64,000 nucleotides of DNA from Dicyema japonicum (Eukaryota; Animalia; Dicyemida), in contig RDEW01000063.1 in the NCBI GenBank assembly GCA_011109175.1, positions 1 through 64,000 of the forward strand, written 5' to 3'. The notes beneath the pieces were generated by a model. That model did not search any database. It was not told the DNA's origin and saw nothing but the letters and a program-made list of their open reading frames with translations. Below are positions 1 through 64,000 of the stretch, one piece after another. How positions within the stretch are numbered: the first letter of the stretch is position 1; every line of letters begins with the position of its first letter. Made by a program: the position numbers and the translations under genes.

Positions 1-479
1 CTGAAACGTTTTCTCCTGTGAATGCACAAGAATAGTCACGAGGGATCCACGTGAGACTGGATGGCTTTAAAAGCGTATCTCTATAGCAATTGTCAAGGAA
101 ACACCATGGTTCAAGCTTAATTAAGCGCTTTTAACAGTTGAATATTAAAAAATTATTAAATTTAAAAATCAAAAATAAATTTATTTGAATATTTTAAAAT
201 TAAAATCTTTGGCGGAGAGCATGGAATATTCCGCAAAAAAACAATTCTATTATTTGCTTATCAAAATTAAATTAATTTGTGTAGTGAGTCATATGTAATA
301 AACCCTTTTTTAGCTAGAAATAAAATAGAATAAACTTAAAAAATACATGCAACTCTAACGATTTCAGATCAAATAAAGTACTAAAAGCAAGTTTAATGGC
401 GATTTTTAAATCACTGAACGAACTTTAAGGCTATAACTAAGAGGAACATATTTACGAGAGCTATAATTTGCTTTCTAGC

Positions 480-1450
480 AACTTCGTATTAGATCCAATA
501 AATAGTCCGTCTTTATCCACCAAACTACCTGAAAGGTTATCGGTCGATAATCTGCAGCAGACTGGGGGTTGTCCAGCTTTGGGATCAAATAAGTTGTCCC
601 TGTGCATGCCCAATCAGGAATCGTTTCCGGGTTAGTGATGCTTTCTGTAATACACGACACATAGACTCGTGTAATGAAGTGCATCTTTTGATAAAGAAAT
701 TATAAACTTTATCGACCCCGGTCGTTTTCCAATCAGGGAGATGTCTCACTAGCGCCTCAAATTTCTTGCGAAAATCGAAAATTCCGCAAGATTCCGCCAA
801 GAAAGGAGCGGCGCTGTACGGGACATTTTACGCATTTCCTCTGCGTGGTTTAGCCTCCCACATACTACCCCATGAAGAATCTTGCGGGTAAATCTACGGT
901 CCTCAAGCGGGACATCTGCCGCTGCAGCGAGATTCCGCGCAAAGACCTCATAAACATGCTTGAGCTGCAACGTATCACAACTCTGGTGCTCGTGCTCTCT
1001 TTGACAGTTGTGGTCACCTGGTCCCCGCCCCTTTAGACCAGTACCCTCTTTGCCTACAGCTATCTTCTTGAGTTCACTCACAGATATAGCAGTACTGAAT
1101 CTGCCACTGCAGAGCTCCGCCAAGTATGGCCATCCATTCCAGGGCATTCGAGATAGCCTGCTACGTACCTGCAGGACTACCTGCCTCGCCCATTCTTTTG
1201 GGTGCCACAACGCTCTCGGATATGGAAAGAATTACATCATACCATCAGGTAACGCAAGTGACCCTTCTCCTTTGTTCCTTTCAACATTTTTGCCAACTCG
1301 AGAGAGTTTTAACGCCACCGAATCGAACGCACGTTGCATAATTATGTTGCATAATTATCAAAATGGATGTGGTTGAAAAGTCAATTTCTTTCACGATATG
1401 AAGGAAATCCGCTTGATCAGGCATTCCTATTATCTGGATCCGTTTTGTGT
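480..1450 (-). mobile_element. Degenerate REL-group (R4/NeSL-like) non-LTR retrotransposon fragment, N-terminal RT region
   Basis: Frameshifted peptides PDWKTTGVDKVYNFFIK and TGTTYLIPKLDNPQSAADYRPIT match the pre-RT and RT domain 1-2 motifs of such elements. Confidence 0.7.
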
Positions 1451-1544
1451 AATAAGCAAAATAATGGCACGCCAAGGAAATCGAATTGAGTCCTAGAATC
1501 CACGATATATAAGATGCGGAAATATCATTAAATAATATATATTA

Positions 1545-2549
1545 ATGTTATGCCGTTTTAATTTTATATTCACAATGATAGATTTAATGAAAAAACGTAT
1601 AGTAGCAGTCATTGCAGTACATATTTTTGAAGTTTTAGCTCAGGTGATTTCACTACTCATTATCCTGGTCTTCAAGATGTACTCTATAGATAATTTGATA
1701 AAGAAAAACACCGATATTGTGATAGTGGTAATCTCGGGTAACTTTAATTTATCTATTAGAACCTAAAAATCAAGCAAGAAGGCAGGTGATTAGAGACACG
1801 TGGGGTAATAAGAAAACAATGAAGGAATTTAATGCAACGTTAGTATTTTTCATGGGACGCTATAAAACTGGACGACCTTCTTATCTGGCTGAAGAATCAA
1901 AACTTCATGGAGATCTTATATTCGCAGACTTTTACGAATCTTACTTCAATTTGAGCATCAAAAGCATTGAGGCTCTCAAGTTGGTTTTTATTAATAAAAT
2001 AAGATGGGCTTTTATAACTTTCACGAATTTTAATTTTTTTGTTAAAGTCGATGACGACGTCCTCTTCAACATTGAAGAATTGACATTAAGGATTTCTCAG
2101 TTTGGAAACCGCATCAAACAAAATGGCCGTTTTTTGTTTGGGTTTTTGTTTAAGGATAGTAAGCCGATAAGGGACAATTCAAAATGGTAACTTCAAATTT
2201 AAATTCCAAGGGAAATTTCCTACGATGAGTATCCTTTAGATGATTATCCTCCATATTGTTCCGGCACGTGCTATGTTATGACAAGGGCAGCAGTAGATGC
2301 TATAGTTGAAGTTTGTAAAAATAAAAAATTAATACATTTGGAAGATGTCGCAATTACAGGTAAAAATTAAATAACTCTTAAGGAATTTGTGGAGAGGAAG
2401 TTCAAGTCATAAAATATAATGTCAAGGGATTTATTATCACTCAGAATTCTGAGAACATTTGCCTCACTAAAAACGCAGTCTCTCACCATCTTGATAAATC
2501 CCCTGATAAAATGAGAGAGTTTTACTATCAACAAAAAAACAATTGTTGA
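1545..2549 (+). CDS. Beta-1,3-galactosyltransferase (GT31 family), type II membrane protein, at least 4 exons
   Basis: Removing GT-AG introns 1738-1759 (22 nt), 2187-2210 (24 nt) and 2360-2382 (23 nt) gives one frame with RRQVIRDTWG, FVKVDDD, YPPYCSGTCYVM and LEDVAITGI; ends TGA at 2547-2549; start codon uncertain. Confidence 0.9.
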
Positions 2550-3329
2550 AAACTAATAAATGAGATTTTCGTTTTTATCATTCATTCCTCAGTTATCTCT
2601 TTTCGAACAAAAATAATAAAATTTAATCACGTCTATCAAAATGGAAATAAATTTAATTTGAAAATAAACTTCCACAATTTTATAAATTAGTAATTATCTT
2701 TGGTTGAAAAATCAATTCCTGAATAAAAAATCTTTTGTGGTGTAGGGCATGTCTTTTTGAACAAACAATTTGAAACATATTCTACGGGCCTTCCTGCTGA
2801 CATGGAAACTGAAAACACGGACGAAGTAGGAATGGCTCGGGAACTATAATGTCAGGAGATTATTTTGGATGCTACCTTTAGCACAAAACGCAAGCTCTGA
2901 AATCCATGGCTGATGCTGTTGAGTAGAGTGGCCAGCGAGGTTGTCAGACTTTTTCGTCAGAGATTTAATCGTATTCCGAGGAATGGATAGTCCATTATAA
3001 CGGATACTTTCAATGAAAAGTTTGGAACCTCGAAGTCTATCTCCGATATCAAAAACTTTCAAGAGTGTCCTGTACAAAGAATTCTATCAAGAGTGATTCT
3101 TGTGGTTGTCCTTCTCACAGAATTATGAAATATCCAATTTAAGAAATTGTCTTTAGGAATTTAATCCAAATTGGGAGAGTTCAAATCTTCCTCGAACTAA
3201 TCGTCTTGCCACTAAGAAGATTCCTTACAAACTTTTGGATAAAAAGCTATTATTTGGAATGAATCTTGCAATTCTAGAAAATTTGAAATCCTATGAACTT
3301 GGATGAAATTTCAAAGAAACCGAAGACTC

Positions 3330-3610
3330 AATCAGTCCAATCAATGTCACAACTGAGAATGTTGAGATCCGAGTCGATACGACGCTAATGACGGATCTAA
3401 AAGTACAGCATAATAAGCCGGACATATTTTTTTGATAAAAGGACAAGTGAGATTACTTTAGTAGAGGTTGGAATCATTTCTCAGGAGATGCTGAAGGTGG
3501 TTAAGTAGAAAAACATCATAAATAGGACTCCTCGCTGGAGAGTTGTCTCAAATATACAATGCGAAAGTTAAAACTATTATGAATTTTGTCTAGGAGATGA
3601 AGGTTCGACC
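3330..3610 (+). mobile_element. Restriction-like endonuclease (REL) C-terminal fragment of an R4/NeSL-type retrotransposon
   Basis: TDLKVQHNKPDIF followed by VEVG-like and ELSQIYNAKVKTI segments, broken by frameshifts. Confidence 0.6.
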
Positions 3611-3970
3611 TATAATTTTATTATTGCAATAAGTGTAGATTAATTTGCTTTGCCTTCTAGCAACTTCGTATTAAATCCAATGAATAGTCCGTCTTTATCC
3701 ACCAAACTACCTGAAAAGTAAAATTTTCATATTTGAAATAAACTTTACTCCAATTTTGAAAGTTCAAATCCTCCCTACCACAAAGTTGGGGAACTATGAT
3801 AACAAGTCTGTTTAGAGACAAACAAGGGAATTATTAGTTAGATAGTGTTTGTGGAATGTTCCTCCAAAAATGCTACTATTCATACGATCAACGCAAAAAT
3901 AACGAATGATATTACCAACAACAAACATTTGACAAATTACTATCATTTAAAAAAGATTTTCCAGTCTGAC

Positions 3971-4639
3971 CTATTTTATTTCCTCAATTTTTCCCTTGGT
4001 AGAGTCGACATTCAACACTGAAACGAATACAAAAATTACTTCTGATATTAAGTCCAAACCGCTTTCTAGACGCCTCAGCAAATAAAACGTTAAAGGCCAA
4101 TTGGACAGCATAAGTAGTACTGTTCGGCTGATACCTTGTAACACTAAATTAATGGGACATGCTTACCGGTTAGATAACTTTTTCGTGATCATGGTTCTGT
4201 TATAGCCGATGCAAGCCACATATTTTATACCCGATCTTCCTTGGTTGTCTATCTTCATCAAATTAACCTTCATGTTGAGATTAAGGCCGATGACTATGAC
4301 CTCCTAAAACAGATTATATTCACTAAAACTGTCATCAATGTTCGAACTTTCATATAAGCTGCAAGTTTATACACAAAATAGGATACTGATAGTATACTGT
4401 CACGTGTCTGAAATGTTCGCTATTTATTGGTAAAACAGAAACTTTCTTATGTGTATTGATTTATGGAATAAATTGATAATTTCAGCTTCCATCCCGGCCA
4501 TTCCAACTGCTAGAGATTCGGTGATTTGAAACATTCTGCAGCAAGGATCACTCCAAAAAATATTACTGACTCCAACAGAATCAGAAGCAATCATTGCGCA
4601 ATCGGAATAAATAAATGCAATAATCGCGTTAGTACTCAT
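3971..4639 (-). CDS. Divergent 20S proteasome beta subunit (beta3/beta4-like); exon junctions only partly resolved
   Basis: AIIAFIYSDCAMIASD, GMAGMEAE, TEVIVIGLN, ACIGY and KRFGLN align by eye with proteasome beta motifs; 22-26 nt GT-AG introns present, but two junctions do not keep frame. Confidence 0.65.
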
Positions 4640-4696
4640 TCCTAAAAATTGTGTAATTTATCTTTTCATAATTTTATTTTTCTTAGTGGTTAACCA

Positions 4697-4700
<4 letters not shown>

Positions 4701-4732
<32 letters not shown>

Positions 4733-5043
4733 TTAAACAAATATCAGTTGAGGAAGCCTGCTGCGTGGATTGCGAACAGAGTTCCCTCGGAGTATGGCTA
4801 TTCCAATCTTTTGTCTTAGCCATAGCCCTTCTCGTTGATCCCTTTTCTTTTTGGCAAGCAATCCTCCGAGTTCTTGCAAGAATTCAGCCGTCATTGGACC
4901 AACGGCTCCCGATGATTCGGTCGCAACAGGAGTAAATCGGTAGCGATCCCCGAGGCAAGAATATTTCTTGATTTTTAGGTTTTCCGCGGTCGAAGCAGCT
5001 GCTCCAGGTGTCTGAAACAGATTTAAAAATGTTCGTGCTTGAA
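4701..5043 (-). mobile_element. CRE-clade non-LTR retrotransposon 3' end with poly(A) tail and 9-bp TSD
   Basis: Encodes PVATESSGAVGP...RQKIGIAILRGN (REL C-terminus); T-run at 4701-4727; AACCAATAT at 4692-4700 and 5044-5052. Confidence 0.85.
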
Positions 5044-5089
5044 AACCAATATAAAAAAAATGTTTTATATTTTTATATTAAAAAAAATT

Positions 5090-5520
5090 AAAAATTAAAT
5101 ATGATATGTTGTTGTATACGAACGAGGTCTGATTATCTCTTTCGATTCTTGAACCACTTTACTAGAAAAGTAAAATTTTTGAGGTCACCTAGCTTTCCAA
5201 GCACCCTACTTTGCCTTGAAAATTGCCCCTTATCCAAGAGAAATCCAACTTTCCTTGAAATGAAAAATCTAATTTAGCTAACCTCATCTGTTTGACTGTA
5301 AGTTTCAGAATTCTTTGACAATCTATTATACGGAAAAAGTTGAAAACATTATATTTCTTATTTACTACGTACAGACGTGTCTTTAGCTCACTTCGACAAT
5401 TGTTCTCATTACAGACTGTGACCGATTAATTATCGATCTTTAGGAGAAACCAATGTAGAATATTGGCCACACTAAATATCTGCAAGATTTCTTTGAAGAT
5501 TTTGTATTTTTGAAGGCCTA
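5090..5520 (-). pseudogene. Possible small intron-containing gene relic, product unknown
   Basis: Four intron-like GT..AG segments of 25-35 nt in series, but no stop-free frame across all of them. Confidence 0.25.
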
Positions 5521-5577
5521 CAAATCAGGACTTAATAGTCACTTAACACGTGGATATGTTTATTAGAGAAATTAATA

Positions 5578-5645
5578 CAGTAGATTTCTTAAATTGACCC
5601 AAAATTGTCCCTAAACTATTTGTGGTCAATTTGGGAATTTGGCCA
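5578..5645 (+). repeat. pogo/Tigger-type terminal inverted repeat remnant
   Basis: TA-CAGTAGATTTCTTAAATTGACCCAAAATTG... resembles the reverse complement of the pogo right end at 58250-58308. Confidence 0.5.
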
Positions 5646-5657
5646 ATTTGAGAATTT

Positions 5658-5992
5658 TTTTTTATTAATATAAGTTTTTTTTAACAATTAAATAAATGTC
5701 AGTTCAGGAAGCCTGCTGCGTGGATTGCGAACGAGTTCCCTCGGAGTATGGCTATTCCAATCTTTTGTCTTAGCCATAACCCTTCTCGTTGATCCTTTTT
5801 TTCTGGCAAGCAATCCTCCGAGTTCTTGCAAGAATTCAGCCGTCATTGGACCAACGGCTCCCGATGATTCGGTCGCAACAGGAGTAAATCGGTAGAGATC
5901 CCCGAGGCAAGAATATTTCTTGATTTTTACGTTCTCCGCAGTCGAAGCAGAAGCTCCAGGTGTCTGAACCAATTTGAAAATATTCGTGCTTG
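5658..5992 (-). mobile_element. CRE-clade 3' end, same family as 4701-5043, with 12-bp TSD
   Basis: Near-identical to 4701-5043; A-rich tail; ATTTGAGAATTT at 5646-5657 and 5993-6004. Confidence 0.85.
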
Positions 5993-7810
5993 ATTTGAGA
6001 ATTTGAAATAAAAATTATTTAAAAATTATTAAAGTAAAAAATTATTTTTTATCAAATCTGTTGTCAGTTATCATCGGTCTGTGTGGTCACGAAAAAAGTT
6101 GTTTCTTCCATTCAAGACTAGAAGCATCAAATACACGTAAATTAGAAAAAAAACCACCCCTCTTCAAATTTTAATGAAAGGTAATCGTCGTCGATACAGG
6201 AAAGCCATAGGCACTCTGGAGGAACATAAGAAAAACCTCTCGATCTTTTTGAGGTGTACCGGGATCACTTAATTAGTTGGTTTACTTTTTTTTTCTTAGT
6301 GTTCCCCTCTCCGGGTTATTAAATATTAAAAACAGTTATCATTTCCCCATATAATTTATGCATTCGAAAATCACGTCTTTTTTAAATCTTAAAGAAATCT
6401 TTTTGAGTTCTTGAAATCATTAAATGATAACTTTACAGAAATATTTTGTGCTTTAATTGATATTAGTGCATCATTTAACAAAGCAACTAATATAAAAAAT
6501 CAAAAATACCCTTAGGTTGTCTCAAATCCATCCATTCAACAAGCTTAGTATCAGGTTCATGAAACTTAACGATTTGCATATATTTGTTAAAGGAATGTAA
6601 TTTTAGATGTTTTTAACGTGGACTTCCGACTATCTTGAACGAAGACCTATCGGCAGTTGGTATGAGACTAACTTCGGAGGACGATCTAGACTACCTAAGA
6701 GAACTAGCGGCAACAGAGGATCATGGTCAAGGTTGACGAAGAAGATGATTAGGAATATGGCACAAGGGAAACTTAACTAATTTATGTTTTTCGGGAGTGC
6801 TTTTATAATAATATGGACTATCGGCGGGAATTAAGAAAATAATTAACTATTTTTCTTAAAATTCGAATATTATATAAATCAGATATTGTGAGCGATTGTT
6901 TGGCAAGATTTAGTAATATTCTCGTCTTTATATCTCAAAATTTCGAGTTTTACGCATTGTAAAATTGCAACAAAAAGCTTTCAAACACATGTTATAATTT
7001 TTAGTTTGAAATTTTGATTTTTTAATGAAAAAGGGAGTTAGGTAATCCCAGTTCCGCAATCAAACGAGTGCTTAACATGTGGAACAAAAGGAGCCATCAA
7101 CTTTCCCCACCACTTGAGGGTTCCCGTAACCTGTGTTAATCGCTTATTTCGATTAAGTTATTATTATTACCTCGAGGATCACTGGGTATAAAAGAAAGAA
7201 GTAAATGTTCTCAACTAACTAAGTGATCCCAGACCAACAATAAAGAATACGAGTCCGGCGTTGTCTAAAATCATGTAAAGCCCTTATTATTGGACATGGC
7301 ATCGGCTAAAACTTTAAACATGTTTGCAGATATTTCGATAGTATATGAAACAGGGGGCAGCTCGGTGACAGATCGCCTTTAAGAATTTTCGTTGTAATTC
7401 AATTAGAAGATTTTCAATATGTTGGATCTTGTGCTCTGGTCCAATCGATTTGAGGAGACTAATTAATAATAATAACAACACCAGAGACCACGATCACACA
7501 AACTAACTAATCACGTGATTCCAGCACGCTCTAACAAGGACCTCACCTTGGCCCGATGCTCCTCCCTCGTCCCCGCACAAGCACTTATCGGTCGAGTGAC
7601 TGGATCTTCGCAGTCACGACGGCGCGATCCGTGGTTCATTCTTATCAAGGCTTCAAGAGGCATTGGTGGCTGGAGATCCGTGACTTTGGAGGCTCTTCTC
7701 CGGCTACCTCGATCTTCAAGACAGAAGGAATCCTTGGGAAACCCCGTTAGGGAGAAGCCGTGAAGTAGACCTTGACTGGCCAATGCAGACGCGTCCCCTC
7801 CGACCACTAA

Positions 7811-9740
7811 GGAAGTTAGCTAGCTAGAGTTTGAGCTTTCCAGGTATCTTTGTTTGATAAATTTTCCAAATAAGAATCCGCCTTGACACAGAGTCGAAAG
7901 CTTTGTGGACGTCTATAGAGCAAAGTACAGTCTTTATGTGTCCCGGTCTGTGAGAGAAACCATATCGTATAAAGTTAGTCAATGCAGATAAGTGGGTCAA
8001 AGTAGACCTCTCCTTTTTAAAACCATGTTGAAATGACAAATCCGGGAGGAAATATTTGATTTTCGCAAGAAGCAGCCTTTCCAGAATTTTCGACACCGAA
8101 CACAATAATGCGACCGGTCTGTATGAAGCTGGGTCCTTCTTCAATTTACCGGGTTTCAAAATTGGACGTAGGTGGGCCAGCTTCTATAATGCTGGAATAC
8201 AATTTTTGTTAATGGAGTGACTGAATATCTTTGTTAATTCAACGATTCCATACTCTCCCAGATTCTTTAAAAGATCATTGGGATTTTATCAGGTCCGTTA
8301 GAATATGTTGTTTTAATTGCTTTCAATGTATATCTCACGTCGTTTTTAGTGAAGTGAATCGTTTTCGGTTTTTTTCGGTTCACTGAGATATTTCGGGGGT
8401 ACATTTGACTTTTTATGATTTTTATGGAATATTTTCACATAGTATTTTATTAGGTTGTTTAAGTCCTTTTGGCTATGGTCCACATCGGACGATCTTTCAT
8501 CCCCTCTCGAGGCGTCTCGGATGGTCTTCCAAATTACAGTAGTGGGTCTATTTCTATTCAACGAGGAAAACACATGCTTCCATCTTGATATTTGTGCTCT
8601 TGCCTCCCTGTTTTATAATTCATTGTTCAAAGCCTTGAGTCTAGATTTATCGTCAGAAGTTAATCGGCCAGACTATTTGAGTTTGTTTTTTCCTTGGTTA
8701 ATGTCGACCTGCCATATCCCCTGGTGTATTTAGGTGGTGTTTAGGTACAGATAGTGATCTCGCGTCCAAGATAATGCTTTACATAAGCGACTACTTTGTC
8801 CATGGAAGTAATACCATCCAGGTGCTGCAGTAGATTGTCAGTGAGTGTACGGTAAAGTCTCCAATCTGCGCGTTGTAGTTAAATTATTTTAGGGATCTCA
8901 TCCTAGTTGACGTTTCTCTCTTGATCTCCAAAAGGATGGAATTATGGTCGCTTCTTGAGTTGTAAGTGACTGACCAAATCAATATTGCCGCCAGGTCGGG
9001 AAAACAAAACGTGATGTCTGGAGAAGTTAGTTTGTCTGACTCCTTACAAGGGGTTCTCGTATGTTTTGACGGGTCACTCATGACCGTGAAAGGCACTGTC
9101 TGCGAAAGTAGTACTTTTCCTCTTGATTCGGACGGTTGACTCGCCAGCCACATAGGGTGTATTGCGTTGACATCCCCGCCAATGATCACGTCGTTCAAAG
9201 AAGCCAAGGTAGATAAATTGGGCATATTGTAGTGCTTTGGGCAAGAACCAGGTGGGGATACATAGACGTTCAAAAGAATAATTTTTCCATTTGTTTCAAG
9301 TGAGACTGCATTGACTTCAGTAACATCGTCGTCTCCCAAGATATTCTCCACCACTGAAGTGATGTCCACACATTTAAGGTCTTTCCAATATAAAATGAGG
9401 AGGCCGCCACCCCGCTTCCTCTTTCGGTCAGTCCGTACTAACTCGTATCCAGGGTACATCGGGGTAAGACTGTTCGCAGGCAGTTTCGTCTCTTGTATTA
9501 AAGCCATGTCGATCTTCAGCTCAGCCAGGAGGGAGCACAGCTCCAACATCTTGCCTCTTACTCCATTGATATTTAGTTGAAGAACAGTGGTCCGTTTCGT
9601 GCGGTTGGCTAGGGGTTCTTTCCGGGTAGATGAGGATGATAGAGCATGCCGCCGGGGAGACAGTTTCCTCGGAGGTGGATGTCTAATGGTTCCTTTTAGA
9701 TGAGCATTAGGTGCTCTCTGGGCGTTACCAAATTTGACCT
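7811..9740 (-). mobile_element. Jockey/I-group LINE ORF2 remnant (APE plus partial RT)
   Basis: LQLNINGVRG, IQETKL, GGDVNA and SDH APE motifs (8884-9600); SYRPVALLCSVSKILE, QHGF and IDVHKAFDSV RT motifs (7824-8159). Confidence 0.85.
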
Positions 9741-10119
9741 CGATTTTGGAGAAAAAACCTCATTTTGATTCTCAGAACACCATCAGATTTTTGAACACTT
9801 GGTAGGAGTGGCGTAGAAATTGAGAAGATCCTATCAGATAAAAACCTCAATGTGAAAAAAATTAATTAATTTTAGCTGCCATAAAAAAATAATAATAAAA
9901 AATTGCCTTAATTACTAATTTTTGGATTTCAAAATGTCAAAGTTAGTCGCTCGCTTATTAAAAAAATTGGTAATCATCATATTGCTGACCCTTAAATTTA
10001 ATGACACATGCCATTACGGTTAAACAAAAGTAAACTTTACAATACTTGACCCTTTTACCTTTTTCTTAATTTGTTAAAATTAAAGACAAAAATTAACAGT
10101 TAAAAATCACTGGCTCTCT

Positions 10120-10240
10120 CGTAATCGAGAACGCATTTCCCCTTAAGATTTGCAAGAAATACGCTCAATTATCCAACTCTTTTATCATTTTCCTTTTCGA
10201 GATGAGCGATTTGATTCTGTTTAACAGGGTCAGTGATTTT
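10120..10240 (-). mobile_element. Short CRE-clade 3' fragment (family of 36225-36430)
   Basis: Similar to 46570-46700; encodes a degenerate IERISLQI.RGNAFSI. Confidence 0.6.
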
Positions 10241-11175
10241 TAAAGCGGCCTTGACTGACCATAATTACCAATGTAACCATAATGTCATGCGACATTTAAA
10301 CATTGCTCATAGATTACGCTTTAAGACTTTTAAGGCATCAAATCGGTAATTTGAAAACACAAAAAAGACTAGTTTGATACCTTTTCCACCCAATTCATCA
10401 AATACACGCAAAAATCAAAAGTTTTCTATCACTTCTATCATAAAATCAAAAGTTTTATAATGGAATGGTCCGAACATATGACTTTATTTTTGAAAAACGT
10501 GTGATGACGCTGACAGAGCTGCCACATGCTGAAGCCAGAGGCATTATCTCATCATAGAAATATTAGATCACAGATTTTTTCAATTATTTATCACAAATGC
10601 TACCTAACCTAAGGGAGCTATTGATTTTCACCACGTGGCAATATTACCAATATACCACATGCAATCATTTGTCTGTTAAGACTCTGAAGCAGAAGATGAC
10701 CTGAATAGGCACCTAGACTGATAATTTTAGAATTTTATGCTCATCGTGAACAAGCTCTGTTCATTTTGAGTATAATTTCCATCTCCAAGTGTAGGTTTCT
10801 CAAATCTTAATTTAGGTCGTCGGGATTCCAGTCAAATTGGTTTACCTTGTATTCTTATGTTCATAGTCTTTGATGCTATCCGAGTAGTCTTCTAGGACTG
10901 ATCTCCTCTAGGTTTGGTTGATTTCTAAGAATTTAGGTTTCCAGTTGTAATAGGTTTCATTTTTATTCGGAGATTGGTTCAATAAGAAAGTACTTAATTT
11001 CACTAACAATAGCTGATAGGCCGATGAAAAACTTGGATAAGCCTTTCTTGATGAAAACGAGAGATTTTCAAGTTCACTAACTTTTTAATAACAGCCAGAG
11101 AGAAGTAATGTTATTAGTAACCGAAATCAACAACAAAGATTAGAAGTGGATGATTAAAGACCCAATCTGAAATTA

Positions 11176-13244
11176 TTATAATTTTGTTAAATGAAGCATT
11201 ATTCTCTTTTGTTTAATATTCTTATGCAGAAAATAGATCACAAGAATAATGACGATGATCGCTGGAATCAGTAAATAAATAAATTTATCTATTTGATATT
11301 AAATTTACTAGAAAAGGTAGTTTTTTCGTTTGCACCAAATTTTTCAAAATTCTCGGAGGAAAAAACTGTGTTTTTTGAATTGAAATCGTTGTTCCCTGGC
11401 GCTAAAAATAATTCATAAATAAACATTCCATTGAAATTTCTAAACAAAAATATACTTTAAACCAGTATTTAGAAAATATTTTTATATAAAAAAAATAACA
11501 TGAAATTAAACCTGCTATAGAAGTTGTAAGAGTTGTTATAACCATTGTAGTTGGAGTTGCAGTGAGGACTGGGAATCATGCATGACTATACCTGCTGGAA
11601 ACATAATATTATCAACTAATGGGTATCACAAAACATTATACATTTCTTGGATTCATTTGCAGTATCTAAAATAAATTACTAGTCATTATACCTGATGTTG
11701 TTGTATGAGTTGAATCTAGTAAAAATATCATCCATTATACCTGTCGTTAATAGATTCGTTGAAGCTAGCGTAAATTACAAGTCATGATACCTGCTGTTGA
11801 TGAATTAGTAGAAGCTAGTAAAATGACCATTCATCATACCTGCTGTCGACGGAGTAGTAGATGCTAGCGGAAATGACCAGTCATAATACCTGCTGTTGAT
11901 GAATCAGTAGAATCTAGTAAAATCACCATTCATCATACCTGATGTCGACGAAATAGTAACAGCTAGCGGAAATGACCATTCATCATACCTTGTGTCGACG
12001 GAGTAGTAGAAGCTAGCGGAAATGACCAATCATAATACCTGCTGTTGATGAATCAGTAGAATCTAGTAAAATCACCATTCATCATACCTGCTGTCGACGG
12101 AATAGTTATAGCTAGCGGAAATGACCATTCATCATACCTGCTGTCGACGGAGTAGTAGATGCTAGCAGAAATGACCAGTCATAATACCTGCTAATGATGA
12201 ATCAGTAGAATCTAGTAAAATCACAATTCATCATACCTGCTGTCGACGGAATAGTTATAGCTAGCGGAAATGACCATTCATCATACCTGCTGTCGACGGA
12301 GTAGTAGATGCTAGCAGAAATGACCAGTCATAATACCTGCTAATGATGAATCAGTAGAATCTAGTAAAATCACCATTCATCATACCTGATGTCGACGGAA
12401 TAGTAAAAGCTAGCGGAAATGACCATTCATCATACTTTGTGTCGACGGAATAGTAGAAGCTAGTAAAATGACCATTCATCATACCTGCTGTCGACGGAGT
12501 AGTAGAAGCTAGTAAAATGACTATTCACCATACCTGCTGTCGACGGAGTAGTAGAAGCTAGCGGAAATGACAATTCATCATACCTGCTGTCGACGGAATA
12601 GTAAAAGCTAGCGGAAATGACCAGTCATTATACCTGCAAATGATGAATCAATAGAATCTAGTAAAATCATCATTCATCATACCTGCTGTCGACGGGATAG
12701 TAGAAGCTAGTAAAATGACAATTCATCATACCTGCTGTCGACGGAATAGTAAAAGCTAGCGGAAATGACCAGTCATTATACCTGCAAATGATGAATCAAT
12801 AGAATCTAGTAAAATCATCATTCATCATACCTGCTGTCGACGGAGTAGTAGAAGCTAGTAAAATGACCATTCATCATACCTGCTGTCGACGGAGTAGTAG
12901 AAGCTAGTAAAATGACTATTCATCATACCTGCTGTCGACGGAGTAGTAGAAGCTAGCGGAAATAACCATTCATCATACCTGCTGTCGACGGAGTAGTAGA
13001 AGCTAGTAAAATGAGCATTCATCATACCTTTGGTTAATGGAATGGTAGAAGCTATCAGAAATTATCATTATATACCTTTCGTAGTCAAAGCTGTAGTACG
13101 TTTGACTTTTTTTAAATTCTAATTATAACTTTAATTGCTTATACTTTGATTGTACCTACTACACGATACTGAGGAGCTATTAATCAAAATATAAAAATTA
13201 CCTGATTTAATAGTGAAAAATAATACGACAATCTCAACTATCAT
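11176..13244 (-). CDS. Type I membrane mucin-like protein, about 37 exons, about 370 aa
   Basis: All-canonical GT-AG splicing gives MIVEIVVLFFTIKSA (signal-like), PQYRVVGTIKNLKKVKR, 30 octapeptides of the ASTTPSTA/DSTDSSTA type, then a TM helix FIYLLIPAIIVIILVIYFL and basic tail HKNIKQKR; no stops in any exon. Confidence 0.85.
11570..13080 (-). repeat. 49-50 bp tandem array; each unit is a 24-nt exon plus a micro-intron
   Basis: 31 donor sites at about 49-50 bp spacing; consensus unit CTTCTACTACTCCGTCGACAGCAG|GTATGATGAATGGTCATTTTACTAG. Confidence 0.95.
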
Positions 13245-13890
13245 CTAATTTAGACGTTAGTCTTCATTATAAATATGTCTATAAGAATTCGACCTTATTT
13301 AATCCGAACACATTCTTTTTAAAAGTGCATTCGGATGTTATATCAGTTATTTTTTAAACTGTATTCGGCAGATGTATATTATCCCGATGGATGGAATAGT
13401 TATACTTTTGTATGGGAGGCATTGGGTGTCTTCTGAGTAAGGTATCCAATGATCTGAAGAAGGAAGAGAAATTTTCAACCAATTGACCATATAGCACCAC
13501 ATAGCGCCTCACGGACGTATGCATATGAAACTTCCAAAGTTCTAGATTGTATCTGAGGTTATAAAATATTAATGAGGACCATAAAGACCGTGATGATCCG
13601 AAGTAGTGTAGAAACTATCAGGATTATCCAAGCTCGGTATTTATTCTTAGACTTCGGCACATCAAAACACACCAAATTTTATTTCCATGACAACGACTAT
13701 GGAATCGACTGAGGCGTTTCAGTTCAACTGATGCATTGGTCAAAAATCTCACGTCTCAAACTTAAAAGTATTCATATTTCCCCCAGAATGCCAAATCTAA
13801 TCTCACTTTCTCCAGAGACTCCGAGAACGTTCTAGCCGTCTATTTCCCTTGTTTTCGAAAGGTAATATATTTAAATAGCTATGGCCTTCA

Positions 13891-16800
13891 CTTTTGGTTG
13901 AGGTGGTGACGTCCCTCTATAGCACACATGTCTAATACGCATTTGAATAATCCTTTCTGGTTTTCTACCCTTACCTTCAATGCCAGGGGCCTTAATGACT
14001 GGTCGAAGAGGCACCAACTATGTCTGGACCTTGCAAAATATGGATGCTCTGTTTGCTGTCTCCAAGAAACGAAGCTCAGAAAAGGACTCGATGAAAACCT
14101 TGGAGACTACAGACTAATCCTCTTTCCATCGTACTGTAAACACTATGGACAGGGTTTCGCTGTTCACAAGAATTTTCTCCCCAGATTACATCGATATTGG
14201 AAAATTGATGACAGGATATGTGTTATTCAATTTCTTATTGGACCCAAAGGGAAGTCCAGGCAACTAATTTCCATTGTGAACGTGTACGCCCCACATAGTG
14301 GCCGTGTTGCCAAAAACCCAGAGGAATTGGACGTTTTCTACGAAGAACTTGTCGAGGTCGTATCTTCTCTGAAGTTTTCATCGTTCCTCTTTATCGCTGG
14401 TGATTGGAATGCTAAAGCTGGGGTACATCAAGGACACGAACGTTTTATTGGACCACATGGAAGGGGGATCAGGAACTATTCTGGTACTGCTCTGGCATAT
14501 TTCTGCGAATCCTTTGATTTATTCCTGTGCAATACTCAATTCCAACATTCCGCACGCCACAAGACAACGTGGATGGGCACTAGACTATCGACCACCGGAA
14601 ATCTGATAAGGATTTATAATCAGATCGATTATATTCTGTGTCGAGAAAAGACAAATCTCTCTTACGGGACTCGAGATCTTATGGAGGACTAACTGTTAAC
14701 AGTGATCACAAAAGTGTGTCAGCAAGATTCAGCTTAAGACTTGGTCCAACTGCGGAGGAGTTCCTCTACGGGATAACTAATAGAAGATGCTTCTTCCAAA
14801 CACATCGTGGTGGAGATTCCACGCGATCAAGAAGGTATATGACTGAACTCTTGGGCTCTTCACCAAAAGTACAAGCAGACTATAAAGAATGTGTATAAAT
14901 CGGCAATCTTTCACCAGGAAAGGCATGGCTCGAAACTAGGAGAGGGATCATTTCCGCTGCCGACAAACATCTGGGGGAACTTAAACCCCATAGCGGTCAG
15001 CGTCACCCGGAAGTGTCAGCCCTATTGAATTTGCAAAAGAACTTAAGGCTTAGATCCGAAAATACTGTCGATCCTCAGACTGTTTGCAAACTGAAACAAG
15101 AACGAAGGCAAATTGAGAGAAAAATCAAACTCCTAAACAGACTACATCACACTAGTCAGTTGGAAAGCAAGATCAGAGAGGTAGAAAACCTTAAAGACAA
15201 TGCTGCGACATTCATGGCTATACGACTAATACGGAGGAAGAGCCAATCAGTGAAACTTATTTTGCATGACAGTAATGGAAAAACAATAGGAAATGTTGCA
15301 GAACAGACAGAGTTCATAGCATCACATATTGAACAACTGTTCTTTGTAAAAGGAGAAAAATCAGATTTCACGCCTAAGAACACAACACTTGAACGGATCA
15401 TTTCACCAAGGAGGTTTGCATGGCGATAAGGAAACTTAAATCTGGGCGCTCTCCAGGACCAGATAATATACCATCTGAATTGCTAAAGTTTGGCCCTCCA
15501 GAACTTGCAGATAAACTCTCAAAATTGCTGAATGACATGATAGAAAACAAGGACTTTTCAGAAATTGGAAAGGGGATACTAGTACCAGTTCAAAAAGGTA
15601 ATAAACCCCCTGGGCCAGTTGAAAACCTGCGCCCTGTCATCCTTCTAAACACCTTAAGGAAGATCCTTGCCCTAATTACTCTTAATCGGATCCAAGAGCC
15701 GGTGGACGGGTACTTGGCCCAGAGCCAGAGTGGTTTTAGGACAGGGAGATCAACGGCTGATGTAGTATGGTGCCATAGATGGCAATGTGCTATTCAACAA
15801 AGATTCCGGAGCTCAAAGACTATCCTTGGAATTGATCTGACCAGAGCTTTCGACACTGTCCGTCGGGGAAAACTCATTGAAGTGCTTGAAAGTTTCCTGG
15901 ATAAGGACTCGGTTATTCTGATACGGATACTCTTATCAAACACGAGGTTACGAGTGCGTATTGGAAAATGTTTGTCACGGGAAATTATTTCAACAGTGGG
16001 CACACCCCAAGGAGATTCCCTTTCCCCAGTATTGTTTGCTATATACCTTGAATCGGCTCTGCAAGACCTCCGGAAGTATTACAACAATGATATTATGGAG
16101 ATCGTGTATGCCGATGATGTTGACTTTATCTCGACTGACAAAGAAGCACTCTTACGTCTCTTGGAGGTTGCATCAGGCTGTTTGGCCAAATGGTGTCTAT
16201 CACTGAATGTTCAGAAAACGGATATTGTTGAAATTAAGCGGATGGAACTACGCAATAGTGAATGTTGGAGGAAGACCGTAAAGCTTGGCTCTCTTCTCGG
16301 AGACTCCGAAGACATTGCAAGAAGAAAATTGTTATCTACGGTTACTATGCAAAAACTTATGAAATGTTGGATAAGAAAATGCTCGGTCGGGCCATCACTC
16401 CGACTCAGGTTGTATGAGGCGTTCGTGAGGTCCATACTAACATACAACTCTGGGACGTGGGGAATTTCGAAAACGGACGAACAAAACCTTGACTCCTTTT
16501 ACAGAAGGCAACTTCGGTCTCTCTTGGGACTAAAGTGGCCAATGCGTGTAGGGAGTGAAAATTTATATAGAAGATGCGGTTCCGGACCTCTGAGCACCAT
16601 GATCATGAAGGCTCGCTGGAGATTGTTTGGCCATATTCTCAGATTGGAACAAGACACGCCAGCAAACGTCGTCATGGAAGAATACTTCGATACGTCAGGG
16701 GAGAAGTTCAGAGGTCGTCCAAGAATAACTCTTCCGGAAGTCCTTAATGGTGACCTGAGATCAGTAACCAGACACTAAAGGACGGTGAAGACCTTAGTAG

Positions 16801-16920
16801 TCTGCGGACTTGGCATCGGACAGGAGGGGATGGGAAAGGCTAATTAAGAGGATTGTTCAGACGCGGCACGAATAGAATTATAGTTTATATGATTCTATGT
16901 AGTTGCTTATAATAATAATA
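13891..16920 (+). mobile_element. Full-length RTE-clade LINE (single APE-RT ORF, a few frameshifts) with 10-bp TSD
   Basis: ATGGCCTTCA at 13881-13890 and 16921-16930; 37-nt 5'UTR; TFNARG, LQETK, GDWNA, QIDY, QSGFR, GTPQGDSLSP and YADD motifs; (TAA)n tail. Confidence 0.95.
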
Positions 16921-17099
16921 ATGGCCTTCAATCTTTTCCTGTTATTATTTAGTATGGTATATGCTATTTTATTTTAATTTTTTTAATTAACAAAAGACCA
17001 CGGTAAAACAAAACTAATTATCACGTGATCTCGATGCATCTAACAGAGACCTCATTTTTGCCCGTTGTTCTTCCTTCGTGCCGCGCATGAACGTACAGG

Positions 17100-17740
17100 A
17101 CGGCTGCCTGAATTTCAGGGCCAACTTCCCGTGATCTGGAGTCAAGTCTCATAATGGTATATGCTATGAAGCACAATATTGGATTACTGGATTTGAACTG
17201 AAGGATGCCTGATGAATTATGGAATGATATGTAGTTGGTTATCAAAAACGCTGTAATAAAACATGTCAAATACAAAACGCCGGCCAAGTGCTCTGAGTGG
17301 CTGTCTGTCAACACCATAAACATTGATGATGCTCTTAAGCTGCTAAAGTCTCTGGGAATATAGACGAAACAAGAAAACTTAACTCTGAATTCAAAAAGGA
17401 GCCAGGAAGGATAAAAAGACTACTGGAGGATACGCTGCAAAAATTGGAAAATGACTATAAGAGAGGACACATTTGGAATGCGTATTTACAACTAAAAAGA
17501 TTACGAGCCCCTTTTACAAAAATGATGGGCAAAATCAATGACAATGATGGTGTAGAATTGCTAAGCCAACTAAACATCCGAAATCGTTGGAGAGAATAGA
17601 CTATACTCAAAAACTATGTGCCCAACCATATATGTTGATGAAGCAACGTTGGGTGAAGGGCATAAAATCCTTGAGGAGGAATGCGTCTGGGCTACGCCGC
17701 AACACCACGGCAATGAAACATAGGAGATAATGTGACGATT
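17100..17740 (+). mobile_element. BovB/RTE-1-like LINE internal fragment
   Basis: Degenerate LDLN.RMPDELWND, KCSEWLS and LNSEFKKGARKDK resemble the BovB-type linker between APE and RT. Confidence 0.6.
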
Positions 17741-17900
17741 CCAATACTAAATGTAGATCGTTATCGTGGAGATCCACGAAATGTTGTACGAGTTATAAAA
17801 AAAATAATTTTTTCTTGTAAAAATATAATTTTAATATAATACAAACTTGTGTTCAATCGGTTGTCTTTAAGTGATCATCAAAGAGTAGTTTACAATTAAT

Positions 17901-18020
17901 CCGAGTGGCACAGTGGTTAGGTGTCGGGCTAAAGTGGGTTAGTTCACTGGTTCGATTCTTGCTGCTGTTCATTTGGTGGAAGGTTCCACGCATCTACGAT
18001 GCGGAAAGTGATGGTGCATA
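17901..18020 (+). mobile_element. tRNA-derived SINE (copy A)
   Basis: A box TGGCACAGTGG (17906-17916), B box GGTTCGATTCT (17949-17959); downstream core shared with 42110-42230; no tRNA acceptor stem seen. Confidence 0.6.
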
Positions 18021-18432
18021 GACATTTATAACGGTTAATAGACTCTTGGACGGGCATAGTTCATTTAGTTTGACTTGTAGGACACATATTCGGTCGTTGA
18101 CTCTCCAATGGCGATGTAATTTTTTGAGGTAATCCACGTGTAGGGCAAATCCCATGCCGTAGTGCTTGCATTCAGTTGGGAAGAGAATCAGTCGGTAGTT
18201 GTTCCATGTCTCATCGCGTCCATTTTCGATTTTCGTCTCTTGTAGGCAGCCAATAGATATTTTGTATTTCTCGAGATCGTTACAAAGTACTTTCCTTGTC
18301 CAATTTTTCGATATTCCACGTACGTTGAACGTCATTAGCCTGAGTTCTCGATTGTATGATGAGTGTTTTTCAGACATTTTTCTTAACCGTTGTACAGAGA
18401 AGAAACGAGGCACGTCACCACCTCACCAAAAA
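18020..18432 (-). mobile_element. RTE 5' end (APE N-terminus), same subfamily as 62931-64000
   Basis: MTFNVRGISK, LQETK, INVYAP; conserved 5' motif at 18412-18432. Confidence 0.8.
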
Positions 18433-18599
18433 ACTCCATTGTGTGCTCAATGCCTGCATGCCATAAAATATTTATTAGAAAAATTTCATGAGAAATACAA
18501 TTTTACTTACATTTTAATTTGATATATTTTCTTTATATTTCATCGCAAACAAACACGCAATTTTAATGGGCTCAGGTTAGCCCAAGAAGATTTCAAATA

Positions 18600-18950
18600 A
18601 GAAATTATACTCTGTAGCACAACCGAGGCCAATAAGCATCGACATTATTGAATCTAGGTGGAGACTGTTCGGCCATGTACTCAGAATGGACATAAACGTC
18701 CCTGCAAATATAATATTGGACAATTACTTTAACAATGAGAACAAACCATCATTCAAAGGAAGACCCAGAGTCACTCTACCCGTGGCTCTGAAAAAAAATC
18801 TTAATGGGATTAAAAGAAATCTTAAATCTGCAGAAGACCTAGAAAATCTAAGGACAGATGCGCAAAGCAGAGGTCGATGGAGACGCCTAGTGAAGCAGAT
18901 TGTGAATCGTGTGGCACAAACGGGACCTTAGTTAATATAACGTTCTTTGG
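18600..18950 (+). mobile_element. RTE 3' fragment
   Basis: RWRLFGHVLRM, KGRPRVTLP and RGRWRRLV motifs. Confidence 0.75.
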
Positions 18951-20104
18951 TTCTGTGAAAGTGCTTTTTTAAAATAATGATACTTTCTTTTGACTTAATG
19001 TTGAACTTAATTTTCAAAAAAACTATTGAAAATTCTGCTTTCATGGAGTTTCAAACCGAGGAGCTAAAAATACACTATGCTATGAGTTAAATCTCGATTT
19101 AGACAAAATTGGGATAAGTTTGGAAAGTCTACCATGAGGGTAACGATAAATTATTTGTTAGATGATAAATTCGTGAACGTTCTTAAACTACAAGCCACAT
19201 GTGGTTAACTATGAAGAACATATCGTGGATTCCTAACTGAGAGGTGTAATTATGATTATTGCCACTTACGCTATCTCAGTGATAAAGCGTGTGCAACACG
19301 GAAATTCAAATTATTAGTTACTTCTTTTATTTATTGGCGACTCTTTTTCATGTCCGTGATCCATCCGGTCATTTAGGTGTCCTGATTCTTTATGGTTTTC
19401 TTCAAGGACGGTCGGTATGGTTATCCTTGGTCGACTGAGTAAACGCCGTGCATTCAAAATAGTCCCCCATCTCCATGTTCACGGGAGTTCCTAGATACAG
19501 ACGAAGACATAGTGCTCTAATTTTCCAGATACTAGAGGGCCATCATAATAGACTCCTAGTGTTCTCTTATTTTCCACGTACCAGAAAAATAAATTTTTAA
19601 AAAATTTAAAATAAATTAGAAATAATAATCAAAATAAATTTTAATAATTTTTTTAGTATTTCAAAATTGGGACCTCTTCGCTAAATAATAATGTCGAACT
19701 ACTTTTTTAATGAAAATAACTTCAGATAATATCGGATCTTACTGTCGTCGGTTAGAATCCCTAAGATTGACTTTCAGAAAGCTCATTCTCGTCAAACAGA
19801 TCCCACCCGTGAGACGACTCATTCTTCTGGAACGACACATTGTTGAAAGGTATCTTCCCACCTTTTTGTGACCAAATCAACTCATGAAGAATTACCATGA
19901 AAACTCTACATTAATGTAAGCAAAACTGAATTTACTGAAATCGAAGAAAAGACGATATCGCTCATGAAAGATTAAGATGTACTAATAAGCTCGGCTCTCT
20001 ACTAAAAGACGCTGAAGATGGATAAAGGAAAAAAACACTGGCAAATGCAGCAATGGCTAAACTGAGGAAAGGATGGCTAAAAGCCAAAAAACTTGGAATT
20101 GACA

Positions 20105-20446
20105 TCAGANCTCACTTTGAGGTGTATTATCACCATATTTTAACCATGTCGCTGAAAACTTAACATCAACATGCGGGTTATCCATTACTTTGTAAAGGAC
20201 CGGGTGAATAGATCTTTTTAATAAAGGGTTTTTCTGCGACTTGATCAACACCTTCACATTTCCAACCACACTGTCATTGACACAATATATAGCACACAAC
20301 AATGCTTGTATAGTGCCTAGATGAGTGGCCCGTGCCGTTTCTATATTTATTATGGCACATTTCCTGTAAGACACACTAGACCCAGTCACCAGGGTGTCGT
20401 GCATCTTAAGGAGGATGCGCTCGCTCATGTGAGTCACTACAGACAA
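20105..20446 (-). mobile_element. Possible degenerate RNase H domain of a retroelement
   Basis: Loose resemblance to the E-x-x-A..AL / DS / V-x-F-x-W RNase H pattern; ORF runs into an N. Confidence 0.3.
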
Positions 20447-21902
20447 CCTCCGACTGAATTCATCGCATGGTAAATAGAGCCTTTCTTTATTCGCAGCTCG
20501 GAAATGGATTATCCCTTAGTATTTGTCTGATCATGCTATCAACGTCCATCGTACTCACACGACTATAACCTATCAACCCCACGTAATAATTAACCAATGA
20601 AATTACAAATTTGGTACCCCTTGTGATAGGCGAACAGAACGGAACATTTGAGTCCCGTATCACAATTTTTTAATTTTTTTAATAGCCTCGACAGTAGCAT
20701 TCTATATTATTTTTGGTGGGTTTTCCATGTCCATGTGAGCAATCGTNGAACATTTGAGTCCCGTATCACAATTTTTCAATTTTTTAATAGCCTCGACAGT
20801 AGCATTCTATATTATTTTTGGTGGGTTTTCCATGTCCATGTGAGCAATCGTCTTCTTAAACTCCAAACGATTGTTCTCACGAGCTTCGTGACACATGATT
20901 CTCCACTCATAACGATCCGCAATTAATTTATTCCTTCCAGCACTATTCCATAAAAAATTTTTCATATTAAGTGTGCAACCAAGAGCTCATGATCACTATA
21001 TGAGGAGATCCCTCCATAACTGGGTCGTTCATAATGGACAGATTTTAACAGTTTCTTCAAGGATCTTTTTCAGAGTACGTAATCTACCTGGTTATAAATT
21101 CGGACGTAATCTCCAATTTCGTTTTTTAGTCAGGTCCGTGTAGTTTTATGCCTTTCAGGATGTGTGAAAGCCGAATTACAATTAATCATATAAATTGTGA
21201 CTCTCCAGATATATTTCTGACCAGAGACAGTGTCATGACATGTATAGTGAGTCTAATTCGTCTGGGTTTTTAGAGACTTTTCCCACAGTACATATTGATA
21301 ATATAAATAAGGGATCCATTACCCTTCCCGTCTTTATCTGCTATCCTGTCATTAACCTCTTCATATTCTGTAGATTCTCACATCAAGATATTTGTGGACA
21401 GCAGAACCAATCCCGAAGACTAAATTCTCCATAGTTCTCATGGTCCAGCCTTTAATTTAGTTAGTTAAGTTATTATTAAGTAAACACTGCTAATTAAGTT
21501 ATGGGGGAAAGTAATACGAAACGGCTGGCTTGCCAACCGGTTTCTACTCAGATAACCTACACAAGAAATCAATAAAGCACAGGGTAATCCTCTTTTATTC
21601 CCTGGATACTACATATGGTGATCTTGCACGCTGCTAGTTCTCTGCTCAGTCTTCCCTTTTCCACCTCCCTTTAATCCTCGAACATTGAATGACGCCAGTG
21701 TGAAGAGTTTACTCAAATCATGTCAACAATAACTGCTAGTTTGAATATATTAATTTTTAAACAAAATCCTGTAAATTTTAAAGGAATAAAGACAGAATGA
21801 AAATTTTAATCCTAAAAATCAATCAAGTTACCACAGAAATTTGGTTATCAAATTAGTATCGATAATATTATATGAAAATCAATGATTTATAGATTAGTAG
21901 AG

Positions 21903-22977
21903 TTAGAAGATCACATTTGTGATAATGCCCTCACCATAGATGAAGTGTTGCCATGTTCGTTATTATAATTATTTCTTCGCATTCTCCGCATGTCCATTCT
22001 ATCCCTTACCTTTATGATATCTTCAGGAAAGTTTAAATTTATGATTGGTTCACAGTCCTCAAATGTTTGTTTGGAGAACTCGCATTCTTCGATGCTAACG
22101 AATAAATAAAACCATTATCAAATGATGACTTGGGAGCAGGTGACTCATATTCAGGTCTCTCAATTGGTTCTATAAAATTATCAAAAAAGAAACTAAAATT
22201 TTTATAATATTGGATTTCTTCAACATTGCTTGAAATTGTGACTCCGTTGCTCATAAAATAGTCGTAGGATTCCTGATCAACAACCAAAAGAGAAATATCT
22301 CCAGTAGATTCTCTGACCAAATCAACCACATTTTCGTGTTCCAAATTCTCAACATTAATATCGTTGACTTCAATAAGAATGTCGTCATTCTTTATTCCGG
22401 CCATATCCGCAAGGGAGTTATCAATAACATTTGTAAGTATGTGCTGATTATTCAATTCGTTTCTCTGGAGAGTAAATCCATATGATTCACTTTCGTTTAA
22501 TGTTATGTGACAGAGACGAGCAACTGGGCCATTTGTAGTTTCTTTTGATGCTCTCGGTGTTGAATCCGTAATTGGCATTTCATTTTGTTCTGTTACGTCA
22601 ATTTCTTGATGTAAATTATCTGAGGGTGATTGGAAGGCATTATCCTCACATTCGATTTCAGGGTTTTGAAGGTCTTCGATGTTGAATTTTACAGTTGGAA
22701 TTTCCTTTAAAGTCGGCTTCTCATTTCTAAGAACTTTCATTTGTATTTTTTTCTTGGATTTTTTAATTTTTTTAACGGCTTTATTAAAATTTATGGTAGT
22801 GAAATCACAACTGTCGACTGAGAGCACAATATCTCCTTCCATAAGTCCTGATTCTTCTGCAGGACTTTCTGGGATAATGCTGGAAATGTAAAATCTCTTA
22901 TCCTGTTTATCATCTTGAGTAAAATAAAATCCATAGCCGCTCTTTGAATGCCCGATATTTAGTAATACTTCACTCAT
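21903..22977 (-). CDS. NHERF/EBP50-like two-PDZ scaffold protein
   Basis: Two PDZ domains (SGYGFYF, ARLCHI..SYGFTL, LIEVNDINVE..HENVV); a 35-nt GT-AG intron links to EPIINLNF..KVRDRMDMRR..W, resembling the NHERF ERM-binding tail; likely 24-nt in-frame intron near 22190. Confidence 0.85.
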
Positions 22978-23089
22978 TCTGTTATGATTAGCGATTTTAA
23001 TTAAGCTTTTATTTTATAATTTAAATGTTATTTCTAAGATTAGATATTTAAAAATATAAATATTTTTGCAAATAAATTTTCTACGATAA

Positions 23090-23330
23090 TGCCTGTTTTT
23101 GTCGTACTCCGTCTATTCCACCCCGTTTACAGTTGCAACTGTCAACGTCAGAGGACTCGCTTCGAACACTAAACAGGAGACCTTATATTTGGATTTGGAA
23201 CGATACAAAGTCGATGAACTGCAGAGATGTGCGAGGATGGAAATTACATGGAGAAAACTGGTAGAACGGATAGTGAAGATCACGGCACAAGCGGAACCCT
23301 AAGTATTCATATGCTTATGGGTAATGCGAG
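23090..23330 (+). mobile_element. Internally deleted (bipartite) RTE derivative
   Basis: APE start ATVNVRGL..LYLDLERYKVD fused in frame to the RTE C-terminus TWRKLVERIVKITAQAEP*. Confidence 0.6.
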
Positions 23331-23479
23331 GGTGTATTTAACTAAACTAACAAACTACTTCCATAGAAAACAACATCTGTCTCTCCTAGGACTGAAAGGA
23401 ACGAAAAAGCCAATAACTTCTATCCACCTCTTGGGGGTTCCCGCAAAGACTGAAAATGCGAATAAGGAATAACGTTTGA

Positions 23480-24100
23480 CCCATGAACATATTAATCACA
23501 GAGGAATGCTGGAATCTGTTTGAACACATTCTGAGAATGGTGTCAACAAACACCAACAAATGTAATTATTGAAGACAACTTCGCAGTATCGGGGGGAAAT
23601 TCCGTGGACGACCACGTATGAAGTTCACAATGATGATCTGAGGAGTCTGGCATCGAACAGAGGAGGATGGAAGAGACTAATAACTAAGATCATTTGGTGG
23701 TGGCATATAATTTAAGTAATGTTGCTTAATGATAAATCTCATAAGAGGGGAACTGTCAATAATTTGAATACTTCATATTTTATTTATGAGCGAATCTCGC
23801 TCGCCATCATGAGAGGAAATAGCCACGCAGTCAGGACAGCCACTATATAACCGTCTACTCTCTTAATAAAAAGATTTATGACGTACGATGACTTTCCACA
23901 GATTGGATACCAGACGAATGGTGGTAGACATTCCAACAATCTCATAATTATAAATTTTATTGTTAAAACAGAACAAAATAAACAAAAAGCTCATGCAGCG
24001 GCCATCCTGACCGCGTGGATATTCCCTCTCAGGATGGCGAGCGAGATTCCCTCAAATAGCCAGCAGCGCTTACAGGGATCTCCTGTTCGTTCATAAATCC
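23480..24100. mobile_element. Cluster of short relics: RTE 3' end (about 23480-23700, +), CRE ends (about 23785-23850, +; about 23990-24100, -)
   Basis: GGKFRGRP and RGGWKRL; RISLAI.RGN motifs on both strands. Confidence 0.6.
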
Positions 24101-24719
24101 AATTCCTAGACAACTCAAGAATTCCAGCGTCGCAAAAGCAAGGGAATCAGACATTTAATTAAAAATTAATTAAAATTATTCCAAAGACCAAGAGTAACCT
24201 AACTAACTCCTTGATCCTGACTCGTTCCAGAACTTGTCTCCAGGTAACGACATTGTCCCCGGGGAAAGATTAGTGGATCCTCTTGATGCTGGCCATGCAT
24301 TGGGCGTCTCCTCAGTAAGGTGGATCCAATGACGCCATCAAAGGGAGGGAAAATAATTTTTGACATACTAGCCACATATCCCCACATGGCGCCACGTGGC
24401 AACTTAATTTTTCTAATAATATAATAATGATTTAGTTTATTGAGTTGGTTGTTGGGGATGTCTAATAGATGTAGTTGTTAAGATCCAACTTGGGTTATGA
24501 TTAGTGTTAATTAAAACATACTCAAATTTATTAAATTCATTAAGTGGTTTGTTGATTAATAAATTCAATACTGAATTAATATTAAACGTCAACAGTTTGT
24601 TATTGACATCATTGAAATTTAAATACTGTTTAGACAGAGTTTGACAATGGATGCGACCTCCTAACCACCATTATTATTAATAAAGGTACTTTCACAGAAC
24701 AAATAATGTTATATTAACT

Positions 24720-24895
24720 AAGGTGCCATTTGTGTCACGATTTAAGATCATTTTCATCAGACGCCTCCAGCGGGCTCTGTCCACTGCATGCGACCATGGG
24801 TTCTCTAGGTCGTCTGTAAATTCGAGTTTCTTTCAAATCATCCTAAGATCCTTGCTGAGGGTCACAGGGAATGTTTGGCAAGAGAGCTCCTTTCG
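24720..24895 (-). mobile_element. RTE 3' fragment
   Basis: FPVTLSKDL..DDLE..DRARWRRLMK, similar to 18780-18930. Confidence 0.65.
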
Positions 24896-25450
24896 TAAAA
24901 AAAACTATGTCAGTCTTACAAAATGATGACCTAAAACACTGAAAGGAGTATTCATATAAAATCTAGGATCATTGAATATAAGTGTGGCCATTGGATGATC
25001 CCGGCCTCTCTCAATAGCTTCCTATCTTGACTCAGTGTTCTAAATGATTCACGTGAAAATGCATAATAATAAACTAATTTGATTATTTCGATTTAATCAA
25101 TTCTCTAATTTGCTTCAAAACACTGTTTTCATTAAAATTAATAACAACTGCGATAAGCGGATGGTATTTCCTTGATGTAATGAAACAAGTGTACTATTAA
25201 AATATAATGATATGAACGAACCTTCTGTTTCTCAATTATAATTTCATTGACAAACCATATCACCTTAATTTAACCTTATCTTTATGATAAAGTTTGGAAA
25301 ATAGGTCATCTGTTTGATTTTGTTAAATTATAAAAAAAGAGGCCGGGATCACTTAATGGCCACACTTATATTCCATGATCCTAGATTTTATATGAATACT
25401 CCTTTCAGTGTTTTAGGTCATCATTTTGTAAGACTGACATAGTTTTTTTA
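24896..25450. repeat. Inverted pair of a 113-114 bp module (24896-25009 and 25338-25450)
   Basis: Arms differ at only a few positions; homology starts sharply at AGAGGCCGGGATC and ends at a T7-8 run. Confidence 0.9.
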
Positions 25451-25790
25451 CCTGCACCAACATATTTGCCTCTTGCAACCAACTACAGAGTGCCTCTGGA
25501 GCCTGCGGGTAAAGGCCGAGAAAATGAAACGGGAAAAGTACGCGCTCCTGTCCAAGGATTTTTTGTTTGTTCCCCTCGCCGTTAAGACGTCTGGTTCCCT
25601 TGCGCCTGCGACGCTGGAATTCTTGAGTCGTCTAAGGAATCGGATCGCTACACGAAAAGGAGACCCTCGTGAGCGCTACCGGTTATTTGGGCGAATCTCG
25701 CTTGCTATCCTGAAAGGGAATAGCCACGCAGTCAGGGCAGCTTCTATTTATTATTAAGGGCAGCTTCTATATAACCGTTACTCTATTTTG
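25451..25790 (+). mobile_element. CRE-clade 3' fragment (second family)
   Basis: VPLAVKTSGSL..GDPRE..RISLAILKGNSHAV. Confidence 0.8.
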
Positions 25791-26297
25791 TTTCTTAAAT
25801 AAATTCTTTGGTCCAAAAAAACATAATTAAGAAAATTCCTAAGGTGATAAAATTCAAAATATCTACTCTACTGATAAACATGATAAGAGCTACAAAAGTG
25901 AGTGAAATAAATGCTACATACAAATAATTATAATTGTCAAAATATAATTAAATAACCATAAAATAACAATTAATATTTTAGTATACATTTTCATTTCATC
26001 TTGAGGAGATGAGAAGGGACTGAGAAAGGCTGGAATCACACGGTTACTGGATTTTCTCTTAGCAAGCGGAGATTGTTGGTCTATAAATAAATTGAGGGAA
26101 ACCATTCAGCAGAGGCAATGTTGAAAATAATCCTATAATCCCAGACAAAATTACTTAAAAGAAATCAATTAAATATTAAATAAAATATTTTCAAATTAAC
26201 AATTTAATAATAACCGTTGCCAGGACTTGGATACATACGACACATATTTCTAAGTACGTTAAATAATCAAAATAAATAGAACTTTGACGACAAAGTT

Positions 26298-29200
26298 ATG
26301 ATGGAAAGTGATAAATCAGTTAAATCTTCTATACGCAAGAAAGCTATCAAAGAAAAGAAGAGATTTTCTATGAATATCGAAAATTTGATACCAGAAAATA
26401 AGCTAAAACACCAACAAAGCGATTGTAATGGTATTTGACCCAATTATTGCAATTTAATGCTGGACTTAAAGTCTGACATAATAACTACCCAATAATTATT
26501 TTCATTCCTAGTTTCTTACAAAAAGATGAATTCAACCACAAAATTCGGCCAACTAAAGGTTTCGGCCACGTAAATGAGTTTAGAGCTTGTACGGTTCCGT
26601 TAGGGATCCAGAGAAGAGGATTTCCATTGAATTTGATGAGACTGTCCCAAATAAGAGATGGAGCAGCATTGCAGAAGGACTTGAACAAGTCATGATTATA
26701 TATATATTAGCAGGAAGATTATAATACACACGATAAATTGAAAAATAATTTCATCGAAAATATGCAACAAGATAACCACAACACAGATATGTCAAAATTT
26801 AAATTGGTCTTTTACGACCAAACTATGCGCTATCTATTCCTTGATTTCTTGCTTAGAAATCTAATCCCTTCTGAATTTGTCATACTTTTGATTATTTTAG
26901 CTTTTCGGACTTTTGGTCGAATTTTTCAGGAAAGTACGTCTGAAAAAGAATCGAATGGGGAAGGATATGGAAATATTTGCATATCAAATATCCTCTCTTT
27001 TCCTGTGTGAGCATTCCCCGTTACAATTACCAAATTTGTCTGAATTCAGCGAATCAGTTATGAATGCAATTGCCACTGCTGAGAGTGAGACTGATATTAG
27101 GTCTGCCTTCGACTCAGCTTTTGAGAAAAACCTAAAGACATTATCAGATCAATTTCTAGCTTTTCTCAATGAAAGTATCTTATCTCATAAATCATAGAAA
27201 GTAAAATTAAAGACAAATATTTGGCCAAGGGTTCACAAATAAATATTCTTACATCTCAGGAGGACTTTCATATTGTCGTTGGTGCGCATTTAAAGAAAAT
27301 TGGGTTCCATTTTATATTATTTCTTAGGAAAAATTATAAACTTCCCTACAAGCTTGATTCACAATATACAAGAGAAAATGGGATTGTCGTTGCCCTCCAA
27401 CTGTTATTCTATTTAGAGGGCTTCAAAATCCCGTGCATATATTTACCGGAAGTTTACTTTCTTGATAAAAAACTCAAGATGAAAGTAAAACTATGTTTAT
27501 ATTTTAGACTTTAAAAAAACGATCTAATGTAATTATTTTTGGGAATTCTTAGACATTAAAAAACGCCCACTCTTTTAACGAGACTTTAATAAGTAGACCG
27601 AATATTTGTGGTATTTGCAATAAAATAATATGGGGAACCCTTCCTCAAGCTATGGAGTGTTCAAGTATGGTTCTGTTAACATACAGATTGTTTGACGATG
27701 GTGCATACATTTTGTTCACAAAATTCAACTGAAACGTGCTTAAAACGGAAGGAATCTTCTCTTTCGCTGAAAATGAATCTAAAAAGTATTATTTTTAATG
27801 AAACAAGCTTTAAAAGGCAGGAACATGAAGTTGAATACGTTGCATTTATCTTAATATTCTAGAATTACTGAGAAAAGAATTGATAGTCAGGTTGTATTTG
27901 CATTATTATAGAAGTCGTATATTAGTGGAGACAGTATTAATTTACATGAAGATGGTAATTATCTTATTTAAATAAGTTACTACTTTTGATTTTTTGGAGG
28001 ACCCAGATTTGAACTACCTATCTGATTTACCCAGTCTTGAATCTGTTTATGGAGCTGACCAGTGTAAAGCACTATCCCCAAATAATAGAAAATTTCATCA
28101 AGTGATGAATGGTTTGTCAAATATTTATTTCAGAGTTTATGCACACTGAAAGAACTCATCTTCGTATACTAAAAACCCTGAGTTTCTTTTTTCACAAACC
28201 AATGACTGAAACCTTTCCTGAAATAGCTGAAACCATCTTTCCGTCGCTTTCAGAACTCATTGAATACCATTGTTTAGTTGATCTTATTTCTAGCATTGTT
28301 AGTAACCAGTTTTAATGAGAGGGGATTAATAAAGCAAGTCACGAATAATTTTGCGGATTACCTGATTCCATTGGTACTAATTTATTTTGACGTCAGTTTA
28401 ACGATTCGGTCGTTGATGGATTCTTTAAAGCTTGTTGTGATTTTTGCTCAAATCAAAAGAATATTATTGAAGTGTACAAAGAAACTGTCAAGACAAACCC
28501 TGAGTTTGCCAACTTTGTTACTGTTGTTCGATATTTTGATGGTTGTAGGAGGGAGAGAAGACTAAGTTTTGTATGAACCTTAAACTAAAGGATTTGCTTA
28601 TTGCTCAGATGCAGAGACTAACAAAATATCCTTTATTCATAGATCAGCTCATAAAATATTCTAAGGGTTTATTTATTTATTATTTTTAAGATAATTCAGA
28701 GTTGGAAAAATTAGAAGTAATCAAAAAATACTTAATTGTGTGTCTAAAAAAAGTTAATGAAAATGCGGCCATGATGGATAATTATAATTATTTGGTCAAA
28801 GTGGCCTCTCTTGTGGAGGTTAAACAAGAAGGAAATGTTATCCCCAGTCCATATGATGTATTTTTAATAATTATACGAGACCTTCGATGTACTAGGGATC
28901 CCTCTACTACATAAAGGAGATGTAGGCGTAAAAGTAAACAAAAAAGTTAACGAATGCGTTCTGTTGCTCTTCCAGACCGATTTGGTGATTTTATTTAAAA
29001 GTGACACATCTCGATATGTTCTTCGTTCGTTCATGGATAAGGCCACCAATGTTGTAAAGGATGAACGAATTTCTCCAGTCTTTCCTCTAAGTGAGCACGT
29101 TGTGATTAGACTGCTTGCTGCTGGTATTAGTTTTGTTAGAATTTAAGATAAAAAGTGTTTTCTGGTTCTCCACAGTAAGGAATACAAATTGGTAACCTTT

Positions 29201-30155
29201 TACACAAACAGTAATAGTGCAGCAAAAACGTAAATTAGTGTGAAAACTTTTAGATGGGTTAATTTTCTGAATAAAAGCATCGAAGACATTAAAAATTCCA
29301 AGAATTCGTACAATATAGTTTTATTTGCAGTCAGATAGTGAATTTACAAGATAAGGTCCCTAGTGCAGATTTGGATACGAATAAAACCATTGAGCCTGAA
29401 GTAGACCCTATAGTGGAGATTCAAGAAGAAATAAAAGAGGTCAACCCGCGTAAGGATATTTCTAATTCTCGTCGTTTGAGGAAAATACGTTCACTGCATG
29501 AACGAACGAGCATAATGGTTGCACAAAAGGTGGTTTTACTACTAAATATAGTCATCTGCCGACCCTTTGCTTGATTTAGTGATTGGTAAATTAAACTCAG
29601 TCTTCTCTGACATTGAATCTAATGAAAACAACAGTGTGCCGTCTCGTTTCGCTTAATTTAATTCATATAGCTTATATTTATTTGTCAGAGACCCAATTAC
29701 CTAATCTTCATAAAATGGTACAGGCATTGGAAGATATGAAGGTAGATTATGTCATGATTTCGCAGAGTAAACAAGAAAAAAAGGAATCCATAGTGCAATC
29801 ACAAAAAACGTCTTTTTGTGGTTGTTTTAATAGTAACTTGAGATACACTAAATGAAAAGGACAATGATATTTTCCCCTTTAATCTTCCTCCTGAAGGTAG
29901 TTGTGTACTAATCTTCAGATTTGAGTGATGTTAGTAATTCTGTGAAAATGTCATCGGAAATTGACGTCCTAGGTTTGATATGGTTTATTAGATGTAGATT
30001 TGAGTGAATCAGAGAATGTAGTAGAGGATAATAACGACCAGTCTGGAAATGAGATAACAAACTTTAATGACACCTTAAAACAGGAAATTGTCCTGAGTGA
30101 ATCATCTGTTGCCTTGGAATCTATTTTACGTTCAGATGATGAAAACATAATTTAA
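26298..30155 (+). CDS. RhoGEF of the RhoGEF2/LARG/PDZ-RhoGEF type (RGS-like, C1, DH, PH), about 28 introns
   Basis: Canonical splicing of mostly 21-26 nt introns gives a stop-free frame with a C1 finger (AHSF..CGIC..CSNC..VH..C), EFMHTERTHLR, DLLIAQMQRLTKYPLF and a PH domain; 5' end uncertain. Confidence 0.9.
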
Positions 30156-30379
30156 TATACATTAATTGTTATATTTTCTTTATTATTAAACTTTAATAAG
30201 ACTAATTAAAATATAATTCTTGGTTTATTTAGTAACCAACTCTTGTGGGTTCTCGTTGACAAACACTTCGAGGCACAGTCTAATTCAGTTGGGGTGAATA
30301 TACCTAAATTTATTGGAAATCCAAGACCTCTTACAAACAAAATTACAATAATGAAGTAACAAATGCATTCATACACCTA

Positions 30380-31452
30380 AAAGAAATTCGAAGGTAGCCA
30401 TCCTAGCCCTCAAACCTAAAAGAGCTACCTCCTCGATTGTCCTCTCTGTGGAGAACGTGCAGAAAATGGTTAAGGGTCAAAAGTCGACTTATTCCTGCGG
30501 TCCGGACGGAATCCCTACAATAGTTCTGAAAAATAGGCCCTGTGCTACATGGCCCTCACCAAAATTTCAACTTTTCAATCAACGAAAATTGTGAAAATTG
30601 TATTCTTTCCATATGGAAGCTATCAAACATACGACCTATTCTGAAACCCGGCGACCAAAGGGATCACCAGCCTCATTCAGACCAATATCTCTCCTATGTT
30701 TTACATCAAAACTTTTGGAAAAGCTGATTCTTGAACTAATCAAATCATACCTTCCTGATGCACCTTTTTAACACGGATAGAAAAGGGCACTCCACAGAAA
30801 CACATCTTACATGCCTTACAAATTTCATCAAGGATGGCCTAAAACGCAAACCTCATCAGAAGTCTTTGTTATGCTCCATCGATATAGAAAAAGCTTTAGA
30901 CACTGTTCCAAGAAAGGTTTTGATAAGGAAGATCTTTACATCAAAAATCCCAAACTACCTGAAAATCTGGATTGCTAATTTCCTAAATGGAAGAAGAGGA
31001 AGAGTAACAAATAGAAAAACTATGTCAGTGACCAATTTCCATCTAAATGGGGTCTCTCAAGGATCTCCACTGTCACCACACCTGTTCAACCTAGTCTTAA
31101 ATGATATGCCCTCCCTTACCGGTGACGATACTCTGGTTCTGACATATACGGATGATATAATCGTCGCAGTCAAAGACCAGTGCGTTCATACTGCTGTATA
31201 CCGGCTACAAGGTTCATTGGACGATCTGAACTGGGTCTCGTCAAGAACATTATACATACAAGTCCCGAAAAGTTTTATACAACAATTTTCACAACAGAGG
31301 ATTGACAAACTCCGCTCCATGTGTAACCATAAATGGAAACTCAATCCCCACGACCAACTCGGTCAAGATACTGGGCGTAACATACGACCCACTTTTGACC
31401 TTTAGCGAACACATCGACAACGTCATTTTCTCGGCACATCGAAAGCTAAATT
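30380..31452 (+). mobile_element. Jockey/I-group LINE RT fragment
   Basis: SCGPDG, IDIEKALDTV, GVSQGSPLSP, YTDD and KILGVTYD motifs with frameshifts. Confidence 0.85.
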
Positions 31453-31781
31453 TTCAAAATTCCGTGCATATATTTACCGGAAGTCTACTTTCTTGATAAA
31501 AAACTCAAGATGAAAGTAAAACTATGTTTATATTTTAGACTTAGAAAAAACGATCTAATGTAATAATTATGGGAATTCATAGACATTAAAAAACGCCCAC
31601 TCTTTTAACGAGACTTTAATAAGTAGACCGAATATTTGTGGTATTTGCAATAAAATAATATGGGGAACCCTTCCACAAGCTATGGAGTGTTCAAGTATGG
31701 TTCTGTTAACATATAGATTGTTCGACGATGGTGCATACATTTTGTTCACAAAATTCAACTGAAACGTGCTTAAAACGGAAG
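31453..31781 (+). pseudogene. Duplicated fragment of the RhoGEF C1 region (source 27422-27751), introns retained
   Basis: Near-identical 329-bp copy including three micro-introns; TTA changed to TAG at 31542-31544. Confidence 0.9.
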
Positions 31782-31789
31782 ACAGACTT

Positions 31790-32400
31790 ATAATCCTTCT
31801 AACAATGGAAACTACTATCTCTGTTCTAGAAAGGATTTATCTTACTGTTGACGAATATCTGTCTCTGGATCAAAATGGATTAAGAAGAGGAAAGTCATTG
31901 GCGGATATTGTATGGACACATATATAGATAGGCGCCATGACGCAGAGATTCCAGATGACTGTTCACATACTGGAGATTGATCTCTCCTGGACGTTCGATA
32001 CTGTACGCAGAGAGAAACTAACAGAGAATGAAGACAGTCAGAGAATGGTACTTTGTTGTACGAGGACAGTCAGAGAATGATCCGGGTCCTATTTGCGAAC
32101 ACTAAAATACAACTCTGGATCGGTTCAGAGCAATCACTTAATTTGATACACATATTGGCAATCCTCAAGGAGATTCTTTATCGTCACTACTATTTGTTAA
32201 CTATTTGAAAGCTGCTCTTCGGCACCTACGAGCCAAAACTGGATCGACTTCGATCACAGAACTAATTTACGCGGATGAAGTAGACTTTGTTTCGGAAAAC
32301 ATAAAGGATATCAGGACTGTTCTAAATCATGCTTCAGGGGAATGGTTTCTGAAAATGAACGAGCAAAAGACGGAGGTCAAAACTGTTAAAGAGAAACTCA
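31790..32400 (+). mobile_element. RTE RT fragment
   Basis: GIDLSWTFDTV, PQGDSL and LIYADEVDF motifs. Confidence 0.8.
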
Positions 32401-32439
32401 ATTGACAGATGATCAAATAAATAAAATAATCAGTTGATT

Positions 32440-32960
32440 TATCCCCAGTAAAGCATATTTAAAACTGCCATCCATCCAAAGTGGACCCTGCCGACATTAT
32501 CGACGTTGCGTTGCCTCTCACGATTTCAACAGAGATCAACTGGAGTAGCCACCGGGTTTCACGTGCGTCGTGGCTTTTTAGTGTAGCTAAGCGTCCAAGT
32601 TTCTTTAGGAAGCGAAGCGATTTTCCACTTATTCCTCCAGTTGTCTCGACCACAATCGGATAGAACGCGAATCGGTCGCGTAGCGCTTCGTATTTTTTTT
32701 CCTTTGCCCTCATCGTTTTTTCCGCGGCATACAGCGTGTCTACCGCGCTCCGATAATGTTGGACGGGCAAAGTGTGTCGACATTAGTAGCGTTTCAGATC
32801 AAAGGTTTCCTCTCTTCAAATGGGAAAATTGTGATCCCGTCGGGACGTTTTCCGTCTCCTCTGTCCAGACCAACAGGTTCTAGTATGGCGGGGTATCCCG
32901 TAGACTCCAAGGCTCGTTTGATAATTCCTTTGATCGCCTTGTGTCAGCTAACTGATTGGT
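32440..32960 (-). mobile_element. CRE-clade REL/3' fragment (third family)
   Basis: LEPVGLDRGDGKRPDG, PIVVETTGG and ISVEIVRGNA motifs. Confidence 0.85.
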
Positions 32961-33602
32961 AAAATGTTCAGCGATAGAAAATGCAATCGATTTTTGCACT
33001 TAAAAGATCAAAGTCGTCAACGCCGCGCGTTTATACAATGCATTTATTCTGCCTATTTTGCTATAAAACTGAGGAATGTTTGAATCAAACTTGTACTGAA
33101 AGCCTGAATGTTTTTCAAAACAACTGAAATCCCTATTGGACATACGATATCTGAAAGCGATCAGTAACCAGAACCTATACACCATCTGTAAATCTGAAAG
33201 CTTGAGAACACTATAAGGAACACTCTATGGGGACTATTTGGACATATCTTGAGAATGGATCATGTAGTCCCAGCAAATGACATCATGGAATCGTATTTCC
33301 TAAGCACCGGCCCATTTCGGGGCAGACCACGGACAACCCTTCCACTGACCATAAACAATGCATATATTAATAACAGTAATGTTTCATTATTAAACCTCAG
33401 CTTAGGTAGAACTCACACTTTACTTAAGAAGCTTCAAGGCGTCAATGGAATTAACTTCTCGTTCTTTTTCTTTTTTCTTGTGTATGAGTCCTTTGTCTTC
33501 TAAAACTCACAAGGGGAAGGTCACTAATTGTTAAATAGCAATTTTTTGATGTTTAAATAAATTAAGTCAATAGATATTATTAATATAATTAAATGTTTTA
33601 AC

Positions 33603-34864
33603 TTAGGTTATAAATTTATTTGGCAGACCAAGTTGGCATTCTTGTTCAATGTCATCAGGGATCACGTCGAATAGAAGTTCTTCAAATCTATCTAAGTCAC
33701 ACATTTTTGCGCAGCCAAAAAAAGTCATGAAAGAATACCTGGAATTTCAAGTACACTAATGTTTGAGCTGTTTAATCTGTAGAGAATTCTTACGTACCAC
33801 GTGTTATTAATTTCGTGGAGTTCAAAGAAAATAGAAGCAGCAAACTCCGGGAAAGTGCCATTGAAGACTCCCATTGTTCCTAGTAGTGACATTATCGTCG
33901 AATCATGCTACAATAAAACTTATTACAAACTCCAGAGTAAATCATTGCTTTTTCATAAATTCCTGGCTTTTTGAGTCTCTTATTTTTCATTGAATTAATT
34001 ATCTCTTTTAAGAGAGGTCCTTTAATCTGAGAAAATATAACCTCCACGTAGACGATTCATTTGTTTGTCATTTCTGTAAATCATGTGCTTTAAGGAAGAC
34101 AAATCTTTCATTGTTTCGAAAATCGAATCGTTCAGCCAATATGGCATTGCAAGACCCTCAGCTTTCTTAAAATTATGTTAAAGCTTACATCACATAAAAT
34201 ATTACTAAAAATTTTAGGAATTTGATCAAAAGGCTTGTAAGAGAATCCTGCTAATTTTGAAATCCTTGATATGAATTCCTGAATAGTCATTTTTATTTTA
34301 CTCTGTTTTCGTTGTCAATTTTCTTAATAAGTGGATCATGCTTTCTAGCCAGCAAATCATAAGCAGGACAAGGATATTTCATTCGGATAATCTCTATATT
34401 TTGCAAAATCTACTTTATCTTCATTTTTGGGAATTGTGGAAACTGGAATTGGCCTCCAAGAGATATTATGATTCCAAATTTGATCTCCCGATGGGGGATA
34501 AAGCCCAGCCAAGTTAGCTAAGGCACTCATAATAGTTCTCTCCTTGTCAGAGGAAATTATCTTAACATCTGACAGATTGTAGGGAATCAAAAATGGATAT
34601 GTCTTCCTAATATATTGTCCTAGTTCGTATTGCATAGATAGTCCATTCTAATAAACTCAATTATCACAAAATACGTTAGTTAGTTGCCCAAAACCTTGTT
34701 TCCAATGATCAAAGTGCTTGTTTGAAGGAAAAAGATCAATTGGACTTCGAGCTCCATGTCTATAAATCTACATATAGTTATAGTCTGCCTACAATATTGA
34801 GATATCTCAGAGTCCTGGGATTTCGACATTTCACAAGATAGATAGAAATAATGAGAAAAATCAT
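33603..34864 (-). CDS. Secreted/lysosomal histidine acid phosphatase (ACP2/ACPP-like)
   Basis: Signal-like MIFLIISIYLV; RHGARSP; GQLT; RTIMSA.ANLAGLYP; YSGHDST; IPGCAKMC; nine 22-27 nt introns, one ending TG. Confidence 0.92.
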
Positions 34865-35339
34865 TAATCATGAAATATTTGATTGACTTATATACACTGT
34901 CATTATCAAATTTATGGTTTTTGATAATATTACTGTGGGTTAGATTCTACACAAAATTAAGAGGATCATCTGTCATAACACCAAGTATAGTTTATTATCT
35001 GTCGCTAACAATCAAAAATGAGAAAATTTATCCTCACAGTTAAATTTCATAAGGCACATTTTACCTCACTAATGATAACAAGCCGTATGACATTATGTGG
35101 TGAAATGTGGCTAATTGATTAAAAAATATCTTCCTTCCCTCAAATGGCGTCAGGGAGACAATTTCGTTTCCTGGCGACGAGTTTTGTAATCACCCTCAAT
35201 TCCCTGGACAACGTCCCCTGGATCACTGTTCTTGGATGAAGGTTCTGTTTGAACACGTTAGGATCAAAGAATCAGTTAGTTTGGTTCTACCTTGTTTTTT
35301 TTAAATAATTTTATTTCTAATAACAGGTTACATCGTTGT

Positions 35340-35760
35340 AGAATCACGGAATCAAGACGTCCGGGAAGCCATGTTGAGAATACCTGAACCGTTAACTTGT
35401 AAAATTGACTGACAATTAGCCTTGATATATTCGTTACATCCATATTCACCTCAGACAATAAATATAAAGTCAATTGAAGTGGATGAGAAAGCATTACCAT
35501 TTAAGGATGGAAAAAATCCTGGGAGTGATCTTCGATGCATATATGTGTTTCTCACGGCATGTCGGAAATGTGAGAAAAAATAACCTGAAAAGCCTAAAGG
35601 GCTATGGAAATCGGGAACCATCCCGTACTGAAAACGCTTTACTCGCAATATATTGAGCCCTGTATTTCCTATACATGTGACTCATGAGTGCCTTCGATCT
35701 AATGCTCAGAAAATTGTTGGAACGTGTTCAACAAATAACAATGCTCTTCTATTGTGTCTG
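35340..35760 (+). mobile_element. Jockey/I-group LINE C-terminal relic
   Basis: KILGVIFDAYMCFSRHV motif, otherwise degenerate. Confidence 0.5.
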
Positions 35761-36009
35761 AGATGGCTTAGTTAGTTGAACATTCTATCTATTTTAACTC
35801 AGTGGTGCTGGGGTGATAATAATAAAGGTTATGTTCTATTGAAAATCTTGATACTCAGTAGAAATCTAGCAACTATTTTAGAGTCATCAATGAAGTCAGA
35901 ATATAGTCAGTTTAGAGTTTAATAAATAATTTAAATAAAGTGTTTTTCTATTAAAAATCTATTATAATAGGCAAATATCGTAGAAACATAATTATTGTAT
36001 TTCCACACG

Positions 36010-36590
36010 TGCGATTTTCAGATCAATCTTGTCCATCCTCCCCCTGTTACACGCCAAACTTCTCATAGAATCCAGATCCTTCCCACTTACGAGCCTCCGG
36101 TTGATTGCCTTGAGATCCTCATCCAACACTTCCGGTAAAAATCTAACGTCTCGTAAAAAACACGAAGAGTGAATACAGAATAAAATAATACCTTAAAGCA
36201 AAGAAGTACACATGCCTCGGTGAGCAGTACACATTTGGACCAGTCGCAGTCGAAACTTCGGGAGTCATAGGAAGCAGGTCGTTAGCCCTGCTCAACAAAA
36301 TTGGATCGTTAGTCGCTAAAAGGAAGAGGGATGTCAGAGAGAAGGGCTGGCTCATTGAGCGCATCTCCTTACAGATCGTAAGGGGAAATGCGCTCTCAAT
36401 CCTGAGAGCTGCCAGTAGCCTTTAACTATTTGGTTTTATTCTTCAATAAATTGTTATTGATTCTTGTATTAAAATCAATTTATTACGAAAAAAATTGAGC
36501 AAATGGTCATATAGTGGCCGCCCTGACTGCGTGGTTATTTCTTCTCAAGATAGCGAGATTTGCTCAAATAACCAGCAGGTCTTGCGGTAT
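36010..36590. mobile_element. Cluster: RTE 3' end (about 36010-36140, -), CRE 3' ends (about 36225-36430, +; about 36500-36590, -)
   Basis: 36010-36140 resembles 52920-53050; PVAVETSGVIG..ERISLQIVRGN on plus strand. Confidence 0.7.
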
Positions 36591-36813
36591 ACTATTAAAA
36601 AATATTTATCAATTTATTCTTAAGTGCTAATTATAATAAGAATTGATGACTAATAATTTCAAAAAAAAAAATCTGCTGGTTATTTTCCCTGCAGTCCTGA
36701 GAGGGATATCAGTGAGCTCCAAATCTAATTTTTCGTGTAAATAAAAAAGTAATCAATAAATATAATTACGAAAAGTGAAATTATCAACAAATTAGTTTAT
36801 AAACACAATCTGC

Positions 36814-41667
<4,854 letters not shown>

Positions 41668-42109
41668 TTCACTACAACATGAATATTTTTAAAGATAAAA
41701 ATATAATAATTTTACAAATTAATAAATTAATATTTAATTTTAAAATATATTAAAATTATTTTTTCCGGATTTTTGAGTAGTTGATTAATTAAATATGTTC
41801 ATAGTAAATTACAACATGTATATTACTCACATGGTTAAGACAAAACAAATTATTTATTTATTATTATTGGTATTATTGGTATTATCGATTAAATTATTAT
41901 ATTTGATTATTTCGACTAAGGCTTATTTTTGTTACGGCTGATAATATACTACGAAGATGAGCAAATGATATCACATATCTGATCACTAGTGACTTTTCCC
42001 CTATTTAGTGGATTTTTATGAATCACGATTGTAAAATTAATTTATTAGGAAGGATTTTATTTTATATCCTTCATCATCAAGATATGAATAAGTTTTTTTA
42101 CTTAGACTT

Positions 42110-42230
42110 GATACTAATAGTGTAATAAGTTCCTAGCCGAATACCATGAAGTCCCCAGTTCGAATCTCACTGCTGTTCATTCGGTTGAAGTTTCCATGTA
42201 TCTACGATACTTCTGAATTGACTAGTGACA
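42110..42230 (+). mobile_element. tRNA-derived SINE (copy B, diverged)
   Basis: B box AGTTCGAATCT (42157-42167) followed by CTGCTGTTCATT.GGT.GAAG.TTCCA.G.ATCTACGAT, shared with copy A. Confidence 0.55.
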
Positions 42231-42779
42231 TTGTCATCAGTGTTTAATGTCGCATGCGATTACGGTTACACTAATAGCATGACTGTTCTTACTTCTTAAA
42301 TGAAGTATGAGCTCTGCTTAAGCTGAGTTTTAATAATGGAAACATTACTACTCCTTTGCGGCAGGGCTGTTGTTGAAACAAATTACTTTAATATTTTTGA
42401 TAAAAATTTGAGAAAACTTAAATCAAAAAATTAATTTATTTCATGCCAATTAATTCTAAGAATAAAGTTATGGATTCCATTCGTGATTAAATATTGAACC
42501 TTATTAATTTGATTATATTGACCGCCAAAAACGGCCACTGCATACGACCCTCAGGTTGCACCTCAAACCTGCAAAGAGAGGTTGTATTTAAGCAGGAAGA
42601 TTTTTGAGAGAGGACTTACTTCAGTCACTTTCAAAAGAGAACTGATGCTCTTCCAGTTCCATAAAAATCTGGGAAGGGTTGGCTATATATTTGAGGAGGT
42701 CGGGGATTCTGCGAGTAATTAAATAAAGGAAATGCCATTTGGCTACTATCGCAGGACTTGTTCTTTTCTACGTCGGGGA

Positions 42780-43400
42780 CATTATGTAACCATTGCAAGA
42801 AGACTGTTGATCATTTTGTCACTCAGTGTACATATAGTCATGATTCACCGAATCCAAGTACTTTTTAATGTCTATCCACGCAGTGACCAAATTATTCCCG
42901 TTCTGCTGGTTGATGCATTGGTTTAATAGTGCCTCCTCCTTAGCCCCTTTGCACATCCTTCGTGTTCCTAATTGATTGTCACTGATAAGATTGTATGCCT
43001 CAATATAGTCTGATAATTTTCTGTACACACATTTCGTAACCAAATTGTATAGATTGGGCATACACGTAATTGGTCTTAGGTCCTTTGGGGTATGCCATGT
43101 GTCTTTCTTTTGGATGAGATATGTGATTCCAATGTATAACCACTCATCTGGAGTATACTTTCCGTGTGCCTTGAGAATTCCAATTTTCTTTTGGATCTTT
43201 GCGGTTACCAGGTCCACCTAATGAATGAATGAAAGGAGGATCCATGATGACTCCAAGTATTGAAATAGTCTTCTAATTTGGGTCGGGGAATCATACAATT
43301 TTATTTATGAGGTTACTCGCATTTCTTTTGATTCTTCCACATTGACGGAATCTTGTACTCGTTTATTTTGAGATTGAAAATTTGTGTTATAGTCACACCA
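42780..43400 (-). mobile_element. R4/NeSL-type RT fragment
   Basis: DLRPITCMPNLY, NQLG and AWIDIKK.LDSVNH motifs. Confidence 0.8.
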
Positions 43401-43571
43401 CGTAGAATTATAAATTTGTATAGCTAATAATACTGATACAGTTGAATAATTAATACTATGGTCATTTCTCGTAGTGTTGATTTCTGGTCTTTAAAAAGTT
43501 GTAAAAATAGTAATTAATATTTATTAATAAAAATAACCAAGATTATGTAAGCGTTAACAAAAAACAAAAAA

Positions 43572-44510
43572 TTATGTGAATTTAGAGATTTCATCATTCC
43601 TTGTAATCATAGCTTTTACGCATTTATCAATTAAATCATTGAATCCCCCTTCATCCAATACATTTAACCCAGCTTCCGTGGTCCCCTTTGGTACTTTGAT
43701 AGACTGAATCAGTTTTTGTGTATCATAGTTATTTTCCATTAATAATTTGGCTGCATTCAACATTGTAGATGTGCAGGCATTGACAGCTACATGATCAGGG
43801 TACCCTTCAGTAGTCACGGCACGTTTTAATGCGTCGACTAAGTAAATAAACTTTATATAACAGAAAATAATTACGACACAGATGGAAGAACCAGAGGAAG
43901 CGATTACATTCCCAATCAGATGTTCATCTACCACTTGAACTGTTCCTACAGCTTCGAAAATCCACTAAATTAGAGATTTCGACTATACTTTAGAAACTTG
44001 TAATCCCCAAGAAGACACATGGTCTTTGTTGTAAGAAAAACCTGTAAACGAAGAACACATATAAGCGGCGACAGAAGGCATAGTTCTGAATACATTCAAA
44101 GGTTTTCTAGCATCGTCAGTTTTAAGGACCAAAATAAACAATTAAAAAACATATTCCATTGACTCAATTGTTATTCCAGCAGCAGTAGATATGATTATTG
44201 TAGAGGAGGGTATACTTTTTAACATTGAGATTATATCCGAGGGACGGACACAGAGGATTATAACATTACAGCTGTTTTTTATTTCTTCATTTGTGGCATA
44301 ACTAATTCCAAGATTCTTTAAATATTAATTGTGGGCATTACTGTGGCTTTATAACTTGTCTTAGGAGATGAAGTGGAAGCCTTAAGTTGGTTTGGATGCA
44401 GAATTCCTTGAATATTTAATAGTTTTACCGCTTTTTAATATTCCTTTAATAATTGACTGCGCTATTTCTCCACAGCCAATAAAACCAACTGTGACATCTT
44501 GGAATTGCAT
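43572..44510 (-). CDS. PYCR: Pyrroline-5-carboxylate reductase
   Basis: VGFIGCGEIA, STAAGITI, VFRTMP, ASSGSS and PKGTTEAGL; five 21-26 nt introns, one ending TG. Confidence 0.9.
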
Positions 44511-44619
44511 TCTAATTTTTTTAAATAAATATTTATTTAAGTTGATTATAATTAATTTTCTAATTTGTATTCCTACTAGAAGATTCCCAAACAAATGCTT
44601 AGAAAGGAGATTTTGATTG

Positions 44620-46050
44620 GAATTGATGCATCAATCAAGAAATATATTTATTCCTTGCCTAGATTGGATATTAACGATATCACTGATATCATATATGCTT
44701 GGCAGTGCACGCATAGGCCTCTTACCAAGAAGAATGTCTATGAAAGACAAACTCACTAAACTTAGCAAACAACTTGAGCAAATTCGGGAAGAAGCAATTT
44801 GACAAAGAAATACGTAATACTGTAAACCGAAAATTCCCAAATCACGACAGATCTTTGGTTTGTTAATGGACTCTCTTAGTCAAATTTCCGAAAGTAATGA
44901 TGGCAACTCCGGAAATGGAGAACCAACGTATACGACTAATCACCTATTTATGGACGATATAAAGTTGTTTTCTCGCCATAGTCACTCAATGGAAATGATG
45001 TTGGAGGAAGTTGAATCGTTTTTTGATGCAGCCGGGTTGGAGAGAAACTTTGACAAATCTGCAACAAACTTCCTTGTCCGAGAAAGCTCGTTTCCTCGAT
45101 GGATTGGATGGACAACGATATCTGGGAGTTATTGAAGATAAGAACAGTAATGTTCTTAAAGGAGAAATTATGGATAAAATCTATGAAGAAACATCTACGC
45201 AGATCAAAAATTTGACAGACGGAATTCAACTCAGTATGTAGTCTCTCTATAACTATTATATTGGATCGGTACCCCTTATCCATGAAATCCATCCAAATAC
45301 ATATCTACTTAATTAAGCATCTTGATTCGAATATCCTCATTTACCGGCCTGACAAGTTTGTTCTCTTCCTCTGTCAGGCCTTCATACAATTTCTTCCCGA
45401 AGGCTAGTTTTATTGCCGCTCGCCGGGTTTTCTCTAGTCGGACGAGAATCCTTTCTCTCGAGGGGGTGTAGAACTATCCCTCGCTTCCGTAAATAAGTCT
45501 AGGAAGAATCACATTCCGAAAGACAAATAGCATGGAATCAACGTCCAACTTTTGTCTTTTAGTACAGAACAGTGCTTGCAAAGCCTTCTTCCTTCGCCCT
45601 TCGATGTCCCTCAGGTATGACTCTCCCATCGACTGAAATCCCCAGGTATTTCATAGATGAAACTCTCGATATACGAAGAGTGTAGGGCTCTTCCTGATGC
45701 CTACCCGACCTGTTTATCCTCAAGTAACTGGATTTTTCCGTGGAGAGTTTCATGTCTCTCCGATCGCACCAACCCTGGACTAATGACAGCCTATGAAGAG
45801 CGGAAATACTACGGGTCATTAATTCAAAGAAAACACACAGAATTCATTTCCCGAAAGTACAACATTGAAAATGTGAAGGACTTGTCTAAATTGATGGAAA
45901 AACAGTATGAATATCTCTGGAAAAATTGAGAAGAAACCGCAGCAATCTATTTATTTCAGTGTTTGAAAGACACAGAAGTGAATACAACACTCCCTGTAAT
46001 CGATCGTAACATGTCTCCGATAACGGAGAAATTAAGTACGGAAATCGTAT
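44620..46050. mobile_element. R4/NeSL-type RT C-terminal fragments (+, about 44620-45330 and 45760-46050) interrupted by a CR1/L2/Jockey-like piece (-, about 45330-45760)
   Basis: HLFMDDIKLF, GLERNFDKSA and RYLGVIE on plus strand; SMKYLGISVD on minus strand. Confidence 0.7.
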
Positions 46051-46079
46051 TCAGTAAAGAAGACAACTCAAAAATGACC

Positions 46080-46540
46080 TTGCAACTATGTGTGAGAGAA
46101 TGCTAAATAGCTCGTGTTTAAGTGATCAGTATCAGCACAGAGCAAGCTGGAATTTTATTTCGACTCGTTGCGACTCGGAATTGCATCGTTTGCTGCCAGT
46201 AGCAGCAGATGGCTCGATGGACTGGGCCAGGCCATATCAGGGATCTGACGTCTGCTCCTACAGCCGAGGCTGGACATAATCTCGTCAAGTCGATCACTAA
46301 TCTTATCTACCGTATAATCAATGGAAATATTCCATCAAATGCACGGGACCTTCTCTTCTTTGGCCACCTACTGGCATTCAAAAAGAATGATGGAGGTGTC
46401 CGTCCTATTGCAGTTGGCAACTATTTCCGAAGATTAGCTGCGAAAATTGCTTCCAGACTTGTTTTCCAAGGATCAATGAAGAATTATCCCTAATCCAACT
46501 GGGTGTAGGCGTACATATGGAAGGCTCAGTGTAGGTAATG
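46080..46540 (+). mobile_element. CRE-clade RT N-terminal fragment
   Basis: AFKKNDGGVRPIAVGNYFRRLAAK is the CRE-type RT domain 1-2 motif. Confidence 0.8.
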
Positions 46541-46569
46541 AAAAGCAAACTCATTAATAATTAGAAATT

Positions 46570-46700
46570 AAATCGAGAACGCATTTCCCCTGACGATTTG
46601 CAAGGAAATACGCTCGATTAGACAGCTTTTTTCTCTTCCATCATTTTTCCTCTTCGCAATGAGAGATCCGATTCTGTCCAACAGGGTCAGTGAACTTTAT
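46570..46700 (-). mobile_element. CRE-clade 3' fragment
   Basis: LDRIGSLIAKRK..IERISLQIVRGNAFSI. Confidence 0.75.
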
Positions 46701-46779
46701 TATCTTTATTAATAATACAAAATAAATAGTTAATACAGTGGCCATGAATGACCTTATTTACCACTTAACCAAAATGGCG

Positions 46780-48050
46780 ACATACAACCTAATCTGGGAC
46801 TCGACTCTACACTGATTATTCTACAATTCAATGTAAATGGAATCCACAATAAAGTGTTGAAACTACGCTCCCTATTATCCCATTTGAAAGTGGAAGTTGC
46901 CATCATTCAAATATCTAAGCTCTCTAGAACATCTCCAATTGTTTTCCTGGATATTCTGTACTTCGCAAGGACCAGACAAGAAGTCTCGAAGGAGGATTAT
47001 TGACTATCGTTAAGGATGGACTTAAATTTACAGATGTCACCCCATTTGTATCTTCTCTCCGGGAAGGGGATTTTATTCTGGAATAGATTTCTATTGAAGC
47101 TTCCTTTTCTCCGACGAGATGTTTTACACTGTGCAATGTCTATATCCAGCCTCAGGGGTCATGTGCTACTTCCTATATCCCCAACCTATTGAGATTGTGT
47201 GGACTAAAGGATCTGCTACTATGCGGAGACTTAAATGCCAAACATCCGCTCTGGCTCCGGTCACAATCAGCCGACAATCGCGGAGAGTACATACTATCTA
47301 TACTATACGAATTAAAAATTCTCAATAATCCAAATTCCCATACTCCGAAGAGGGGACAGCCCAACATCTGACTTGTCATATGTATTCCTTTCTTGCTTGA
47401 TATCGTTCCTTGGATGTTCGTTATGGTTTTAAAAGCGACCATAACTCAATTGTGATGAGACTCAAAAGATCTATTTGTTGGCCAAGATGTTCTGCAAAGT
47501 TCAAGAACTATTCGAAGGCTAACTGGATAGGTTACAGCACGTTTTGGAGAGTTGTTTATTAAGCTTAGCTGTTGAAGACTTTGTTATTGACAAGGGAGCT
47601 AAGATATTAACTTCGATAATCCTGAGAGCCACATAATGTTTATTTCCTGATCGTCTACAAAACATTCAATCCGAAACTATCTAAAGGCATCATGACACTT
47701 ATCAAGAAACTGGATGCATTGAAGAAAACCGGATTGCAAACAAATTCCTATATATCGTCCATATGCACTATAAATTACAGAATTTCGCAACTAATCCGTG
47801 CTAACCACAGACATAAGTGGAGCAGGCTTGTTGGTCGACTATGCTACAGAAATTCGTGTGACATCGACAGTGTCTGTACTATTCACCTCAAGCACCTATG
47901 ACCTCGGCACATATCGTGTTACCGAGGCTATACAACTATTCTATCAATTCCTATACAATACCTAATATATGGAAGAATTCACTGATTACACCAATTCTCA
48001 AGCCTGGAAAATCAAACGACATTCCATCCTCTTACATGTTTCTATAACTT
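46780..48050 (+). mobile_element. Jockey/I-group LINE APE-region relic
   Basis: QFNVNGI, GGLLTIVK, LCGDLNAKHPLW and SDHN-like motifs, similar to 8884-9600. Confidence 0.75.
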
Positions 48051-48216
48051 AGGTCATGTCAAAAGTATTGGAAAGCTTGTATTAATGTTAATCTTCCCTG
48101 TTCTACAATTATCCAGATTTTAAGGCTTAGTTAATGAAGACGTCGCACAAAAGCAAAATAATATTGATTTCATTCTATAATAAATAGATCAGAAAGTTGC
48201 ATTAATATTAATTATA

Positions 48217-48900
48217 TTGGTTGAGGTGGTGCCTCTATTACACAAATGTCTGAAACGCACTTAAAGCGTTTGGAGGAGCTTAAAATAACATCTTTCTATG
48301 TAAGAGGGATCAGCAAGGAATGGAAAAGAAACCTGTTATGTTCGGATCTGGGGAGATATGGTGCAGACGTGGGATGCCTAAAAGAGACAAAAGTACAGGC
48401 TGGAATGGACAATCTACATGGAGACTATAGACTCATTTTACTACCATCGTCATCAAGACACTATGATAGGGTTTTGCCGTGCACAAGAAACGTGTTCGTG
48501 GGATACGTCGGTGTTGGAGTGTTAACGACAGAATCAGCATACTACAAATACGGGTTGGGATCAAACGCACGTCGAGGACCCTTTTTTAAATTATAAATGT
48601 TTATGCACCCCACAGTGACGGATCGCCAAAGATTCAGACGAATTTGACCCTTTCTACGTGCAACTGTCGAGGACATATGCCGAACTGGAATCATCTTTTC
48701 TAGTCTTCATTGCCGGAGACTGGAATTCTAAAGCAGGAGTACGTCGGGAACATGAGTTGACTATCGGGAAACACGGAAAAGGGATCAGGAACCTGCCGGG
48801 ACTGTGCTGATAAATTTCTGTCGGTAATTGGCTGACTATGATAAATTTCTGTCGGTAATTCATCGCTATGTAAATCAAGGAACCACGTGGGCGGGTTTCT
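48217..48900 (+). mobile_element. RTE 5' end (APE)
   Basis: 5' motif TTGGTTGAGGTGGTG; SFYVRGISK, LKETK, AGDWNSK. Confidence 0.8.
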
Positions 48901-49229
48901 AGATAGAAGAGGTCGAAATTTTGATTTTTTATATTATAGTTAAAAGCCTGCAATGTATTATTGGGGGATTAATTTGGTTGTTACAAGCACAATTAATAAA
49001 ATAAATAACTCTGTCAGTATTCATCTAAATACGACGATGAACAATAAAATTGGCCAGTTTTCTTTAGTGCTGAGGACAGTATTCATCTCTATCTTTAACA
49101 CAATAGTAATGGTTGCATGTAATTGTGCTTCTTTTAACTGATAAAGTAGCTTATAATCTGGTGATAATGTCCTTGAAATCTTTTGTACTTTATCGTCATT
49201 ACTATAAAGTGATATTCTTATATCTTGAC

Positions 49230-50540
49230 AGAATGGCTTTGCAATTTGTAATGAGTGACAGAAGTAAGAGAAAACTTGCATTACAAGATAATCCACATAC
49301 TGTTGCGACTGAAGTGTTTGTGGGTTTGCCACTGAAGGGGTCTACCGACTACCATCAGCTTCTTTAATTAAAGAAATTCAAGAAATTTAAAAGATCAAGC
49401 TCCTCCCAATCCACTTAACATAGACCTGTTAAAAATACCTCCAGAATACAAATACTCTTATGAAAAATGAATTAAACAACAAGTTATGGAATAGGTATCT
49501 ATCAGTCCGCCGGTTGGCCTGGACTGTTCATCCAGGTACCCCTTTCCCTTGTTAACCATCCATTTGCTGGTCTAAGCAGTTACACATCCTAATTTCATCT
49601 CCAGAACGTTGTAGGTACAAAGCCAGTACGCCTATCTTCAGTTAGTTCTCCTTTTGTAGGTCCTTTCCCCATTATGTACTTACACAGTAGTCCCAACCCG
49701 TCCTGTAGGGATCAATGATGTGGTTAACAAAGTCCCGTGTAGATCCCAATTCGAATGTAGGGAACAATTGGTGTGGGTACTAGATCCAACTTGGAAAATG
49801 TCCGTTAATGTGCAAAAGAACGGAAGAAATCTATAACAAAAAGTTTTTTTTCTGAATTAAAATCATTGGAGCCATCGTTATCAGCTAGGACAATTATGAC
49901 TGATTTCGAAAAAGCAGCTATAAATGGATTGAATATTATATTTCCTGATGGTATTACGAAGGGCTGTTTCTTTCATTTGTCCCAATCCATATTTAGATGC
50001 ATCTAATCACAGGGACTACAATTATTATATCAGAGAGATTCAGAATTCGCTTTGAAAATGCGCATAATTGCGCCGCTCGCATTTGTCCCCACATTAAATG
50101 TTGTTCATTATTTTGAACATTTGTGCGATTACAACAGTTTCCCAGAAAAAAGCTCAACCTGTACTGGATTATGTAGAAGATATTTGGATATGACGTCCCG
50201 ACCGCCGTCAAGTATGTCGTTGTCCACGTTTTGCCCATGAATCGTGGAATTGTTTTGAAGCAGCGAGAGTTGCTGGGTCTATAACAAATAACTCTTGCGA
50301 AGGATGGCATCATTCTTTTAATTCTTTAATTGGAGCGTGTCATCCTACTATTTGGAAGTTTATTGATGTTTTGAAGAAAGAACAACCAAGAAATAAAACT
50401 AAAATTGAACAGTATATTGCTGGTGGGGAAGGTCCTACACAAAAGAAAAAAATACAGAGATAATGCTTAAGAATTCAACGCATTGTAAATGACTTCGATA
50501 ATCGCGAAATTCTTGACTATTTAAAAGGCATTGCCTAATT
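49230..50540 (+). mobile_element. Mutator-like (MULE) transposase relic, with a roughly 320-bp unrelated insertion at 49500-49825
   Basis: IMTDFEKAAING, GCFFHLSQSI, LAFVP, NNSCEGWHH and HPTIWKFIDVL motifs. Confidence 0.85.
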
Positions 50541-50879
50541 TAGCATTTTAGAAATTAACACAATGTTTTTGTTAATAATTGTTATAAACTTGTTTTCAAA
50601 AAATTATATTATCATAAATATTAACTTAAAGGTTGACCTTTAATTTTAATCAATAATCAGTAAGATAATCAATAATTTTTCTATCAATTTTTCTATCACT
50701 TTAACCAATACACTCAATTTAACACTATTTGGAGAATTGAAGTTGTCAATTTTCTTCTATCTTGGGGATCTGGCCACGTGACTCGTTTCGTCAAATTAAT
50801 CGCCAAAATCACATTTTAATAATAATATTAAAAATAAAAATTTCGACCTCTTCCTTCAAGAACCCACGTGGTCGCTTGG

Positions 50880-53060
50880 ATTTACCGGCGATGAATTTAC
50901 CGGCAAGGTCATACGGAGGGGCCGTCGTGGAAAGCGACCACAAGATCGTCGTAGCCCTGTTTGATATTACAAGTGGCACGCACTTCAGGAACAAAGCCAC
51001 CTCAGGTTATACGGAGAGGATGCCTAGTCGAGAGATTATGTTTTTCACATTTCACTAGAAATATCTATCGAGCATCTATGGAACATTATCTACAGCAATA
51101 GAGACAGGCCTTCTACCGAGAGTCACTTGGACGCATACAATGGAAAGAATTCACATGGCTGCAGACGAACACATTGGGAGGCGGCCGCACAACGCACGAG
51201 GTACCGAGCAGGGCCACCCCGATGTTCCCGCACTAGCTGCAAAACAGAAGGATCTTCGACTATCGCTTAAAACATGACTACATAGACAGGAAATGCTTTT
51301 ACAGTCGGAACGTACCAGGATACAAAGAAAAATCAGAAAATTAAAAAGTGAACATGTTGCAAACGTTTTGGATGCCAGGCTAAAGAAAGTGGAGAATCTA
51401 AAGATTGTGCGCAGATGTTCTTGGCAATGCGCCTGCTTAAGAGGAGGAACCAAAAGGGCAAACTAAAAATTTAGGATAACAAAGGGAATATGATTTTTGA
51501 CGCTACGGAACAAGCCGAACTTATTGCTGCTCATTTTGAACGACTCTTTGACGTTGACGGGGAAAAGGTGGACCTAATCACTGGTAATGCAGGAAATCTT
51601 GTAAATGAAATCACGGTGGGAGAAGTTATGAAAGCAATAGAGAGACTGAAGTGCAATCGCTCGTCAGGACCGGATGGCATAAGTGCTGAGTTAATGAAGT
51701 ACGGCCCAAAACCCTAGTGGAAATTGTGGCCAAAGTATTAAACAAAATGTTTGCAACTAAAGACCTTCTTCCGTTGAGCAAAGGAATTCTAGTGCCGATT
51801 CAAAAGCTAAATAAAAGGGCGGGCCTTGTGGAAAACCTGTGCCCAGTCATCCTACTCAATACGCTAAGAAAGGTCCTTGCTCTGGTGATGCTGGATCGTG
51901 TGCAAGAGCCTGTGAATGAATTCCTGTCATCGAGCCACAGTGGATTCAGGACAGGCAGATCTACCGCTGATGTGGTCTGGGCATAGGTAGCGTTGTGCCA
52001 CTTACCAAAGATTTGAGAGTGCGACTACAAGTTTGGGGATCGACATGTCGAGAGTTTTCGACACAATTCGCCGAGGAAAGCTTATTGATGTTTTACGGGG
52101 ATTCCTTAATAGGGATTTTGTCAGGATGATAGAAGTTTTATTGTCGAACACAGAACTGACGGTACGAGATGGGAGTACGTCGTCTAGAAATTTTTCGACG
52201 ACTGTGGGTACCCCCCAGGGGGATTTCCTTTCCCCTTTGCTGATTGTGGTATCCCTGGAGGTAGCGTGGTCTTAGAAGTTTTTATAATGGTCAAATCACC
52301 GAAATTATATACGCTGATGATGTGGATTTTGTATCGGAAGATAAAGCAGCCTTGAGGCGGTTACTTGACGTTCCCCCTGCAGAGCTTGAGAAATAGTTTC
52401 TTAGTGTGAAAACAACTAAAACTAAAATTGTGGAAATCGTACGCGTGGGATCAAGATTGGAAGAGAGAAGACGTTTCAGAAAGCTCAGCTCCCTCCTCGG
52501 AGACAGTGAGGACATAACCCGGAGGAAAGTACTATCGACGGTCGCAATGAACAGGATGAAGACGGATTGGTTGGCTAAAAGACCGGTAACGGTCGCGCTT
52601 CGTTTGCGCCTCTATAATGCTTTCTTGAAGCCGGTCCTGCTATATAACTCTTCCTGCTAGGGGATCTCGTTCTCAGAAACCAAAAATCTTAACTCCTTCC
52701 ACCGAAGGCAATTACAAATACTATGCGGGGTACAATGGCCGACACGGATCAACAATGAGCTCAACGCGACCTGTGACTTGGGATGTGATGTGGCCCGACG
52801 GAGACTGTTTGGACACGTCCTACGGATGGACCCCACATCACCTGTAAATTTGGCAATGGATGAATATTTCGCTGCAAGGGCAAAGAAATATCGGAGGCGT
52901 CTGCGTACTACGCTACTGGGGGTGCTGGATGAGGATTTCAAGGTAATCAACCGGGGGCTCGTAAGTAAGGAGGATCTGGATACTATGAAAAGTTTGGCGT
53001 GTAACAAGGGAGGATGGACGAGATTGTTCAGAAAAAATCGCTTTAAGTGCTGACGTGAGG
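50880..53060 (+). mobile_element. 5'-truncated, degenerate RTE LINE
   Basis: RSYGGAVVESDH, SSGPDGI, GFRTGRSTAD, GTPQGD, YADD and RLFGHVLRM; related to 13891-16920. Confidence 0.9.
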
Positions 53061-53242
53061 AAATATAACAATTATGTTTCTACGATAATATTAATAAATA
53101 AATTAATTATATTTTTTTACAAAATAATTTAAAACTCGGTTAGAAATAATATTGCTAAATTTAAATTTGTTTAAAAATGATAAATTAAAAATAATCGAAT
53201 AAAATATTGAATTCTGTGTTAATAATAAATTTCTCATTTGGA

Positions 53243-54424
53243 ATGTCGTATGTCTTATAATTTATAATTCTAGACTATTAAATATATTTTATTGTAACAA
53301 TGGGTGTTTAGCTACTAAAAGAATTTTTGCCGACTGCACAACGACCAGAGAGACTATTAAAAACGTGCCCATGCTTTAAAAAAAACTAGATTTTTGATGT
53401 TGATTTCTTCGACAAAAGCACCGTGGACTATTTGGTCTTGTTCATTGCTTACAGCAATAATAAACATGTGGTTTTATGTGATATAAATCTGCAGTATTAT
53501 CTTGAAACAAAGAAGAGTTTGAAAAGTCTTCTCAGGAATAAAGAGGAGTCTTTTGTCTTTCAAGTTTATGTCGTGAAGTGTGAGGACTCATTCGAGACCA
53601 TTTTGGATCTGCTGTTTTGTCCTACGACACGAAGACAGCTCGGAAAGGTACTCAAGAAGATGCACAAGTCGAGAATACTGTTTTCCATTAGTCCCTTAAT
53701 TCGCAGAGTTTCCTTCTCAGATTCCGGGGAATTCACATCCTACGACGTGGATATAAGAAACATACCCACAAAGGCTATACAAGAACAGGCTAAAAACGAT
53801 CTTATCGAGAAACTACGGACAGAAATCTTATCCAACCATGCCCAAGTCATTGGAGACCTGGGTAGTATTTACAACAGGATAGGTTTTCTAGAAGGTATCA
53901 GTTTTGCTTATTTTTAGATGGCCAGAAACGTATGTATTATTATTGCTTGCTCTTAGTGTGGATTACAAAGTCAATTTAAGTAATTTGAGAGAAACAGTGG
54001 CCAAAAAATCCGAGAATACATCTCCTGAAAACAAGAAACTGGCGGATTTATTAATCGGGGGTTTTGTTGGGTCGTTTCTTGTAGAATTTGATAGTTTGAG
54101 TGAAAAATTTTATGATCTTACAGCAAGGACTACGGATGACTACATATATAGTACATATAACCAGTTTGACGAAAAATTTAATAGTCTAATTGAAAACCTT
54201 AAAGATTCCACTTTGAAAAGTCTCGAAAATTTAAAAGATCAATTTGAAAAACAGAACAATGAAATTAAGGGTTTGTAGCCGTTTTATTGTTTGTAGGTCT
54301 TATTTCAGACATGAATCCGTCACGTGATCCATCATGGCACTCAATTCTTTCGGAAGATTTCATAGAAATCTCTGACGACGATGAAACGAATTCCGTTTAT
54401 TTCCAACGGAATAATCGGGATTAG
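53243..54424 (+). CDS. Hypothetical protein, about 340 aa, 7 exons, coiled-coil-like C-terminal half
   Basis: Six canonical 23-27 nt introns join into one stop-free frame from ATG 53243 to TAG 54422-54424; no family recognised. Confidence 0.75.
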
Positions 54425-55039
54425 TTAATATTCCATCATTCTTTTACATTTCGAATTTTTAAAACTTGTTTTGGTTTTGTAATTGATTTTAAATGAGATT
54501 TGATGTATCGATTTACACATATTATGTTAGTGCCAATTGAATTTCTAATTAAATTATTGATTTCAATTACAATCTTCCATAAATTGTCTAACTTAATGGT
54601 TTCATGGGAAAACATGTTTGGATAGAAATGTGACTCACGTGGAGAGAGGATTTATCAATTTATCGATAATTTTATAAAAGGGGAGTTATTTTAAGTATTA
54701 AAGATGTCTAATTTAACTACTTTTATTGTATTTAAAGTTATATATATTTTCTAACATCAACTTAATTATTGTATTATCTTTTTGAATAAGTATTTGGATT
54801 TAACTCTCCCACTCTTCTCGTGGGAATGGATTATCAAAATAATTTTAGTCAATTTATTGAAATGTAATTTTAAAATTATTAAAATCAGATATGTATACAA
54901 GACCAATTAAATGGGATTAGTATATTAATGAATTTGTGTCCAAGTGAATTGACAATTAAGTAATCGAATTAGTCTAGCTTAATTAATTTGGAAGTTGTTT
55001 TAATATTAAAACATTTTAAAGCAATAATTAAATATTGTA

Positions 55040-55890
55040 AATTATGATTCGACTAAACTTTTGGATACTGTATCAAATAACGGGATTAAAATTAGAGGCA
55101 GGAACATCAATAATTTGCGCTATGCTGACGATACAACCTTACTGGCTGAAACAGAGGATGGCCTCAGGGGGTTGATTCTAAGATTAAGAGAAGAGAGCGC
55201 CGTCTTTGGTTTATTGCTAAATATCAAGAAGACCAAAATTATGACTACTGCTAATAATGGAATAATGGAAATAAAAATTGGGAATGAGAAATTAGAGAGT
55301 TGCGATAATGTTGTCTTTCTGGGATGTCTAATTAATCGGAATGGTGACGGAGGCTTGGAAATCAAAAGGCGAATTACCATGGAACGAGACACCTTCCAGA
55401 GAATGAATAGAATTTGGAAAAACGAAAATATTTGCTTAAGGACCAAATGCAGACTAGTTAATGCAATCGTGTTCCCGGTTTTTCTACACGGCGCAGAATC
55501 ATGGATACTGAAAAAGGCGGATATACGAAAAATTGATGCTTTTGAGCTGTGGTGCTGGAGGAGGTTACTAAGAATCCCTTGGACTTCCAAAATAACAAAC
55601 ATCGATGTACTCAAACGGGTAAAGACTGACATTTCGCTAGAAGGAAGAATCGTAAAACACACATTGGCGTTCTTTGGGCATGTTGTCCGCTCTGATTCAC
55701 TGGAAAAAACCATTATGCTGAGCAATATTACTGAGAAGAGAAGACCTGGCCGACTGAGGACTCGGTGGCTATCCACGTGGAAGACGTCACGAGAATGCCT
55801 ATATCAAGGCTACTTAAAATTGCAACGGATCGGGGAGGAAACTCGTTCATGAGATCTCCAAGGGTCGGACACGACTTAATTGGACAACAT
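55040..55890 (+). mobile_element. BovB/RTE-1-type LINE 3' part (RT C-terminus and 3' end)
   Basis: INNLRYADDTTLLAE, GLLLNIKKTKIM and IDAFELWCWRRLLRIPWT; 3' motif GTCGGACACGACT. Confidence 0.9.
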
Positions 55891-56774
55891 AACATAAACT
55901 TGAAAGATAGGAATCTATAGTGGTCACATGCGTTTCCTTCTTTTTCAAGACCCACAAGATTCCATCCTTTGAAAAATATCTGATTTTCTTTTCATACAAA
56001 AATTTGAAATTCATACAATAGCTCTGTACAGAAATAGTCAGTTAATCAACGAGTTTAACACTCATATTTTGCTATCAAAAGAAATATTATTGTAGCTGTT
56101 CGAAAGGGTTGTCAAGTATGCAGGTTTTCATTCCTTTCAAAGTATGAAATTAATACAATTCATATATTTTGTCGCGAGCACAACGGACAACCATGCACAA
56201 CGGACAACAAATCACGTGTCAATCAATGTCAAAATCACGCCATGTCATTTGATAGTAGATTAGATAATAGCACTTTCGTGTAAATATTCGTAAATCTAAG
56301 GATGCCTGCATACAGAGGTTTTATTAAATGTTATGAGGAATATGAAATATTCGAACGCATTATTAAAGACCAAGTATTTCCAAGTACCAACAGGCATAAT
56401 AAATTTCGTCTTCTACAAAAAGCAAGAAATTTCATGATGATCAACGATAAAATGATCTCAAAGATCAGAATGGAAATCACAAGCTTGTCATTTGTATGGA
56501 CAATGATATGGATTTTTAACCTCAGCACTCCACAACCAGTCTCATCTTCTAATGAATAAAATGAGGATCTCTGCAATAAACATTACTTCCACATTAAAAG
56601 AAGTGTTATCCGCAAAGTAATTAATTCCTGTGAAATCTGTAAGTTTTCTACTCCTTTAAAAGTTTGTTTTTTGGTAATATTTTAATAGATAGGTGATGAA
56701 GAACATCATTGCATTAAAACCACATGAAAAGTTTCAAATAGATCTTATTGATCTGAAAATATTTTTCAATTATT

Positions 56775-57264
56775 ATTTTTTTTTAACAAAAAATTTTTTT
56801 AACAATTAAACAAATGTCAGTTGAGGAAGCCTGCTGCGTGGATTGCGAACGAGTTCCCTCGGAGTATGGCTATTCCAATCTTTTGTCTTAGCCATAACCC
56901 TTCTCGTTGATCCCTTTTCTTTCTGACAAGCAATCCTCCGAGTTCTTGCAAGAATTCAGCCGTCATTGGACCAACGGCTCCCGATGATTCGGTCGCAACA
57001 GGAGTAAATCGGTAGCGATCCCCGAGGCAAGAATATTTCTTGATTTTTAGGTTTTCCGCGGTCGAAGCAGCTGCTCCAGGTGTCTGAACAGATTTTAAAT
57101 GTTCGTGCTTGAGAACGTGTCTATGCAAGTTGCGTCCCAGACCAAAGATCTTCCAGACGTGAAGGGGAAAAGGGTCATCCCGTCAGGTCTCTTCCCATCT
57201 CCTCGATCAAGACCCACTGGTTCAAGCTGTGCTGGGAAGCCTGAAGCCTTCAGAGCTCTGACGA
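56775..57264 (-). mobile_element. CRE-clade 3' fragment (longer copy of the 4701/5658 family) with 9-bp TSD
   Basis: LEPVGLDRGDGKRPDG..VWDATCIDTF; A-rich tail; TCAATTATT at 56766-56774 and 57265-57273. Confidence 0.9.
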
Positions 57265-57309
57265 TCAATTATTTTTTATAAATAAATATTTAAAACTAAA
57301 AATTTTACA

Positions 57310-58308
57310 TGTCTTCGAAAGCTTCTCGTTGTAATTATATAAGGTTTCCAAAAACTCGAAATTTTGAGATATAAAGATGAGAATAATGCTACATCGTGTC
57401 AAACAATCGCTCAAAGATTTTCTGATTTATTTGATATTCGGATTTCAAGAAAAACAGTGAATAATATTCTTAATTCCCGAGAGTCCATATTAAAAATATC
57501 TAAAAATTATAATCCTTCAACAAAGACATGCAAATCGTCAGAATTTCCTGAACTTGATACTAAGCTTATTGAATGGATGGATTTGATGGAATCTAAGGGT
57601 ATTTTTAATTTGCTTATGTTATGTGCTATGTTAAATGATAGATTAATATCAAATAAAGCACAAAATATTGCTGAAAAGTTATCAATTTGTGATTTCAAGA
57701 ATTCAAAAGGATTTATAACAAGATTCAAAAAAGACATGTTTTTCGAATGCATAAATTACACGGGAAACAATTAAAAATTGTTTCAATAAATTGCGTAAAC
57801 AAAATATCGAGGTCATTCCAAATGATTGGGGGCAATATTATTACTGAATGTTTTAGGGAAATTGGCATTTTGGACCCTTTGGACATAGAAATATTCATTG
57901 ATATTCAATACCATTAAAATGAAGCAATAATTAATGAATACGACGAAATGGTGTTATTGGAGAGGTCTGAAAAAAATCCATTGTCGAAGACGAAATGATG
58001 AATTCTAAAAAAGGACGAAATAATTGATGGAGGTACTAGAACTGAAAACAAAACTGAGATTTTAAATGCACTATATCTGATTGAACAAAAAATAATAAAT
58101 AATATCGAAAATGATGTAAAAATAATTTCCGCTATTAGAAGATACACTCAAAATAATATTTTAAAAAATAAGACAGCTTGGGTTAAAATACTATTTTGAT
58201 AAAAAAATAATTTTTTTACTAATGGTTTTTTAAATAATTTTTTTTCAATTTCCCAAATTGGCCAAAAACAGTTCAGAAACAATTTTGGGCCAATTTAAGG
58301 GACTTTAC
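57310..58308 (+). mobile_element. pogo/Tigger (CENP-B-type HTH) transposon relic with right TIR
   Basis: ISRKTVNNIL, FPELDTKLIEW, NKAQ and FKNSKGFITRFKK; right end TTAAGGGACTTTACTG followed by TA. Confidence 0.85.
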
Positions 58309-59249
58309 TGTATTTAATTTAGGTTTCAATGGAATTAAAAGGCATATTCTATGAATATGGGCTTTGTATGATTTTACAATCAGACAATGCTACAGAATTT
58401 AAAAATTATGATATTCGGGCACTTACTAATTAATTTAATATTAAACAAGTTCACGGAAGACCAAACAATCCTCGTTCTCAAGGCATTCGGTTGTTTTTAT
58501 ATTTTTAAGGTGTCATAGAACGATTCAATCAAACCACCTCACAGAATCTGTCAAAAATGATGGAAAAAAACGCTGAAAAATCTTGGATTTAAATGTTATT
58601 TAGTGTCACTTATAACATAACTGTACATTCGTCGAATGGAAGAACACTTTTGTATAGAGGCATTCCTGGTTTGAACACTGTTACAATAAATGATGGTTGG
58701 TTGTATTTTTTTATAATTTGACAGATTTGGAGAATGATATTTGCGAAAAGACAGTAAACACTAATGTCGTTTTGTATGATGAGACGAAACAAATAATGAA
58801 GCTACAAAGTCTGCTTGTGAAATGGGTTACAAAAATGATTTTAAAATTAGAAAACTTTCAACTTACGTTCATTAAACCAACTTTGAATTCACCTCATTTT
58901 AAGAGGATGAACAAAAAGCTGAATGTTTATCATGGTAAATACACGTTTTCTATAGGAGATCAAATTTTTATTAAATAATTAAATGTAAGTTCGAGTTTTA
59001 AAAAATTATTGAACTAATCCTTTTCTAAGGATAATAAATTTGCGAGTCCATACTGTGAGAATGTAAAAGTTTTAAGTTTATTATCAAACAATCTTGTAGA
59101 GGTTAATATGTAAAAAAATATTTTTAGGTTTGTTTATTAACTGGTGAAAAAAATTATTCCAATGCATAAGGTCAAAAAATATAATTAATTTTGATGTAAT
59201 AAATTTTTTTTTTTTTTTATAAATAATTTATTACTTTATAACAATTTAA

Positions 59250-59575
59250 TTTGGGATGCTGCCTGTACTGACAGCTTTTCCCAGTCGAAACTTTTGAGGT
59301 CGGCAATGAAAGCGGGAGAGGCCGCCCGTTTATATGAAAACTCAAAAATAAAGAAATACAGCAGCCTCCTAAACCGTTTCCATGTACAGCCAGTGGTCGT
59401 CGAGACGAGCGGAGTCTTTGGCCCCAAGACGGTCTCTTTCCTTAGAGCACTTGGGTGTCTATTGACCAAAGCCTCGAGGGAGCGTCGGGAAACCGAGTGG
59501 CTTTTCCAAAGGATATCCCTGGCAGTAGTCAGAGGTAACAGCCACTCGATCATATCCGCTGGACTCTAGAACGAT
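59250..59575 (+). mobile_element. CRE-clade 3' fragment (further family)
   Basis: WDAACTDSFS, PVVVETSGVFG and QRISLAVVRGNS. Confidence 0.85.
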
Positions 59576-59638
59576 TTTATTGTAATAAATTATCTCTAGA
59601 TTATTTTATTTCAGTAATTAATCGTGATATTGTTTGAA

Positions 59639-61390
59639 TTTGGTTGAGCTGGTGACGTGGCTCTATTGCGCACATGTCTTTTTCGTCCTTTTCTTCGGGA
59701 TCTTTCACTATCAGCTCGTTCAATGCAAGAGGATTAAAGTCGGATACTAAAGGAAGAAATTTATGCGTGATCTTGGATCGTACAAGGCAACCGTAGCGTG
59801 CTTACAGGAAACGAAAGTAAAAGGCGGACTAGATGAAATCAACAATGTTTTCCGCCTGATTCTGCACCCTTCGAATTGCCCACACTACGGCATACAAAAA
59901 GAACTGAACAATCGAATCCACAAGACGTGGAGGGTGAGTGATAGAATATGTGTTTTACAATTAAAATACAATGAAAAAAACAATTCCATAATCTCCATTA
60001 TTAATGAATATGAACCAACTTCGGTGAGAGCATCAATCAATGGAGACGAACTAGATGACTTCTATTTTTCCTTGTCGCAAGTATATGCAGCTTTGGAAAC
60101 ATCGTTCCGGAGATTGGAACGCAAAGGCAGGACGTGGGAGTAGTCACGAAAAATTCATGGGAAGCCATGGAAGAGGGAGCAGGAACCAGTCAGACTATTT
60201 CTATGCAATACTGCTTTCAGCACTCAGCAAGACATAAGACGACATGGAGCTGCTACCGAAAGGACAAATCTGGGACTATCAAGCCTATATATAACCAAAT
60301 AGATTACATTATCTGCAAACATGCCTACAAGGCAACTACTAACAGATTCTCGGAGCTACAGTGGGACACTAGTAGATAGTGATCACAGATTGGTTGTGGC
60401 ACGTTTCCTCTTCAAACGATATTTTGGGGTTTCCAAAGCGGCTGGCATGAAAATATCTGAAGGGAGGTTCGCAGTGGAGCAACTCTGCATGGTGGGACCG
60501 ACTCGGGAAAGCTATCAAAAAATATTGAGAGAAAAGATCAGACAGTGGAATAAAGAAAAAATGCCTGGGGAGCTGTGGCAAGACACCATCGATGCAATAA
60601 AGTGCGCGGCCCATTCAACAACTTGAGTAAAACCGAAGCATTTCAACGGAAAATATGACCACGAGTTTGAAGAATTATCCAAATTGCAGAGGAACCTACG
60701 TTTGCAGGTCGAAACCTGTTAGGACCAGGCAAAGGAACAGACTCTAAGAGTCATGCGGAACCAAACCTGTATAAAATAAAGAAAAGAACAAGGGAAATAA
60801 AGGAAAATAAACTTGTTGGAATGGCTAAAGAAGTAGAAAGGCTCAAAACGGAGTGCAGATGTTCAAAGTTGTTCATTTACTACATAGAGACACGCAGTCA
60901 TCAAAAATCACAATAAATGATCAGTTTGGAAAGACTATGTTAAACAAAAATGAAATTTTATCGGCCATATCCAGCTATTATCAGCAGGCCATCAATCAAA
61001 ACCACGAGGAAAACATCAAACAATTCGATGGTGAAGCACGAGAACTAAATATTCCGAAAACGAATCTGGAAACAAAAAAAGCCCTGGATAAATTAAAAAA
61101 CAATAGAGCTGCTGACCCTGACAACATAAATGCAGAACTTCTCAAATATGCACCGACCGAGATCTCTGAGCTATTAACTGAAATATACAACAAAATATTC
61201 AAATACAACTCACCCCTGGAGATAGGTAATGGCACACTAATTGCACTACAAAAACCGGGCAAGGCTAAGGGCCCCTTAACGAATCTAAGACCCATCGTAC
61301 TATTGACGACTCTACGCAAGACACTGTCACTTATAGTGTTGAATTGGATTGGACCTGACATTGAGAACTTTCTCTTTCACGGTCAAAGCG
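59639..61390 (+). mobile_element. RTE 5' portion (APE to RT start), degenerate
   Basis: 5' motif; SFNARG, LQETK, NQIDY, SDHRLV, AADPDNI and LRPIVLL. Confidence 0.85.
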
Positions 61391-61939
61391 GAGGCTGTTT
61401 GCTGTCCAGTGCTGCACAACCGCTTCAAGCAGAGTTCAGACTCAAAACTCATTCGTATAGACAGGGAATTATATATAAGGCACATAACATCATTCTTTAC
61501 ATTTAGACATAATATTACCATAAGTGATCAAAACTACTAATTATAGTAATATCCAAAATTCACTTTCTACATAGATTTGACTTAAAACTGGCATATTTAA
61601 TATGCAATCCTTTTGATTTTTATTACTTTCCATGAACTTTGTGATTGTCCATGGATATTTCCTCAAACTTTATAATTAATAAAATATTCATATGCTCTGT
61701 GTTAGTAAGAACTACAGATGTAACATGTGGCTATCTTCTCCTTTTTACCAGACTGGGTTAACTTGGTCTTACCCGAATTCCTTATTTAAAAAATATGAGA
61801 ATTTATCGATTTATCTATAATACAATCAGTTTTGATTTACAAGTCAATACTCTTTGATTCATTAGTCTGCACTCCAACCTTAACTGTTTCTCAGTTTTTG
61901 TAATATTCCAGTCAGTCCGTTTATCAATACATTTTCCTT

Positions 61940-62200
61940 CTTAGAGATAACTTTAAGTTTTTATTAGTAATTTTTTTTCTTTTAATTTTTGACTTCAACT
62001 GCATTTTAGCAACCCAATAATTTTCTATGTGGTCTTTAGAACCACAGTTTACAAACACACTTTACATTCTATTTTCTCATAAAGACTTGAACAAATTAGG
62101 CATTCCACACAATTTTTAACAAAAAGGCGATTTTTGACCAAAGTCCTGACATGCACTTGACTTGATGTCTTGACTTTTGTAAAACCAATTTTTATCCCCA
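61940..62200 (-). mobile_element. Possible LINE ORF1/gag relic with degenerate zinc knuckles
   Basis: CQDFGQKSPFC and CVNCGSKDH-like segments in broken frames. Confidence 0.35.
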
Positions 62201-62930
62201 ATCTAGTTCTCTGTCATACATCCTACTTTTATTATTGGTAATCACACTTTGTTTTAAGAACGTTCCAGAATAATTTTATAAGAATTAAGATTATTATTTT
62301 CTAACCACGTGAACGTTTTTTTAAACATTTCCCATATGAAAATATTTATTTTATTCAATATACATTTTAAAACTCTCCTGGTCTTTTATAGATGTAAATT
62401 TAAGCACCAAAGACAATCTCACCTTCCATGCAGATTTCACAAAGGATATTGAATGCGATAACCAAAGATCTGTAATCAATAATCAAACTTAGAAAATAAT
62501 AAGTTAACCTTTAAGAATTACTCCAAATTCATTCTTTCAATCGAATTTATGGAAAAACGGAATCATAAATTTTGTTTGTTCAAGTTTTACTTTCTATTTA
62601 CTTATTTGAATGAAAAACTCAAAGATACATAAAGTCTCTCGAATCCGCCAATTATAACTAATAAATTCTTTAATCCGCCATTTTTTCTAACAAAATTTCT
62701 CGAATCTGCCAGATTTTTTTAATGAATCCGCCATGTCTCTTAATTTTAAATAATTTTTTAAATAACATATTAACACGTTGTCATTTTTTATTGTTGTTTT
62801 CATGAAACGTTACTGTACACGATTAAAAACAAACAAAAAATTGCATTTTAAAGTTTATTGAATCGAATATTGAATTCAGAAATTTTTTTCCAAGCCCCGC
62901 ATGTGCAACACTCATGGAAACAATATTTCT

Positions 62931-64000
62931 TTTTTGGTGAGGTGGTGACGTGCCTGTTTCTTAATTTGATAACAGTTGAGAAAAATGTCTAAAAAACACA
63001 ATCGAGAACTCAGGCTAATGTCGTTCAACGTACGTGGAATATCGAAAGATTAAAAAGTACTTTGTGACGATCTCGAGAAATACAAAATATCTATTGGCTG
63101 CCTACAAGAGACGAAAATCGACAATGGGCATGGAACAACTACCGACTGATTCTCTTCCTGACTGAATGCTAGCACTACGGTATGGGATTTGCCTTACACG
63201 TAGATTACCTCAAAAAACTACATCGCTATTAGAGAGTCAACGACCGAATATGTGTCTTACAAGTCAAACTAAATGATTTATGCTCGTCCAAGAGTCTATT
63301 AGCTATCATAAATGTCTATTCACCACACTGTGGACGAGTAATCATGAACCCCGGTGAGCTCGAGGAATTCTATCAGAACTATCAAGCACATACTCTAATA
63401 ATGCTTCCTCGTCCCTTGTTTTTGTTGCGGGAGATATGAATGCAAAGGCCGGAACGCGAATGGGACCCGAAGAATCCTCTATTGGAAGACATAAGCGCGG
63501 AAGGAGAAATGCATCTGGAGCCTCTCTGGTGAACTTCTGCGAAGCAAACAGCATATTCCTGTGCAACACGGCCTTCAAACACTCAGCTTGCCACAAAACG
63601 ACATGACACGGACAAAGAAAAAACTCTGTTGGGGAGTCTGTGAATATATACAATCAAATCGACTACATCATCTGCCGAAAGTCTGATAAACACCTGCTAA
63701 ATGATGCACGTTTCTACCAGGAGACAACAACTGACAGCGACCATAGGATCGTTATTGCAGAACTGTCCGTAAAAAAGCACCTGACTGGGAAAAATATATT
63801 GAAAACGCGAAGGCGAGACAAAGGCCCGATATATATTTTCAGACAGAAAAATTGTGGTTAAAGCCCACCTGTAAACAACAAATCGAGACTCTCATGGAAA
63901 AAACCGCACCGGAATCATCAGTGCGAACTCTGTGGGATCAAACAAAGCAGGTAATCTCCAAGTCGGCCGATATATGCCTTGGAGTTCGAAGTCATCACGC
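62931..64000 (+). mobile_element. RTE 5' end (APE), runs off the window
   Basis: 5' motif; SFNVRG, LQETK, AGDMNA, NQIDY and SDHRIV; near-copy of 18020-18432. Confidence 0.85.

Follow-up and report, generated by a model that had tools for sequence, protein, structure and literature searches.

Several repetitive proteins were built by duplication of an exon together with its intron as one module, namely the 54-bp exons of fibrillar collagens, the PEVK exons of titin, spider Flag silk and Balbiani-ring 3 of Chironomus. In these genes, as at the locus described here, the intron count climbs with the repeat count, and in Flag silk the iterated introns are homogenised together with the exons, as in our array. 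Their introns are, however, hundreds to thousands of bases long, so that the arrays do not resemble minisatellites, whereas the unit of the present locus measures 49-50 nt. To our knowledge, one intron per 49 nt with a whole unit of 49-50 nt has not been described before. Micro-exon genes (MEGs) of schistosomes consist mostly of very short exons, divisible by three (3n), between longer ends and encode small secreted or surface proteins (PMC10526429; PMC4350168). Similarly, 30 symmetric 24-nt exons, within the 81-nt limit applied to micro-exons, are found here between 5′ exons of 32-43 nt and 3′ exons of 57, 93 and 86 nt (coding), and every internal exon is removable in frame, although skipping is documented in MEGs and is a matter of arithmetic alone at our locus. 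MEG introns can be as long as 5 kb, and MEG exons did not arise as tandem copies of one another, in contrast to the 23-26-nt introns and the satellite-like unit found here; the comparison rests on gene structure, and peptide searches with 72 and 56 aa could not reach MEG proteins. Aphid 'bicycle' effector genes also comprise many micro-exons, encode fast-evolving secreted proteins and were recognised as a family via gene structure (10.1101/2021.09.24.461719). They resemble our locus in the many micro-exons, in their occurrence in a parasite-like animal and in the primacy of structure over sequence, but have neither tandem-repeat arrays nor tiny introns, and the proteins that they encode are rich in cysteine instead of Ser/Thr.

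Introns as small as those considered here have been described from Dicyema, myxobolid myxozoans and Paramecium, where they likewise measure 22-27 nt, start with GTA, end with AG and are AT-rich (PMC2222250; PMC13644364). Dicyema introns have a mean length of 26.2 +/- 1.9 nt (PMC2222250), and their only signals are 'GTa' and 'AG' (PMC13644364). These known tiny introns sit in ordinary exons, whereas at our locus they are spaced by 24 nt and are mutual copies. Retention of the tiny introns of Paramecium, as Jaillon et al. are said to have described in 2008, always gives a premature stop, which also holds for the present gene model. Dicyemids are spiralians for which a flatworm affinity has been proposed, and the genome of D. 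japonicum has 36.7% GC, 49% repeats and a mean exon length of 198 nt (PMC6736024). The GC content of the window (the whole stretch of 64,000 nt that was analysed) is 36.4%; this value and the LINE load agree with the D. japonicum figures. D. japonicum is an octopus parasite with a reduced genome.

On the minus strand, positions 11176-13244 can be read as 36 exons and 35 introns encoding 357 aa (model A, Table 1). The model of the preliminary description was reproduced exactly and runs from the ATG of model A (13244) to the final base of its stop codon (11176). We consider it likely from the sequence that the locus is a spliced gene for a Ser/Thr-rich, mucin-like protein with repeat units of one exon and one intron each. 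It would represent a protein-coding gene in a tiny-intron animal genome, most probably that of D. japonicum, in which removal of the 35 introns would turn a 2.07-kb locus into a 1.07-kb ORF. Each 8-residue Ser/Thr-rich repeat of the central domain would correspond to one 24-nt phase-1 exon plus one 25-26-nt GTA..TAG intron, and the predicted protein would begin with a short hydrophobic N-terminus, continue with Ser/Thr/Ala/Pro repeats over approximately 240 residues and carry a hydrophobic anchor towards its C-terminus.

Table 1. Positions of the elements of the predicted gene, including an alternative first exon.
Feature	Position	Strand	Remarks
Coding span, model A	11176..13244	-	36 exons, 35 introns, 357 aa
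Alternative first exon	13256..13267	-	ATG AAG ACT AAC; would join via 23-nt GTC..GAG intron 13255-13233
Exon 1	13202..13244	-	43 nt, ATG, in-frame TAG upstream; encodes MIVEIVVLFFTIKS, weak signal-like N-terminus
Unique 5′ part	13052..13201	-	introns 1-3 and exons 2-3
Intron 1	13201-13177	-	25 nt, GTA..TAG
Exon 2	13176-13145	-	
Intron 2	13144-13119	-	26 nt, GTA..TAG
Exon 3	13118-13076	-	carries KKVKR site
Intron 3	13075-13052	-	24 nt, GTA..TAG
Array	11592..13051	-	30 exons of 24 nt each (phase 1), 25-26-nt GTA..TAG introns between; 18 distinct exon sequences
Higher-order repeat	11782..13029	-	149 nt = 3 exon+intron units (ASTTPSTA / AITIPSTA / DSTDSSTA)
Intron 33	11569..11591	-	23 nt, GTA..CAG, unique sequence
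Exon 34	11512..11568	-	57 nt, Thr-rich, partly hydrophobic (VLTATPTTMVITTLTTSIA)
Intron 34 (model A)	11402..11511	-	110 nt, strongly AT-rich, GTT..TAG, sole non-GTA donor
Exon 35	11309..11401	-	93 nt, unique hydrophilic spacer
Intron 35	11262..11308	-	47 nt, GTA..CAG
Last exon, coding part	11176..11261	-	86 nt; (T)IIVIILVIYFL, basic tail HKNIKQK(R/G)IMLHLTKL, stop
Candidate 3′ UTR	11064..11175	-	ATTAAA at 11089-11084

The architecture can be read directly from the DNA. Tandem Repeats Finder (TRF) reported a single array (11673-13077, period 49, 28.4 copies, 77% matches) with a higher-order period of 149 (3 units, 90%), and every unit consists on the minus strand of a 24-nt exon and a GTA..TAG segment of 25 or 26 nt. 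With the diverged end units included, 30 exons of 24 nt follow each other from 13051 to 11592, all entered in phase 1, so that the previously proposed parse into 24-nt phase-1 exons and micro-introns holds for 30/30 exons with 23-26-nt GTA..AG segments between them. The 33 short introns of the model measure 23 nt (n=1), 24 nt (n=1), 25 nt (n=15) and 26 nt (n=16). Without splicing no frame stays open for more than 64 codons on either strand, in agreement with the earlier remark that the array holds no long ORF, while the spliced array contains 0 stops in the proposed frame vs 6 and 10 in the two remaining frames. The spliced translation yields the peptides named before, with ASTTPSTA occurring 9 times, next to DSTDSSTA/DSTDSSLA and AITIPSTA; all 30 exons are stop-free as had been claimed, but the last two (DTANESKK, FDNIMFPA) are not Ser/Thr-rich.

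The model A protein is made up of 42% Ser+Thr, 6% Pro (22 Pro) and 14% Ala (49 Ala) in its 357 aa, and this composition, with 30 octapeptides, agrees with the term 'mucin' in the preliminary description and is the sole basis for it. Mucin-like membrane glycoproteins of parasites and animals also have a Ser/Thr/Pro/Ala-rich tandem-repeat ectodomain between a hydrophobic N-terminus and a C-terminal hydrophobic anchor with basic tail, the arrangement that model A would give, but the repeat domain of a mucin normally lies within a single large exon, in contrast to the 24-nt exons found here. Judged by size and composition (zero cysteines, non-repeat parts totalling approximately 130 residues), the protein has neither the VWD, C8 or cysteine-knot domains of gel-forming mucins nor a SEA domain.

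Short introns of this kind are not restricted to the array. Specifically, a 24-nt GTA..AG intron at 2187-2210 of the same window interrupts a Galactosyl_T domain (profile positions 1-128 and 134-180), and since the domain continues across it, introns of about 24 nt are real in this window. A P5CR_dimer domain begins at profile position 18 directly after another 24-nt candidate intron, which is a partial confirmation. Altogether, four genes of the window contain candidate introns of 22, 23, 24 and 27 nt, namely the Galactosyl_T gene at 1536-2546, the His_Phos_2 gene at 34025-34767, and those for SNF2 and P5CR. Away from the predicted gene no length peak of GTA..TAG segments was seen in the window, which is gene-poor and gives this comparison low power. 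With 23-26 nt, GTA..(T/C)AG ends and 30% GC (vs 41% GC in the exons of model A), the 33 short introns are of the dicyemid tiny-intron type (~20-30 nt, GTA, AG, AT-rich). Furthermore, the 5′ flank of the array carries three unique 24-26-nt GTA..TAG motifs in 193 nt, where 0.22 would be expected (P = 0.0016), and these three introns link in frame with the ATG exon.

How much of this could arise by chance was estimated from random 49-mers drawn from the window and treated as perfect tandem units. Of these, 53% could be split into a GT..AG segment of 22-28 nt and an open 3n exon, and 4.2% allowed a strict GTA..TAG parse. The periodic AG/GT parse by itself is therefore weak evidence, since half of the random 49-mers show the same. 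Likewise, the intactness of most units is little proof, because the units are young copies. Constraint on splice sites and exon length is seen directly in the comparison among units, which supports the gene model in silico. On the unit tree, 0 changes fall in the GTA and TAG columns, whereas each inner-intron column has about 2.1 changes on average and each exon column 2.25. In the five most diverged units 34% of the other columns have changed, whereas 30/30 GTA/TAG letters are kept (P ~5e-6 if equal divergence is assumed; P ~3e-4 for GT+AG only). Variation in length is confined to the introns (23-26 nt), with exon length being 24 nt in 30/30. Purifying selection on the repeat peptide was not seen among the units, with 2.4, 2.5 and 1.9 substitutions per column at codon positions 1, 2 and 3, respectively.

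These observations bear on the possibility of a non-coding minisatellite or dead relic, in which one exon+intron piece of a former gene was amplified and is never, or no longer, expressed as protein. We regard this as unlikely. It would agree with the neutral pattern in the exons, the very recent origin of many copies (99.3% identity between adjoining blocks), the position of the locus between LINE copies in a gene-poor stretch, the lack of a transcript in the runs located (X1-X4 being unspliced DNA) and the 4-53% chance at which perfect repeats can be parsed, and it would have the array appear intact because most copies are young. It does not account for the old, diverged end units, which retain all splice letters, the 24-nt exon length and the frame, nor for the unique flanking exons and introns that provide the start and stop codons as well as a hydrophobic anchor, nor for zero stops across ~357 codons despite the AT-rich DNA.

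A further alternative, which we hold to be rather improbable, accepts a real gene with different ends, in which the GTT donor at 11511 is unused and translation runs to the stop ending at 11402, and/or in which the start is the ATG at 13267; with a similarly small likelihood, the sequence 11064-11401 would in that case form the 3′ UTR or belong to another unit. The 3′ gene model is under-determined, as 96,261 GT..AG paths retain some open frame, and because of this number unrestricted GT..AG modelling proves nothing. In model A the anchor TTFSTIIVIILVIYFL is followed by the basic tail and is reached via the 110- and 47-nt introns. In model B, read-through of exon 34 to the stop yields 334 aa with the anchor MVITTLTTSIAGLISCYFFYI, a 21-residue segment of mean hydropathy ~1.6 that is followed by Lys. 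Both anchors are marginal (hydropathy ~1.5-1.6 across 19-21 residues). The transmembrane helix and basic tail of the preliminary description are predicted by model A but require removal of intron 34, which is 110 nt long and has a GTT donor, and of the 47-nt intron, and the read-through alternative exists beside them. The donor at 11511 is the only 1/35 without GTA, and its intron of 110 nt compares with 23-26 nt for the 33 introns upstream, which speaks for read-through. Against it, the 110-nt piece is intron-like and very AT-rich, its translation (KIFSKYWFKVYFCLEISMECLFMNYF) resembles translated spacer, and model A finishes with a clean hydrophobic run and a basic tail. Moreover, the last exon of model A is the only part of the stretch in run X5, with the X5 contig stopping 20 nt past ATTAAA.

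At the other end, the N-terminus of model A has a hydrophobic run of 8-11 residues with Glu at position 4. The run agrees with the signal-like N-terminus proposed earlier, but as a signal peptide it is weak, being short and containing Glu. The ATG at 13267 gives MKTN-IVVLFFTIKS, a signal peptide of more canonical form, at the expense of weaker splice sites (GTC..GAG). The KKVKR dibasic site noted before is present in the assembly, with reads of runs X1 and X2 giving KRVKR (place 13108), and reads carry G instead of R at 11205 in the basic tail. The predicted product would probably be membrane-anchored.

Sequencing runs X1-X4 contain the unspliced DNA of the locus, while X5 and X6 are of unspecified kind. 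X5 provided a single contig on the stretch (11064-11246, 183 nt) covering the last exon and the 3′ UTR, which is suggestive, but no proof, of an origin from RNA. X6 contributed just a 36-nt piece of a dispersed repeat (13276-13311). Splice joints were not seen in the read contigs aligned to the locus, which are DNA-like for X1/X2 and comprise one 183-nt contig with no junction for X5. Spliced RNA of the array would escape the 31-mer run index, because exons of 24 nt, once joined, leave no 31-mer in common with the genome. The 72-aa C-terminal and 56-aa mid-array peptides had no match in a set of 5.8 billion proteins, a blank that means little, since the same set lacks the window's own PDZ protein; paralogues of the unique exons were not found within the window.

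An artefact of repeat assembly, affecting either the array as a whole or the number and order of its units, is very improbable. Contigs of X1/X2 do show unit adjacencies absent from the window (e.g. joints 11896 to 11994 and 11896 to 12984), and depth is uneven (~900 at 11100-11835 vs ~1590 at 13004-13380), but the units and both flanks are matched at 99-100% identity by X1/X2 contigs (one sample, maybe the assembly's own), and the uncertainty is limited to copy number and order and leaves the architecture unaffected. A cluster of small non-coding RNA genes, e.g. C/D-box snoRNA-like units, for which AUGAUGA in each 'intron', CUGA in some 'exons' and two Rfam matches to snR75 that stay below threshold (23 bits vs a gathering score of 40, E = 0.06) could be brought forward, was rejected as extremely improbable, as these matches lie far under threshold on the plus strand and are copies of one repeat, the minus strand matches no Rfam family, and the 3n exon length, open frame and flanking exons are left unexplained. 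A plus-strand gene or unspliced ORF is ruled out by the 64-codon limit on both strands, and a ciliate nuclear code is countered by the 49-nt period, which shifts the frame, by TGA within the introns, which leaves no read-through ORF, and by the animal-type PDZ/NHERF proteins and LINEs encoded in the window.

For the spliced mucin-like gene that we favour, a mode of growth is indicated by the array. Adjoining three-unit blocks of 149 nt are up to 99.3% identical with their introns included, from which it follows that intron number rose by co-duplication, and the suggestion in the preliminary description that exon+intron duplication acts as intron gain is thereby borne out. Unequal exchange involving blocks of one or three units probably enlarged the array, multiplying exons and introns jointly. 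It is also correct by arithmetic, as had been pointed out, that any subset of the symmetric exons (30 exons, 24 nt, phase 1) is removable in frame; exon skipping as a source of variation in the surface coat of the parasite is arithmetic only. Retention of any intron would give a premature stop as stated earlier, with the 26-nt introns stopping via their own TAG and the sole 3n short intron (24 nt) containing TAA, but a truncated, anchorless form does not follow, since such transcripts may simply be destroyed.

The published D. japonicum annotation comprises 5,012 genes, and transcript mapping was done there on a repeat-masked genome (PMC6736024), which could explain why such genes stayed hidden. 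If spliced as read, the locus would stand for a gene class that is invisible to repeat masking and to standard aligners, given that reads from spliced RNA have no long word in common with the genome, and that is absent from this gene count. It would furthermore be an extreme natural test of splicing, with just 24 nt between the 3′ splice site of one intron and the 5′ splice site of the next, and would bear on intron definition. Exons of 24 nt are shorter than the spliceosome footprint. The exon-junction mark sits approximately 24 nt upstream of a junction, and the locus, if real, raises the question of how this mark could be placed at all on 24-nt exons. It would also offer a simple route for intron number to rise with repeat number. 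The most far-reaching reading, namely that all 35 introns are spliced in what would be the most densely interrupted animal gene known, that a hidden and unannotated family of satellite-like micro-exon genes exists, and that unequal exchange, perhaps with skipping, gives a variable-length surface mucin coat, is speculative, and we consider it doubtful. If the locus is transcribed and spliced as predicted, its product would be secreted or anchored, may be O-glycosylated and may form part of the parasite surface coat, and a part in the host-parasite interaction within the cephalopod kidney, though unproven, is plausible. A minisatellite mechanism, unequal exchange, would then alter the length of a protein in exact steps of 8 residues.

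The array at 11673-13077 is one tandem repeat of period 49 (28.4 copies, 77% matches by TRF) with further periodicities at 99 and 149 nt, the latter giving 8.4 copies at 90%. On the minus strand each unit consists of a 24-nt segment followed by a GTA..TAG segment of 25 or 26 nt. Joining the segments in order, with the ATG at 13244 (-) as the start and the two longer 3′ introns implied by the preliminary description, gave a gene model identical to the one proposed there (model A), with 36 exons, 35 introns and an ORF of 357 codons that has the last base of its stop at 11176. Thirty exons (13051-11592, -) are exactly 24 nt long, every one in phase 1, and the 33 short introns measure 23 nt (1), 24 nt (1), 25 nt (15) or 26 nt (16). 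In the proposed frame the spliced array is free of stops, versus 6 and 10 in the remaining two, and no unspliced frame at the array is open for more than 64 codons on either strand. The hidden exon/intron array, including the absence of a long unspliced ORF, is thus confirmed. The predicted 357-aa product contains 42% Ser+Thr, 22 Pro, 49 Ala and no Cys. The likeliest reading, and a fairly probable one, is a genuine gene of micro-exons and micro-introns that has escaped annotation and encodes a mucin-like protein; as a whole, the earlier interpretation is partly supported.

Adjacent 149-nt blocks, each of three units (ASTTPSTA, AITIPSTA and DSTDSSTA types), are up to 99.3% identical in exons and introns alike. 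It follows directly that the repeat expands through joint duplication of exons with their introns and that intron number rose in step, which bears out the earlier proposal of intron gain by this route. The majority of array units are young copies, and no paralogue of the locus was found elsewhere in the window. Duplicated exon+intron modules are known from collagens, titin PEVK and Flag silk, so that the mechanism itself is not new; what differs here is the tiny scale.

The main rival, which we regard as unlikely, is that the array is non-coding or dead. The periodic AG|GT parse by itself is not beyond chance: among random 49-mers of the window treated as perfect tandem units, 53% permit a 22-28-nt GT..AG parse that leaves an open 3n exon, the strict GTA..TAG parse being possible in 4.2%. 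Purifying selection on the repeat peptide is not visible among units either (substitutions per column 2.4, 2.5 and 1.9 at codon positions 1, 2 and 3). Mucin repeats usually show none, and equal substitution across codon positions is also expected of non-coding DNA. The case therefore depends on other features. Parsimony on a neighbour-joining tree of 29 units (exons 4-32 together with the intron after each) counts 2.25 changes per column in exons, 2.1 in inner introns and 0 at the six columns of GTA and TAG. Even the five units of greatest divergence (those of exons 4 and 29-32), off consensus in 34% of other columns, keep 30/30 splice-site letters (P ~5e-6 under equal divergence; 3e-4 for GT+AG alone). 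Length variation is confined to the intron halves, every array exon staying at 24 nt, and GC is 41% in exons and 30% in introns of the gene model. Furthermore, the 193 nt of the 5′ part outside the repeat contain three GTA..TAG segments 24-26 nt long, each of unique sequence, where the background rate in the window (1.16 per kb per strand) predicts 0.22 (P = 0.0016), and their removal connects the ATG exon in frame with the array.

Tiny introns are real in the window, with direct proof in the galactosyltransferase-like gene, where the 24-nt GTA..AG intron 2187-2210 divides Galactosyl_T between profile positions 128 and 134 (exon 1762-2184, positions 1-128, E = 9e-23; exon 2212-2358, positions 134-180, E = 7e-11). 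The phosphatase gene forms one open frame via candidate introns of 27, 22, 23 and 23 nt, and the P5CR_dimer match begins directly past a 24-nt candidate intron (43874-43851). Several candidate GTA..AG introns of 23-26 nt occur in the SNF2-family gene, which probably contains additional introns, since some exons cut by naive introns show stops in all frames. An intron length of 26.2 +/- 1.9 nt (PMC2222250) and splice signals pared down to 'GTa' and 'AG' (PMC13644364) have been described for Dicyema, and similarly tiny introns for myxobolid myxozoans (Henneguya GC 29%; PMC13644364). In the D. japonicum genome GC is 36.7%, repeats make up 48.9%, LINEs are numerous and introns average 38 bp (PMC6736024); the window, with 36.4% GC, agrees with this. 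The NHERF-like ORF and the LINE ORFs identify the window as animal DNA. LINE copies lie on both sides of the mucin locus, the two having their 5′ ends turned towards it, and a 105-bp direct duplication lies at 20642-20851 (2.0 copies, 98% identity).

Features of the window outside the mucin gene model, and Rfam matches within the array
Feature	Position	Strand	Remarks
Beta-1,3-galactosyltransferase-like gene (Galactosyl_T, PF01762)	1536-2546	+	candidate introns 22, 24, 23 nt: 1738-1759, 2187-2210, 2360-2382
LINE-type endonuclease / reverse-transcriptase ORFs	13928-16778, 8884-9549, 30758-31405, 55061-55852	+, -, +, +	
Sub-threshold snR75 (C/D-box snoRNA) Rfam matches	11856-11944, 12303-12391	+	inside array; 23 bits vs 40
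Two-PDZ ORF, 312 aa, NHERF-like	22039-22977	-	apparently intronless; 26-37% identity to vertebrate NHERFs
Histidine acid phosphatase gene	34025-34767	-	RHGxRxP motif; one exon matches His_Phos_2 profile
SNF2-family helicase gene	~37255-40013	-	exon 39616-39750 = SNF2-rel_dom positions 212-255
Pyrroline-5-carboxylate reductase (P5CR) gene	43451-44741	-	P5CR_dimer match from profile position 18

That the gene is real with ends other than those of model A appears quite unlikely, and the 3′ end is under-determined (96,261 open paths in a free GT..AG search). Model A requires a 110-nt intron with the sole non-GTA donor (GTT) and a 47-nt intron, leading to the hydrophobic run IIVIILVIYFL and a basic tail. 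In model B, exon 34 continues to a stop ending at 11402, which gives a different, marginal hydrophobic segment. Composition speaks for model A, since the 110-nt piece resembles an intron in its very high AT content. Model A is also weakly favoured by a 183-nt contig (11064-11246, depth 2.1) from X5, a 2015 run under another organism label with no further coverage in the 2.7 kb. The contig runs from 15 nt inside the start of the last coding exon to 20 nt past ATTAAA (11089-11084) and would fit a 3′-biased RNA library, although it carries no junction and is no proof. At the 5′ end, the N-terminus of model A (MIVEIVVLFFTIKS) has a short hydrophobic run that includes Glu; an alternative start at 13267 (-), MKTN-IVVLFFTIKS, requires a 23-nt GTC..GAG intron. 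Of the flanking features described earlier, the KKVKR site (exon 3), hydrophobic run and basic tail are present in the model; the N-terminus is a weak signal-peptide candidate, and the putative anchor would need two less typical introns.

An assembly artefact is very improbable. Four of the sequencing runs (X1-X4), which date from 2017 and 2019 and bear one species label, as would suit the dicyemid publications, contain 63-84% of the 31-mers of the genomic stretch searched, intergenic sequence included, and are therefore DNA. No splice joints occurred in run contigs or reads placed on 2.7 kb around the locus. The index uses 31-mers of that stretch, of which spliced RNA of 24-nt exons shares none, so that only longer end exons are findable. 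Because run contigs show unit adjacencies absent from the window and depth is uneven, the count of 30 units and their order may vary from one haplotype to the other or depart from what was assembled. X1 and X2 (one sample) differ from the window at full depth at 11205 (Arg to Gly, tail), 13108 (KKVKR to KRVKR) and 13171 (Gln to Glu), all non-synonymous in the frame of model A and none a stop. Both also carry two alleles at 10971-11097 (7 differing sites, each at about half depth) and a single form at 11100-11835, where depth is roughly half that at 13004-13380; across 11100-11835 the second haplotype may diverge strongly or be missing. Run X6 contains only the 36-nt piece 13276-13311, found in contigs of X1 and X6 that continue into unrelated sequence; this piece probably belongs to a dispersed repeat immediately upstream of the mucin gene. 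A snoRNA-like array is hardly credible: AUGAUGA is present in minus-strand introns, but the sole Rfam matches (snR75, plus strand) reach 23 bits where the gathering score is 40 and are taken as chance.

By composition and layout the predicted product resembles a small membrane-bound mucin. The 72-aa unique C-terminal and 56-aa mid-array sub-peptides had no match in a collection of 5.8 billion proteins, which is uninformative since the collection lacks the window's two-PDZ ORF as well. By arithmetic, any internal exon could be skipped in frame, and an exon dropped with both its introns would leave a 74-76-nt intron, inside the size range proposed for the gene itself. Retention of any single intron leads to a premature stop (35/35): in 26-nt introns through their own TAG, in 25-nt introns through a frameshift stop within 11-76 codons, and in the sole 3n short intron (24 nt) through TAA. 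The truncation proposed earlier would thus follow, although such transcripts may end in decay instead of yielding a secreted, anchorless form. The proposed gene would combine known kinds, namely micro-exon genes and repeat proteins of exon+intron modules, and a place for its product in the glycocalyx that covers the surface cells of the parasite would be a reasonable guess, purely by inference.
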